The notes beneath the pieces are model-generated. The model made no database searches, was not told where the DNA came from, and saw only the letters and a list, made by a program, of their open reading frames with translations. The translations under genes were made by a program, and so were the position numbers. This document shows positions 1-64,000 of a stretch of DNA of 64,000 nucleotides, one piece after another (the stretch's first letter is position 1; every line of letters begins with the position of its first letter). Where the stretch lies: assembly GCA_050273025.1 (NCBI GenBank), contig CP158635.1:3100001-3164000 (forward strand), read 5' to 3'. Source of the stretch: Cenococcum geophilum (taxonomy: Eukaryota).

Positions 1-772
1 GATTCGCCTCCAATCACGCGCTCGCTGCCCACCTTACTCGCCATTACCAACCCTCCGCTCCACCCCCGGTCCGCGCTCTTGACGCCTAAAAAGGGCTTTG
101 CGACTTTCGCCCTGAGACAGCACCTTCGCCAGGTTATTTTTACTTGTGGGCCTTTGACTCGTCATCATCATTATTTATTTGGTCTCACCCGCTCTCTGGG
201 CACATCCCGACCACCCCGACATCCCGACACCCCGACCCAAGACTATTTGAATTTTCGCGACTCAGCCTCGCCAACAGACGCGTCTGCCCCTTCACTCGCC
301 CAATCCCAGCCGCCGCTCCCAGGCTCTGACTCACCCTGGTAAAGTCTTTACACGCTCTGTGTGGCCACCCACCCCAGCTCCCACCCTAATCAGCCCGCTG
401 TCACGTGCTCCTCCCCCCCGGCTCGCCTCGTGTTTCAGCCGCCGAGCATAAATCTTCGGGCTGTTGCTCTCTTAACTTCTTACTTCCGCACTTTCGAAAA
501 AAGTCTCGGTCGCAAGCCACCCCCACCCCCCACCCCGCTCTGACCAAACCCATAACCACTTTCAAAAAACACTGTGCGGCTGCCTTGACGCTAACTGGCG
601 CGTACTCTCTTGAAAGTTCTCTAGCCGTTTGCGCTGCCTGACGTCTTTGACGGCTGCCTGTCGCGTGCCTTGCGCCGTCGATCAAAACATTCTGCGTCAG
701 GCTGAGCGTACACAAACAAACATCCTCCTTCTGGGGAGACTGACTGCGCGCAACCTATAGCTATCTGGCCCT

Positions 773-3643
773 ATGGCAGTGATGACATCATCTGCCTTCG
801 ATAAAGCGCCTTACGAGGGCAAGGCGCAACCCGTTCCATCCTCAGATACGATGGCTTTGGATTCAGACATCAACGGGTGAGTCTAGCTCTCTCCATTCAC
901 CTCATTTCATTGTGCATTTTTCTTTTTCTGTCACAAAGCGCATGTATTTATTGAATGAATTCATTTGCAGAGTCGCGAATAAATATGACGCCCTCTTTGA
1001 CGAACCTGACTCCCACTTCATTGAAAACTCAACTCAGTCCATCTACCCTGAGTCAGATCCTCAACCTACCCTCAACGGCAATCACCTACCAGACGGCACA
1101 ATGCCACCCTTCGATGCGGCAACAGCTCCTATAACGGACGTCTCCAGTGGCATCGCGCCCATTGTGCAATTTCTTCCTGACCACCAAAACGACTCGAATT
1201 CTCTCTTCGACGGCTCCGACATCACCGCGCCTACTTCCACCCTTCCAGCAGTCGAAGCTCCAGTATCGGATCTAAGGCAGGACAAGGATTCAATACCAGG
1301 CGGAGCAACGGAGGAACAAGTCGAGCCAAGTTTAGGAAACATGGAGACTGCGGCTCCTCATGCCAAGATTGTACCTTCGCGGGAGAACTCAGATGTCATG
1401 GATGTGTCCCAGGACCTCCCAAGTGCGCCCGCCTCGGGGGCAAGCTTTATGGATACGTCTGAGGATAACAGGGCGACTCCCGGAACAGAACTCCCTGACC
1501 GTACGGGAAACGACGCCACGGAGCCCACTGCGGATAGGCCCGCATCGCTCCCACTGCAAACTCATCCTTCGATCGAGTCCCCATCCCAAATTCCGTTCAC
1601 CCAGTCACCAACAGCGACCGATCAGGATATGGCTGAGGCGCCTTCATCTGGAAAAGTGCGAACGCGTGAGGACGAGGAGGAGGAAGATGCTCCATCTGCG
1701 AAGCGCACAAAGACTGAAGAAGAGGATGGAGCAGGATTTAAAATTCCCGAGGTACCGGCTCAGAAGGATGCTACTGTCAGCAATGGCAATACCGTTTTTG
1801 GAGACCAAATTTACGCCCAGCTGGCTGAGCAGTACTCTAATTCTCCGATGACAAAGGCGCAGAACAAATTCCTACTTGAGCGCATACGAAATACGAAGAA
1901 GATCAAGGTAGCCTTTGCTTTTAGAGACCCAGTCGATCCCGACGCTCTTGGTATCCCCCAGTATCGTGATTTCATCAAGGAACCAATGGATCTCGGCACT
2001 ATGGAGCAGAAACTGAAGGATGACAAATATGCTTCCATGGCGGATTTTATGAAGGATATGAATCAAATCATAGAAAACACTGTCAAGTTTAACGGCCAGG
2101 AACACCCAATCACCCAGGCTGGCCTAAACATGCGCGCCTACTTTATCAAAGGATTGGTGAAGATGCCTAAAACGGACATCGAAGTGCCTCCGCAACAGAA
2201 GAAGATGAAAAGGCCCACAGTAGCAACTGTTGCCAAGCCGCGGCGTGAGTCTAGGACTAGTGTTGTCCCTACAAAATCGCCAACTGTGACGGCGACGGCC
2301 ACATCTCCTCAGAATACATGGCCTTTAAATTCGGATGGCATGCCCCTTATTCGACGGGATTCTTCAAACGCCAACGACCGACCCAAGCGAGAGATACACA
2401 GGCCTCCGCCGAAGGATCTTCCATACAACAGCGTGAAGCCGAAGAAGAAGAAGTACCAGCTAGAGCTGAAATTTTGCGAGAGCGTGGTCGCGGAAATGAC
2501 GAAGTCGAAACATGCCAAATTCTCTTATCCTTTCCTAAAGCCCGTGGATCCCGTGGCTCTCAACATCCCTCAATACCTTAAGATTATCAAGAAGCCTATG
2601 GACCTTGGCACTGTAGAAAAGAACTTAAAGGATGGCAATTACCAGACTGCAAAGGACTTCTATAACGATGTGATACTGATGTTCAATAACTGCTACAAGT
2701 TTAACCCCGAGACAGATGACGTACATAAGATGGGAAAAATGTTCCAACAAGTGTTCGATTCTCTTTGGGCCCAGAAGCAAGCTTGGATTGAAGAGCACAC
2801 CCCAGTTTCGGAACCTCAGTCGCCAGCAACAGCCGACTCTGAAGATGAGGAAGAGGAAGAGGAAGAGGTCGACGATGAAGCCGCGAAGTTAATGGCCATC
2901 CAGCAGCAAATTGCCCAACTGAATAGTGCAGCTCAAGCGCTGCTTCAGCAAAAGGCCGGTAAGAGAGCCTCTCCAAAAGCAAGCGCCAAGAAGGGCGCCA
3001 AGAACGCGAAACCTGTGAAATCAAGGAAGAACAGTACCCTCCCACCACCTAAAGCAGCACCAAAGGCAAAAGCACGAACAAAGCCCGCCGCTCCCTTGAC
3101 CTTTTCGCAGAAACAAGAGATTTCAGATGCTATTAGTACTCTGGGAGATTCGGACATGAGGAAGGCAGTTCAGATCATCAGGAATGGCTGCCCTCATCTT
3201 GCAGTAAGTGCATCGCCTCTGCCTCTTGATATTTACTCTAACACAATATCAGAATGTCAATGACGATGAAATGGAGATCGATATGGAAGAAATTGGCGAC
3301 GATTGTTTGCGTGAACTTCTCAAGTTCATCAGGGCCGTGAAAGGACCAAAGGGTGCTGCAGATGACGAATTCGAGTCGCAGAGACATGTTGCTAAGGCTA
3401 CTGCCGCTTCAAAGCCAAAGAAGAATAAGCCTATGGGCAAGAAGGAGCAAGAAGACAGCATCAAGCAAATCCAGGAGCAACTCAGGAATTTCCAGGCCAA
3501 TGCCTCTGGTTCCGATCAGTCTCCACCTGGTAAGCTCCTTGCTACCTATCTCACTATCATGATGCTAACAAACGCTAGCCATTCCCCATGATGAGTCAAG
3601 TGACGATGACGAGGATAGTGGCTCCGAAAGCGAGGAGGAATAG
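773..3643 (+). CDS. BDF1: BET-family double-bromodomain transcription regulator with ET domain
   Basis: Two bromodomains (FRDPVDPDALGIPQY...MDLGTM; FLKPVDPVALNIPQY...MDLGTV) and a C-terminal ET region (LTFSQKQEIS...EMEIDMEEI). ATG at 773; GT-AG introns 877-970, 3204-3252 and 3530-3578 join in frame to TAG at 3641-3643. Confidence 0.93.
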
Positions 3644-4550
3644 ACTTGTCTTTTATCAACTTTTTGCTATCTTCGTGGCTGTAGCCCAAATCAACACACC
3701 TCCACCTCGAGCAGCTTGCATGCCCTTCAGCAATTTATATTTCAAGTAGCAACAACATGCCACCGTATTCGACATCCACCTTTTGCGCATTATTTTCGGC
3801 CTAGATAACATTGGCTAAAGCACGAAAGGCCTTAAATTTGATTACGTCCCCTCTGCGATCCCACAGGATGTCTTCAACCCGCTTCGCTGTACCATATCTC
3901 CCACTTCACCCTCCCTACTTCCCTCTTTTCATTTCTTGTCCATAGATTAGGCGATTGACCCTTTTTTTATCCTGCAACGGTTATGACGTTGACGAGTGTT
4001 CTCTTGGAATATTATTCGGAGAAATCTGCTGGTCGCAATGAGCGGTGACTAGCAATGGGAATTGGAATAAAGTTGGCTACTGAATGGAGGCAGTAGGCAG
4101 CTTCACTGTACACTAGACTGACGATTATGCCTGCGAGTGTATGCGCTTATGAGCTGAGCAGCTCGGAGCAATAATTCGAAAAGCAGAGTTGAAGACGACA
4201 TAAAATGGCTTGAGGTGCTTATGTGTGAGCGTGAACGGTGATTTCAAGAGAAGAACCGTGTTCTCTATTATAAGCCTATTAATTTCCTCATAGTTGCGTT
4301 GGGTTCTCAAAACCTGCATATCTTCCAGTCGTGATGCTCCATCCCTGTAGTGACCACTTTTCGATTCGCGAATTTCTTGAACTTCAACGACCAAAACACC
4401 CGGCTAGCTCTCAGCCTATACAACCAAACGCCATCTACCTTATTCACGCTGTGACCCTCCACTACCTAAACTTTCCGCGTACAAACCCAAATTTTCGCCC
4501 ATTTGAATACCGCCTCGATCCACCTCATCGCAAACGCGACATCCGCCATC

Positions 4551-6323
<1,773 letters not shown>

Positions 6324-6733
6324 GAACTTAGGAAGAATAACTATGATTAGGATGTACGATAGATATCCTGGTATGAGAGTGTAGGATATAATCGCGGATC
6401 TCAGGTGTTCTCGTGAAGGCTATAGAGTATTACTTGATTGCAGGATCTCTTAGAATAGAGAGTTCAGAAAAGTTTAGTAAACGGCTCGACGTAGAGGTGT
6501 ATATTCTAAGTTGGACAGTGAGAATTCTTATTCAGAATACTAGAATCATGCTTGGATGGAATTATTTTGATGCTCTCAGCTCCACTTCCCGATTGGCTCT
6601 TTGAACCGCGGTCCGATCTCGAAATCTCCCTCCACCCGCAAACGCCATATCTCTTCCCTCAACCTCAATCCACCACATTCACACACCAAACCCACTCACG
6701 AGCCCACCCCCCTTCCATCTCTCAAAATCAGCA

Positions 6734-7219
6734 ATGCGTCCGTCCGTCTCCCTCCCCCGCCTCCTCTCCGCTCGCACTCTTTCCCGCCGCACCCTCAGCA
6801 CCACCCCCCGCCACGGTGCCGCCTCTCCCTTCAAAACTGCCCCCTCGCCCCCTCGCCTCCCAAAAGAAGAGCAAGAGATATTCGAGCAGCTGCAGAAAGC
6901 GAGCACAGGCGCCTTCAGCACACCCAAAGCCTCCTCCACCCCCTCCAACCCCACCCCCTCGGCACCCACCACCGCGTCCGAGCCGAAGGCGCGGATCAAC
7001 CAGTCGCCTGCTTCGGATTCCGGGTCCGAAGAGACGATTAGAGTCGAGGCGGCGGGAGAGGGCGAGGAGCTGCATCCGAATCTGAGGCGCGGCGCGCCGC
7101 CGGAGTTTGAGGGCAACGTCAATCCGAAGACGGGAGAGGTCGGTGGGCCGAAGAATGAGCCGCTGAGGTGGGGGCATCGGGGGGATTGGAGCTATAATGG
7201 GCGGGTGACGGATTTCTAG
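6734..7219 (+). CDS. SDH8: Succinate dehydrogenase assembly factor 4-like (DUF1674/Sdh8), mitochondrial
   Basis: Arg/Ser-rich presequence-like N-terminus and C-terminal signature NPKTGEVGGPKNEPLRWG..GDWSYNGRVTDF. Confidence 0.85.
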   Translation: MRPSVSLPRLLSARTLSRRTLSTTPRHGAASPFKTAPSPPRLPKEEQEIFEQLQKASTGAFSTPKASSTPSNPTPSAPTTASEPKARINQSPASDSGSEETIRVEAAGEGEELHPNLRRGAPPEFEGNVNPKTGEVGGPKNEPLRWGHRGDWSYNGRVTDF

Positions 7220-8597
7220 GAGAGAGGTGGAAGGGAATTTGGGGCGGTGCGGGTTGCGCGGAGTTTGGGGGGTTGTATATATTTGACGAGTTGAAGCGTG
7301 TATGGGGGGGATTCGTGAGGTGTTAGTGCATTGGGATTGGAGTTGGAAAATTGGGTGCTTTGGAGTTTTTAGATATGTGTATTAGTATGTATTAACACCT
7401 ACGAGAAATTTAGCAATGGGCAGTCTTCGAACTTGCCCAGGATGCAATTTATTACCCTCAATCATTGAGTCTGCCAGTCTCAACGGGGTTGAGATCTGCT
7501 TAGCACCTTAAACGCGAAACCAGGAACTAGGCAGGGTCATTATTAATCAACAGAGGAGCTCATTGTACAAGTCCTCCTAGCCCAACGTTAAGATGTTGGG
7601 TAAACACAAAGTCTGCACACCAGCCTTCCCCAACTCGTCTATAAAAGGATTGTCGTTTCCCCTCAAGTATGCTTTCCCATTAGCAAGAATAGAGGAGCAG
7701 GATGGAGTAAGCAGCTTCTCGGTATTCTTTACGCTTTATATATACACCCGGGAACATAAAACACAAAGACCTAGTATATCATATATAGACGCCTTACCTT
7801 TCACCTTCTCTCAAATAGCCTGGAAGAGCACGTACAGGCTTATTAAAGAGGCCATTTCACTAGTGTCAACCCATCCTAATGGCATACGAAGTCACCCACC
7901 ACATGAGATGGAAAGCATTATCGAAGGATATAATGCCTTGGCCAATTTTCTAAATAACATACTAAAGCACTGCCGGTGCACCCAGCCACGCAGAGTCACC
8001 TTTTTTGCTCGCCCGAGGAGAGGACAGGCATGCATCGCTTTTTTAGGGATGTGCTCTATATAAACCACCAGCACTTTGAAGCAAACAATGGAATAAAATA
8101 TTACAGTCAGTTGAGGTAAAATGGTGATAAGTCATTGCATGTGTCATGACAGTAATGTGTGAGAGAATTATCTATTCATCTATATACCAGCGCTAAAATG
8201 GCAATGACTTGTATAGACAACATATATATTGACGGTAGGCGCGACAATCGCGGTGCGGCGCTTCTATAAGCGGACGGTGTCAGTAAGGGCGCTCCTTGAG
8301 TCCAGATGGAAGATTGGCCAGTAAGATTTTGCCGGAAAGGAAGTGACCAGTGCAGTAGAAGAATTACGTCCGCATAACAGGAACATGTATACGAGAGATT
8401 CTGCAGGTGGAAATTTCGACTCATGAATAAGGAAAGACAGAAACATAGACAAGGAAGGATATAGAAAAGAAAGTAGAATAGAAATATCGAAATGATTCGC
8501 CGGACTCCAACGACCCAGGGTATATCCGCAATTGATGCCGAAGAATGCCTGTTCTCCAAACGCCGGTTCGAATAGGGGTTAAATAAAGAAAATAAAC

Positions 8598-10346
8598 TTA
8601 CTGTCCAAGTGCAACTCCCAGCTGGTTCACCGCATCACAAGCCTGCTTCTCTTGGCTAGACACATCTTCCATGTTCACGACGTTGTTGTCATTGAACACT
8701 ATCCGCTTATATCCGTTTGACCCGCCCCAACTCTCCCACGTGGGAGCGTCCGAGATCTTATACTTGTTCGGATCGAGGCTCCTGATGAAGCTGGCCCAGT
8801 ACTTGTGGATGAATTTCCCGGCGTCGGTGTCGCCGTCGTAGAATACGGAAGTTAGCTCGCCTACATGAGTAGCACCACCGACATTCCAACGATAATTCCA
8901 TGTTTGGCCCCCGCTGGCGTTATAAAAGACGCTAGAGATATTCATGCCAGGGCAGATGTAGCGCAGGTGGCCGTAAACTTGCGCAGCCTGGGTTCTCCAT
9001 GCTGGGTCGTTCTGGGTATTGGAGGGGCCGGGGAACACGGCGCGGAGCTGGTTGAGGTCGGACGTGGTTGCAGTGGGGAATTGGTCTTTGATGAATTGGT
9101 CTGAGAGTTTCTGGGAGTCAATAGTTTTTGGAGTAAAAGTTATGCCTTCATTTGTGTCATCGCCAAAGATGGCAGGAACCTTAACGAAATGGCCATCAGC
9201 GAGTTCATCATACGTATAGCCCTTGATGAAGTCATCGTCGAGTGTGGGACCCCAGAAATAGAGTGGTGGGTCTGCTGCTCCGGGGAATGAGATATTGAGA
9301 CCTCGTACGGCGGCTTGAAATCCGACCGCATCCATTTCCTGAAGACATTGGATATTTTTGCAACCTGCTGCTTTGAGTAATGCGTCATACATGAATTCGC
9401 TCTCTTTCACAGTACGAAGCACGGGGAAAGCCTGTGACTCGGCAGCTATGCCATGGAAGAGCTTATTGTCAACTCCGCCATAGGCTGTTGTCTGAAGTAC
9501 GACGGACCCTGCTCCAGCGCTGGCGCCACCAAGGACAACCTGATTCGGATCCCCGCCAAACTGATGAGCGTAGTTAGTATAACTAGACTTAGTACAAAAG
9601 AAGAGGGGCTTGGAGTAGGTTGTGCCCCAAATGAAAGTGAATGTACCTGCTTTATGTGAGTGTTAACCCATCTCAACAATTGCTGCTGATCTTTCAAACC
9701 GTTGTTAAGGCTGAAGCTCTTGTTTCCAGCAATTTCACTGCTCGCAAGGAAACCGTACGGCCCGACCCTGTAGTTAAAGTCCACGACAACCATATCCATT
9801 TCACCAGCCTTGATGAGGCTGCTACCGTTATAATTCGCATTCGAATCGCCGTTAAATCCGCCTCCCTGGATAAAGACAAACACTGGGACTGGATTGGTGC
9901 TTATTGCATTGGATGAGGCGTAAACATTAGCGAATAAACAGTCTTCGGATTCGGGATCGCCGAATTCTACTTTTAGATCGAAAGTTGTTCCAATGCAGAG
10001 TGGGCCATACTGGTATTTACATTAGCTATGACTCAAGGCTTTCAGTGGTTGATAGCACTAGAAAAGAATAGATACTCACGCTATTGGCCTCCTGGATACT
10101 GCTATTGGCGGGGGGGTCTTGTGGGGCAGCGAAACGCATACCGTCTACTCGAGACACTGGGCTAGCATAGCGCATCCCGAGCCACTGAGTGACACCATTT
10201 GGCAGAGCTGTCCCTTTATATTTAGCATAGCCAAGATCAACGAGAGTGTCGACAGCTGCTATATCCCGGACGCAGAAAGCTAAGAGGAGGAAGACTAAGA
10301 ACATGCTTGATAGGCTCGAATGAAAGTATAGACTTTTAGGAAACAT
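8598..10346 (-). CDS. Secreted type-B carboxylesterase/lipase (alpha/beta hydrolase)
   Basis: Hydrophobic signal peptide, VDLGY and SEDCLF motifs, FIQGGGF oxyanion loop, NYRVGPYGFL, FGGDPNQV and nucleophile GASAG (9513-9527). Introns 10010-10079 and 9561-9646. Confidence 0.9.
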
Positions 10347-13147
10347 TTGTGGATGAACTCGGGAGGGGTTTGAGTGATAAGTCTGGCAGTATAATAATCT
10401 TCAAGGTTCTGTTATGGAGGTGAGGGTGGATGTCGCTAGTGGTTTTGCTTGAATTAAACGCCCCTTCCTTGATTGACGTATGAAAGAATGAAAGAGGATC
10501 GGAAGTGCAGAAAAAAGAAAGGCAGCACAGAAGCTCTATACTGCATGTTTGAAAGAAAGCTGAAGGGTTTATATTTTCACGATGCCTCAATTCGCTGTAA
10601 ACCATTAGGTGTCAAAGAAGCAGAAGATCATCGAAGCGTACGTACTGGCATCCGCAACTCTTTGTAATGGCTCCTCCTGGGCGCTCTGCACTGATGTGTG
10701 CCGTGATAGTTGAAGGAGCAAAGAGGACAGTGAGCTGTCTGCCAGGCTTATGCACAGCCCGAGACCCGTTAGAGGAAGGATTACTGCCAGGGATCTACAG
10801 CTCAGCTCAGGCTTTGCTACGAACGCGGGTAAGGAAACGGGCAGGATGACAATTGCCGTCGCCGGGATTGGCCCGCTGCAATTGGGTTGTCGATCGGAAA
10901 TCACTGTCTCAAATCTCAACACAACATAGGGCCGACAGCAGGTGGCCAGAGGAATGCAGCAACACAGCATACGCCCGCCAATCGTCGTCTTAATGGTCTC
11001 ATCCGGACTGATGAGGTTGAAAAAGAGTATTCACAAATCTGTGGCCAAGCACTTCCAAGAGCAAGTTCTAGGCGATTAGTCGCTTGTACTTCCCATGTTG
11101 GTGAGTAGCATTTTCTTAGCACTTTGGTGGCCGCTTGTCTCAGGCCGTCAGACCCCTTATTCGTACATATTTTTATATCATGCTTTGGCCACCAACAGTT
11201 TGCCGATCACGCTGTCCCCTTGCCTAGCTAATCCGCTTCGGCTGAATAACCGAAACAATGCCTCCCTATTGCTGCCATCTATCAGGGGTTATGCGCAGCT
11301 AGCTGCACTTCTGGTCCAATCAATATCCCCAGCACTCAAATTTTCGCATCCCACAGCCTCCTTTCATGGCTTTGCTAAAGAGCTTTAGGTAGTCCAGAAA
11401 TAGAGCACATGCTGCGGCAGCCGGGAAAAAAGGCATAACGCCTAAATACTCTCCCGTTATTGGAATAGCGTTGCGGATCACGCCAAAACGCCCTTCTGGC
11501 GCCTCTGGCTGGCCAAAGCCAAGACGTGTTAAGACTTGCCCGTGCCTGATCGACTATGATCGACACGCGCCTTTAACAGGAAGTGGAAAGAAGATATATA
11601 TACTTTTCCTCCCCGCCCTATCGATGACACAGGACCACTGAATAAGCTTCCTCGTGGAGAGCCGATCGCAATTTTTTGTTTGAGTATGAAAAGCTTCACC
11701 AGCCTGCATTTCGGAAGACGCGTAATACGTTTCGATATCCTCCTTGTTTCTCTTGCTACGTTAAATAAGTGGCGTCTAGCAACAGGCTGTGATATCCTCA
11801 TAGGAGATATTATGATACAGTGCGTAGGATCGTATGCTCACCACATCTCCGTACTCGCCCGAGTGGCTTTAATGAAAATGGTCTTAGAGATAAGGGAAAA
11901 CCAATCCTTACTACCCATCCCTGTTAGGTTTGGAGATTCAATAGGCATCAATATCTGAATAAGTTTCTCGAGGCTAGGCATAATACCCAACCGTAAGAGT
12001 AAATTGCATGCATCCATAAATGATTACGTCACAAAGACATGACCTTTTCTCTTCAGCCCTGTTTCACGCCCATGCGGTATTGCACTAAACGTCAGAACAG
12101 AAAGATAAACATATCTACGGACTAGGATTGCCTTTGTGGAGTAGGAAAAAGCGCCTGAGCACGAGATGCATACCGGCGCCTATCGGGAAATAGAAGATAA
12201 CACGAATGTGACGTTTCGAGCGAGTAGATATGGAGGTGGATACTGCACTCCCTTTCATCCTGCTAAGCAATTAAGAGACGTATAGCATGATAGAGGTAGT
12301 GCGGAAGAACAATTCCAGGCAACGAAGGAACCTTGTCCTTCTCCAGTGCTATGCAAATTATTCATTAAAAGCATAGTCAATAGTATGAAAGCGGGCGGGA
12401 ACTAGGAAGAGATTAAACATTCCACAACTTCTTGAATAGGCTTTGCAAAAAATGCGCGCATAATGTAATTCTTCCAACGTACAGCACTGAGTAAACATGT
12501 TAATAACCATTGCCACACAACCGTTTGAAGGGCAGCCAAAGTGGAAGTCATACGAATTGCGCATTGCTAAGGATCCGTACGAGCATTTGAAAATAATAAT
12601 AAGATATTGAGCGTACTAAAGCTTCAGGTAGGAGTCTTCTCATATAACATTTGCTTTCACTTCCTAGAGAGCGATAGATCAAGCATCAATATTCTTGGCG
12701 CACAGCCCCAGCTGTGGGTGAGGCTAAATGGGCAGGTGGCTTGTTTCTGGCGAGGGTGAACCTGACCAATCGATCCGCCATGTGCATGCTAATGTCCATA
12801 CAGAACTCGAGAGTGACGCTCACTTGACAACACAATCACTAGACTCATTGCACAGGACCCGCCGCTCCAAATCCTTCCAGCTCATGCCGTTCGTTTTGTG
12901 AGCTTCGACTTCCCGCCGCCGCCAAAGAAGCCCCGCTCTTCTTCCCGAAATCGTCGCGTGCCCTCCAACGAGCGTAAGATTGGCAGCCCTGGAAGGTAGC
13001 AAGGGTAAGAAGAGTTCTGTAGGAGAATCTTTTGAACTAAAGGAACTTCGTGAACCAACCGGTGAACCAAGCAAGGCGCGCAGTGTTGAAACCAAGCGTG
13101 AGCGCAAGAGGCGGGAGAAGCTTAAGCAGCTTCTCGCGGCTGACGAG

Positions 13148-16004
13148 ATGAAGTTTTCGCACAGCTTGCAGTTCAACTCTGTGCCAGACTGGAGCAGCCA
13201 CTATATAGCATACAGTAATCTCAAAAAATTGTTAGTATATCTTCAATAACCACAGACATCTCGGCTCCGCTGACCGTGGTGTCTTCACGTAGAATCTACA
13301 CCCTCGAGAAGAAGTTACATCAAGCCAGTGCCCAAAATCTCGATGGAGAATCATCTCCCCTCCTCAACGGCTCTGTCGATGACCCTGACAAGATATTCTC
13401 GAACGCCTTAGACCACGAACTGGAGAAAATATGCTCGTTCTACCAGCTGAAGGAGTTGGAGATATATGGAGATGTTGACAGGTTGTTAAGAGATGAAGAG
13501 TCCTACGAAGAGGACCAGGAGGCATTAGAGGCGGAGCAGAGTGAACAGCCGCCAGGTACTCGGGGAAGCAAGAGACCACGTTCGAGCAGCATTTTCAGGA
13601 CTATTGGATTCAGACAACCCCGACGGACAAGCACAATGAGCCGATCCTATGAAGACGAAGATGGTGATAGTGACGATGATGATGACGATGAGACTTCAAG
13701 GCTACGGAAGCCCAAAAGCAGGGACGGCAAAAAGATATGGGATTCGCATACTGAGGATGATTTGCGGGCTTCTACAGACTTCGCCTCGTCACGACGGAGG
13801 ACGAGTCTTGCATTCGACGACTACAACGATATGTCCTTTTCCGCATTGTACGACTCGGGTGTCTCACTGAAGAAGAGAACGATTAGCCTCTATGTTTCAA
13901 TATGCGAGTTACGCTCCTTCATCCAACTCAATAAGACCGGTTTCACAAAGGTCTTGAAGAAGTACGACAAAATTTTAGACCGCAATTTGAAAAGAGCATA
14001 TCTCGAGCAGAACGTAGATACGGCATATGCCTTTCAAAAGTCCACCATGGACCACCTATCCGAAAATCTATCCAGGATTGAAACTGCATATTCCAAAATT
14101 TGCACAAAGGGAGATGTTGCAGAGGCGAAACGGGAGTTGAGGCTTCACCTAAGAGAGCATGTGGTTTGGGAACGTAATACTGTGTGGAGAGAGATGATCG
14201 GGATTGAGCGAAAATCTCAAGCTGCCAATATGGGCATCAGACAGACCATGCTTGGTCAAGAGACAGACCCCCGAAAACTTAGACTTCAGGGCGACGAAGT
14301 CGAGGCCGATATGAAAGAGATTAATACGCCAATTGGGAGATATCGATGCCCACAATGGCTCCTCAGCTCAACTTTCTATACCCTGATTGTCATATTCGCT
14401 ATCTTCTTATTGCTATTGTTTATCCCGAGCATGAAGAAGCCCGAGCAACAAAACTGCTTGGCCCTAGTCATCTTTGTTAGTTTACTGTGGGCTACTGAGG
14501 TATGTAATCATAAGCCATACACGCCATCTCTGCTCACACAATTGCCAGGCCATCCCTCTCTTTGTGACTTCATTACTAGTCCCTTTTCTGGCGGTAGTTC
14601 TAAGAGTCGTTTGCGAGGATGAGGGGCCACACACTCGACTTAACTCTAAAGCTGCGGCTTCATATGTTTTTGCTGCGATGTGGACTCCCGTAATTATGCT
14701 ACTTCTTGGCGGCTTCACAATCGCTGCCGCGCTTTCCAAGTACAACATTGCTAAGATGATGGCTACGTTTGTGTTGAGTAAAGCTGGGACCAAACCCAGA
14801 ACGGTGCTCGTAACGAGTATGTTTGTAGCTATGTTTGCGAGTATGTGGATTAGCAATGTTGCGGCGCCTGTTCTCTGCTATTCAATCATCCAAGTAAGCC
14901 TACCGTCGGATTGAATTCATACCATATAACTAATGAACTCCAGCCCATCCTCCGCAACCTCCCCTCTGATTCTGCGATGACCAAAGCACTCCTTCTTGGC
15001 ATCGCGTTGTCCTCGAACATAGGTGGTGCTGCCTCCCCCATTGCCTCACCCCAAAATCTCATTGCCCTCCAAAACATGTCACCCCCACTAGACTGGGGTA
15101 GGTGGTTCTTCATTGCCCTCCCTGTCTGTATTATATCCATTCTTCTTATCTGGATTCTCTTACTTGCAACTTTTAAACCTGGTCGTAACACAACAATTGT
15201 ACCAATTCGACCTATGAGGGACAGTTTCTCGGGCATACAGTGGTTCATCAGCATCGTCACCATCATAACGATCGCACTGTGGTGTGTAACGCACCAACTC
15301 GAACCAATCCTCGGAGATATGGGTGTCGTAGCCATCATTCCCATAGTCCTATTCTTTGGTACTGGTATCCTTACTAAGGAGGATTTCAACAACTTCCTTT
15401 GGACCATCATTATCCTTGCTGCTGGTGGCCTCGCGCTTGGGAAAGCAGTCAACAGCTCTGGCCTTCTTCACACTATTGCCCACACCATCACTGATAAAGT
15501 TGGGGGATTAAGTCTGTATAGTGTGCTAGTTGTGTTCGCGACACTAATATTAGTCGTCGCTACGTTCATTAGCCACACTGTTGCAGCATTGATCGTGCTG
15601 CCGCTTGTGCAGAAGGTAGGCCAAGGAATGAGCGAGCCACATCCAAATTTGCTAGTTATGGGGAGCGTATTGATGTGTTCAGCGGCGATGGGCTTGCCGA
15701 CAAGTGGGTTTCCAAATATGAGTAAGTGTTTTCTTCTCTTTTTCCCCACTACCAACGTGAAACCCCATTTGCTTATCCTTTCCCAATACGTTATCGACCT
15801 CCCCGAACACGAGACGTAATATCAAGGAAATGATAGTTTACTGATATTTCCCCTTTAGCTGCTATCATGATGGAAGATTCGCAAACCGGCCAACGCTACC
15901 TGCATGTCAAGCACTTCATTACACGCGGTGTCCCCGCCTCCATCATCACTTTCTTCATCATTATTACGGTTGGGTACGGATTGATGCTTGTAGTTGGGCT
16001 CTAA
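13148..16004 (+). CDS. SPX-domain low-affinity phosphate transporter (Pho87/Pho90/Pho91 family)
   Basis: MKFSHSLQFNSVPDWSSHYIAYSNLKK SPX start, LNKTGFTKVLKKYDK, then an SLC13-type multi-TM permease (SNIGGAASPIASPQN, GLPTSGFPNM). Introns 13231-13292, 14500-14548, 14894-14943, 15722-15858; stop at 16002-16004. Confidence 0.93.
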
Positions 16005-17237
16005 GCTTCCCCTCTCGTCAATTCCCCAGTTCCAGCGCGGAGCGGATTTTTAGAACGGTTAAACGATGAAAGCTAAGAAAAGGTTCTCGATTTGGAAAAT
16101 GAAGGGGTATTTTTATCTTGTGCCTTGGTAACTCTTTCAGTTAGAGGTTTGTCGGATTTATCGGAGAGAAGAAAATGAGGCGGTTTGATTAAGTTGTGCT
16201 GTATACCATCAAGGACCGATGTTGATCGTGCATATGTGCCCATATCTTTTACTGGCTAAATGACGCCAGCGATGCTGAAACCGTGCCTAGAGCTTAATAT
16301 CTCCTCACGAGGCTCGTACAGTGAAGGCTTTGTCAGTCCGGGAAGTTGTTATAAGACTCGTTAGAGTTTCCGCAGAATTCCCGCAGGATTCGGTAAATTC
16401 AGAGTAGATTAATAGTATGCATAAGCGGATGCGTAATAGTGCTACTTTCGACACTCGTCCGGACTACATGATGCTTCGAAGACGGTACAGCGGCCCGTTT
16501 GCAAAAACGTGAGTAAAAGATATAAAAGTCAGAAATGAGGGCGGAGGACAGCGAATGTATAAGTAGGCTTCAAACAAAAACAAAGGAAACTCTTTATCAA
16601 CACAGTCCAAAGGAATATCGACCTATACGGATAACGGTATCCCAGCCTTAGATTTCAACCCAGACTCAAATCTCCTCCACAGAATTTCACTGACTCCCTC
16701 CAGGTATCTTGCGCTCCAAACAGAGCCCATCAAATCCTTTCACCATAGGTTGCCACCCTCTTTGCTGCTTTTGCTGCTGTTGTCCTTTCAGTGCCAGCAC
16801 CAGAACCAGAGGTCGATATCAAGCGCGATTTAAAACTTTCCAAATTGATTAAGCGTGCGGAGATTGAGAAACACCAGGGCTGTTTTTGCTACAAGGGAAC
16901 GCTTGACCGCCGTAACCAGGCTGGGTGCACCTTGGAGTACCTGCTAGTTACTGAGCAATTGGAGCGGTTTAAAGTCAGGTTGGGGGTGGTGTTAGGGCAA
17001 AGATATAAGGTAAAGGCAGTTTATGGGGGTTTAGGCGTGTCAAACTGCCCAATTGGCCCAAAAAGACCGGCCCCATTGGCAACGCCAATGGGGACAATAT
17101 ATAACCTCAAATTCTGGCTGACAAGACGCGAAGGAGGGGGAAAAGAGGTAGAAGAGACCAGACACAACAGATCGAATTTCAACTATCTTGTGAGAACTCG
17201 TGTGAAGATTGATCTATGAAGAAAATGAGGCTATATA

Positions 17238-17661
17238 ACGTGTTTGACCACTCCCCGGGCCACACCAGTCCTCGGGCCACTCCAAAAACCACCAAAAATC
17301 GAGAAAATCGCATTTTGATATCTTGACAACGGCTTTATAATAAATTCTAAAATTTCATAGCTAGCCTTTTATGCCTATTCTAAGACTCCTGTTAAAGTTC
17401 TAGAATAATAAGCCTAGCCGTTATCAAGATATTGAGTTTTGGCCCCCAATTTTGAGCTAAATTGCTATTCCTCTAGAACTACTGAATGAATTACTTCTAA
17501 AGTCAGAGTAGAGTCTTAGAATAGGCATAAAAGGTTAGTTATAGAATTTTAGAATTTATTATAAAGCCGTTGTTAAGATATCAAAATGCGATTTTCTCGA
17601 TTTTTGGTGGTTTTTGGAGTGGCCCGAGGACTGGTGTGGCCCGGGGAGTGGTCAAACACGT
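17238..17661. mobile_element. Non-autonomous pogo/Tc1-mariner-type MITE, 424 bp
   Basis: About 151-bp inverted arms (17238-17388 / 17511-17661) starting ACGTGTTTGACCACTCCCCGGGCCAC, with duplicated subterminal CGGGCCAC. TA on the left flank, TT on the right flank. Confidence 0.85.
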
Positions 17662-18247
17662 TTTACATGATGGATGAGTCATAGGTAGGGGGGGGACTAA
17701 GCCACATTTGGCGTCTGACATATCTTGACGAAATTAGGAAAACATGTTCATGAAGTCCTAAGGCCGTTACAGTAAAACAACTTCTCAAATGATGAAAACC
17801 AAGTTCGAAAGGCCAATATCCGAATTCGTAGTCCAAAAATCTCCGGTACAATTAAGTTAGATTTCGCCCTGCCTCAATGACAATTTCGCCTTCTTGCCCT
17901 ACGTTCCAACATCTCTACGTTCATTCTTCTCCCCATACACGTCCATGTGTCTTTTCAACACATCTTTCCGGATGGAACTATACTTGCACCCCTCAGCATT
18001 GCACAGGAAGCTTCGTTCGTCACCATGTATCTTCTTATGGCGACAGTGGTCCTTCATCGAATTGAAAGCTGTTCCGCAGTTCTCATAATTGCACGTGTGC
18101 CGTTTGGAATTGGGCCCCCAAATTAACGAACAATTGAGAATTCCGCTAATACATCAAAGTGAAAATCGGGGAGTCCTAACCGTCAGTGCAACCGGTATGA
18201 GCGATAAACAGTTCCTCCGTTCATAACATCACAACCTAAACTCAAGA

Positions 18248-19445
18248 TCAACTCTCCGTACGGCGGCTAGAGACGCTTGAAGAATTTGGCGAAGCATCTT
18301 TTGAAGCATCTCCATGCATATTTCGCACGTGTCTTGCTAAAGCATCTTTCCGTATGAAGCCCTTTCTCACGTACTTGCATCCCGTGGCCGTGCAGAAGAA
18401 AGTCGAAACATCGGTGTGAGTGAGTTCGTGGCGGCGGAGGTCCTTCGGTGAGATGAACCCCTTCGAACAGTCCGGATGTGTGCATTTATGTGGTCGGTTG
18501 TGCTTCTTGAGATGGCGGCTGGGAGCGGTTAGCAAATTTCTTAATAACTCACAAGGGAAAGAGCACCGAGCGGGTGAACAGATGCGCAGTTTTTCAACTT
18601 TGCAGACGGCCAAAGAATTTTAGACATACTGAAGCAACGAACGGTTTTCGAAGGAAGAACTGCAATACTGGCAAGTATGTCTGGTACTGGGCCGTTCTAA
18701 ACGAATTGGACTAGAAAGAAAAGGGCCCTCTTCGGCAGCTGTTGAACCAGTCACTTCCGGGTCCTGGAGAATAGAGCTAGTCTTCAATGCTCCTTGAATG
18801 TCACCGGCGAACGGGCTATGACGCCGGTAGCTGCAAGAGCTAGCACTATCTTGCACCCCAAGACTTTCAACGGTTTGTAGAGAGAAAGTCGGAGTTATTA
18901 GCGGCGTTGGATTAATTAAATGGACTGTGGAAGTATTACTGGTGGGTCCGCCGGAATAACTTAATGTTTGGGTTGCATCGGAGTCCCAAAACGTGAAATC
19001 AGAGTGGCTTGGTGAGACTAATTGGATAGGCTGCAAGGAAGATATGGACGGCCCTGGTGCGTTTTCAGAGACCGGAGTAATGCTGATAGGATCCAACTCG
19101 TATGAGTCTTGGATAGCGAGATTCTGAGCACGATGAGTATTGTCTCATCCGGATAGCGACGAAAGCTCGACTTACGGGATCTATAGGTAACTGGCCTGCA
19201 TGAACGGCCGTTTCTGGAGGGGAAGGACCACCTAAGAATATCTCAAAAAAGTCGGCATTTTCGTGCAGAGCATCTCCAGAACCCCAGCTGTCCGTCCATG
19301 GCTTAAAATTCGGAAGGTCAGATTGATCTTCAGTACTACCAACGTTAAATTGCTCCGTCTCTTGCTCTTCTACAGGTCGCACGAAAGGAAACGTTGGTGT
19401 ATCCTCATTATCGGTAAAAAGGTTGTTGAAATGTGGTGACTCCTT
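18248..19445 (-). CDS. C2H2 zinc-finger protein with three fingers; 5' end uncertain
   Basis: After removing intron 18519-18629: CQYC..LLHRHLKKH, CTHPDC..DLRRHELTH, CTATGC..LARHVRNMH. A probable intron at 19124-19175 links the upstream Ser/Pro-rich exon. No start codon identified; it may lie in 19.7-20.0 kb. Confidence 0.7.
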
Positions 19446-20595
19446 TGAATACGTAAGAAAGAAAATATACGGCGCGCAGGAATTTGTTGGAGAAACGGAA
19501 ATTTTGCTTCAAGGGCGGAGACAGAGGTCCCCGCAATGCGAAGACAAGTGACAAAGATAAGCTCTAATTATGGCGCTTTGGCTTTAAAAGAACTAAAAAA
19601 TTGCGAAAAACCTTAACAATACAAATTTAGATGAAGCAAATAAATATAGATCATATAAAAGGAAGCCGATCAAAATATGAGGTAAGGCTGAGGATTACAC
19701 TTAGATGAACAGTCAGCTGTGGGAGGTCCTCCCCATGCCGCCGGTGGCGACAGTGGAGAGGGGAAAGTTTGATGCCGCGGGCGAAGTTTTAATGCAAGCC
19801 GTGATGGGCTGGGGGAAGAAGTGAGAGTGTTGGATTGCTTGGAAAACCTGTGGATGGACTTGCTTTAAGTACAGGAGGGAGGGTGGCCTCACAGAAAAGG
19901 CTGAAAAGTGGCCATGAGCGCGAGCCAATGATGATCCCAAGACTGGGGTGGCCACCGTAAGGTCTCGGGCAGCCTCGCTTCATCATTGCTGGCCACTTCC
20001 TGGCCCGCTGGAGCCACTAGGAGTGATATGTTGGCACTTTGATTTTCAGAGATCACGTACAAGAAAAAGCGTAGAAGTTTGTTGCAATTGATTGCAGCGA
20101 AGAAGAGACCGCCACGTGATCCCCTCTGACGAGCCAAGGTCAACACAACCTATTTAATGCTGCAAGGATGGACTTCAAAGGTAGGCCATCGAGTGAAAGT
20201 CTACGAAGGACCATAGTCTATCTACATAAAATGTGGTGAATGTAGAGTGTATTAGATCACTGAATAGGCATGGCGCGGAATATACAGAGTTGGCCCATGC
20301 ATTAGCCCGTCGCCAAGAGACTGGCCGCCCCTTGTTTTTCAGACTAATTACTATACATCTGCAAATGCAAATAGTTAATTCTGAGAAGACCTATTCTCTG
20401 AATAGGCTTTGATAAAAGGAATACAAATTCATGCTCCGGATCACGTATAGCAGGCCTTGTATTAGTAAATCTTACCATTCACCGTTTCTGCGAACTCACG
20501 GTAATCGAAGGCACCACTTCCTTTTCCCATAACCCTTCTAGCTCTCCTGCATCAAAAACCCCCTTCAAGCGCCACCTCATCCACACCTCCCAGCA

Positions 20596-21545
20596 ATGAT
20601 CGCCTCGTCAATCTCCCGCGCCGCCGTCCTCGCCATCCAGGGGACCCTAACCTTCCCCAACGTGACCTCGCGCCACACCCTCCAGCACATCCGCCCAGCC
20701 AGCACTCGAGACCCGGCCCTGCTACCGCAACTGCTCTATAGCGCCCCAGCTGCGCTGCGGCTGCACCGGGTACACGGAGACAGCGTCGCCGTGCGCGAGT
20801 AACTGTGTGGGCGCGCCGACGCACCACCAGCACCAGCACCAACACCAGCACCAGCAGCAGCCCCGCCCCATCCCCGCCTTCGCATGCCGCCCCTGCGCCA
20901 GCCTCTCCATCTCACTGTACCCAAAACCCGACGAACCCCCCAAGACCGGACCGAACTCCTGATCCCCTCTGCCGCCAACTCCGCGCAAGAAGCCGCGCTG
21001 CTCTCCCACCTACGCGCCAGCACGCCCCCGCCTAACGTCACCGACGACGGGACGGTCATCCTGGTGCGCGCGTACCTCGATGTCGCGCGCATCCGCGTGC
21101 TAGAGCGCGTGCGGCGGGAGCGCGAGCGGAATGCGCAGGCAATGCGGCGGCGGCGGGCGGAGCGGGAGGCGGCGAAGCTAAGGGATGGGGAGCTGGGTTC
21201 GGTTAGCAAGGAGTTGTCATGGGGGGATGAGATGGCGAGACGAGGGAGTATGGTGGGCGGTTGGGGCGGCTGTGGGGAGGGATAGTCGGGGGGAAGATTC
21301 CGGCGCGGAGGAGGAGAGGGAAGGTGTCTGTTCGGAGGGCGGCTGATGCTATGGAGATCGATTCTGGGAATGTCGGGGACGCTGAGAATGGTGAGAATGG
21401 TGGGAGTGGCGGAACTCGAAATCACCAGACTTCCGCAAGGGCAAAAAGTAGGCCGCTTACGATCTCTCGTCGAGAGAAGAAATTGAGCCAGCGGGCGAAG
21501 GAGACTAAGGACATTGAAGAGGCGCTGGAGAAAATATCCATTTGA
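20596..21545 (+). pseudogene. GC-rich hypothetical protein gene, apparently interrupted
   Basis: ORFs 20596-20802 and 20884-21285 share a frame separated by a single TAA (20800-20802). A natural-looking C-terminus (RAKETKDIEEALEKISI) lies in another frame at 21261-21545. Confidence 0.35.
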
Positions 21546-22539
21546 TTCTTTTCCTCGGGGGTTAAGGGAAACACTAGGACGAAAATGACATTTCCGGATG
21601 AAGTCCTGATTGTCCCCAGATCCGTAATCCCGTAGTCTGAGCGAATGTATTTAGATATTGAAGAGTGTTATAGATAATTGAGTCCCTAACGCCACATTCA
21701 ACTTTAAGTGTTTGGACCAGTTAATGTACGAGCCTACCCTAGCTATAGAGATTTTTAGACGCGTCTTGGAAGGTTGATATCGAATAAGAGGACTACGAAG
21801 ATCAAGGACTACGATGGTCACCATTTGTGCAGACTGACTTCTGATCAAAATATTCTAAGACGACATCGGCTTCCGCGTAGAAATTTTTCCGAATTGGATT
21901 CACCCCCCATCTCCCTCACCCGCTACATCAGGTAAGAACGCCATCGATAGCACCGGTATAATGCTAGCCGTAAGAAGTCTAAGGCATAACTCTACGCACC
22001 ATTGCATAAATACATATGCAGTGCGGTAAAGACTAGACCTAGAGCAGCAGTGGCCAAATCCAGCGCAAGAAGCGGATGACCTCAAGCAGCATGATTAAAA
22101 GTCGTAGATGGTTCTTATGAACACTAGAAAATTGTGGAGATCTATGTTTGTGGGCGGGTGTAAACGCAATTTTGCTGGTTGGCGGTAACGTAGCCTATGG
22201 GCTTTGACGGTTGGGGGTCTTACTGTACCACTTGCCTATTTAAGCTTAAGCAGGGATCAAGCTGCGTCAGCCAAAGCGCTTGCGATCGCTGCGCAATTGA
22301 CGGCAGAGGCATCTACTATTACATTTGAGGCAGCAACGGCTCACTCAAAGGCTTTAAAAGCGGCTACAAAAAGGTAGATGAAGAGGTCAATACGCAGGTA
22401 GAGGTAGAGGACGACGAGCAGAGCAATTCGAGCGACAGTGAGGTGTCAGATAAGGACGTTGGCGTGGATATGGGCGACGTCGTGTTAATAGACACCCAAT
22501 CGCGATTGCCCAGCTCTATAAGAAAGGCTTAAGCCTCTA

Positions 22540-23210
22540 ATTAAGGAATAAGCACCTTAACCTTATTGTCTAACCCTATTACAATTCCTTTTTTATCTAT
22601 ATTATATTAATCGCCTAGGGGGATTACGTACTTAGTAATAGTAGCTTTATAGAGATTAAACCACTCTTTAATAATCTCCGGATCCCTAGTATCCTTTCGC
22701 TCTTAACTAAGGCCTTAGGCAAATTAAACCTTAAGCTCTAGGTGTTAGGTAAGGAAGTTTTTATACTAGTGTTGAGTAAGCTCTAGAGGACCCTTCTTTA
22801 CAGTAAGGATGCTTTTAGCTATAGATTTAAGGTATTAAATTCAAGGTGGCCAACCCCAGGCTCCCATTATATTAATCTATTTAACTAGGGAGTCCTCCTT
22901 AATAACCAAGAGCTTTTAAAGCTTTTGGTGATACTCCTTGCTTAATTGGCGACCGTTGCGACGATGGTAAACAGAAGAAGGCGACAGACCGTATATTTGG
23001 GCAAGAAAACGGCCAGATTGATTAGGATTGGCTTCCAATAATTGAAGAACAATTTGCATTCGATCTCCTTGATCAAGCGACAGCAATTGGGGGGTAGTAG
23101 AGGACATAGTGGTGGTGTAGTAAAGGAGTATTTTGATGTTTTGATTTTGATTTTGGTATGAGGCCCGTGCACTGTCTCGGGTGGCTGTCTCGTTTGGGTG
23201 GCTAAGACGT
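22540..23210 (-). mobile_element. Truncated, RIP-mutated pogo/Fot1-type DNA transposon
   Basis: Terminus ACGTCTTAGCCACCC with repeated AGCCACCC/GAGACAG (23210 downwards) and ATG at 23107. It reads an HTH-like segment, then EDSLVK*INIMGAWGWPP and DPEIIKEWFNLY...D*YNIDKKG (a decayed YNMDEKG first catalytic Asp). No second TIR found. Confidence 0.85.
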
Positions 23211-23360
23211 TGACCCATGCATTAATCTCCACAGGTGACTTTGTGCTGCCACCTTCCGCTTGCGCGCGCAAGCGCAGTGTCCGCCTTCAAACCACAATCC
23301 CCTCACATGTAACAAACCTTACACACGTAGACTCAGGAAACATAGCATGAGCTGATCCCT

Positions 23361-24095
23361 TCAAGGGAACCTCCGGTTCTTGTAACAGGGTTTTTGTCCA
23401 TGAATGTGGTAAACACATGTGTTATCTTTATAGGGAGCTACCTTAACACGAATGGACTTCATAAGTGCCTGGGAGAGATCAAAGAGGAAATCTTCGGTGT
23501 AGTAGTTCCTTTTGGCCTCATCCATCCATTCTGCATCGTTGACATAAACAAACCAGTCTACCCATAGACGCCTTGCTGAGTCGCCACCAACAGTGTTCTC
23601 GTAAATTTTGCGAGTCTTGTGGATAGGATAGGATTTCTCATTGAGTACCTTTTGTATTAGCGCGTCGATCGCAGCGTCTTTGTAGTCGCCGTCCTGAATT
23701 TTATCCCCAAATATGTACGCAGATGTGAGACGCTCCCACTCAACCTCCATCTCAACGTCCTCTTCTGTAAAGAACACTCCAGTATACAGCCAATGAATAT
23801 ACGTTAAGACAACGTGCGGATCGTCTTCTGGTAATGGAATAACGCGGTCCTGAGCTTCTTTCCATTCTCGCTTAGTGGCATTCGCAAAGAATTGTGCGGA
23901 TGCGCAGAGAACGTCTTGATGGATGCAAAAATTCGCAGGATTCTCTGCTCCGACAGAAAGTGTTATTATATTAACCCCAAGCCTTGTTCTCGGATTAGTG
24001 CAGGTGTTTTATATATAACTTAAAGTAACTTACTTAGGAGCCTCTGCGGACGGCTTCCGTTGAGGTATATCTTTAAAAGACGGAGCTAGAGGTAT
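23361..24095 (-). CDS. Fungal BTB/POZ-domain protein; start codon missing or unresolved
   Basis: ITLSVG..FCIHQDVLCASAQFF..EWKEAQDRVIPLPEDDP..YIHWLYTG and YIFGDKIQD..YKDAAIDAL. Intron about 23983-24033; the apparent exon 1 has ATA where ATG is expected. Confidence 0.75.
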
Positions 24096-25197
24096 TGTGA
24101 TACTTATTCATGTATTGTTGATACGGGGGTCTTAAGTTGTCCCTTTATTGAGTGAATGTTCAAGCGAGGATGTTGAGAGTGTGCGGGACAGATTGTCGAT
24201 TCGCGGGGTTTATTAGGTGGGAAAGATTTAGGATGCGAAAATCTTGGCGTCATGTTCACGTGCAGCCGGCGGTCAAGGGTGACGACTGTGTAGCTATTCT
24301 GCAACTTGCTGTAAGCGTTTCCGCATATTCTTGTTTATATTCGTTGTTATATACAGTACGGCTTACGGGAGCTAGCAGGAGGGACGGTCGACGCGCACTG
24401 GCCATACTTTATGAGCCGCTACTATACCCTCGTGATAATGACAGACTGAGAAAGTGCTCGCTATCTACACCGGCCGGCCTAATAACTAATATATAGTACT
24501 CCTTAACACCCAATCTATCTCTATCCTCTATCTTATCCTTATCTTTGCTAGACTTCTTCCTAGCGATAATATATCGTTCCTTAAAAAGATCCTCGTCCTC
24601 CTTAATATTATACTATATCCATCCTCTTTTCGTTTTACTAAAATCTAAGATAATATAATATTTCCTATCTAATTCCATTATACAATCCTAAAACTCCCCT
24701 ACGTTAGTAATTAGTATAAGTTTACGCCCCTTATTAAACTAGAGGTTATTAATCCAATTAACTATACTAAAAGAGATGTCTATAAACTAAATGCCTCTAT
24801 TATATGCTATCTATAACTATAATAATATATTTTAGGTAGGGTACTTAATCCGCTCTATCTTATTATTAGACTTCTACTATAAGAGATTTCTGTAAAAGTA
24901 CTGCTTAAAGATACTATATTTACTTTAGCATTTTAAAGCGCGTACAATACGGGCCTCTAACTTAGATATTGCACTAACTCTATTAGTCTTCTCTGTAAGA
25001 TTACGCTTTAAGTAGTCCTTAATAAAACTAAATAAATTCTATAGTATGCTAGTAGCCTAACTTAAGGAACCGGTTTAAGAAGTTTAGATTAAGTATAAAG
25101 AACTTCCTTTAAAATAAGCTATAGAGCAAAATATCTAAGTTAGGAAGATATTGGTCTATTAAATATTGCTTAAGCTTTTCCCTTTTTAGTTTAGTAC

Positions 25198-25424
25198 TGT
25201 TAGCGACTCAGTCAATCGAGATATAAGTACGGCAAAAGGGTCGCGCAAGCCTGTATGATTGGATTGTCTATAAACGAGAATCTAAAGCTAAAGAAAGGAA
25301 AGGAGAAGAAGGGGAGCGCCGCTCGAAGCTATATACGATCTTCGCGTCACGTGACCGCAATATGCGGCAATCTATGGCAACTTGCCGGTGCGTAGTTCTG
25401 CTAAGTTCTACCAGTGCCGTAACA
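25198..25424 (-). repeat. 3' LTR of element A
   Basis: Direct repeat of 39853-40079; the differences seen are C/T and G/A transitions. Confidence 0.95.
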
Positions 25425-26103
25425 TTACCCCCCCCCTCTAAAAAAGCCTACCCTTAGGCTTTGCCGCTAAAAGTCTTAGTAAGAGAATCTAACCAATTAG
25501 ATAACTTTAACCGCCGGTTAAAGTTCCTAGATATTTTAACACCTTATATAACTAAGAAATTTCTAGGGCGTTTTTATCTTTATGTTCTTCTGGTAGCTTA
25601 TTATCTTTATTATACTAGCATTCTATTCACTTATCTAGGTACTTTAGCAGTCTGGGTTTATTAGGGTAACGGCTATAAAACTCCTAAAGCTTATAGGGGC
25701 TACCTATAAAGTTCTATATAGGGTACTAAGTAGGGTCTAGGTTATATCCTTTCCAACTAATATAATACTTTAACGTTCCCTTTATAAGTTTATAGGCTAG
25801 TATTTCTTTAATTTCCTATTTATTATCGTTGTTAACTTAAATTAGTAGGGAAGGTTTATTCTTTTATCCGGGTAATAGGTTATTTATAGCTTTCTATAGC
25901 TTATCCGGTAAAAAGATAGGGTAGACTTTAATTAAGTTTAGGAGCTTAACCTTATATAAGTTGCCTACTTTATTAAAAATCTTATATAGTCCTACTATCT
26001 TATAATCTAGCTTATGGCTAGGCCGTTTTATCTTCTAGTTCTTTATTATAACCTAAACTATATTATCTATAGTAAAATTAAGCTCGCGCCTATACTTATT
26101 TAC

Positions 26104-26318
26104 TGTAAGGGATATTATTGCGGACACCTTAAGTTGCCCTTAGGATAACCCCCGGACGCCCCTCGGATGGTCGCCGGTCACATACCAGAGGCACGTACCC
26201 GTAATATATAGTCTCCATGATCCCAAAGGCCTTACCTCCTTAAGGATTCGTCTCTCTTACTAATCTATCCTGTTCTAATTATGTCCTTATAGCCCCCTAT
26301 CTACAAGATCCCCTTATA
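26104..26318 (+). repeat. 5' LTR of element B
   Basis: Direct repeat of 34785-34999; begins TGTAAGGG, and the end has decayed from CCCTTACA to CCCTTATA. Confidence 0.95.
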
Positions 26319-29300
26319 TTTAAATCCTTCCTATTCTTTTTTAGAAGGGTAGTCGGCTTTAAGGACCAGATTATTTGTTTATATCATTTATTTACAACTA
26401 CTATCCTCCCTTAAAATCTCGCGACGACCTAAACAGAAACTCTATGGATACCTTATAGAAAGCTGTCGCGTAAAGGCAGGAAGGTCCCTCTAATAGCAAA
26501 AGATTGCGATAATATAACCCTTTAGGTAAGATGGTTGAATGAGCCCTAATACCTAAATACTCTAGGAGCTTAAAGACTCTTATACACCTACGGTTACCGC
26601 TGAGGAAAATGTAGATACCCTCTATAACGGTCGCAACGCTGCTAGAAAGTAACTAAAACCCCTCTAGCCCCACCTAGGCCAATTAGAAGATTAAGCGCTA
26701 GAGGTAACTCTAAGATCTTCCCCTAAGCTAAAAATACTAGAGGAATATACTAACGCGTTTAACTAGGGAACCAACCGGAACCCTCCTGGAAGACCACCGG
26801 CCTATAATTGGCATAGTAGTGGTATATAGACTGCTTATAAGCCAAGCGGGCCTACCCCTTTAGGTAATCTAAGCTAATTACTAACTTAGGACCCGAGCCT
26901 TATTGGGAAGCCTATACTAGCTACTAGTACTAATACTACCTCTATAATAAGAGCCTCCCCAGGCCTAAGTTTGGAAGGTTAAGAGCCCTATACCAATCTC
27001 CTTTAAGACGGATATCGGGAAGCTATTATAAGGCTCTTAGAAGCTATACGGGAGGAAGCTACTAATAAATATATTAGAACCCTTTAAGGGCAAATTTAGA
27101 TCTAATAGGGTCTAATTTAAGCTAGATAAATTCTTTTATAACCTAGTTAAGGCTAAGGGCTTCCTAGGAGCTATCTAGTACCTACCTAAAGAGGTATAAA
27201 AGACTTAGAGAGTTATCTACGCTATAAACGGAAAAAGGATATAGACTAACTGGCTAAGGCCTCCGGTAGTTTAAAACTCCGCCATAGACCCAACGCCCAA
27301 TAGTTGGACGATTGGGTTTGTAAGGTAGACAACTTCTTTAAGATGCTAATAATACGAGATAATACTAAAGAGCGTATACGCTGGATTATTAGTAAGATTA
27401 AAGACTAATTACTAAACTAGATTGCACTTAATTAGCTTATATGGCCACAGCTGCAAACCTTTTTAAAGAAATGGACTTAAGATCTGTATATTGTATAATA
27501 TAATAATGCAGAGCTATTCTAGAATAGGATATAGCTAGACCGCCACGACTTCTGCCAGTTTATAAACTTTATAGAAACTCGTGCTTAATAGATAGATTTA
27601 GAGCCCTTTAAAAACAAGGACGGTAGCATTTATAAAAAGGAGAAGATCGGGTTTATCTAGGCTAAAATTAAGCTAGTAATTTATGATGAAATAAAGCGCG
27701 TAGGAGCCCTATTACGGATTACTATATATGCGGATTTTAAACGAGTAGTTCTAAATGCTGAAGACGCGGTAAGGAACTAGACCTCTTTTAGTAGGAAGCT
27801 AAGGGGTTACCAAAAGCGCGGGCACTTTAGTAGTAATATAGGGTAGACCTAACCTTTAAAAAAGCCGTTCTTAAAGAGAACTTTGGAAGGGTTAAAGTCA
27901 GAAACCTTAAATAATAGGAAAGACTCCTAGGGCTAACCTGATACCCGTCCGGCACCTTTATAAAAACACTCTAAGAAGTTAAGAGAAAACTCTAGAGGTA
28001 GATCTTATTAGAAAAATAAGTAGGGTGATAACCGTACTAATAATTTAAAAAAAAAAAAGCCCTAGTTGCGGACCTTTCCTAGCTATAACTAGGGCAAGAT
28101 ACGGAAGGAGAGACTCTCTGTATTGCTATTAAGCTAGAAATAATACTCCCTATAGATGAGGTATAATAGTTTTAAGCACTATACGATAGTGGCGCCGAAA
28201 TTAATCTTATATAATATGATTTAGTAAAAGAGCATAAACTTATCCTATTGTAAAGGTGGCGGAAACCTATTACAGGCTTCCTAAATAAGTATTGGATTAA
28301 GCTATATAGTGCCTATAAGCTTATAGTATTAGTGGCTGATATATATAACCGTACTAAGGCGGTCGGCCCGTAACCCTTTTAGGCGGCTAACTTTATAGGT
28401 TATAACTTTATCCTTAAATACCCTTAGCTTGTGGAAGTAAATCTTAAGATACGCTTTAAGATAGGAGCCTTTAAATAGTAGAATAATAAAGATTTAAAAG
28501 GGCGTATATTACTAATAAGCTTAAAGGACATCCTAGAGAATATAGCCCTAGGTAAAATAGTATACGCTCTATACCTAAAGGAGTATCGGATTTAACCCCT
28601 ATTTAATAGTAAGATGGGTATAGAGCTTAGTATAGATGATAACCCCTCTATAATGGAGACCCTATAGGGAACTACTAAATAGGTCGCGGAGATATTATAA
28701 GGAGGCGGCGATCTTAAGGATTTTATAAGATACTTTAACCGCTATGGGTTACTCTGGCTTAAGTAATATACGGAAAGTATACTATAGCACCTTAAACGCT
28801 GCGTTAAGGAGTTCCCTACCCTCTATTGGCTACCGTATAAAACGGTTCGATATATAGTGGTAACTATATATAAGTAACTATTATAGCGCATAATGCTGCC
28901 TGTAAGTATCCTAAGGGAGCTCCGGGACCTACTTAATAATAACGCGAAGGATAAACGCGACCCTAATTTGTTAAATATTCTAGTAGGCCTAAGGGATTTA
29001 TTAAGGGTATTTTTGGGTAGGAGAGCTAAAGTCCTACCGTAGAACTTAAAGTATGATTATGCAATTAATCTAAAAGAAGGTAAATAACCGCCGAACCTTC
29101 CTATTTATAACCTCTTACGTAAAGAGCTTGAGATCCTATAGGAGTACCTTAATAGCTTACTAGAAAAGGGATGGATCCGGCTTAGTAAGTCGCCGTTAGG
29201 CGCGCCGATCCTCTTCGTCCTAAAACTAGATAGAACTATAAGGCTATATATAGACTATCGCGGTCTTAATAAGATTATAATTAAAAACTGTTACCTACTA

Positions 29301-32300
29301 CTACTGGTTAGTAAAATGCTAAATTAACTATTTAGGGCGAAGATCTTTATAAAGTTAGATTTATAAGACGCCTATTATAGGCTCCGTATTAAAGAAGGGG
29401 ATAAGTAGAAGACCGCTTTTAAGACCTAATACGGCCACTTTAAGTATCTAGTGATGCCTTTTAGGCTAGCTAATATACCTGCAATATTCCAATCGTATAT
29501 TTACAAAGCCTTAGGGGGACTAGTTGACCGCATATACGTTATCTATTTAGATAACATTTTAATCTACTTAAAAGACGAGAATTAATACAAGTAATACGTC
29601 CGCGAAGTACTAGAACGTTTAGATAATTAGGGCCTCTACGCTAAAGTGTTAAAGTATATCTTTAATATTAAGCAGGTCGAGTTCCTAGGTTACATTGTAA
29701 TACCTATAGATGTAGTTATAGACCTAGTACGGGTGTAGACGATCTAGGAGTGGCCGGAGCTAGAGAGCTACTAGGATATTTAAGTATTTTTAGGCTTTGC
29801 CAATTTCTATAGGCGCTTTATCTATAACTACTTAAACGTTACCTAATACCTATCTAACTATATTATAGAAGCTTCCTAAGACCTGACCTAAGAAGTAAAA
29901 AGCTTAAAGGCGGTAAGGAAGAAAACTAAAAAGGGACTAACTAAATAGTATAAGCTATAGTTATAGCCTAGAAAGGTTTAGGAGGGTTTTTAGGAACTTT
30001 GCGTAAAGTTTATAAAAGCTCTATTGCTGCGGTATTTTAACCTAGATTAGCTATTAATAATGATAACTAATGTATCGAATTTTGCCCTCGCTAGTATTCT
30101 ACTGTAACTTAATAGGCATCCGGACGCTACCTAGCTCTATTAGAGACCAGTAGCATTTTATAGTAGAAAATTCTAGGGACCTAAAGTTAGGTATTATACC
30201 CATAATAAGGAACTACTAGCTATAGTCAACTGCTTTAAACAGTGGCGATACTACCTTAAGTACGCGAGCTATACCACTTATATACTCTTAGATTACTATA
30301 ATCTACGCTACTTTATAACTATAAAGGAGCTTATACCTTAATAAGCTAGATAGGCAGAGGAGCTTACGTGATTTAATTTTAAGATTGAATATAAGCCAGG
30401 AGAAAATAACCCTGCTAATAAACCGTTATGACGGCTAGACTATACTAAAGGCTTTAAAACGGGAGAAGGAAAATAGATAATAGATATCTTACTCCCTATA
30501 TTGTAGAATAAGCTCTGGGTATAGGATGCTTAAGTACCCATAGCTCTATATACCGAGTCTTAGGCGGTATAAGCCCCATTGGTTTCTACTGATGTTCTGG
30601 CTAGTACCCGGTCCGTTACTAATAAGGGTCCAAATATACCTAGATAGGACGTCCCTAATACATTCTTAGAACCTAGTAATACACTATCTCTAATTACTAA
30701 GCTATCCCCTTAAATAAATAGTGAAGCTATAGAGTAATTGGAACTTGGAGCCCTGTAATAACTAAAGGACTTTAACCTTGTAGCGGCCTTCCTAACGTAC
30801 GCGTATTGAAGAGTTATAAGATTTATAGTACTATTTAGTCTTATACTTAGAGTAGTATGGGATAAAACAGCTTTTACCTAAAAACCATTTAAAGGGTTAA
30901 TGGATCTCATCCGTAAGGTATAACGGAGGGACGCTTCCTATGCCATTCTTAATACGGAAGCAGATTGGAAACGTGATGGAAAGGAAGCTACTAGGCGCTA
31001 CTATTGGGAACTAGACCTAATAGGCCTACTGCGTAAAGGTGGTAAGGTTTAGGTACTATAAGAAGCAAATCTACGATAGAAGATTCTTATGAAGAATTAC
31101 AATAATCCTTTAGGCGGCTACTATAGTTAAGCAAAAATAGTGGAATTACTTTAGCGCAAATACTATTAGCTAAGGCTTAATTAGGAAGTAAAGGAGTATA
31201 TTAGCTATTGCGAGAAGTGTTAAGTATATAAGATCCATAGGCATAAGCCATAGGGTCTACTTAAATTAGTTCCCCCCGCTAGTGAGCTATAGCAATATTA
31301 CGCTATAGACTTTATTACGGATCTCCCGCTATTTAAAGATAGCTAAGGATAAATATATAATTCGGTCCTTGTACTTATTAATAGGTTTTTAAAGTACGTT
31401 TAATACCTTCCTATTAATAAGATAATTAATGTATAAGAGCTCGCTAACCTAATTAAGGAGAAATGCTTTCTTAAAGTAGATTAGCCGCACTCTATTATTA
31501 CTAATAGGGGTAGCGTCTTTATAAGTTAGTACTGGTCGGATCTATACTTCTATTTAAAGATAGACTACTAGTATAGTACGGCTTTCTACCTATAAATAGA
31601 TGGGTAAATGGAACGCTAGAACTAGAAACTAGAGTCTTACTTACGGATATATTTAAATTACTAGTAAGATAACTAGTGCGAGCTACTTCCGTACGCGGAG
31701 TACGCTTATAATTTAAAGCAATATATATTGTATAAGTATGCACTAATCTAGATTACCTATAGCGTTTGACTATTTAGGTTTAATAGTATACCCAATAATT
31801 ACTAGCTAAGGCCGTATAATTAGTTATAGGATCCTACTAGGAAGTTTAAGGACATCTATTAAAGAGTATAAGGATACCTTTAAAAATAGGAGGAGTAATA
31901 GAAGTATGCGAAGCAGAGCCTATAAGATGCCTAAAAGTAGTAGAGACTTTAGTATAACTATAAGTACTAGGACAAGCATTTTGGAGTAGGTAATAAGGTT
32001 CTATTACGTTTAACAAATATTAAGACCCGTTAACTATTAAAGAAGCTTAATGTAAGATACCTAGGTCCCTTTTAAGTTAAGGAATGAATTGGTAAGCTAG
32101 CCTATTGTCTCTAGCTACCCCTATCTATAGCCTATATATATTTAGTGTTTTATGTAAACCTACTAGAGCTATGGCATAGACCACCGCCGGAAAAGAACTT
32201 CTGTCTAGGTCCAATTAAACACCCTAAAGTGGTGGGCGAGCGGTATAAGGTTAAAGCTATACTATACTATAAGTCTGTTAAGAATAAGCTTTAATTTGAA

Positions 32301-32484
32301 GTTAAATGGCTAGGCTGGCCCGCTAAGAACTCTATATAGGAACCAGAGGATTACCTTAATTATTGCGAAGATATTCTAAAAAAATATTGGGACTAAGGTC
32401 TATAATCTATAAGTCGCAGAAAGCGCTCTAATACTATAGTGTTATCGCGACCTATAAAAAAAGCTCGTAAAAAGAGTAAATAGG

Positions 32485-33734
32485 TCAAATCGGATATGGA
32501 ATAAATAGGCTCCGGAAACTATAAGGATAAGGCTACAGCCTAAGGCAGGACGGGTTTTTAGCCTTTTTACGTATATAGTATAGAGTTAATAGGGCATTTT
32601 GCTAGAATTGTATTCCTATTTATTAATCTATACTAAAAACATTATTCCTAGGGCTTCTAAGCCCTTTCTGAAAGCCTTATAAGGCCTTCCTAAGTACCTA
32701 ATTAAGGTCCTTAATTGCTACTATATATAAGAACGAATCCTAAAAGTCTAAACCACAAATGCCTAATTTAAAAAGCTACTACGCCTTATTATTAGGAGTA
32801 GGATTAGTATCCATTGGGCCACTAAGTGATGGCTAACGAGAATGGGATTTAGATGCCTTAGTAGGCGTACAAGTAGGTATAAAAATAGGGGCAGGATGAT
32901 GAGGTGTAGCTAGAGCAGAGACTCTTAAACGCTTAATACTAATATTAGGTCCAAACTAATACTAATGAAGCTCTTGCGGCGTAAGCTTATAGTTAATAAA
33001 GATACGCTTAAGCCTAGAATGAATAGAGACGTTAGCTGGCTGGTATAGTCTAGAACCACCAAGACCTTACTACGGTAACTGTTAGTTACCTATCCGGTAG
33101 GTATCCGAAGGGTAACCTACCTAATAACGTATTATATTATGCTCTTTTGAAACTTAACGCGTATATGCGAACTCCTTCCTATAGTAAACAGCAACCTTCT
33201 TCTTATTACTCCTATCCTTTACCCTATCCTTAGTATACTAACCTTGCTCTTGCATTAGGCGTTACTAGCTAGCTTGCTAGGAATTATAGGTAGTGTAGAT
33301 AGCCGTAGTATAGTTTTGAATTCGGCTAAGTTGTTTAGCATTTACGCTAAAATAAGAGAGAGCCTAGGCGATATAGTAGTTAAGGATATTAAAGGAACAT
33401 CACTACTTAGGCCTAGGCTATTAAAGCTTAAAGTTAGTAATAGAAATCTATTAAGAATAGAAAAGCTCACCTTAATATAACTGCTGCTCTTGGTATATAT
33501 GCATTAATTATAAAGACTAAAGGTATTGGATTTAATGTAGTACGTCTTATTATAAGCCTCCAGAATCCTATTATTAGATTTCTAGTCTTTTAAAGACGTA
33601 TAGGTAAAATTATTTAGGTAAGACTAGCACTAGTTATAAGTTAGCGGAGGTTAGGGTTCTATATATAAAGGTAGGGCTAGGATACGCTATAAAATCTACT
33701 TAGAAGAGCAGTTAGTAGGAGAACGAAGAGGTAT
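32485..33734 (-). pseudogene. Three-exon antisense cargo gene inside element B (about 384 aa, unknown function, RIP-mutated)
   Basis: Phase-0 introns 33427-33470 (GTGAGC..CTAAC..AAG) and 33070-33120 (GTAGGT..CTAAC..TAG). Exons of 264, 306 and 585 nt keep one frame; internal stops are explicable as transitions from CAA, CAG, CGA or TGG. Confidence 0.65.
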
Positions 33735-34784
33735 ATTAAATTATTAATGGAAAAAAAGAAAATCTTAATAATATATTGAAGATACGTCCAAAATTGGATA
33801 AAGGTTAATAATGGGAAAGTAAGGTGTTAAGGAAAAGGAGCTGCTTAATAAGTAAAGGTGTCCTTATACTTTACCGTCTAATACCCTTCTAGTAAATAGC
33901 CGCAACCTTACTAATATAACTCCGTTATAATAGCGCTATTTAAAAGGAAGGAAACACGCGTATAAGTTATTTAACTATTACTTCCTTATAAAAACTAACT
34001 ACGTAGCTAGGGGAAGGCAATTAAGACGTTAAATTAAAGACATATATGGGTTAAATTAGACCTAAAACGATACTATAGTATTAAAGAATAACGTTATAGA
34101 CGTTCTTGATAATCGTATAATAGCTATAATTACTATTATAAAATGTCCCTATTTGCTAGGTAGTAGAGCTACGCTAAATATACGGCATAGGACTACCAGA
34201 TTTAAAACTATATACACCAAATCTTAAGAGATAAGTCTCTTTAACTAACTAATTAATACCTTAACCGTATTTAATAGCCTAAGGGTAAATGTGGGAATAA
34301 TACGTTAGTGACGTAGAGGATTATAAGAAAAGGATTATAAGAAAGAATTATAGATTATATCTTAGCAGTTAAAGACAATGGTAAGCTAAGGCTCTATATG
34401 TTAAATCCCATACCAAAAGGTTCTATAAAACTATATTGGAATATTAAATTGCCTATAATACTTATGATTAATTATAGACTAGCATAAAGGCTTAGAAGTA
34501 GAGTTGCATAAAAATCCCTATATTAGCCTAGGTAGTCACCGGTATACTTCCGGTAGACTTCTGATAGGTTTTCTAGCAATCCTCGCGTCTTTTCTCCAGT
34601 CACGTTTTTCCCTTATTAAGGTTTTTTAGGAGTTTAAAGCAGGGGTTAGATAGATAGATAATATACAGCGGCATGCTAATACCTCTTTAATATCTCTCCG
34701 AACCTCTTCTGGGACGAGCCCTTATAATCTCCCTACCGCAAGGTAATAGCGATTGGGGGCCGACCGTAAGAAGGGGGGGGGCAA

Positions 34785-34999
34785 TATAAGGGATATTATT
34801 GCGGACACCTTAGGTTGCCCTCAGGACAACCCCCAGACGCCCCTTAGATGGTCGCCGGTCACATGCCAAAGGCACGTACCCGTAGTATATAATCTCCATA
34901 ATCCCAAAGGCCTTACCTCCTCAAGGATTCGTCTCTCTTACCAATCTATCCTATTCCAATCGTGTCCTTATAGCCCCCTGTCTACAAGATCCCCTTACA
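34785..34999 (+). repeat. 3' LTR of element B
   Basis: Follows the PPT; the start has decayed from TGTAAG to TATAAG; ends CCCTTACA. Confidence 0.95.
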
Positions 35000-37900
35000 T
35001 TTACCTACTGTTCTATTAATTTCTGGGCCTTTTTTAGGTTCGTATAGGCTACTTTCTAAACTTCTTCTAAGCGCTTAGCGTACTACTAGGCTTCCTTATA
35101 AGATAGTTTTTCGCGTATAGTCTAGGGCCCTTCTAGTCTTTTCTAGTTAAAGCTTATATAGGGTAAGTAACCCATTTCTAGTTAAATAGGGGCAAATCTG
35201 GTAGAGTTATAGGGTAGGGTCGCTTAGGCGTAGTCTATTAAAGGCAATAGTTTAGCCTAGTTATTTTAGAAGTAGTTAATAAAAGGCCGGAGTCTCTAGT
35301 CTAAGTATTAATTTATAATCTCCGTTTAACTGTCTATCTAGGGGTAATATACCGTAAAAAGCTTTAGCTTAATACCTAGAATTTAGGTAAACTTATTTCA
35401 AAAGGCTAATATAAACTACGGCCTATAGTTAGATATAATAGTATTTAGTAGTCTATAAATTTAGTAGACGTAGTAAATATACAGTTAGGCTGCCTCTTTA
35501 GCATTAATATTCTTATAATAGGGAATTAAGAACGGGCGCTTACTAAAGTAGTTAACTAGGATTATAACTATATTATATCCGTTATGGTTTAGAGGTAGCT
35601 TATAAAAGTCTATAGAGACATATTACTAAAGGTAGTTAGGTATTAGGAGGGGTTTTAATAATCCTAGGGTCTTATCTTATGGGATTATAGACCTATAGCA
35701 GTCGTTGCAGTTCTGTATATAGCGGTCGATATCTATAACTATTTCGGGCCAGTAATAGCGGTCGCCAATAATCCTATAGGTCTTATTCTTTCTAGAGTAG
35801 GCCATAAAAACCTAGGTATATGCTTTAGTAATAAGCCGAGTCCGTAAGTTCTATTTTTTTACTACTACTAGCCGTTCCTAATACTTAAGTAATCCATTTT
35901 TAAGGGACTATAGGCTGGTAACGTTCTTTACCTTTTTACGGTACTTCTATAGAGAAGGGGCCATACAGTTTATCTACAGCAATTTGTTAATTAAGTTAAG
36001 TCCTAAAGGGTTAATAGGATATATCTTAGCGCCTAAGGGGTCTATACTTAGTTCTGCCTATATTTAAGGGTTAAGGTACTCTAGTCGTAGTAGCGTCTAG
36101 GTCTATAATAAGATCTTCGTAGCCGTATAGTTACCTAGGTCTTATTCGCGCCTAGTAAAAGTATCTACACGGTTTATAGCGCCTGGTCTATATATAATTA
36201 AGAAGTTAAACTAAGATAGAATATCCGCCTAGCGTACCTACTAGGCTGTAAGGGCCTTAGTTATTATAAAGTATTCTAGGGCCTTATAATCTAATACTAC
36301 TTTAATAGGTTTAGGGGTCCCCTCTAGCTGTATACGCAAGTGCTAAAAGCTAAAGATAATAGCTAGTATTTCTTTATTATAGATGTGGTAGTTTAGTTTA
36401 GTATCTATTATAGTCTTTAAATAGTATATAATAGGGTGCCATTCTCCATCCGGTTGCTTTTAGGAAAAAATACCGGCTATTACGCCGTTTAAGGCATTAG
36501 TTTCTAGCATTAAGGGCCGTTTTAGGTTAAAGTAGGTAAGTAGGGGGGCCGATACTAGCCATTTTTTAAGCTTATTAAAGGCCTGTATATATATAGCGTT
36601 AAAGTAAAAGGGCTAGTCTTTTCTAGTAAGGTGGTTAAGAGGCCGGGTAATCCTGCTATAGTTCTTAATAAAGCGTTAGTAGAAGTTATAGAAACCTAAA
36701 AACGATTATACCCCCTTTACGGTCTATAGGGGCGTCCACTAGTTAATTACGGTCGTTTTCTCTAGGTCGGCCTTAATTCCATTTATGCTAATAATAAAAC
36801 CTAGGTACTTTATACGCTTAACACTAAATTCTAACTTCTTAATATTAGCCTAAAGGCTAGCTTCGCGGAGCCGTTATAAGACTTTATAGACATGCTCCTT
36901 ATATTCCAGTTTGTTCTTTAAATAGATTATAATATTATCTAGATAGGCCGTATAGAAGTTGTTAAGGTAGTTAAAGAGTATATCGTTTATATACCGCTGG
37001 TACATAGCTAGTCCGTTAGTTAGTCTAAAAGGAAGTACCTTATATTTATACGTCCTATAACGGGTCCGGAATATAATAAAATTCTTAAACTTAGGGTTTA
37101 TTCTAATTTAGTAAAAGGCCTAGCGGATATTAAGCTTTATAAAAACCTTAGCTCTACTTATTTAGGTAAGAGTCTTATTAAGTAAGGGCAGTAGGTAGCG
37201 GTCCTTGCGGGTTATATTATTTAGCTTATAGTAGTTAATACAGAAGCGCAGTCCTCTATTTAGCTTTTTAATAAAGAGAATAGGTAAGTTAAAAGGGGCT
37301 TAGCTAGGCTTAATAAAGCCCTTATTTAGGTTATTAATAAGGTACTACTTTATAGCCTATAATTCGGCAATAGACTATAGGTAGAGAGGGCTAAAGCTAA
37401 GGGTGCTTCCCTTATCTTGCTTAATCTCAATCTTATAGTTATATAGTTAATAAGGTAAAAGCATATTAGACACTGCCTTAGAGAATATATCCTTAAATTT
37501 CCGGTGTTAATTAGGCAGTTTTTACTCTATTAGTTCTTTATCTATAAGCCCGCTTTCTTATCTACTAAGCTTACTTTCCTTTTCTTTAATTATTTAGTTA
37601 ATTTTGTATAGGCTAGTTATAAAGGTAACGGTATTAGGCTAAACTAGGTTCTAGTAGAATCCTATAGCGCTAATATAGTAGACATTAACTAGTGGGAGGT
37701 CCGTAGGTTTCTTTAGCGTCTATTAAGCCGTGGTTTACGGTATAGGGTTTATAGTCTTCCTTAGCTTATATTCCATTTTCCGTAAATTATCCTTCCTATT
37801 TATTAGTTTAGTATAGTGTCTAATATCCCTAGCTTTCCTTTATAGCTTTATAGGGTTCTTTATAGGGAACTTAGCTAGGTTACTACTAACTTCCTAGGTC

Positions 37901-39852
37901 TTTAGTACGGGTAGCGTAATATAAGTAGTCTAGGGGTAGTGTAGTATATAGATCCGTTACGGGTTAAGCTATACGTCCTTCTTAAAGGCCTAGTCTTTAC
38001 GTATAGCATCGGCCTAGTAAATGGTATTAATCTAAGGCTGTATAAGGTTTTCTATTATAATACTAATTTCTTTTATAAAGGAAGGGGTTAGGGGTAGAGT
38101 TTTGGGCTAGATAAGCCGTCTGCTCTATACTTTAAGCTATAAGCCTAAATAGGCTAGCCATTTTCTTTTTAAGATTATATTATAGCTTCCTAAGTCTATA
38201 ATAAGAAAGGGGATATTATACTACCTTCGTCTATTAACGCGGAGGTGGATCCGCAAGATAATTATAATAGGTAGCCCTATCTGTCCGTTATAACCGCGAA
38301 TAGGGATTAGTTTAGGCAGTTCTTTAAGGGGTATATTTAAAAAGTTAGCCAGTTTTATAGCGCACTTTGTGTTAATTAAAGTAAAGATATTTACTTCTAA
38401 GTTAGCTAAAGTAGAGGTTAAAACTTAATATCTATTATAAAATAAAGTATAAGGGATAATGTAGCTTCTTTTACTAACTAGCTAACCTAGATTAATATAT
38501 AATATATCGATCCCTTTTAACCCTAGAGAGGAGTCTTCCTCTAGGGTTCCTCTTTTTCTGGCTCTATATTATCCTCCTAAATTAATAAAACCTTGTTTAT
38601 TTTTACCTTTATTAGGTAGTTCCTTATAGGATAGCCTATTTAACTATATAAGAAGTAAGCTCCTTAATCGCTAAGGGCCTATATATTAGGGTCACTATAT
38701 ATAGGCCGAGTGTACACTAGGCCTATAGTAGGGGTAGCTATATAGCTAGCTGCCGGGTTAGCTATAGGAGTTGCCGATTATACTAGGGCACTATAGGCCG
38801 TACTCGCAGTTCTTATAGCCTAGTTTATAAGGTTTTTAGTTTTTAGCCGGTTAACATATACCTTAATTTAACGGAGGCCTTAGTTAATAGCTAGGCAATA
38901 GTCTATAAGTTTCTTTAACGTCTATACTATAGTATAAGCTAGTAATATAGCCTACTATAGGTCTAGGGTAAGCTTATTAAAGAGGTCTAGTAGTAGGTCT
39001 TCCTAGGAGATCTAGGCCTATCTAGCTAGGTATAAAAAGCGGGTTTAGAAGGCTAAAAAGGTCTCCGTTATTTTTATGTTTAGGCTTTTATAGCTAAGGC
39101 AAGCGTTTTATACTTTAAAAGGGTCTTTATAAATAAAAGATAAGTATTTAATTATTTCTTCTTTAAAGATAAAGGGGTCTATTAAGTCTTTAGTATATCG
39201 CGGGCGTAAATGCGTCTAGGTGTCTTCGCTAGTACAGCTAAAGACATAGGCCATTTTAGCTTAGGCATTAGGGAAGTAGTCTATATTAACTTTAAGCTTA
39301 TCCTATAATTAAAGCTTCTAATTATTAAATATAGGGTCGGTTCCATCTGTAAGTAGTAGGGGGTCCACAACCTTTATTAACCGCTTTAGTGCTATATAGG
39401 CCTTAGTAGATCCACTAAGGCGCTAGGATAGGGCCTAAAGGACTATAGTAAGTCTTTAGTTATCTAATAATAACTTATTATTAGATATAGGGGTATCTCT
39501 AGCTTTAAGTAGCTCTCGTAATTATTTAATTTTGGTATTAGCAGCCGCAAGCTCCGCCTAGGGGGTTAAAACGTTAATTATTTCTTCGTCTAAAGTATTT
39601 AAGGGTCCTACAGCTGCTTTACCTACTGCTGTAGTTTGTGGTATGGTAGTAGGGGTATTAGGTAATTCTAGGTAATTTCTTTAGGGGTTCTAGTCTATGC
39701 GTATCTTATGGGTCCTTTCCTTAGGATTCTATTCTTTTCTTTTAGGTCCTGTCCTTATAGTCCTAGTAATATCCTTAGGGTCCTATTCTATATTCTTATA
39801 GATATATTTAAGTTCCTTCTTAGGAAGAAAGAGTAGAGTAAGCTTTAGATAA

Positions 39853-40079
39853 TGTTAGCGACTTAGTTAATTAAGACATAAGTACAGCAAAAGGGTCGCG
39901 CAAGCCTGTACGATTGGATTATCTATAAACGAGAATCTAAAGCTAAAGAAAGGAAAGGAGAAGAAGGGGAGCGCCGCTCGAAGCTATATACGATCTTCGC
40001 GTCACGTGACCGCAATATGCGGCAATCTGTGGCAACTTGCCGGTGCGTAGTTCTGCCAAGTTCTGCCAGTGCCGTAACA
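39853..40079 (-). repeat. 5' LTR of element A
   Basis: Direct repeat of 25198-25424 with TG..CA ends. Confidence 0.95.
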
Positions 40080-40090
40080 AGTACGGTTTT

Positions 40091-40276
40091 TGTGACGGCG
40101 CTGGGGCACCGCCCCTGCAACGTCTACATGCAGCCTAGTCAGGGGCTCGCTTAGAGACTTGGCTCGTGTATATAGACCTGTCCTTTCCTCGACCTCCTTC
40201 TGCTCCTTAGCTTAGTATCTTCGTAATATAGCATTCTACAAGCTTCGGTTCAGAGGCATTTGTACGAGCCGTAACA
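40091..40276. mobile_element. Solo LTR of a third retrotransposon family, 186 bp
   Basis: TGTGACGG...CCGTAACA termini flanked by identical GTTTT (40086-40090, 40277-40281); internal TATATA; no partner LTR in the window. Confidence 0.85.
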
Positions 40277-40424
40277 GTTTTTATAGCAAACCCCTTTACC
40301 ACATTCTTAGTACATCTAATTATTACTAAAATAGATAGTTTGTCGTAGTAAAACCTTTTCTTATATTACCTATGCTTATATGTTAAGCCGAGCCTTCTCT
40401 ATATTGTTATTAAAATTATCTATA

Positions 40425-40850
40425 ACGTATTCCACCACCGAGCCGGCAGAACCACCGAGCCGGCAGATCCATTTCCCCACTAAAAATCGTAAAAATCACA
40501 ATATAATATCTTAACAACCACTTAATAATAAATTCTAATAATTTAGATTTAGACTTTTATATACACTCTGCAGCTTCTATTAAAGTTGCATAGTATATAG
40601 GTTAGTAGTTTTTAAGATATAGTAATTTGGCCATATTTTGGCCCCCAAATTTTAATATCTTAAAAACTACTAACCTATATACTATGCAACTTTAATAGAA
40701 GCTGCAGAGTGTATATAAAAGTCTAAATCTAAATTATTAGAATTTATTATTAAGTGGTTGTTAAGATATTATATTGTGATTTTTACGATTTTTGGTGGGG
40801 AAATGGATCTGCCGGCTCGGTGGTTCTGCCGGCTCGGTGGTGGAATACGT
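40425..40850. mobile_element. Palindromic pogo/Tc1-mariner-type MITE, 426 bp
   Basis: 196-bp inverted arms (40425-40620 / 40655-40850) with one mismatch seen; ACGT termini; TA TSD on both sides; duplicated subterminal CCACCGAGCCGGCAGA. Confidence 0.92.
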
Positions 40851-41929
40851 TACCGGTATAGATATAGAATCGCCTACCTAAGGCATCTTAAATAAGGGTA
40901 TATTTAGTGCTTATATTCCGCTTAAGAAATCCCACTTTTAAATTAACAGCTAAAGTTATAGTAATTATACAGTAAGCTAAAGAGAAGACCTTTTCTATAC
41001 GCCTAAATTCGCGTTTCTAATATTTCTATTATCCTTATATTAGATTATATATACAGTCAATCGAGTAGCGCTTCCAATACGAACACTATAAAATATCGCG
41101 ATAGAGCCTTGATTATATAAAACTATTTATTAATATCGTAGATAATGCTGCGTGATGCCTTTTATTAAGAAAATGCCTGCATTTGAGCATTTGAGGCATT
41201 GGTTTTGATGTTCAAAACCGTAAAGAGCCCATAAGCTACGTTAGGGAAATAGTAGGGTAATGTTTTCCTAAGAATGGGAAGACGGCGAGTTCAAATGGGA
41301 TTTGAGATTTATAGTGACAAACATAGCTATTTGCATGCAGATTTAGTGATATGGTAATACGCTAAGATTTTAGTCTAAAGGATATATAATGTGCGGAGAT
41401 TCGGAGAAACGACATAACTTTAAGTACACTCTGACACTTTCAGACGAAATTTGAGAGTGGTGGGAGTGTCTGTCGTTGAACAGCTTAAACCCGCTTATTT
41501 GGCTTTTGAGAGATAATTCGGACCTTGGTAGATAAGAGCGCTCGCGGATAGACAGGTAGGAAAGTATCCGCGTTCAAACTATGACTTGTATAATGGAAAA
41601 TGCATGCTAGAAGGACACGAGACACCTAGCTTCTTGATGACAAGTACATGATGATATGACCCATAAGGTTACCGCTTCTCATCCATTTTTGTATGTGCAA
41701 ATGCGAACTCATCTGGAAGTCCTCTGTAAAACTGGACGAGTAACTCTCCTCTCATAAAGCCTCGCACGCCTCGTAACATCATCCAGACCCACACTTACCT
41801 GTTAAAACGCCTCTACAATGCACCCACACGATCCAAAAACTACAGAAGCATCCACACTGATTTCCGACCCAATACGCGCATTCAAACCCATTCCTCTCCA
41901 AGAAAGACAGAATCATACCGAGTCTCACT

Positions 41930-44365
41930 CTACGCCACTCCCCCAATAGCCAAAACCCCACCTCTAGGCACTCTCGGTCCTACAAATCCTCTCCTCTGCC
42001 TGCCCGTCCTGCCTCTACCTAGCCAATTGTACTTCAGCTCTTTCGTCAGCCTCTCCATCTTCGCTTGCGCCTCATCTCCACTCTGCACGCTCGCCAGTAC
42101 GCTGACGCACTGAAGCATGCGTCCGACGGTCTCCGTGACCTTCGCCGAGTCCATAGGCTGAGGCGGGGGAGGCGGCGCGGGGGATTGCAGAGAGTGCGCG
42201 GAAAAGGAGCCTGCGGACGTATTCGAAGTAGCGCGGGAGCGCGAGGACGTTCCGAAAGAAGTAGAGGAGGGGGTGGAGTCAAGCAGGGTAGAGCTTTGGG
42301 AGTTGTAGCTGCTCATCGGGCCCGCGCCGGTGCCGTCTGATATGGATGTAGCAGTACTGGGGCGCACTGAGGAAGAGTCAGGGATCGGATTCGGGCTGTC
42401 CACGCCCGCGTTGAGGTTTTCTAGCGAGAGGCGCGAGAAGATGGCCATGAGCGTGTCGTTGCGGGGGAGGATAGCTATGTCGCGGAATGTGAGGAGAGTG
42501 ATGCGGCGAACGTCGAGGTCCTCACCGAGTGTCGGGATGTTTTTGTTTGAAGCTGACATGTCGCTGTCGGGGAGTGCGGCGCCCCAGAATTCAGCAGCTG
42601 TGGGCGCTGTCATGAGAGAACCACGGCCTTTGAATTCAAGGTCTAGTGGCAAAAACACTGCTTGAAGGAACGGGAGAATGGTGGTAAAGACCACAAGCCA
42701 CATTTCGACCAGATGGGGGATGAGACGGTCATCCGGGACATGGCGTAGTGTTTGATCCAGCGAGGAGAAGCCGGTTTCAAGGAGTTCACTAAGATCTTCT
42801 ATTAGAATTGTTGGCGCGCGCTTCTGAATGCATATTCTAATGTGTACGGAGACGAGCGCATTGAAGTCTTCGATGGGCGGGCGAGGGTCTTCTCCTTCAA
42901 AGATGTGTAATAATCGTGCCTTCAAGAGCGGCCAGGCATCGTCAGGCGTAAGTCCTGGAATTCCAAAGGAGGCTCCTAGTCCAGATAGGTCATTTGGATA
43001 TGATAGTGGTGCGCCTGGAGATGGACCTAACGTTACACCAGGAGAAGCTCCAAGACTGCCCACCCCTGGCCACTCGGAGCGCTCCTGGCTGAAAGACTGG
43101 TTTCGTTCCCTAAAAGGGGGCTCTAGAGAGTCAACAAGATACGGTGTAAACGAAGCTGCTTTCTCCTCTTTCTTCTTCTGTCTCAATGCGCGACCTCCAT
43201 GCCTCAAATCCAGCCCACTCATTGATGCCGCGAATGTGCTTGAATGGCCAGGTGATGACGGCGCCGCAAACGAGTACAGCGGCTGCGGAGCATTCGGATC
43301 CGTTGGTCTCGAGTTACTCATCGCTGAAGACAACGGTAAATGATGGTCATCCTTATCCTTCAGCCTGTTCTTCTGTCTCGATAGAAAATGGTGTTTATGC
43401 TTCTCCTTCTCCTTCTCCGGCTGAAACATTGTCGCCCTCTCGGAAGGCACCAGCGTTGATGTTGATGCGTTCGCCGAAGAGTAAAGAGACGAAGCACTCG
43501 ACATGCTTGGATCAACCAGACTTGTGGTCGACTGGTTCATCAACCTATTCAGAGCGCCCGTGCTATGCATGCTTATCTTATTTGGCGATGGCAGCGCTGG
43601 GTGCTTCTTGTCAAAATCTCTATCCTTGGAGATGCCGATGCTCTTCGGTTTCGAAAATAGTTTCATCTTCGACTTCTCCTTGACCGGTTTCTGCTGTAGC
43701 TCTGGCGGCGCTGGTGAACCGTGATCGAGCGGCAGACCTGGTGAATGCTTTGGACTCCTGGGAAATGCCACATTTGCTGCTGTCGTCGCCGCCATCTTGT
43801 GTCCTCCTAAAATCCCGTTTTGGTATGTCATACCGTTCGTTGCGAAAGTTACTGTGGTGGGCACTGCAGGCGGTGACGATCCAGGCGGTCGTCGTCCAGG
43901 CGGGGTTCCATTATTACTCCCTGGCTCTGGTATTGTGGTTGAGCGCTTCCGCATGTGGTGCGGATTCTGGACATGCATTGCTGCTTGAGCGGCAATCTGC
44001 GACGCTGTAAGGTGGTTCGACATTGCGGGCGCATTGGAGGGCAGGGTAGGCTCAAAATAGCCTTGTGATCGCTGGCGCGGTCGGTGGCCGAAGTGCGAGG
44101 TAGGGGTGGCGTGCTCGACGGTGGGAGAGTGGTTTCGCAGGGGCAGGTCGTGGGCGACCCCGCGGGGAGCTGCGGTGGGTCGAGAGAAGTTCTGTCCAGC
44201 AGCGGTATCAACAAGTGCGAGCACAGGCGGCTTGCCTTTTCGTGGCAGCAAAGGCGATCGTCGCTGCACAGAGAGGGTGGTGATTTGCGAGGAGTCAGAG
44301 TCAGAGTCGTCGCTGTCTCTGCTCTGGCGGTAGGTGGGTGTTACGGGGGGAGGTGAGGATGTCAT
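41930..44365 (-). CDS. HbrB-domain protein (Bit61/PRR5-like TORC2-associated subunit)
   Basis: 811-aa single-exon ORF; low-complexity N-terminus, then DDAWPLLKARLLHIFEGED..IEDFNALV, LDVRRITLLTFRD and RMLQCVSVLASVQSGD..LKYNWLGRGRTGRQRRGFVG. Confidence 0.85.
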   Translation of the reverse strand: MTSSPPPVTPTYRQSRDSDDSDSDSSQITTLSVQRRSPLLPRKGKPPVLALVDTAAGQNFSRPTAAPRGVAHDLPLRNHSPTVEHATPTSHFGHRPRQRSQGYFEPTLPSNAPAMSNHLTASQIAAQAAMHVQNPHHMRKRSTTIPEPGSNNGTPPGRRPPGSSPPAVPTTVTFATNGMTYQNGILGGHKMAATTAANVAFPRSPKHSPGLPLDHGSPAPPELQQKPVKEKSKMKLFSKPKSIGISKDRDFDKKHPALPSPNKISMHSTGALNRLMNQSTTSLVDPSMSSASSLYSSANASTSTLVPSERATMFQPEKEKEKHKHHFLSRQKNRLKDKDDHHLPLSSAMSNSRPTDPNAPQPLYSFAAPSSPGHSSTFAASMSGLDLRHGGRALRQKKKEEKAASFTPYLVDSLEPPFRERNQSFSQERSEWPGVGSLGASPGVTLGPSPGAPLSYPNDLSGLGASFGIPGLTPDDAWPLLKARLLHIFEGEDPRPPIEDFNALVSVHIRICIQKRAPTILIEDLSELLETGFSSLDQTLRHVPDDRLIPHLVEMWLVVFTTILPFLQAVFLPLDLEFKGRGSLMTAPTAAEFWGAALPDSDMSASNKNIPTLGEDLDVRRITLLTFRDIAILPRNDTLMAIFSRLSLENLNAGVDSPNPIPDSSSVRPSTATSISDGTGAGPMSSYNSQSSTLLDSTPSSTSFGTSSRSRATSNTSAGSFSAHSLQSPAPPPPPQPMDSAKVTETVGRMLQCVSVLASVQSGDEAQAKMERLTKELKYNWLGRGRTGRQRRGFVGPRVPRGGVLAIGGVA

Positions 44366-44695
44366 TGCGCAAGGTTGTACAACGTATAGATGAGCTATAC
44401 GAGGCTTGATATTGCGATCCAGGTGTTAATATAGCCTGATTCAGGTCATAGCCGGCACAACAGGAGGCAGATATAAGAGAGATATAGATGTCTTCATCGG
44501 AGATCCATAATGGATGGTCGTGGCGGTGACGGCAGTGATGGCGTTTGTACTTGGGAATAATACGAAGTGCAGGGCTGAGGTTTCGACAAGGTTCTCCATC
44601 GAGTGAGGATCATGCAGTCCTGCCTCATCTCCGACCTCGCTCCACTAGCAGAAATTTACCAAGCTGAAGAACGCGCTCCTATTCCTCCATCAACT

Positions 44696-44977
44696 ATGTC
44701 TGCACCTGCTCAGCTCACTGCGCACTACACTTCCCCGGGTTGCAGCGCTAAACACTTCATCCACTCCCTACCGGAGCTGTCGTCTAACCCCTCCACCACC
44801 GATCGCACGGCTTACCTCTCGAAACTTCGTGCCGAAGCTGTTGAACTCCAGAGTAGTATCAACGCCTTTCTAACACAAAGAATGGAGGAGGATAATGCAG
44901 CGAGTGGCAAGCCTGCCGTTGATGATGCGAAAGAGGAGGATAATTATGGCGAGGAAGTTGTCGAAGAGGATGGATGA
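44696..44977 (+). CDS. GON7: EKC/KEOPS complex subunit Gon7-like
   Basis: 93 aa from ATG 44696: LTAHYTSP, TAYLSKLR..LQSSINAFLTQRMEED and an acidic tail EEDNYGEE. Confidence 0.75.
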   Translation: MSAPAQLTAHYTSPGCSAKHFIHSLPELSSNPSTTDRTAYLSKLRAEAVELQSSINAFLTQRMEEDNAASGKPAVDDAKEEDNYGEEVVEEDG

Positions 44978-45448
44978 GAGACTGAACACTCGTACAAACA
45001 ATAATTCGCCCTTTCCAAACATCTGGAGTTAGGGGAGCAAACAAGAAGGGCCATGATCAGAGCTGCTCTGTTCAGACGGATTCCTATAAGTAGACAAGGA
45101 TGGGACTATCGTTGTCGTAGTGTAGAAAAATACACGGAACACCACATCGGCTGAGGATGCATACATACTGCTAATAGAGAACGTATTACGGATCTAGCAA
45201 CTCGTTAAGGGGGGCATACAGCGTTCGGTTGCTGTTAGATATTATATAGCAGAGTAAGGAGTAGATGTCAAAGTGGACCTGAAAATGTATCTGATGGGGA
45301 TATGAACAACCAAGAAGCCATCTCCAGTGTTCCAATTGCAATGCCTCTTATCCAATCTCTTAGGATAACATTGATTCCATATTCACATGTGTCACCCTTG
45401 CGCTACCCACCTCTTTGCTCAATTACAAACCTCCCTACTCAACTCTTC

Positions 45449-48400
45449 TTACGTCCAGCCTGCTCTCCTCCCTTCCGTAAACGTGCCCGTGCCTCTCCTG
45501 CCTGCGCTCCCCTTCATACAACCCGAATGCACTACAGTGTTATCCGCATACACTCTGATCGCCGACCCACCAAACCTCTTATGGCAAACAGCACAGTGCC
45601 TATCTTCGTCGATAACCACCCTCCTATTCCTCCCTCCAGGGTGTGCTTTCCCTCCCGGTCCCGCATTCGCACCTAATAGTAATGCTGCCTCTACTCCCAC
45701 TTTCTCGACGTCCCTTAACCGCGCCACGATCCTCTCCTCGTTCATAACGCTGTTTGCGTTCCGTATTCGGCCGCGGAAGTAGCTCTCCAACTCCTTCACA
45801 GGCAAGGACTCAGGAACCAGGCCGAGTGTGGTGGAAGCAGGGAGACGAGCACCATGTTTGGATAGTAAGTCGAGAGCTGGGGGCCAGTTGGGAGCATGAG
45901 GAGGCGGTGGCGTGAGATAAAGACCCAGGAGCGTGTGGTATATTGAAGGTTCGGCATCTTCGGGATCAGTGGCTGTAGGGCGGATGGGTGAATGTTGCGC
46001 GTTCGTGGAAGAAGGGACCGCGGAAAGGTAAGTTTGGTTGCAGTATCTAGAGGCAATGAAGTGAGTAGGGAGGTGGGGAAGAATAGAGGGAGCGTGTCTT
46101 ACTCTTCCGCCTTTTGGTAGTCTTTAAGTTGGAAGACATAAATTTGGAGGGCTTGCCTGTGCTGACCCATCTTGCTTAGCACGATAGCGCGACACTCGAA
46201 GAAGTCCGGATCTTTTTAGGAAGAGTGTTAGCCATATAGCGTTACATGTACTACGAATAAGTGCTTACCCTCTGTCGGCAGTTGGCTGCGAGCTCGAATT
46301 TTGTTGTATTGCGTGCTGCTCTTCAAAAATGCCTCTAATCTCCCCAACCACTGCTTCCGCTCATCACCGCTCTCAAACTCGTCCTGTCCCACTTTCAGTC
46401 GTTCTAAATATAGATCGATCAGACGCTGGTGGAAATCTGGTGTGAGATCATTCAACTCTTCAATTATATGCTCCAGATACCTCACTGCCAACTTCAAGTC
46501 AATTCGCTGCAGAAAATCGAGAACTTTGTTTCTCGGCAAGGTTTCCGCATTTTCTGTATCCGCTAAGAATATCTCCATTCCCAGCTCGGGGTCTGTCTTT
46601 AGCGGCCATTCTGCAAATTCGAGAATCAAATCGATCATCTCGGGAGGGAGCTGTTGCAGATACCCTATAGTCCTCTGTGAACCCTTCAAAGCAGGTGTGA
46701 CCTCGTCATCCGCCTCGCTCTTGCCAAACTTCTCGAGTAACTCTAACGCTTCCCGATGTAACTTTTTGCCATGCAAGAAGTCGATAAGATCACTGTATCT
46801 TCCGCTCTCGTACAATTTCTCCTTGACGACATCCGGGTCGCAGAAATTATCTAGGCGGAAAAGCGGCCCTGCTAGACTAGGACTCACAAGCATATACGCT
46901 CGGAACAGAGTAGTGTCAACTAATTCTGCGACTTCGCGGAGTTTGATCTCCCAGTCGATAGGTTCTGGTGGTGATGGCTCTAAGATAAAATGGTGGAACG
47001 GAGGCTTGAAGCTCTCGGACTCGCTTTCGCTTGGAGGCTGAAGTGGCTCTTTGAGGGTTCCGTTGGTATTGATGTATCGTTTTAATTGTACTCGGGTTTG
47101 TGCGAGGAATGCACGAAGTTCATTGACTGCAATGGTTAAATCTCTCCCCTCTGCAGTATCATTAGCGACCATACATGTCTATAGTACTGAATTCGTATAT
47201 GCTTACCTAGGGGCTTGTCTGTTGCTAATGTTTCCGAGATCTTTCCTCTGATGCTTGCAGTATCACTGGAGTCGGTTAACTTCAACGACCTCACCGACGA
47301 TGTATCCGAATCTGCTTTTTTATGTTCTGTCTTGAACTTGCCGACCATCGATCGACCCAGTGAGGATACCGGTGTAGCTATGGTAGCTTTACTGTTAGTC
47401 GTACTTGTGCCGCCGTTGGCTTCCTCGTGGTCAGCTTCACTCTCGGCGTCCTTATTACTCTCGACAGAAGAGAGATCTCCAGCGATAGACTTGGGGTAGA
47501 GGGCAACGACCCGCTCTGGAGGTGCTTTGGCATCCGAGAATAGCTCTAGGGCCTCCCGATACTTTCGCAAATCAAACAAGCCTTGTGCTTTGAGCATTTT
47601 AATCTCTCGGACCTGGCCTCGTTTGTCTTTCAGTAGCGTATCCTCAAGCATCCCGAGTAAGCTTATGGCCTCGTCATATCGACCGCTCGCGACCAACTCA
47701 TCGATTTGGGAGTCGTAGTCCAAAGCGTCCATTCTCCATATACACCGATCACTAGCCACCAGAAAGCCCTTCCCTGCGTGAGCTAGGCTGATGTTGGGCT
47801 GAGGGACGTGGAGGAAATTGGCATTCGGTAGAGCTATCGTCTGTAGCAGCGACAAAGTATCGGGGTTCCGGACTTCTAGCCCTCCTTTAGAAGGAGGCTG
47901 AAGCGCTAGCATATATGGATAGGAGTATCCGATTGCCTCTGGGGCTGAAGGCCAGGGAATTTGTCTTTTTTCTATAGCATTTCCGTCTGTGTCGATGAAG
48001 AGCGTATTCACATCCTTGGCCAACAGCATCTGTCCTTCCCCCAACCTCGTTGCCATTGGCTTTGGCACCCAGCTTCCCATACCCATGTATCCCATACCAG
48101 AAGAAGTGATGGCGCCGAATCGAGAGCCAGATTGACCGCCAGCGTCTCCCAAACCACCCGGCTTGTTGATGTCCGATATTTCCTGGCTATCAACATCCAC
48201 CATGACAAACCCCGGATCCATCCCAGCCACAAGCTTTGTCCCAGTCGCCCATGTCAGTGATTTGACAGCCGCTACAAGTATGACTTCTGTTGCCTCCTCA
48301 GAGAGTTCCATGTCCTGCCATAACCATAATATTATCTTCCGCTTGACCGCGACCGCAAGCCGCGACACGATAGAAGGTATACCCGTGTTTGCATCCTTCA

Positions 48401-48852
48401 CAATATCAGATGTGACCGCGAACGAAGTAGCGCCTTTGGTCTTCTCTAGCCTTTCCTGCAGCGCATAGCTCTGGAGGTCGTGGATGGACACATAGCTGTC
48501 GGAGAGGGAGACGAGGATATTCGCCTCTTTGATGATAGCAAGCTGCAGGATCGGTCTGCGAGAGAACTTTTCCTCTTCGCGGAGGAGGTCCGCAGGTCGG
48601 GTTTTAGGTTGTTCGGGTTGCCGATCGCCATTCTGCTCTGTCGTCTCGGTTTCGTCGTTGAGTTCGTTCACTCTGTAGATACGCAGGCTGCCAGTGTGCA
48701 GGCCGACAAGTACTCTATCGCCTATAATATCCATCAGAGGGTAAATCCGCAGTCCCGGATGGCGACTTACCATAAGCTAAGATAGATTCGATCCTGGATT
48801 TGTCCCGTTGTCTAAGCTCGATAATAGGTCGAGCTGTAAACGCGGACAACAT
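45449..48852 (-). CDS. VPS39: HOPS subunit Vam6/Vps39 (CNH domain, clathrin repeat, C-terminal Zn finger)
   Basis: MLSAFTARPIIEL start at 48852; CNH domain; LFRLDNFCDPDVV; C-terminal CAVCHKRFGGSAIRVY..VVHSGC. Four GT-AG introns near 48722-48770, 47150-47206, 46213-46269 and 46047-46102. Confidence 0.93.
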
Positions 48853-50246
48853 GGTGGCACAGTAGAACAATGTCTGCTAAATAGTGATACTTCAGGTTAT
48901 GCGACCACTCCAGCGCGGTCGTTTTGTGCTGCAAGCGCCATGTTGTTCGGGTTGCAGCTGCGAGAGAGCTTAAGCATGAGCATCATGTGGCTTGAGCTTC
49001 CGATGACGATTGAGGTCAGTGCTCCGTATCAAAGAAATGCTGCGTATTCGGAGCATTCATGATTCACGAAAATTGTTTGGCTTACGGATTCTCTTAAATG
49101 CAGTACACATATCACTAGGAAGTTCCATATAGTTGTCCGGGAGAGATTTTTTTGGCTTGGCTCTGTAGGGAGCTCGTAACTCTCCGCCGATATTATTTAC
49201 AAATGAGTGACTGATAAGAAGCTAGCAGCATAACAACCTAGGCAAAAACTAATCCCACCCGGTTCAAACATCTTTTCAAGTCACCTCCCCTCTCTCGAAA
49301 CAGAGGTTCGATGGGAACCGAAGTGACACAAGCACGTCCAGAAAGCCCCGGCCGAAGCAACGGGATCCAACAGGTCGCAAAGCGCAATACCCAACCCTAC
49401 ATCCAAAGGACGAGGATACTTCAGCCAGCCGTACAAACAACGACACCTCACTCTCCTCCAGCTCCACCCGCATTCCGTCTCGATCTTGGTCCTGAAATGA
49501 AAAGAGAAAGAGATAACGGGGAGGAAGGATTAGACGCTTGTTATCGATCTGCACTTACACTGCTCCGTTGGACAAGACAACACAGAACGGGTCAGGCCAA
49601 CAGCTCCTCCTCCTTCTCACCACAGTCGGGTCCGAAGATACAACCGGAAGGGCAAGTGTAGAAGGGAGCAAATGAAAGGCGAATGAGCGATCATACCCAA
49701 TCTGTCCGGCTCGTGCACAGCGCCTCACCAAAATCAACAACATCGCGTCCTAAATCCAATCTAACGGACCTCGCGGCCAACCGGGCAAGCCAACGGGAAG
49801 GCGGGGAGGAACTCAGATGGAGAAGGGAAATGATGGATAATGGAGAGCGCTGGAGAGGAACGGGATTTAAAGGGCTAAAGGAACAGACATACCCAAGGAG
49901 ACATCTCGCGCTCGTGACATAAAAGATCGTCAAAATATCTAGCAAAAGAATGCTTTGAAAAACTTCAAATGTTCGAGGGGATATCATCCAACGCCGCGCG
50001 CAAAATGCAGAGCAAAACACAAACAATAAACCAAGAATAGAGTACACCAGTTTCCACCAGAGAGAACCGAAGTTCATCATCTAGCAGTTTTCCAAAGAGC
50101 AAAGCATCGATTTGGAAAGACCTCAGGGACCAAGGTACGTAACCTGAGCAATTACGTCTCGTCACAATCCGACAATTCGCATCCTCGTAGACTCAGGACT
50201 CAAAAGAGAAAAGGTCAGGGAGGATTGGCAATTGAATGCCAGCGAA

Positions 50247-52496
50247 TTAGTCAGAAAATGGATTGTTCGCGGATTTTTCGTTAAAAGGGGAGTTTCCTCC
50301 AAGATCTCCGTGGCTGCTCGCTCGTAGATGGCCGGGGCGAGCTACCGAATCGCCGACGTTGTGCGCACCGACTTGGCCAACCTTCTCAGCTTCCGAGCTA
50401 TAGGCGTTAGAAGTTGGCTCAAAGGTTGGGAAAGGTCGGGGTTGAATTGTGTACGGTGCGGCTTTGTTGACAGGATACTCATACGGCGGTGCTGCAGTAT
50501 CAGGCTGGAAGTCGTGGCCTCGAAAGTTTTCAGTGACAGGATCAACGATATATGCTTGGCCACCTTCTGCACGGGTTTTTTGGCGCCAGAAAAGGAGCAT
50601 ACAAACACGGACTACGCCAATGAGCGCAACGAAGACCCAAATTAGAACGAGGCAGCTTGCAATGATTGCTTCTGTGCGAATGCCATTCTGAAGTTTATTC
50701 GTAAGTTCGAGAACTGAGGCAGAAATTTCGTCCGCGGTGCTGCTACCTGGGTCGGCAAGGAGATTCGCCGAAGAAGAATCACCGCTGATTTTGGCTATGG
50801 CACCAAGTGAGAAAGTGTCGTTTGCAAGCATAGGGAAGTTAACGTGTGCGTTATCTGAGACCCATGTTAAGGCTTTCTGAAAGCCTTGAAGCTTGAGCAG
50901 AACAAGGCAGTTTAGAACACCCATAATAGGGTCATACAGAATAGTCCCTCCAAAGGTAGTATTGAGTGCACTCGTCATCTGGTCCACAAACTCGTTTAAA
51001 GTTGAATTTACGGCTGTAGTGGTAATGTTAACCCATCCGAAAATATTCTCATTGATGTCGGCGTTTGTTGTGTTAATAGCATCGTTTACCCCATTGGCCC
51101 AGGTCTCGGAAGCGTTGTTGAGGGAGCTGACAACCTTATCCGCAAAGCCTGCGACCTGGCTTGTAAGTGCTGGAATCTCCTTTTCAATTGCCTTAAGGAG
51201 GATGTATTGGCATAAGCAGGCGAAAAGTCCAGCAAGTCCCAGGGAGAGCACAAAAAGTGCCGGGGTCGACGTCGCGTAGGCCACTGCCCATCTAATAAGA
51301 GTCTGCCGACGTGTGGATCCAAAGCGGTTTGCAACCTTGATACCGAATGTCGCTGTATACGGTCGAGAAGCTATGTAGATAACGTCCATTGAGTCGTACC
51401 CACTTTGACCGACAAGCTGGGCTCGTTGTTGCATCTTTTGCCATCGTCGGATCTCTCTATAGGCCATAGGAATGCATGCGAGGATGGCCAGAACCACAAC
51501 GACGCCAATGAAGATCTTTCGGGCCATCATCTCCAACTTTACTAAACCGTCGAAGAAGTCGTTAATTCCGTTGTTTTCAGAGCAGAAGCTAAGTTGTTCC
51601 TTTTGGGGGACGGGTAGCGAGGAACGGTTGAATGTATAATTGCCCAAGGTTTCGCTAATGAGCTTCTTCACTTCTTCGAACGGAAATTTGATGACTGTTT
51701 CGGTGAAGTTTTGGACGTCGGCAAAGGTGGGTATGGAATTATTGAGATCCTGCAGGCCTGTGGAGATGTCGGTAGGCATTTCCAAATTCTTCAGCTTCTC
51801 GATATCCGTATCAAGGTTCAGCGTTGGTGGGTTAATATTCGCGAAAGGAATGCTCTTTAAACTGTTCATGAAGCTGTTGAAATCCGTTTCGAAGGTGCTT
51901 GTGACGCTAGCGATATCGTCTCCAATCGCGGGAATAGTGCTATTTAGAATTTTGACTACTTCATCCCCGAGTTGGACTGCGGCATGGAGACTTCCACTGA
52001 CAGCAAGAGTGATTAGACACACGTAGGTCTGAGTCATCATGTTAATAACAAATAGAACAATGTTCTCAACGGCGGTGACACTGAGGTTTATCATTGATAG
52101 GAGCCCATTCGCTCCCCTTTCAACACCACCAGCGGTTAGCTCATTAACACCCTGTGCCATGTAATGAGGCATAGATGCCATAATGCTGCCAATATTTTCT
52201 ACTTCTATACAGGCACGGAGGGCTTGTTGTCTAGCCGAGGAGAGATTATCGTTGATGCCAGCAATGGCGATAAGGGTTCTAACAAGAACAAGGAGGAGGA
52301 GGACAGTCCAGCGATTAAGCCATACTTGTGAGAGTCTAGCTCGAAGGCCGAGGTATGGTGTGAGGTATGGTGCTTGGTGTATTGAAGGCCGTGGTACATT
52401 TTGTGGGGCGTAGTAGTCTCGCATCTCATGATCGCCAGCGGAGAGAGATGGAGGCACAGCCGGGAAGGTTTGCTGTTGGTTCTCTGAGGAAGCCAT
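50247..52496 (-). CDS. PRM1: Plasma membrane fusion protein Prm1
   Basis: 749-aa ORF with PYLGLRARLSQVWLNRWTVLLLLV, SMASMPHYM, TYVCLITLAVSGS, multiple TM segments and N-glycosylation-rich loops. Confidence 0.93.
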   Translation of the reverse strand: MASSENQQQTFPAVPPSLSAGDHEMRDYYAPQNVPRPSIHQAPYLTPYLGLRARLSQVWLNRWTVLLLLVLVRTLIAIAGINDNLSSARQQALRACIEVENIGSIMASMPHYMAQGVNELTAGGVERGANGLLSMINLSVTAVENIVLFVINMMTQTYVCLITLAVSGSLHAAVQLGDEVVKILNSTIPAIGDDIASVTSTFETDFNSFMNSLKSIPFANINPPTLNLDTDIEKLKNLEMPTDISTGLQDLNNSIPTFADVQNFTETVIKFPFEEVKKLISETLGNYTFNRSSLPVPQKEQLSFCSENNGINDFFDGLVKLEMMARKIFIGVVVVLAILACIPMAYREIRRWQKMQQRAQLVGQSGYDSMDVIYIASRPYTATFGIKVANRFGSTRRQTLIRWAVAYATSTPALFVLSLGLAGLFACLCQYILLKAIEKEIPALTSQVAGFADKVVSSLNNASETWANGVNDAINTTNADINENIFGWVNITTTAVNSTLNEFVDQMTSALNTTFGGTILYDPIMGVLNCLVLLKLQGFQKALTWVSDNAHVNFPMLANDTFSLGAIAKISGDSSSANLLADPGSSTADEISASVLELTNKLQNGIRTEAIIASCLVLIWVFVALIGVVRVCMLLFWRQKTRAEGGQAYIVDPVTENFRGHDFQPDTAAPPYEYPVNKAAPYTIQPRPFPTFEPTSNAYSSEAEKVGQVGAHNVGDSVARPGHLRASSHGDLGGNSPFNEKSANNPFSD

Positions 52497-52750
52497 GATG
52501 GCGGCGGGTGGTGCAAAAGGCCTCGGTCTGTGAGGATGAATATTAGGAAAAAGCCAGCCAGCGGCAAATGATGCGGATGCAATAACAGCAGAGGATCAGG
52601 AAGATATAGAGATGTGTGAAAATGCTTTTTGCTTCGTGGGTAGAGGAAGGCAGGGGAGTGCGGTTGATGATGCAAAAGAAAAAACTGCCAGAGAGTATGT
52701 GGTTGCAGTGAAGATAATTATGGAATTAGTGAATGGAATAAAGGAAAGAG

Positions 52751-52875
52751 ACAATAGTATTCATCCACAATAGCCACAACAAAGAGAAGTGAGTCAGTGA
52801 AAAGCAATGCCGGGGGAGACAAGGGATTTTGTGAGTTTTCTTATAACGACAAAGGAAACGAATCGACATGAAACA
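52751..52875. promoter_or_regulatory. Candidate mating-response elements upstream of PRM1
   Basis: ACAATAG twice (52751, 52767), AACAAAG (52778) and TGAAACA (52869), 255-380 bp upstream of the PRM1 ATG. Confidence 0.4.
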
Positions 52876-55800
52876 GAGCAGCTGCACGTACCGCGAGAAC
52901 TAACAGGACCGAATTGGCGACCTCTGTCTATTTTCTAGAACAAGAGGCCGCCCGACTGAGGCGTTTCAGCAGCCACTCAGTTAATCGTGGCTCTATTCTG
53001 GAACGAGCGGTTTCTTCGATCGCGCGGCCCAAATAGCCGCCCCTGGAGGTCAGAAGAACTCTTAGTGGCCAGTCATTTGGTTTCCCAGCTGCCAGCCTGC
53101 GGGAAGGTCCGAGCAATGCGCAAAGACCCTTTGGCCTTGCGATTGCTATATTCAACCTGGACGTCGGTCACTGGTCTGACGGTTTGTTTTGAGCGTTTGC
53201 CCTACGTTCCCAGACTTGCGACCATTGGATAGCAGCGGCTGAAGACGCAACGACAGCGCGACGCTGCTCGAGCTCTCAGAGCCGGTCAACGTTACGGTCG
53301 TGCGTGCTCTCAGGTATCGCTGACGGATTGTCGGTCGCAAGGGGACAACACCTAGGTGGGGGGAAAGTCACAGAGGAGGTGTCCATCTTTCGAAAGTTCG
53401 TCGCAACCGACCGTTATGTAGGGTTTCGTGGGGAGGCCGGTGGCGTTGAAATGGGCTATTCCCTGTTTTGCCAGGCTCAATGCAGACGTCATCTCATCAG
53501 TGATGGCGAAGTTATAATATCTCTATTGTTGCAATCATTTTTGCGTGTCTACAAGCCACGAAGCTGTTCAGAAATTACCCTACATGAAAGTCCTCCCTTC
53601 TCTGCCCTTCTCCACCCTTCTCAATGCGCGCGATGCGCCCGGGAGCACGATTTAGGCAACTGGGTTGTCGCCGCCACCGACGAGCTGCCAAGCTTAAATG
53701 AGTGGCTGCGGCGTAGCGCTTGCTGCAGATGTACCAAAGTCTTTCCCAGGGTCTGCAGCACTCCTTCCGCCAATCAACAACGCCTGCATCAGCGCCCTTG
53801 AAACGAGAAACAAATTTGTTTGTCAACTTCATCGCTCGTCGCACCACAGTCCTTAAACACCTTTCGTTGCGCTCGCATGGAAACGCAGCGCTATTTCTGG
53901 TTTCATCGCCCATGCAGCTGAATGGATATTCCCAGTCCCGGCGAGCGGTCACGCGTCGTACCAGGAAGTTTGAGCAGTTGTTCATGCCTCCGCTTTCCTC
54001 AATGACCCCTCTCGCCTTTGTAGACATCAACTCTCATACTGCCAACAACCCCTCACACGAGGTAAGTTTCTTAAAGTCTGACCTGACCGCCCTGTCCATA
54101 GTCATGGGTTATGACCGATCAATCCTCTATCCTACCAGCACAATGGTTGATGCGACAATGTGCGCAAGATCCGAACAGCGGTGGAAAGACACTTGTATCC
54201 AATCTGGAACATGCGGCTCGTTTCAATAAAGTGCATAGCAAGAAGAGATTAGAGTTGAAGACAGCATTCCATATGATTTTTCATGTCTAGCCTTCATGGA
54301 GGGAATGCGACTGTCCTCACACACTTTCCGAATCATGCTCATCATGCATCCTCATATTTCTTCTCTTTCAATCCAATTTATTCTTGCCGCATCCTTAACT
54401 ATTTACTGCCAGTCACCAATATTATTTGAATGTCGTTCAAGCTCTCTTTCAGGCCAGGAAAATCTTTATGGGCGGACTGGTAACTATCAATGATGTATTG
54501 AGCCATTGGCGGGCGCTTGAGGAAGAGGTGAGGTCGCGAGAACGCGTTTTGAGTCAATTGTTTCCAGGCTAGTAGCGTATTGTATGTTGAGTCCGAAAGT
54601 CTCAGATGGTGAGTTTGACTCTTTGATGCGTTGAAGGGAATTAAATCAGTGCTGCTGTCTAGTTGTAATCCTGACCATTGCTCTTAATAGCCGGTCCTGC
54701 TCTCCACTGCTGTGAGTTATACCATTATCAACCATGTAGCTATTCGGCACTGAAATACCTCCATCTGCACATCTCCGAGTTCAGTCGTCCGCGTCAGTCG
54801 CCTCATACCATAAGGCGGTGTAAATATAGATTGCTTCCGACCATCTTGTGCCGGTAATGATGTGAGAGTTCTTCTGCCCCTATCAGTTAGAAGCCTTATC
54901 AGCTCCGGCCGCATCCCTCGTTATTGATATGCCGATTATCTCCCTTAGCCAGAGACCCGCCATTGCCGACCAGACAGCCACTAGATCTTGCGAGGTTTGC
55001 TGATCACATGTCTACATCACTCATTTACCTAACTCATTCACCTTTTTCCTACGCTAACCTTCAATTCCTACTAGCCATTTCTTGCAACAACCCAGGTCTT
55101 CGAATGGCGTGAAGGCTTCTTAATAGCATCCGTTGCCGCAACCTCCAGGCCAGTCTACAACTGGAAGCAATCGCCGCAACCTGAAAGCGCGGCAACTTTA
55201 TCACTGATCGCCCACCTCTTATGTAGCGCCCTCACACATTGCAAAATTCCTCACACCGCCTGCTTCGGGAGGTCGGCGGCATTTGTATCTAAAGTATTGT
55301 CAGGTGAAATTGGCTCGTGACTCACTCTATTGACAAACTAGGAACAATAGCAAGGAGCAGGCCTCAGTATTCTTATTTATCCACATTCTTATTCATCTAC
55401 GCGACAATAACAGCAATCTACCATACGTTTCAACTCCAATCTAGGCTCCACCTCCATTTAGTTTTGGAGACTCATCTCTGCAAACCCCAAGCATCTTTCC
55501 GAGTTTCCTTCCATTTATCTCAAAATCTTTATCATACTCCACGGATCTTAACAATCAGCCCTCCTGTAGCATATTGCATGACCAACCCCCTGTCTGCCTA
55601 AGCTATCACTCAACCAAACAAATCCGGGAACTGTTGGTCATCTCTTCCTTGAGTTTATGAGTCCCCACTAACTTCTCCGATGGCCGATTTCAGGAACATA
55701 TTCGTGTAGGGCTGATACTCAACCCTTTAGGAAGTGCGCGACAAAGGACTTCAAGTACGTAGGTAAAAAACCAGAGCAGGATGCGCGCTGCTGTGAATGA

Positions 55801-56209
55801 TGCACAAATGAGATGGAGGGGCGTATGGAAGCTTCGAGGGAGTTGAGGTAGGCTCGTTCGGTCTATTGGAAGCTCTTCATGAGTTCAGGAGCCTTCTTCA
55901 GTGCGACTTCAAATGTGGACAGACCATACATCGAATATTGCACAGACCATACATCGCTATTCCACAAGCGCTGTTGACATTATGAGAAATCGCTTAAATC
56001 GGGTGGTCCAAAGAGTGGATTGAGAAATTCATATGTGAATGTCCGCTAATAAAATTTAGACTTAGGTGTTTTTGACGGAAGATCAGTCCATTGCTTCACG
56101 AACGGATTCAAAGCAGATTTTTTCCATCCTTCCTGGATTCTGCCAAATCCCTCATTGCCTTTGGATCTTTCCATAGCATTAAGCCATTCTTAAAACCCTT
56201 CATCCTCCA

Positions 56210-56815
56210 ATGTCCTACAGTTACTCGCTGTCGTGGGCGTCACCAGAGACCAAAGAATCAGAGAAGTTTCAAGTCTGCATAAACGCAATGCGTCGTACGT
56301 TTCCGAGGTCAGAAGTTGCTCAGATGGATATGCCGGCTTGGTTAGAGCATCGGCAAGTAATTATTCAAGCTCGAGGGCGACAGCTCGGAAGAACAGTTGC
56401 AATCAAAGAGGAGCAGCGAAAGCGAGGCCTACCGCCAATTGCCACCCCCCTAAAAGGAAAATCTCTCATGGACAACCGCAGCACAGTGTTATGCCAAAGG
56501 ACTATCTGGTGCCCAAAGTGGGATTTAAAGATAGATAAAGCACCATGGCCCACCTTAACCGAATTGAAGTGGGAAGGCGATGATCGAGCAAAGACTAGCG
56601 TAGGACGTTTTTTACCGCTTCCGCGCGAACCAGGCAATGCGACTGTGGCATGGCACCATCTCCGCACGTTACCAGCCTTCGAGTTCGACGAGGTGCGGAA
56701 AATCCCCACCTTAGAAGACATCCTTCTCCCCGTGGACGAGATTGATGAAGACAAAGTGCCGCAACTACTTAACGCCGAAATTCTGGACGCTATCGACTCC
56801 TACGACATTTTCTGA
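56210..56815 (+). CDS. Conserved fungal hypothetical protein
   Basis: 201-aa ATG-initiated ORF with globular composition and the motif APWPTLTELKWEGDDRAKTSVGRFLPLPREPGN; no function recognised. Confidence 0.7.
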   Translation: MSYSYSLSWASPETKESEKFQVCINAMRRTFPRSEVAQMDMPAWLEHRQVIIQARGRQLGRTVAIKEEQRKRGLPPIATPLKGKSLMDNRSTVLCQRTIWCPKWDLKIDKAPWPTLTELKWEGDDRAKTSVGRFLPLPREPGNATVAWHHLRTLPAFEFDEVRKIPTLEDILLPVDEIDEDKVPQLLNAEILDAIDSYDIF

Positions 56816-58534
56816 CAGTACCCAGGCCGGATACATCTTCATTGTGGCAGTGAATCAACAGATGTGGTGGGGAGATGGGATAAGGCATGGAGTTGGGTGG
56901 GCATCACCAGCAACGACTAATCTTGGGAGTTAACGATTGAACGATTGAGCAATCATAGAAGGCAACATGAGGGTTTTTATGGATTTGGCAGCGGTGCGAA
57001 GATAAGAAGGCGGAGTGTTTTGTTATTGCGTGATCTCCAAAGGATACCTTGTAGTATCGGCTTTGGTATTTGATTCGATTTTTGGTTTCTATTTTCTTTT
57101 TCAATTTCACATACACCTCTTCCTTCCTCTCAACGTACAACCTAACACTCCCACTTGCGGTAGCATTGCCCATTTCACTACCCTTATACCCTACATACCT
57201 TTCTCCTTTTTTTCTCTCTCCATAGCATGATCGGCAGGCTCTAGCATTGGGATGGCGTTGGGTACGGGAGTCAGTTATTCCAACACTTAGCATGTTGCCT
57301 CTTGTTTTCCATTTCTGGGATTTGGGGCCCCAGCACATAGACGTTTCATCTCTGTAGAGTAGCCCCACCCACTCTATTTTTAGGCTTCTTATTTCTATAC
57401 CTTCTGCAGCTCCATGCTATGGGCTGAACAGATTCTATCTCAACAAATATCATGTTTTGGCGAATTCTCTAAAGTGAAGTGTCGACCGAGTGACGGTTAC
57501 TTTCGGCTACTGTCGGCATGGCGTCGATCACCACATCAAAGATAGATCAGGAGTCCTGACAGCTGATATTGACTGTATATATAACCAAAATGCGTACATT
57601 TGTGCCCAAAAGTAGGTAAAAATACGTTAAAATGGCCGTGCTTATTACTTCAAATGGTATAAATTCTGTTGTTTAATCACCAAGATCGATATGCGCTTTC
57701 AACCGGATACGTTGAGACGGCGTAGAGGCTCAAGAGCCAGCTTGAATGGACAGAGTTCTCATTCTGAACTGTTCGGTCAACATGAAAAAGCAGGTGAGAC
57801 ATCGTCTGAGACATCAGCTGGTGTTTATGCTCTTCGCTCATACCCTTCGGTCCGTAATCCCGCTTTTTCGAGATACTAGTCTATAGACAATAATTGGAAT
57901 TTTATGAATGACCTTCTCAAAACACGTACAGTACCTCCAGTACTAAAATTATATTCTGAATCTAGATAAAAAAGAGGGAAACTCTGAATCATCCAACATC
58001 ATGGCCTCTTCTGAGGCCCATTCTGATATTGAAAGAGCGAAATAAGAAATATACTCAACATAGTGGCGCTTTGGAGATAGACGAAGCGATCTATCCTAAT
58101 TAGGTGCAGCCCCAGCTAATCAAAACAGTTCTCTATTAGATTTGCTAACGGCGTGACTAAATTTAATCAACTTCCTTAACCACTACTCGGAAGGGATGGC
58201 CGCATCTGCATGTACAAGGTTTGCGACAACATCTTATGGAATATTCACAGGCAGCCATCAGCGAAGTAGAGGCATAGAATTTTGCTGTTGTATATGGCTA
58301 TTTATTTTTACCGAATTACTAAACTGCTGCCAATTTATATCTATTCGAATGCAAATGCAATCCTCATTTTCCACCAACCCATTTTTTAGTATTAATCTCT
58401 CTGCAGGTCAATTTTGACGGCGATTACCTATTATGTTCCTATCACTCACATAATTCCCAGAATGCCTTAAAAAAAATGTCCCGTTGCTAATTTCCATAAC
58501 TGTCTGTCATTTTTCACCCTTAAACCGCCACAGC

Positions 58535-59076
58535 TCATTCCTGTGCACTATCAACACAAACAAAACTCCTCACTGCATCATTCCACCTATCCGGCATGCT
58601 CGAGACTCCCGGATACTCCAAGTGCAACGTTCCATCTCCTAAATCATCGCAGAGCCCGTTTCTAGGTCCAAAGGTTACATCAGCCTCGTGATGCGGCACA
58701 GACGTGGGTAAGAAAAATTCTAGGAAGTCAAAGCAGAAGGGCTCATATATCTGTAATTTAGGAAGAGGTACGCAACCTTACTTGAAAAATGTGCATGAGA
58801 ATCCTGGGTCGGGTCCGATCGAGGACGCAGTGCCATCCAGCGTAACGCAATTGCCGCCACCTACCGGTTGAACATAGTGGACGCAGTTTCCACCCCAGTT
58901 AACATCCGAGCAGACGTAGATCTTGGATGAATATATCAGTAATTAAGATGGGCACTTGGGGATTAAAAAAGACATACACCGGCGTCGTCGCGTTTGTTGA
59001 ATCTGGAGGTTGGGAACGCGGATGTTAGTGCGAGCAGGAGCGCGAAGATGCTTTGGAGGAAATTGATGGACAGCAT
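58535..59076 (-). CDS. Small secreted cysteine-rich protein, 121 aa
   Basis: Exons 59076-58978, 58921-58782 and 58661-58535 with canonical introns; signal peptide MLSINFLQSIFALLLALTSA, KR site, six Cys. Confidence 0.85.
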
Positions 59077-60564
59077 GATTCTGATTGATGCTAGGCGGGG
59101 AACAGTTGACAGAGTATGCGGGAAGTTTCTGTAGCCCCGAATGAAGGCAAATTACCAACGCGCTGAAGCAAGTCGGAAAAAACTTTGGAATAGGTCTATT
59201 AATTATACATGTAGTGGACTCTGCTAATTTAACCCTTCTACGGGTATCCCAAACGGCAGGCATCTATAGCAGGTAGCTCCCGTGACCTTGGAATAATACC
59301 TCATTACATCCGGGGAACCTATTGTTTTCCGTGTGTGATGTTATGCTGCAAACAGCCGAGTCCACAAAAGGCGTTGTGGTTTATTCGAAGCGCGAAACAA
59401 ATCATTCAGGTCGATTTGAGGCTCCACAGACATCCTGGCTGACCTTGGGGACTGTTTCACTGCATGGTGTTCTTCGATGCATGACGGATGGCAATTTGAA
59501 ATGCTGGGTGTGAGGACGTACTGTACCCGAACCCTGCGATTGGAAAATTTTGGCGAGGATGATCTCACACACCATCTAAGCTTCTTTGAACACATTTGAT
59601 TCCATGTCGGCATTTTTATCGACGATACGAATGTGGTGGAACCTAGAGGGATGCTCGAGGGTTTAACTGTAGACGCTAATAGTAATAGATCACCGGTTTA
59701 ACTTCTCCGCTTCCTCGAGTTACTCCCGCATTTGTTGCGCATCCGCAGAATGTCGACCATTTGGCCTCCCAAAATATTTGGAAAACTCTCAGTTATGCTC
59801 TCGCTCTTCTTTCTCTTTAGCTAGTTATTTTCGTAGCGACGTAATATCCTGCTCCGCCGGTCTTGTCAATTCATCACAACCATTTTTAGGGGCGCTCAGT
59901 TTCGACCTGGGCTTAGTAACTCTCCAAGGACAAATAACCACATCTCACCCCACTTATACAGCTGTCTTATAACCTGGAGATTAGACATTACGTCGCGAAC
60001 TACAGAGTACCCCTCTGCATCCACCTTCCCTCAGTTCCGGTAAATCAACTCTCAGTTGAGCATTGGTAAACCCTTGCTGAAAAACGTGCTGAATCCTATT
60101 ATAAGCCCAATGCTCCAGTTTTTATATAGTAGTATCGTAGCCAAACATGAGTTCCCATGGCTCAAAGGAAAGAATCCAAGTCACCTTTACCGTTCAGACG
60201 AATCCCAAGACACCCACACTGACAAGTACGCTCCGGTCCCCAAGCACCATCCCACAAAAACCCCACCTCGCGCATCATCATCGCTCCTAACTTCTAGAGA
60301 CGGGGGTGGCAAACTCCAAACCTCAAGCCAACGACATCTTTGATTCGGGATGAATAATCCACACCTCGCTCTCCGCACCATCCCTGCCTTTACTCCGCGC
60401 CGTCGGCGTCCGCGGGCCCTCCTCCACATGCACCTCCTCGCTGACCTGAATCCCGTTCTTCCACGAACCCGCCCTCATCCTCATCGGCCTCGAACGCCGG
60501 CCCCCTCACCCATACGAAGTGGTTGCGCTGGTCACGGCGCTCTTGCCGCCGCCGCCGCCGCCGC

Positions 60565-60729
60565 CAGTGATCTTTTCGGACTGGGTTAAAGTTGGAGTGG
60601 AGTGGAGTGGACTGCTAGCCTTGATAGGCAAGCGCTAGCCCTGTCTAGGAACGAGCTAAACTACAAGTAATTTGGACTGGAGTGGATTTGAGCTCAAATC
60701 CACTCCACTCCAGTCCAAAAAGATCACTG
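60565..60729. mobile_element. hAT-type MITE, 165 bp
   Basis: TIR CAGTGATCTTTT(C/T)GGACTGG at both ends; 8-bp flanking duplication GCCGCCGC (60557-60564, 60730-60737); internal GGAGT repeats. Confidence 0.85.
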
Positions 60730-60864
60730 GCCGCCGCCACCGCCGCCGCTGTTATCGACGCGGCTGGCCAGCGTGCGCGACGCCTTGATGTCGTGGCTCG
60801 AGAGTGACCGGAACGGGAACGACTGGTTGTGCGGGTGGCGCGGGGTGCGGGCCGAGCTGGAGTG

Positions 60865-62398
60865 CTAGGACGTGCTGAAGAGGGGCGGGAAGAGGCGCGA
60901 AAGGAGGGGCTTGGTGCCGGGGAGGCAGCCGCATACGATGCCGATGTTGATTTCGGTCGAGGTGACGGGCCACAGGATCGCTGCTTCCCCTGTGGAAGAG
61001 GCGTTAGTAAGGGGTAAGGGCGGGTTCGGCATAGGTGATGGATGCGTGGTACGGGTAGGGGGAATAGTGGTATGGGTAAGGAGACTAACAGTAAGGGTCG
61101 TGAGAATTAAGGTAGGCCTCGAAGTACCACATACGACAGATGCCTGCCACACATACACTGCACACGAGCCGTTAGCCTTGGCACCCAAGGAGGAGTTCTT
61201 CTGATTATCTGCTTGCACGTAGCAAGTACCGATTGCCGTCGGTACTTGAATCTTTTGTGGGGTACAGCAGATCCGGGCTATAAACATAACTAAGGGAGTG
61301 GGGAGGAATACGCACATGCAACCGACGGCAAATACTAAAATAAGGCCAACGCGTTGTTTGACCGGCAATTGAATATTCCAGAGAGCTCGGGCGGGCCAAA
61401 GGAAGACGAGGAAGTCGCTGAAGCTATTCAGCGCCGCGGCTGCAAGAAAAGCGGCGCGAAAGTCGATGCATGTTTTTTGTGTGATCGTAGCGTCCCATTG
61501 TGTCACAACAGGTCTGTTGAGATCCAATAGTTAGCCCGAATTTCAAGAATTGTGGGCAGGGTAAGATGCAGCAAATACAAGGATTTTAGGGAATCATGCT
61601 GGTGGTTGAGTTAAAGATGTTACACCTACAAGCACGAAAAGACCATCGAGAATACGACCCCAATAGTCCAACAACTGAGGTATATGATAGCAATCCAGCA
61701 AAAAATCTTATTTGATCTCGATGGGAATAACCGTAGGTAGCTAAGGCAAAGGGAGATCTTGGTGAGACTCAAGGATATTGGGATGAGTGCGTTAGCGGCG
61801 ATGGCCATCTGAGATAAATTAGCTAAGTTTTTTTGTCGCTCTCAACACTTCTACTCTATATTAATAGGGGTTTCTGTGATCCCACGAAGGATTATTAGAG
61901 GTAGTTTTAAGCTTACTTTCGCATAAGTCTCAGCCCAACCAGGTTTTATGTCCCTATAAAGGGTCAGGATGACTTCATAAAACAAGAATTATCTCATCAA
62001 TACGAACCAAATATGATAACCGAGTCCAAAAGCGGTCGTAGCACATCCAATTATCGAGATGGGAACCGCGAAAACCTAGATGCATTGAATAGTAAATATT
62101 TTGTCACATAGGTTATGGTGAGGATTCAAGCAATCTAGGATTTGAACCTCGAAACAAGAGAGCTAATAGTCAAGAGGGGCTAACCCGAGCAACGTACCGC
62201 AGCAGCAGCGATGACCCAATCGTCTGCACCTAGAGCGGCCTTCAATGTCGCCCTAGAGTACAAACGTGCAGCAAGAAAGATGAGCATTAAAGTCGTGGTG
62301 GAGAGGATCCATCCCAGGGCGAGATTCACACGAGTCTCGGGGTTCACGTAATTCGGAGTTGGCCAGTTGGCCATCTCTTCAGGTGTAGCCGTAACCAT
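60865..62398 (-). CDS. PTH11-like (fungal rhodopsin-domain) integral membrane protein with a truncated tail
   Basis: MVTATPEEMANWPTPNYVNPETR, LGADDW, LTKISLCLSYLRLFP, SDFLVFLWPA..LWNIQLP..QRVGL and EINIGIVCGCLP motifs across several short exons; TAG at 60865-60867. Confidence 0.85.
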
Positions 62399-64000
62399 TT
62401 TCAGTTGAATGGAATGTAAGCAATGCCCCTGTGTACACATCAAGGTGTGACAAAGACGAACGAGGGTGTGTGCCTGAGCAGAGACGAAAGGGGCAGGGAG
62501 GATGGGCGACCCATATAAATGGAGAAGGATTTGAATTTTTATGTTAGAGACACGACAGCAACTCGTTCTCGAGGAGAGGGATGGCTGCCAAACCGACCTG
62601 CTCCAGACAATAGCTGCATATAGTGTGGTCCTAGGAAAGCTAAAAAAATGTGCCCGGTGTGCACCAATCAATGAGCTGCATGCACGGACGGTAAGTTGTT
62701 CTACCAGATCACATAGATCGGGAGAGGCTGAAAAGGAGGTAGTGGTTCGGGCTTAGGAGGAGGCTTTTTTGCAATCTGAGACTTGGAAGTAGGGTATTTG
62801 GTAGGCTGTACAAGATCTATATTGTTGGATAAGCAGTTACGCACTGTACTAGTGGTTGATTTAATTCATGAAGTTATCTATTCTCATTTCTATGCGATAG
62901 TGTTGATGTCGCGCACGAACCACAAAATATACTACCCCATCATTGCAGGGATAAAATGCGGGAAGAGAAGTGCCTGACTCGACCCCACAGTTGCTAATTT
63001 CCTAGATGAAGGGGGGATTTCTCTGATCTAAACCTGAAAAGCTGGTGGGTCTATTTGGAATGCTCTTCCACAAAGCCGTAATCCTTCAGCGCAGGGTATG
63101 GTCTGGCTTGGCACCTGCTGCTGCCACGTGGTTGGGCAGAGGCGACTGAGCCACGAGATTTGGCTGTTTTGGTCTGGCGACCTTGGAGGAAGCCTGACGT
63201 CGAGTAGCGCGGAGATTCCACGATATATGACTCGGAAACCGGAAAATCGTGCCCTGGTGCGTGTCCGTACCAGGCCAGTAAAATCTCCTACGTTTTCTTG
63301 CCAAGACGTTGGATACGCGAGCAGCGTGGAGTGCATCTCGTGTTTTTTAAGTCCATCGCTTGTCCAAGGAACAGGCGGTGGTCTGGTGCTGCAGAAAAAC
63401 TCTGGCCTTGCAGTCCATTAAGAAGTCGTCTCGAGGCGATGAGATACTTGATTTCCGCATCGAACTAAGCTTCCTCACTGTGGCCAAGTCGGCTCAGCCC
63501 CCAGGGTCCAAAGGAATCTTCGTCAAGTCCGCAACCTTTATTCGTAGCGTATTTTTCTAAGACACCTCAAAAAGTTAATATAATCAAATTTTGGCTATAT
63601 TAAAAGCCCCGAGGATTACAAAGTCGACAGCAAGACGCCGTCCTCATAAAATTACGATGGGACGGAAAATTCCAGATTAACCGAAGCGGGCTCAAACCGA
63701 ATACTACAGCATGTCCGGTAGTTAGCGTCTTCCTCGCGTAGCTACTTGCTCGGAAAACCCCACCTGGCCTGCTTCCCCGTCTTGGCAGTAAGCTTCTGAA
63801 GACCTCAACATCAAAATCAAATGAAGCTTTGAATTGTATGATGATTCGCCTGTATACAAAAAGCTTGTGGTGTTGTTCCTTGCTCCGATCGTTCCTACCA
63901 CTTAGTGGGCGCCAATTACTGCCTGAATTTGTTCAGGCATAGACGAAATTAAAAGATCTAGATCCTTAGGTATAATACAGTCCTATTCTTTGCGAATTGC

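Follow-up and report, generated by a model that had tools for sequence, protein, structure and literature searches.

Introduction

LTR retrotransposons of plants, and Boty among those of fungi, are known to carry extra genes in antisense orientation, and none of these genes has an assigned function. In retroviruses, HTLV-1 HBZ and HIV-1 ASP are encoded opposite gag-pol near the 3′ LTR, HBZ being spliced and regulating the provirus. The fungal gene, brtn, reportedly goes back to a description by Zhao et al. in 2011. In the passages of three later reports that deal with it, brtn is an antisense extra gene located between pol and the 3′ LTR of Boty in Botrytis and Sclerotinia (PMC7264820, PMC8365987, PMC4227169), and a transcript from Monilinia is noted, in the relevant part of another account, as similar to both a truncated Pol and BRTN (PMC5987419). 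The sections of the first report that treat plant elements describe aORF-3R, which lies after pol and ahead of the 3′ LTR in Grande1, RIRE2, Retand and PvRetro13; there it occurs in most copies of a family and is conserved like the other proteins of the element, which is taken to indicate a role in retrotransposition (PMC7264820).

The window analysed here is a stretch of 64,000 nucleotides of Cenococcum geophilum (GCA_050273025.1, contig CP158635.1, positions 3,100,001 to 3,164,000 of the forward strand), and it very probably holds a genuine third gene of a chromovirus family, in a copy killed by RIP and lying antisense between pol and the PPT. Compared by description only, and with the portions of the Boty accounts cited above, the gene of this retrotransposon (element B) shares its layout with brtn, both genes being antisense and flanked by pol and the 3′ LTR in a fungal chromovirus. 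The architecture is already known from brtn in Boty, and the element B gene adds another case, with an orphan protein family; the evidence for it is evolutionary, from selection and copies, and not transcript-based. Position and orientation are also alike in the plant aORF-3R genes, although these belong to elements of non-chromovirus lineages and no sequence relation with the element B gene is expected. Unlike aORF-3R, the element B gene is short and is predicted to contain two fungal-type introns of 51–53 nt. Its resemblance to HBZ and ASP would be an analogy of layout only, in another host kingdom, and not homology.

Results and Discussion

Element B is a chromovirus with extra DNA between pol and the PPT

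An AT-rich block of RIP type occupies about 24–42 kb of the window, where GC is 0.33–0.41 versus about 0.5 outside. Two LTR pairs are present in the window, one nested in the other. Element A is a minus-strand Ty3/gypsy element without the extra segment described below, and element B is inserted within it. Element B spans 26104–34999 on the plus strand, has LTRs of 215 nt each and is flanked by the TSD TTTAC at 26099–26103 and 35000–35004. The boundaries of its 3′ LTR also appear as loose ends of reads and contigs at 34785/34787 and 34999/35003. Its features are the following.

26104..26318, plus strand: 5′ LTR, one of a direct repeat pair (91%), boundaries from sequence
26900..32483, plus strand: gag-pol, with Pfam domains; stop codon at 32481–32483
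~32244–32393, plus strand: chromodomain of pol (Pfam Chromo)
34768..34781, plus strand: PPT, assigned from sequence, three bases ahead of the 3′ LTR
34785..34999, plus strand: 3′ LTR, the other member of the repeat pair, boundaries from sequence

The long pol frame was translated with X at stops and searched against Pfam. It contains, in frame, RVT_1 (1.1e-19), RT_RNaseH (5.2e-16), Integrase_H2C2 (6.8e-7) and SH3_Tf2-1 (3.3e-11), all above cut-off. Chromo reaches 1.8e-5 in the RIPed copy, at 25.0 bits against a cut-off of 25.1, and the chromodomain stretch is plain in the de-RIP translation. Because these four domains and a chromodomain lie in its long frame, element B is a chromovirus, a Ty3/gypsy element with a chromodomain. 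An earlier reading of the letters alone (the sequence-only reading) had noticed about 2.3 kb of extra DNA between the pol stop and the PPT, and the segment measures 2,284 nt (32484–34767).

Recovered copies and de-RIP procedure

Copies were searched for among metagenome contigs with a RIP-tolerant degenerate pattern built from 32803–32858. The search recovered 119 further loci, all from one metagenome, and flanks are present in 80 of them; 38 loci cover the full 32200–35010 at 87–91% identity, all of them RIPed, with a GC content of 0.33–0.39. The extra segment is found in every one of the 119 copies, so that the antisense ORF between pol and the 3′ LTR in most copies that characterises a brtn-type gene is encountered here as well; copies lacking the segment, an outcome against which the sequence-only reading had set its proposal, number none of 119. 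RIP damage is equally general, and the antisense gene is dead by RIP both in the window copy and in all 119 recovered copies. In the DNA runs X5, X8 and X18, which come from two organisms, the depth over the antisense gene region (the cargo) is comparable to that over the 3′ end of pol, and the differences within the cargo are almost all transitions. A scan of viral contigs for related loci gave 28 pattern matches, none of which was confirmed.

For de-RIP, the 119 copies were aligned on the window, and a pyrimidine column was set to C if at least two copies keep C, a purine column being set to G likewise. With pol as a control (28101–32483, 49–70 copies), this rule lowers the in-frame stops from 114 to 13, of which 12 are internal, over 1,461 codons. 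These 12 are TAA, TAG or TGA codons in which at most one of the 49–70 copies has C at the first base. In the wrong and antisense frames of pol, 52–90 stops remain after the same treatment (3.6–6.2% in the wrong frames).

Exon-intron structure of the antisense gene

The de-RIPed minus strand of the extra segment is predicted to be organised as follows.

33735..34767, minus strand: spacer of about 1 kb from the gene ATG to the PPT, non-coding; presumed 5′ UTR and antisense promoter
33734–33471, minus strand: exon 1, 88 codons, with the start codon and a Cys-rich region; no stops after de-RIP
33470–33418, minus strand: intron 1, 53 nt, GTGAGC..T(A/G)CT(A/G)AC..TAG, the branch site being TACTAAC in the window copy
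33417–33121, minus strand: exon 2, 99 codons, one residual stop after de-RIP
33120–33070, minus strand: intron 2, 51 nt, GTAGGT..TAACTAAC..GTAG, with a CTAAC branch site
33069–32782, followed by TAG at 32781–32779, minus strand: exon 3, 96 codons, open after de-RIP, with a conserved core and a Pro-rich acidic tail
32484..32778, minus strand: probable 3′ UTR (the last 98 codons of the sequence-only reading), with residual stops, flat transversions and fading periodicity

The window copy carries 28 in-frame stops within 33734–32782 and has lost its ATG. The ATA at 33734 had been regarded as a RIP-hit ATG, an interpretation borne out by the G at 33732, which is kept in 31 of 72 copies. Over 33734–32782 the consensus keeps a single residual stop, of the same all-copies TAA/TAG kind as those of pol, which answers the concern that stops of another origin might persist. 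This codon, TAG 33123–33121, lies beside the GTAGGT donor and is carried by 117 of 117 copies. P0019, a little-mutated environmental relative, has Q at 33156 and again at 33123 (...MMRYQ), and continues for 7 codons into intron 2 before it ends. Since P0019 has Q at position 33123, the residual stop of exon 2 is a RIP-hit CAG, and the junction CAG/GTAGGT stands.

Introns of filamentous fungi have a GT donor with G at +5 and a CTRAY element 10–20 nt ahead of YAG, and measure about 50–90 nt. We searched 24000–42000 on both strands (36 kb) with a loose short-intron pattern of our own (GTRNGY, [AT]CTRAC and YAG, 45–100 nt). It returned two matches, which are exactly introns 1 and 2, so that the two canonical introns proposed earlier lie where they had been placed and are the only pattern matches in the RIP block. 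The splice sites, whose conservation among copies had been named as a check, are kept in nearly all of them. The intron 1 donor has G in 74 of 76 copies and T in 76 of 76, and its acceptor AG is present in 77 of 77; intron 2 retains GT in 117 of 117 copies, with the acceptor A in 117 and the G in 110 of 117. Intron 2 keeps in-frame stops after de-RIP. Both predicted introns fit the criteria for spliceosomal introns of filamentous fungi, including non-coding behaviour among copies. Two other boundaries were considered for intron 2. A donor at 33158 with an acceptor at 33066 was rejected, the donor (GTTAAG) being weak. A donor at 33222 with the acceptor at 33070 would give an in-frame intron of 153 nt and is a possible alternative; the donor at 33120 is retained because P0019 has CAG just ahead of it. 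These data establish, at the level of sequence, in which frame the predicted antisense gene is read, how it divides into exons and introns and where it starts. The three exons in one frame that had been proposed hold over 33734–32782, but not for the last 98 to 125 codons.

Coding signal and selection on the spliced frame

The base composition of the cargo varies with codon phase, the base-by-phase chi2 at 32800–33399 being 42.7 (p 1.3e-7), as strong as in pol. The periodicity is confined to 32500–33700, with 33735–34780 flat (chi2 2.7, p 0.85), and its phase switches between ~33390 and 33480, i.e. at intron 1. Exons 1, 2 and 3 each display T-rich, A-poor third positions in the predicted frame, and exon 3 has the strongest periodicity.

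Selection was tested on transversions common to at least two copies. Because RIP makes only transitions, such shared transversions record divergence before or outside RIP. Exons 2 and 3 contain 12 common transversions and 11 of these are synonymous, where the expected share is 0.185 (binomial P 8.6e-8). Ten are third-position synonymous changes, one is a first-position synonymous change (AGG/CGG) and the remaining one replaces R by S. Nine of the 10 common transversions of exon 2 are synonymous, as are both of those in exon 3 (32980 and 32977), and exon 1 has none in 264 nt. Read in the other five frames over exons 2–3, the numbers of synonymous changes are 0, 0, 0, 1 and 5 of 12. The corresponding figure in pol is 15 of 22. 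The spacer (33735–34784) holds 24 common transversions that are distributed 8/8/8 by position, three of them "synonymous" in an arbitrary frame, and it shows 1-nt indels among copies. The 12 transversions of exons 2–3 are separate mutations, but they may have arisen on few branches and need not represent a broad sample of lineages; seven of them have similar minor counts (23–30 of 77).

Length variation follows the predicted structure. A 7-nt deletion (33427–33421), found in 27–28 of 77 copies, is located inside intron 1, past the branch site and short of the acceptor. No deletion position common to at least two copies occurs in exon 1, in exon 3 or in the greater part of exon 2. Deletions of 1–5 bases, each common to 2–3 copies, occur in the last 40 nt of exon 2 (33159–33137). 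From 33417 to 32782, 67 of 76 copies have one identical length of 639 nt, and the window copy is one codon short. The predicted spliced frame was under purifying selection while two sub-lineages of the family diverged.

The 3′ end of the ORF and the length of the product

The de-RIPed frame is open to the TAG at 32781–32779, which reads T-A-G in 119–120 of 120 copies. Beyond 32781 it meets stops at 32700 (TAG 32700–32698), 32679, 32622, 32604 and 32487, two of which vary by transversion among copies. The eight common transversions of 32484–32781 are spread over all three codon positions (2–3 each), and the three-base periodicity weakens below ~32715–32760. Among the environmental relatives, the residue at 32781 is Q in P0018, P0021, P0025, P0031 and P0040 and a stop in P0023, P0024, P0026 and P0027; past this position the fragments differ in length and frame. 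The region 32484–32778 is a probable 3′ UTR, although its first 27 codons (32778–32698) may be coding if the TAG at 32781 derives from CAG. The end of the predicted ORF is thus at 32781 or, at the furthest, at 32700, and is ambiguous between these two positions. Its end had been placed at 32485–32487, one base off the pol stop, a position that the frame does not reach, being closed at 32781 or 32700. The expected product shrinks accordingly, from about 384 aa to about 283 aa, a figure that rises to about 310 aa if the TAG at 32781 was once CAG, as estimated after de-RIP over the copies.

Alternative explanations

Two other readings assign the coding signal to a different frame. In one of them, an ORF3 on the sense strand would follow pol, its codons beginning on the plus strand at coordinates equal to 1 modulo 3, and the minus-strand exons would be the shadow of this ORF. 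This plus frame is open for about 270 codons (~32925–33745) after de-RIP and has fewer stops in the raw window. The openness is explained by the minus frame itself, since A is scarce at its third positions (0.18–0.23), which alone clears stops from the codon-aligned opposite frame. An R/Y codon model built from host ORFs slightly favours the plus strand, by 2–16 bits per exon, which does not suffice to decide between the strands, and it also mis-assigned the gag of element B and is therefore given little weight; a codon model trained on RIPed pol found no positive frame in the cargo. ORF3 is highly improbable in view of the common transversions, of which one in 12 would be synonymous and 11 would fall at the first codon position. 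The 7-nt deletion would fall inside its frame in 27–28 of 77 copies, a single frame leaves the phase change at 33418–33470 unexplained, and ORF3 has no Pfam match. The other reading takes as the only product an unspliced ORF of 157–159 aa that continues from exon 1 across intron 1 and enters exon 2 in a different frame. That frame is open in the de-RIP consensus, and the exon 1 profile retrieved 16 environmental ORFs, of which 13 measure 157–159 aa, share the same end and are 48–79% identical to P0006. However, the search that gave them took only proteins of at least 155 aa and so selects read-through, and a search at 48–154 aa returned copies with an earlier stop, P0046 and P0045 among them. 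In a third of the copies the unspliced frame is broken by the 7-nt indel of the intron. Not one of the 12 common transversions is synonymous in this frame, which also fails to account for the constraint on exon 3. These points make it very unlikely as the sole product; an intron-retained minor isoform alongside the spliced product may exist.

The remaining two readings concern the origin of the segment rather than its frame. A piece of a host gene picked up by transduction, or foreign DNA nested in the element, would have no function for it, and the lack of any recognised retroelement domain and the host-type introns count in favour of such an origin. Purifying selection equal to that on pol during the diversification of the family, the presence of the segment in 119 of 119 copies and its conserved length speak against it. 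Searches of 5.8 billion proteins and of 1.84 billion representatives gave no homologue beyond the element's own copies, the segment is not bracketed by any internal repeat pair of at least 40 nt, and we consider this origin very doubtful. The more specific suggestion of a captured host gene is without support, because no relative outside the element copies was found. Chance is the other possibility, AT-rich RIPed DNA being able to yield intron-like motifs and seemingly open de-RIPed frames. In the raw window every cargo frame is indeed full of stops, with 31 in the 382 codons of the sequence-only reading. Yet the periodicity has a p of 1e-7, the only two matches of the intron pattern in 36 kb coincide with the change of frame, 283 codons retain one stop after de-RIP where the wrong frames of pol retain 3.6–6.2% stops, and 11 of 12 common transversions are synonymous, so that coincidence is close to negligible as an explanation. 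A spliced antisense gene remains by far the preferred reading.

Predicted protein and its relatives

The predicted protein would be rich in Cys in its N-terminal region and charged in its middle part, and would end in an acidic tail rich in Pro. Exon 1 encodes nine Cys and one His. The CxxC pairs suspected there are present as CWSC and CDRC, both after de-RIP and in P0006, and the Cys spacing in the de-RIP translation and in P0006 is C-x2-C-x5-C-x16-C-x4-C-x8-C-x2-C-x7-C. P0006 is little mutated and matches de-RIP exon 1 at 83 of 88 residues (manual count).

Search profiles were made from X-read translations of the copies, A1 covering exon 1 and A2 extending from exon 2 to exon 3, and were used in word-indexed searches of 5.8 billion proteins and in an exhaustive HMMER search of 1.84 billion representatives. 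All that the two profiles retrieved were ORFs and fragments, for the most part from short contigs in environmental assemblies, and neither collection yielded a homologue beyond the element's own copies. Exon 1 has 27 relatives, 16 of at least 155 aa and 11 from the search at 48–154 aa, all of them unspliced ORFs or fragments; the exon 3 fragments are P0018, P0021, P0023–P0027, P0031 and P0040. No spliced protein of the antisense gene is on record among the relatives found. The long HMMER hits P0028 and P0030 were discarded, as each aligns repeatedly with the intron part of A2, which is rich in X, and P0028 is a repeat protein. There is weak evidence against a close similarity to BRTN, in that none of 28 proteins from the word-indexed searches bears the name of its source.

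Pfam gave no family above cut-off and no zinc-cluster model for eight natural relatives at E up to 10, and the outcome was the same at E up to 1 for seven proteins, four of them exon 1 relatives, and for 41 translations of the window and the recovered loci. TNFR_16_TM, the sole Pfam match in six X-read cargo frames, was judged spurious (E 0.03). Profile searches of the PDB with A1 and A2 gave no match at E up to 10, and AlphaFold2, run on A3 with a shallow alignment, reached a mean pLDDT of 36.9. The Zn2Cys6 cluster (PF00172) has the spacing C-x2-C-x6-C-x5-12-C-x2-C-x6-8-C. It was rejected as a candidate, with no Pfam match and an observed Cys spacing that departs from this pattern. DUF3716 (PF12511) was likewise set aside, with no Pfam match at E up to 10. 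The Atlas yielded leads only, the best with a score of 0.84; a cluster with DUF3716 in 28% of its members ranks eighth (0.79), below the level of more than a lead. By sequence comparison, the antisense protein family appears to be an orphan.

Proposed role and significance

The view that the segment is a maintained accessory gene of the family is supported by a depth like that of the pol 3′ end, its presence in 119 of 119 copies, the same length in 67 of 76 and synonymous divergence as in pol. Transcription of the gene would start at a promoter of its own, located in the 1-kb spacer beside the PPT. We infer this antisense transcript from the orientation of the introns only; in RNA run X21, of which about 12 in 100 were read, no bin of the cargo exceeds 3.6 reads, and joints are absent. 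The introns would persist through retrotransposition, being present on the sense genomic RNA as reverse complements and hence unspliceable. The protein may act in trans on the life cycle or regulation of its own element, and layout and composition suggest that it is probably a small, metal-binding protein acting in trans for the element. The narrower assignment to metal-binding regulators that bind nucleic acid or chromatin is tentative.

A wider proposal, which we regard as unlikely, is that the protein is the first known representative of a class of spliced antisense regulators that evolve fast, have gone unrecognised and are needed by many fungal chromoviruses, including the element B family and Boty with brtn. 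If this were true, the class might control its own LTR or antisense promoter, or blunt host silencing or RIP, and it would be a fungal counterpart of retroviral HBZ and ASP.

The element B family provides unusually clean evolutionary evidence that the element needs its antisense gene, because divergence is synonymous-only and matches that of pol, exon lengths are conserved and the 7-nt indel falls only within an intron. When fungal genomes are annotated, the 2-kb "spacers" of Gypsy elements ought not to be presumed non-coding. An intron-bearing antisense layout is recoverable even from fully RIPed relics, and here it comes with a defined protein and with environmental relatives that carry few or no stops (P0006, P0019) and are available for experiments.

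Element B lies within a second RIPed element

Element B is nested inside another RIPed Ty3/gypsy element, element A, which carries RVT_1, RNaseH and integrase domains and occupies window positions 25195-40079 on the minus strand, bounded by the following repeats:

25195-25424, element on minus strand, LTR of element A
39850-40079, element on minus strand, LTR of element A

The insertion point of element B is the integrase/chromodomain end of element A. An extra segment between pol and the LTR is absent in element A (25195-40079).

In-frame pol stops common to the copies

Comparison of window 28101-32483 with loci L001-L080, copies of the element B region from one metagenome, reveals 12 in-frame pol stops present in essentially all of the 49-70 sampled copies. 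At the first base of these stops the C is kept in at most one copy of 49-70, whereas at ordinary CpA sites about 10-25% of copies keep it. Two explanations are considered: RIP hot spots at some sites, or descent of the sampled copies from a partly mutated ancestor, perhaps non-autonomous or duplicated.

Variation in and around the antisense gene

Seven synonymous transversions (33322-33397) and a 7-nt deletion in intron 1 (33421-33427) have minor forms of comparable frequency (23-30 of 77 copies), a pattern that suggests two sub-lineages of the element B family, which would have diverged while the antisense gene was under selection. At 32785, within the acidic/Asn-rich C-terminal stretch of the encoded protein, a codon (3 nt) present in 67/76 metagenome copies is missing from the window copy; in the sequencing runs, most reads likewise lack these 3 nt, and the insertion is in the minority. 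The difference is an in-frame length polymorphism.

Beyond the ATG the gene is preceded by:

33735-33965, minus strand, upstream stretch in which copies differ by 1-nt indels and share many transversions

Because of these indels and transversions, and since no periodicity was seen on the minus strand of 33735-33965, the stretch is read as a putative 5' UTR. P0002 and P0009, environmental ORF relatives of exon 1, display 77 more open codons upstream of the ATG, beginning at an upstream ATG.

RNA reads at the 3' LTR

Nearly all reads of RNA sequencing run X21 (about 12 in 100 of the run read) that aligned fall on the 3' LTR, in the interval 34759-35003, and continue into unlike sequence, and are probably LTR-containing transcripts of other copies or solo LTRs.
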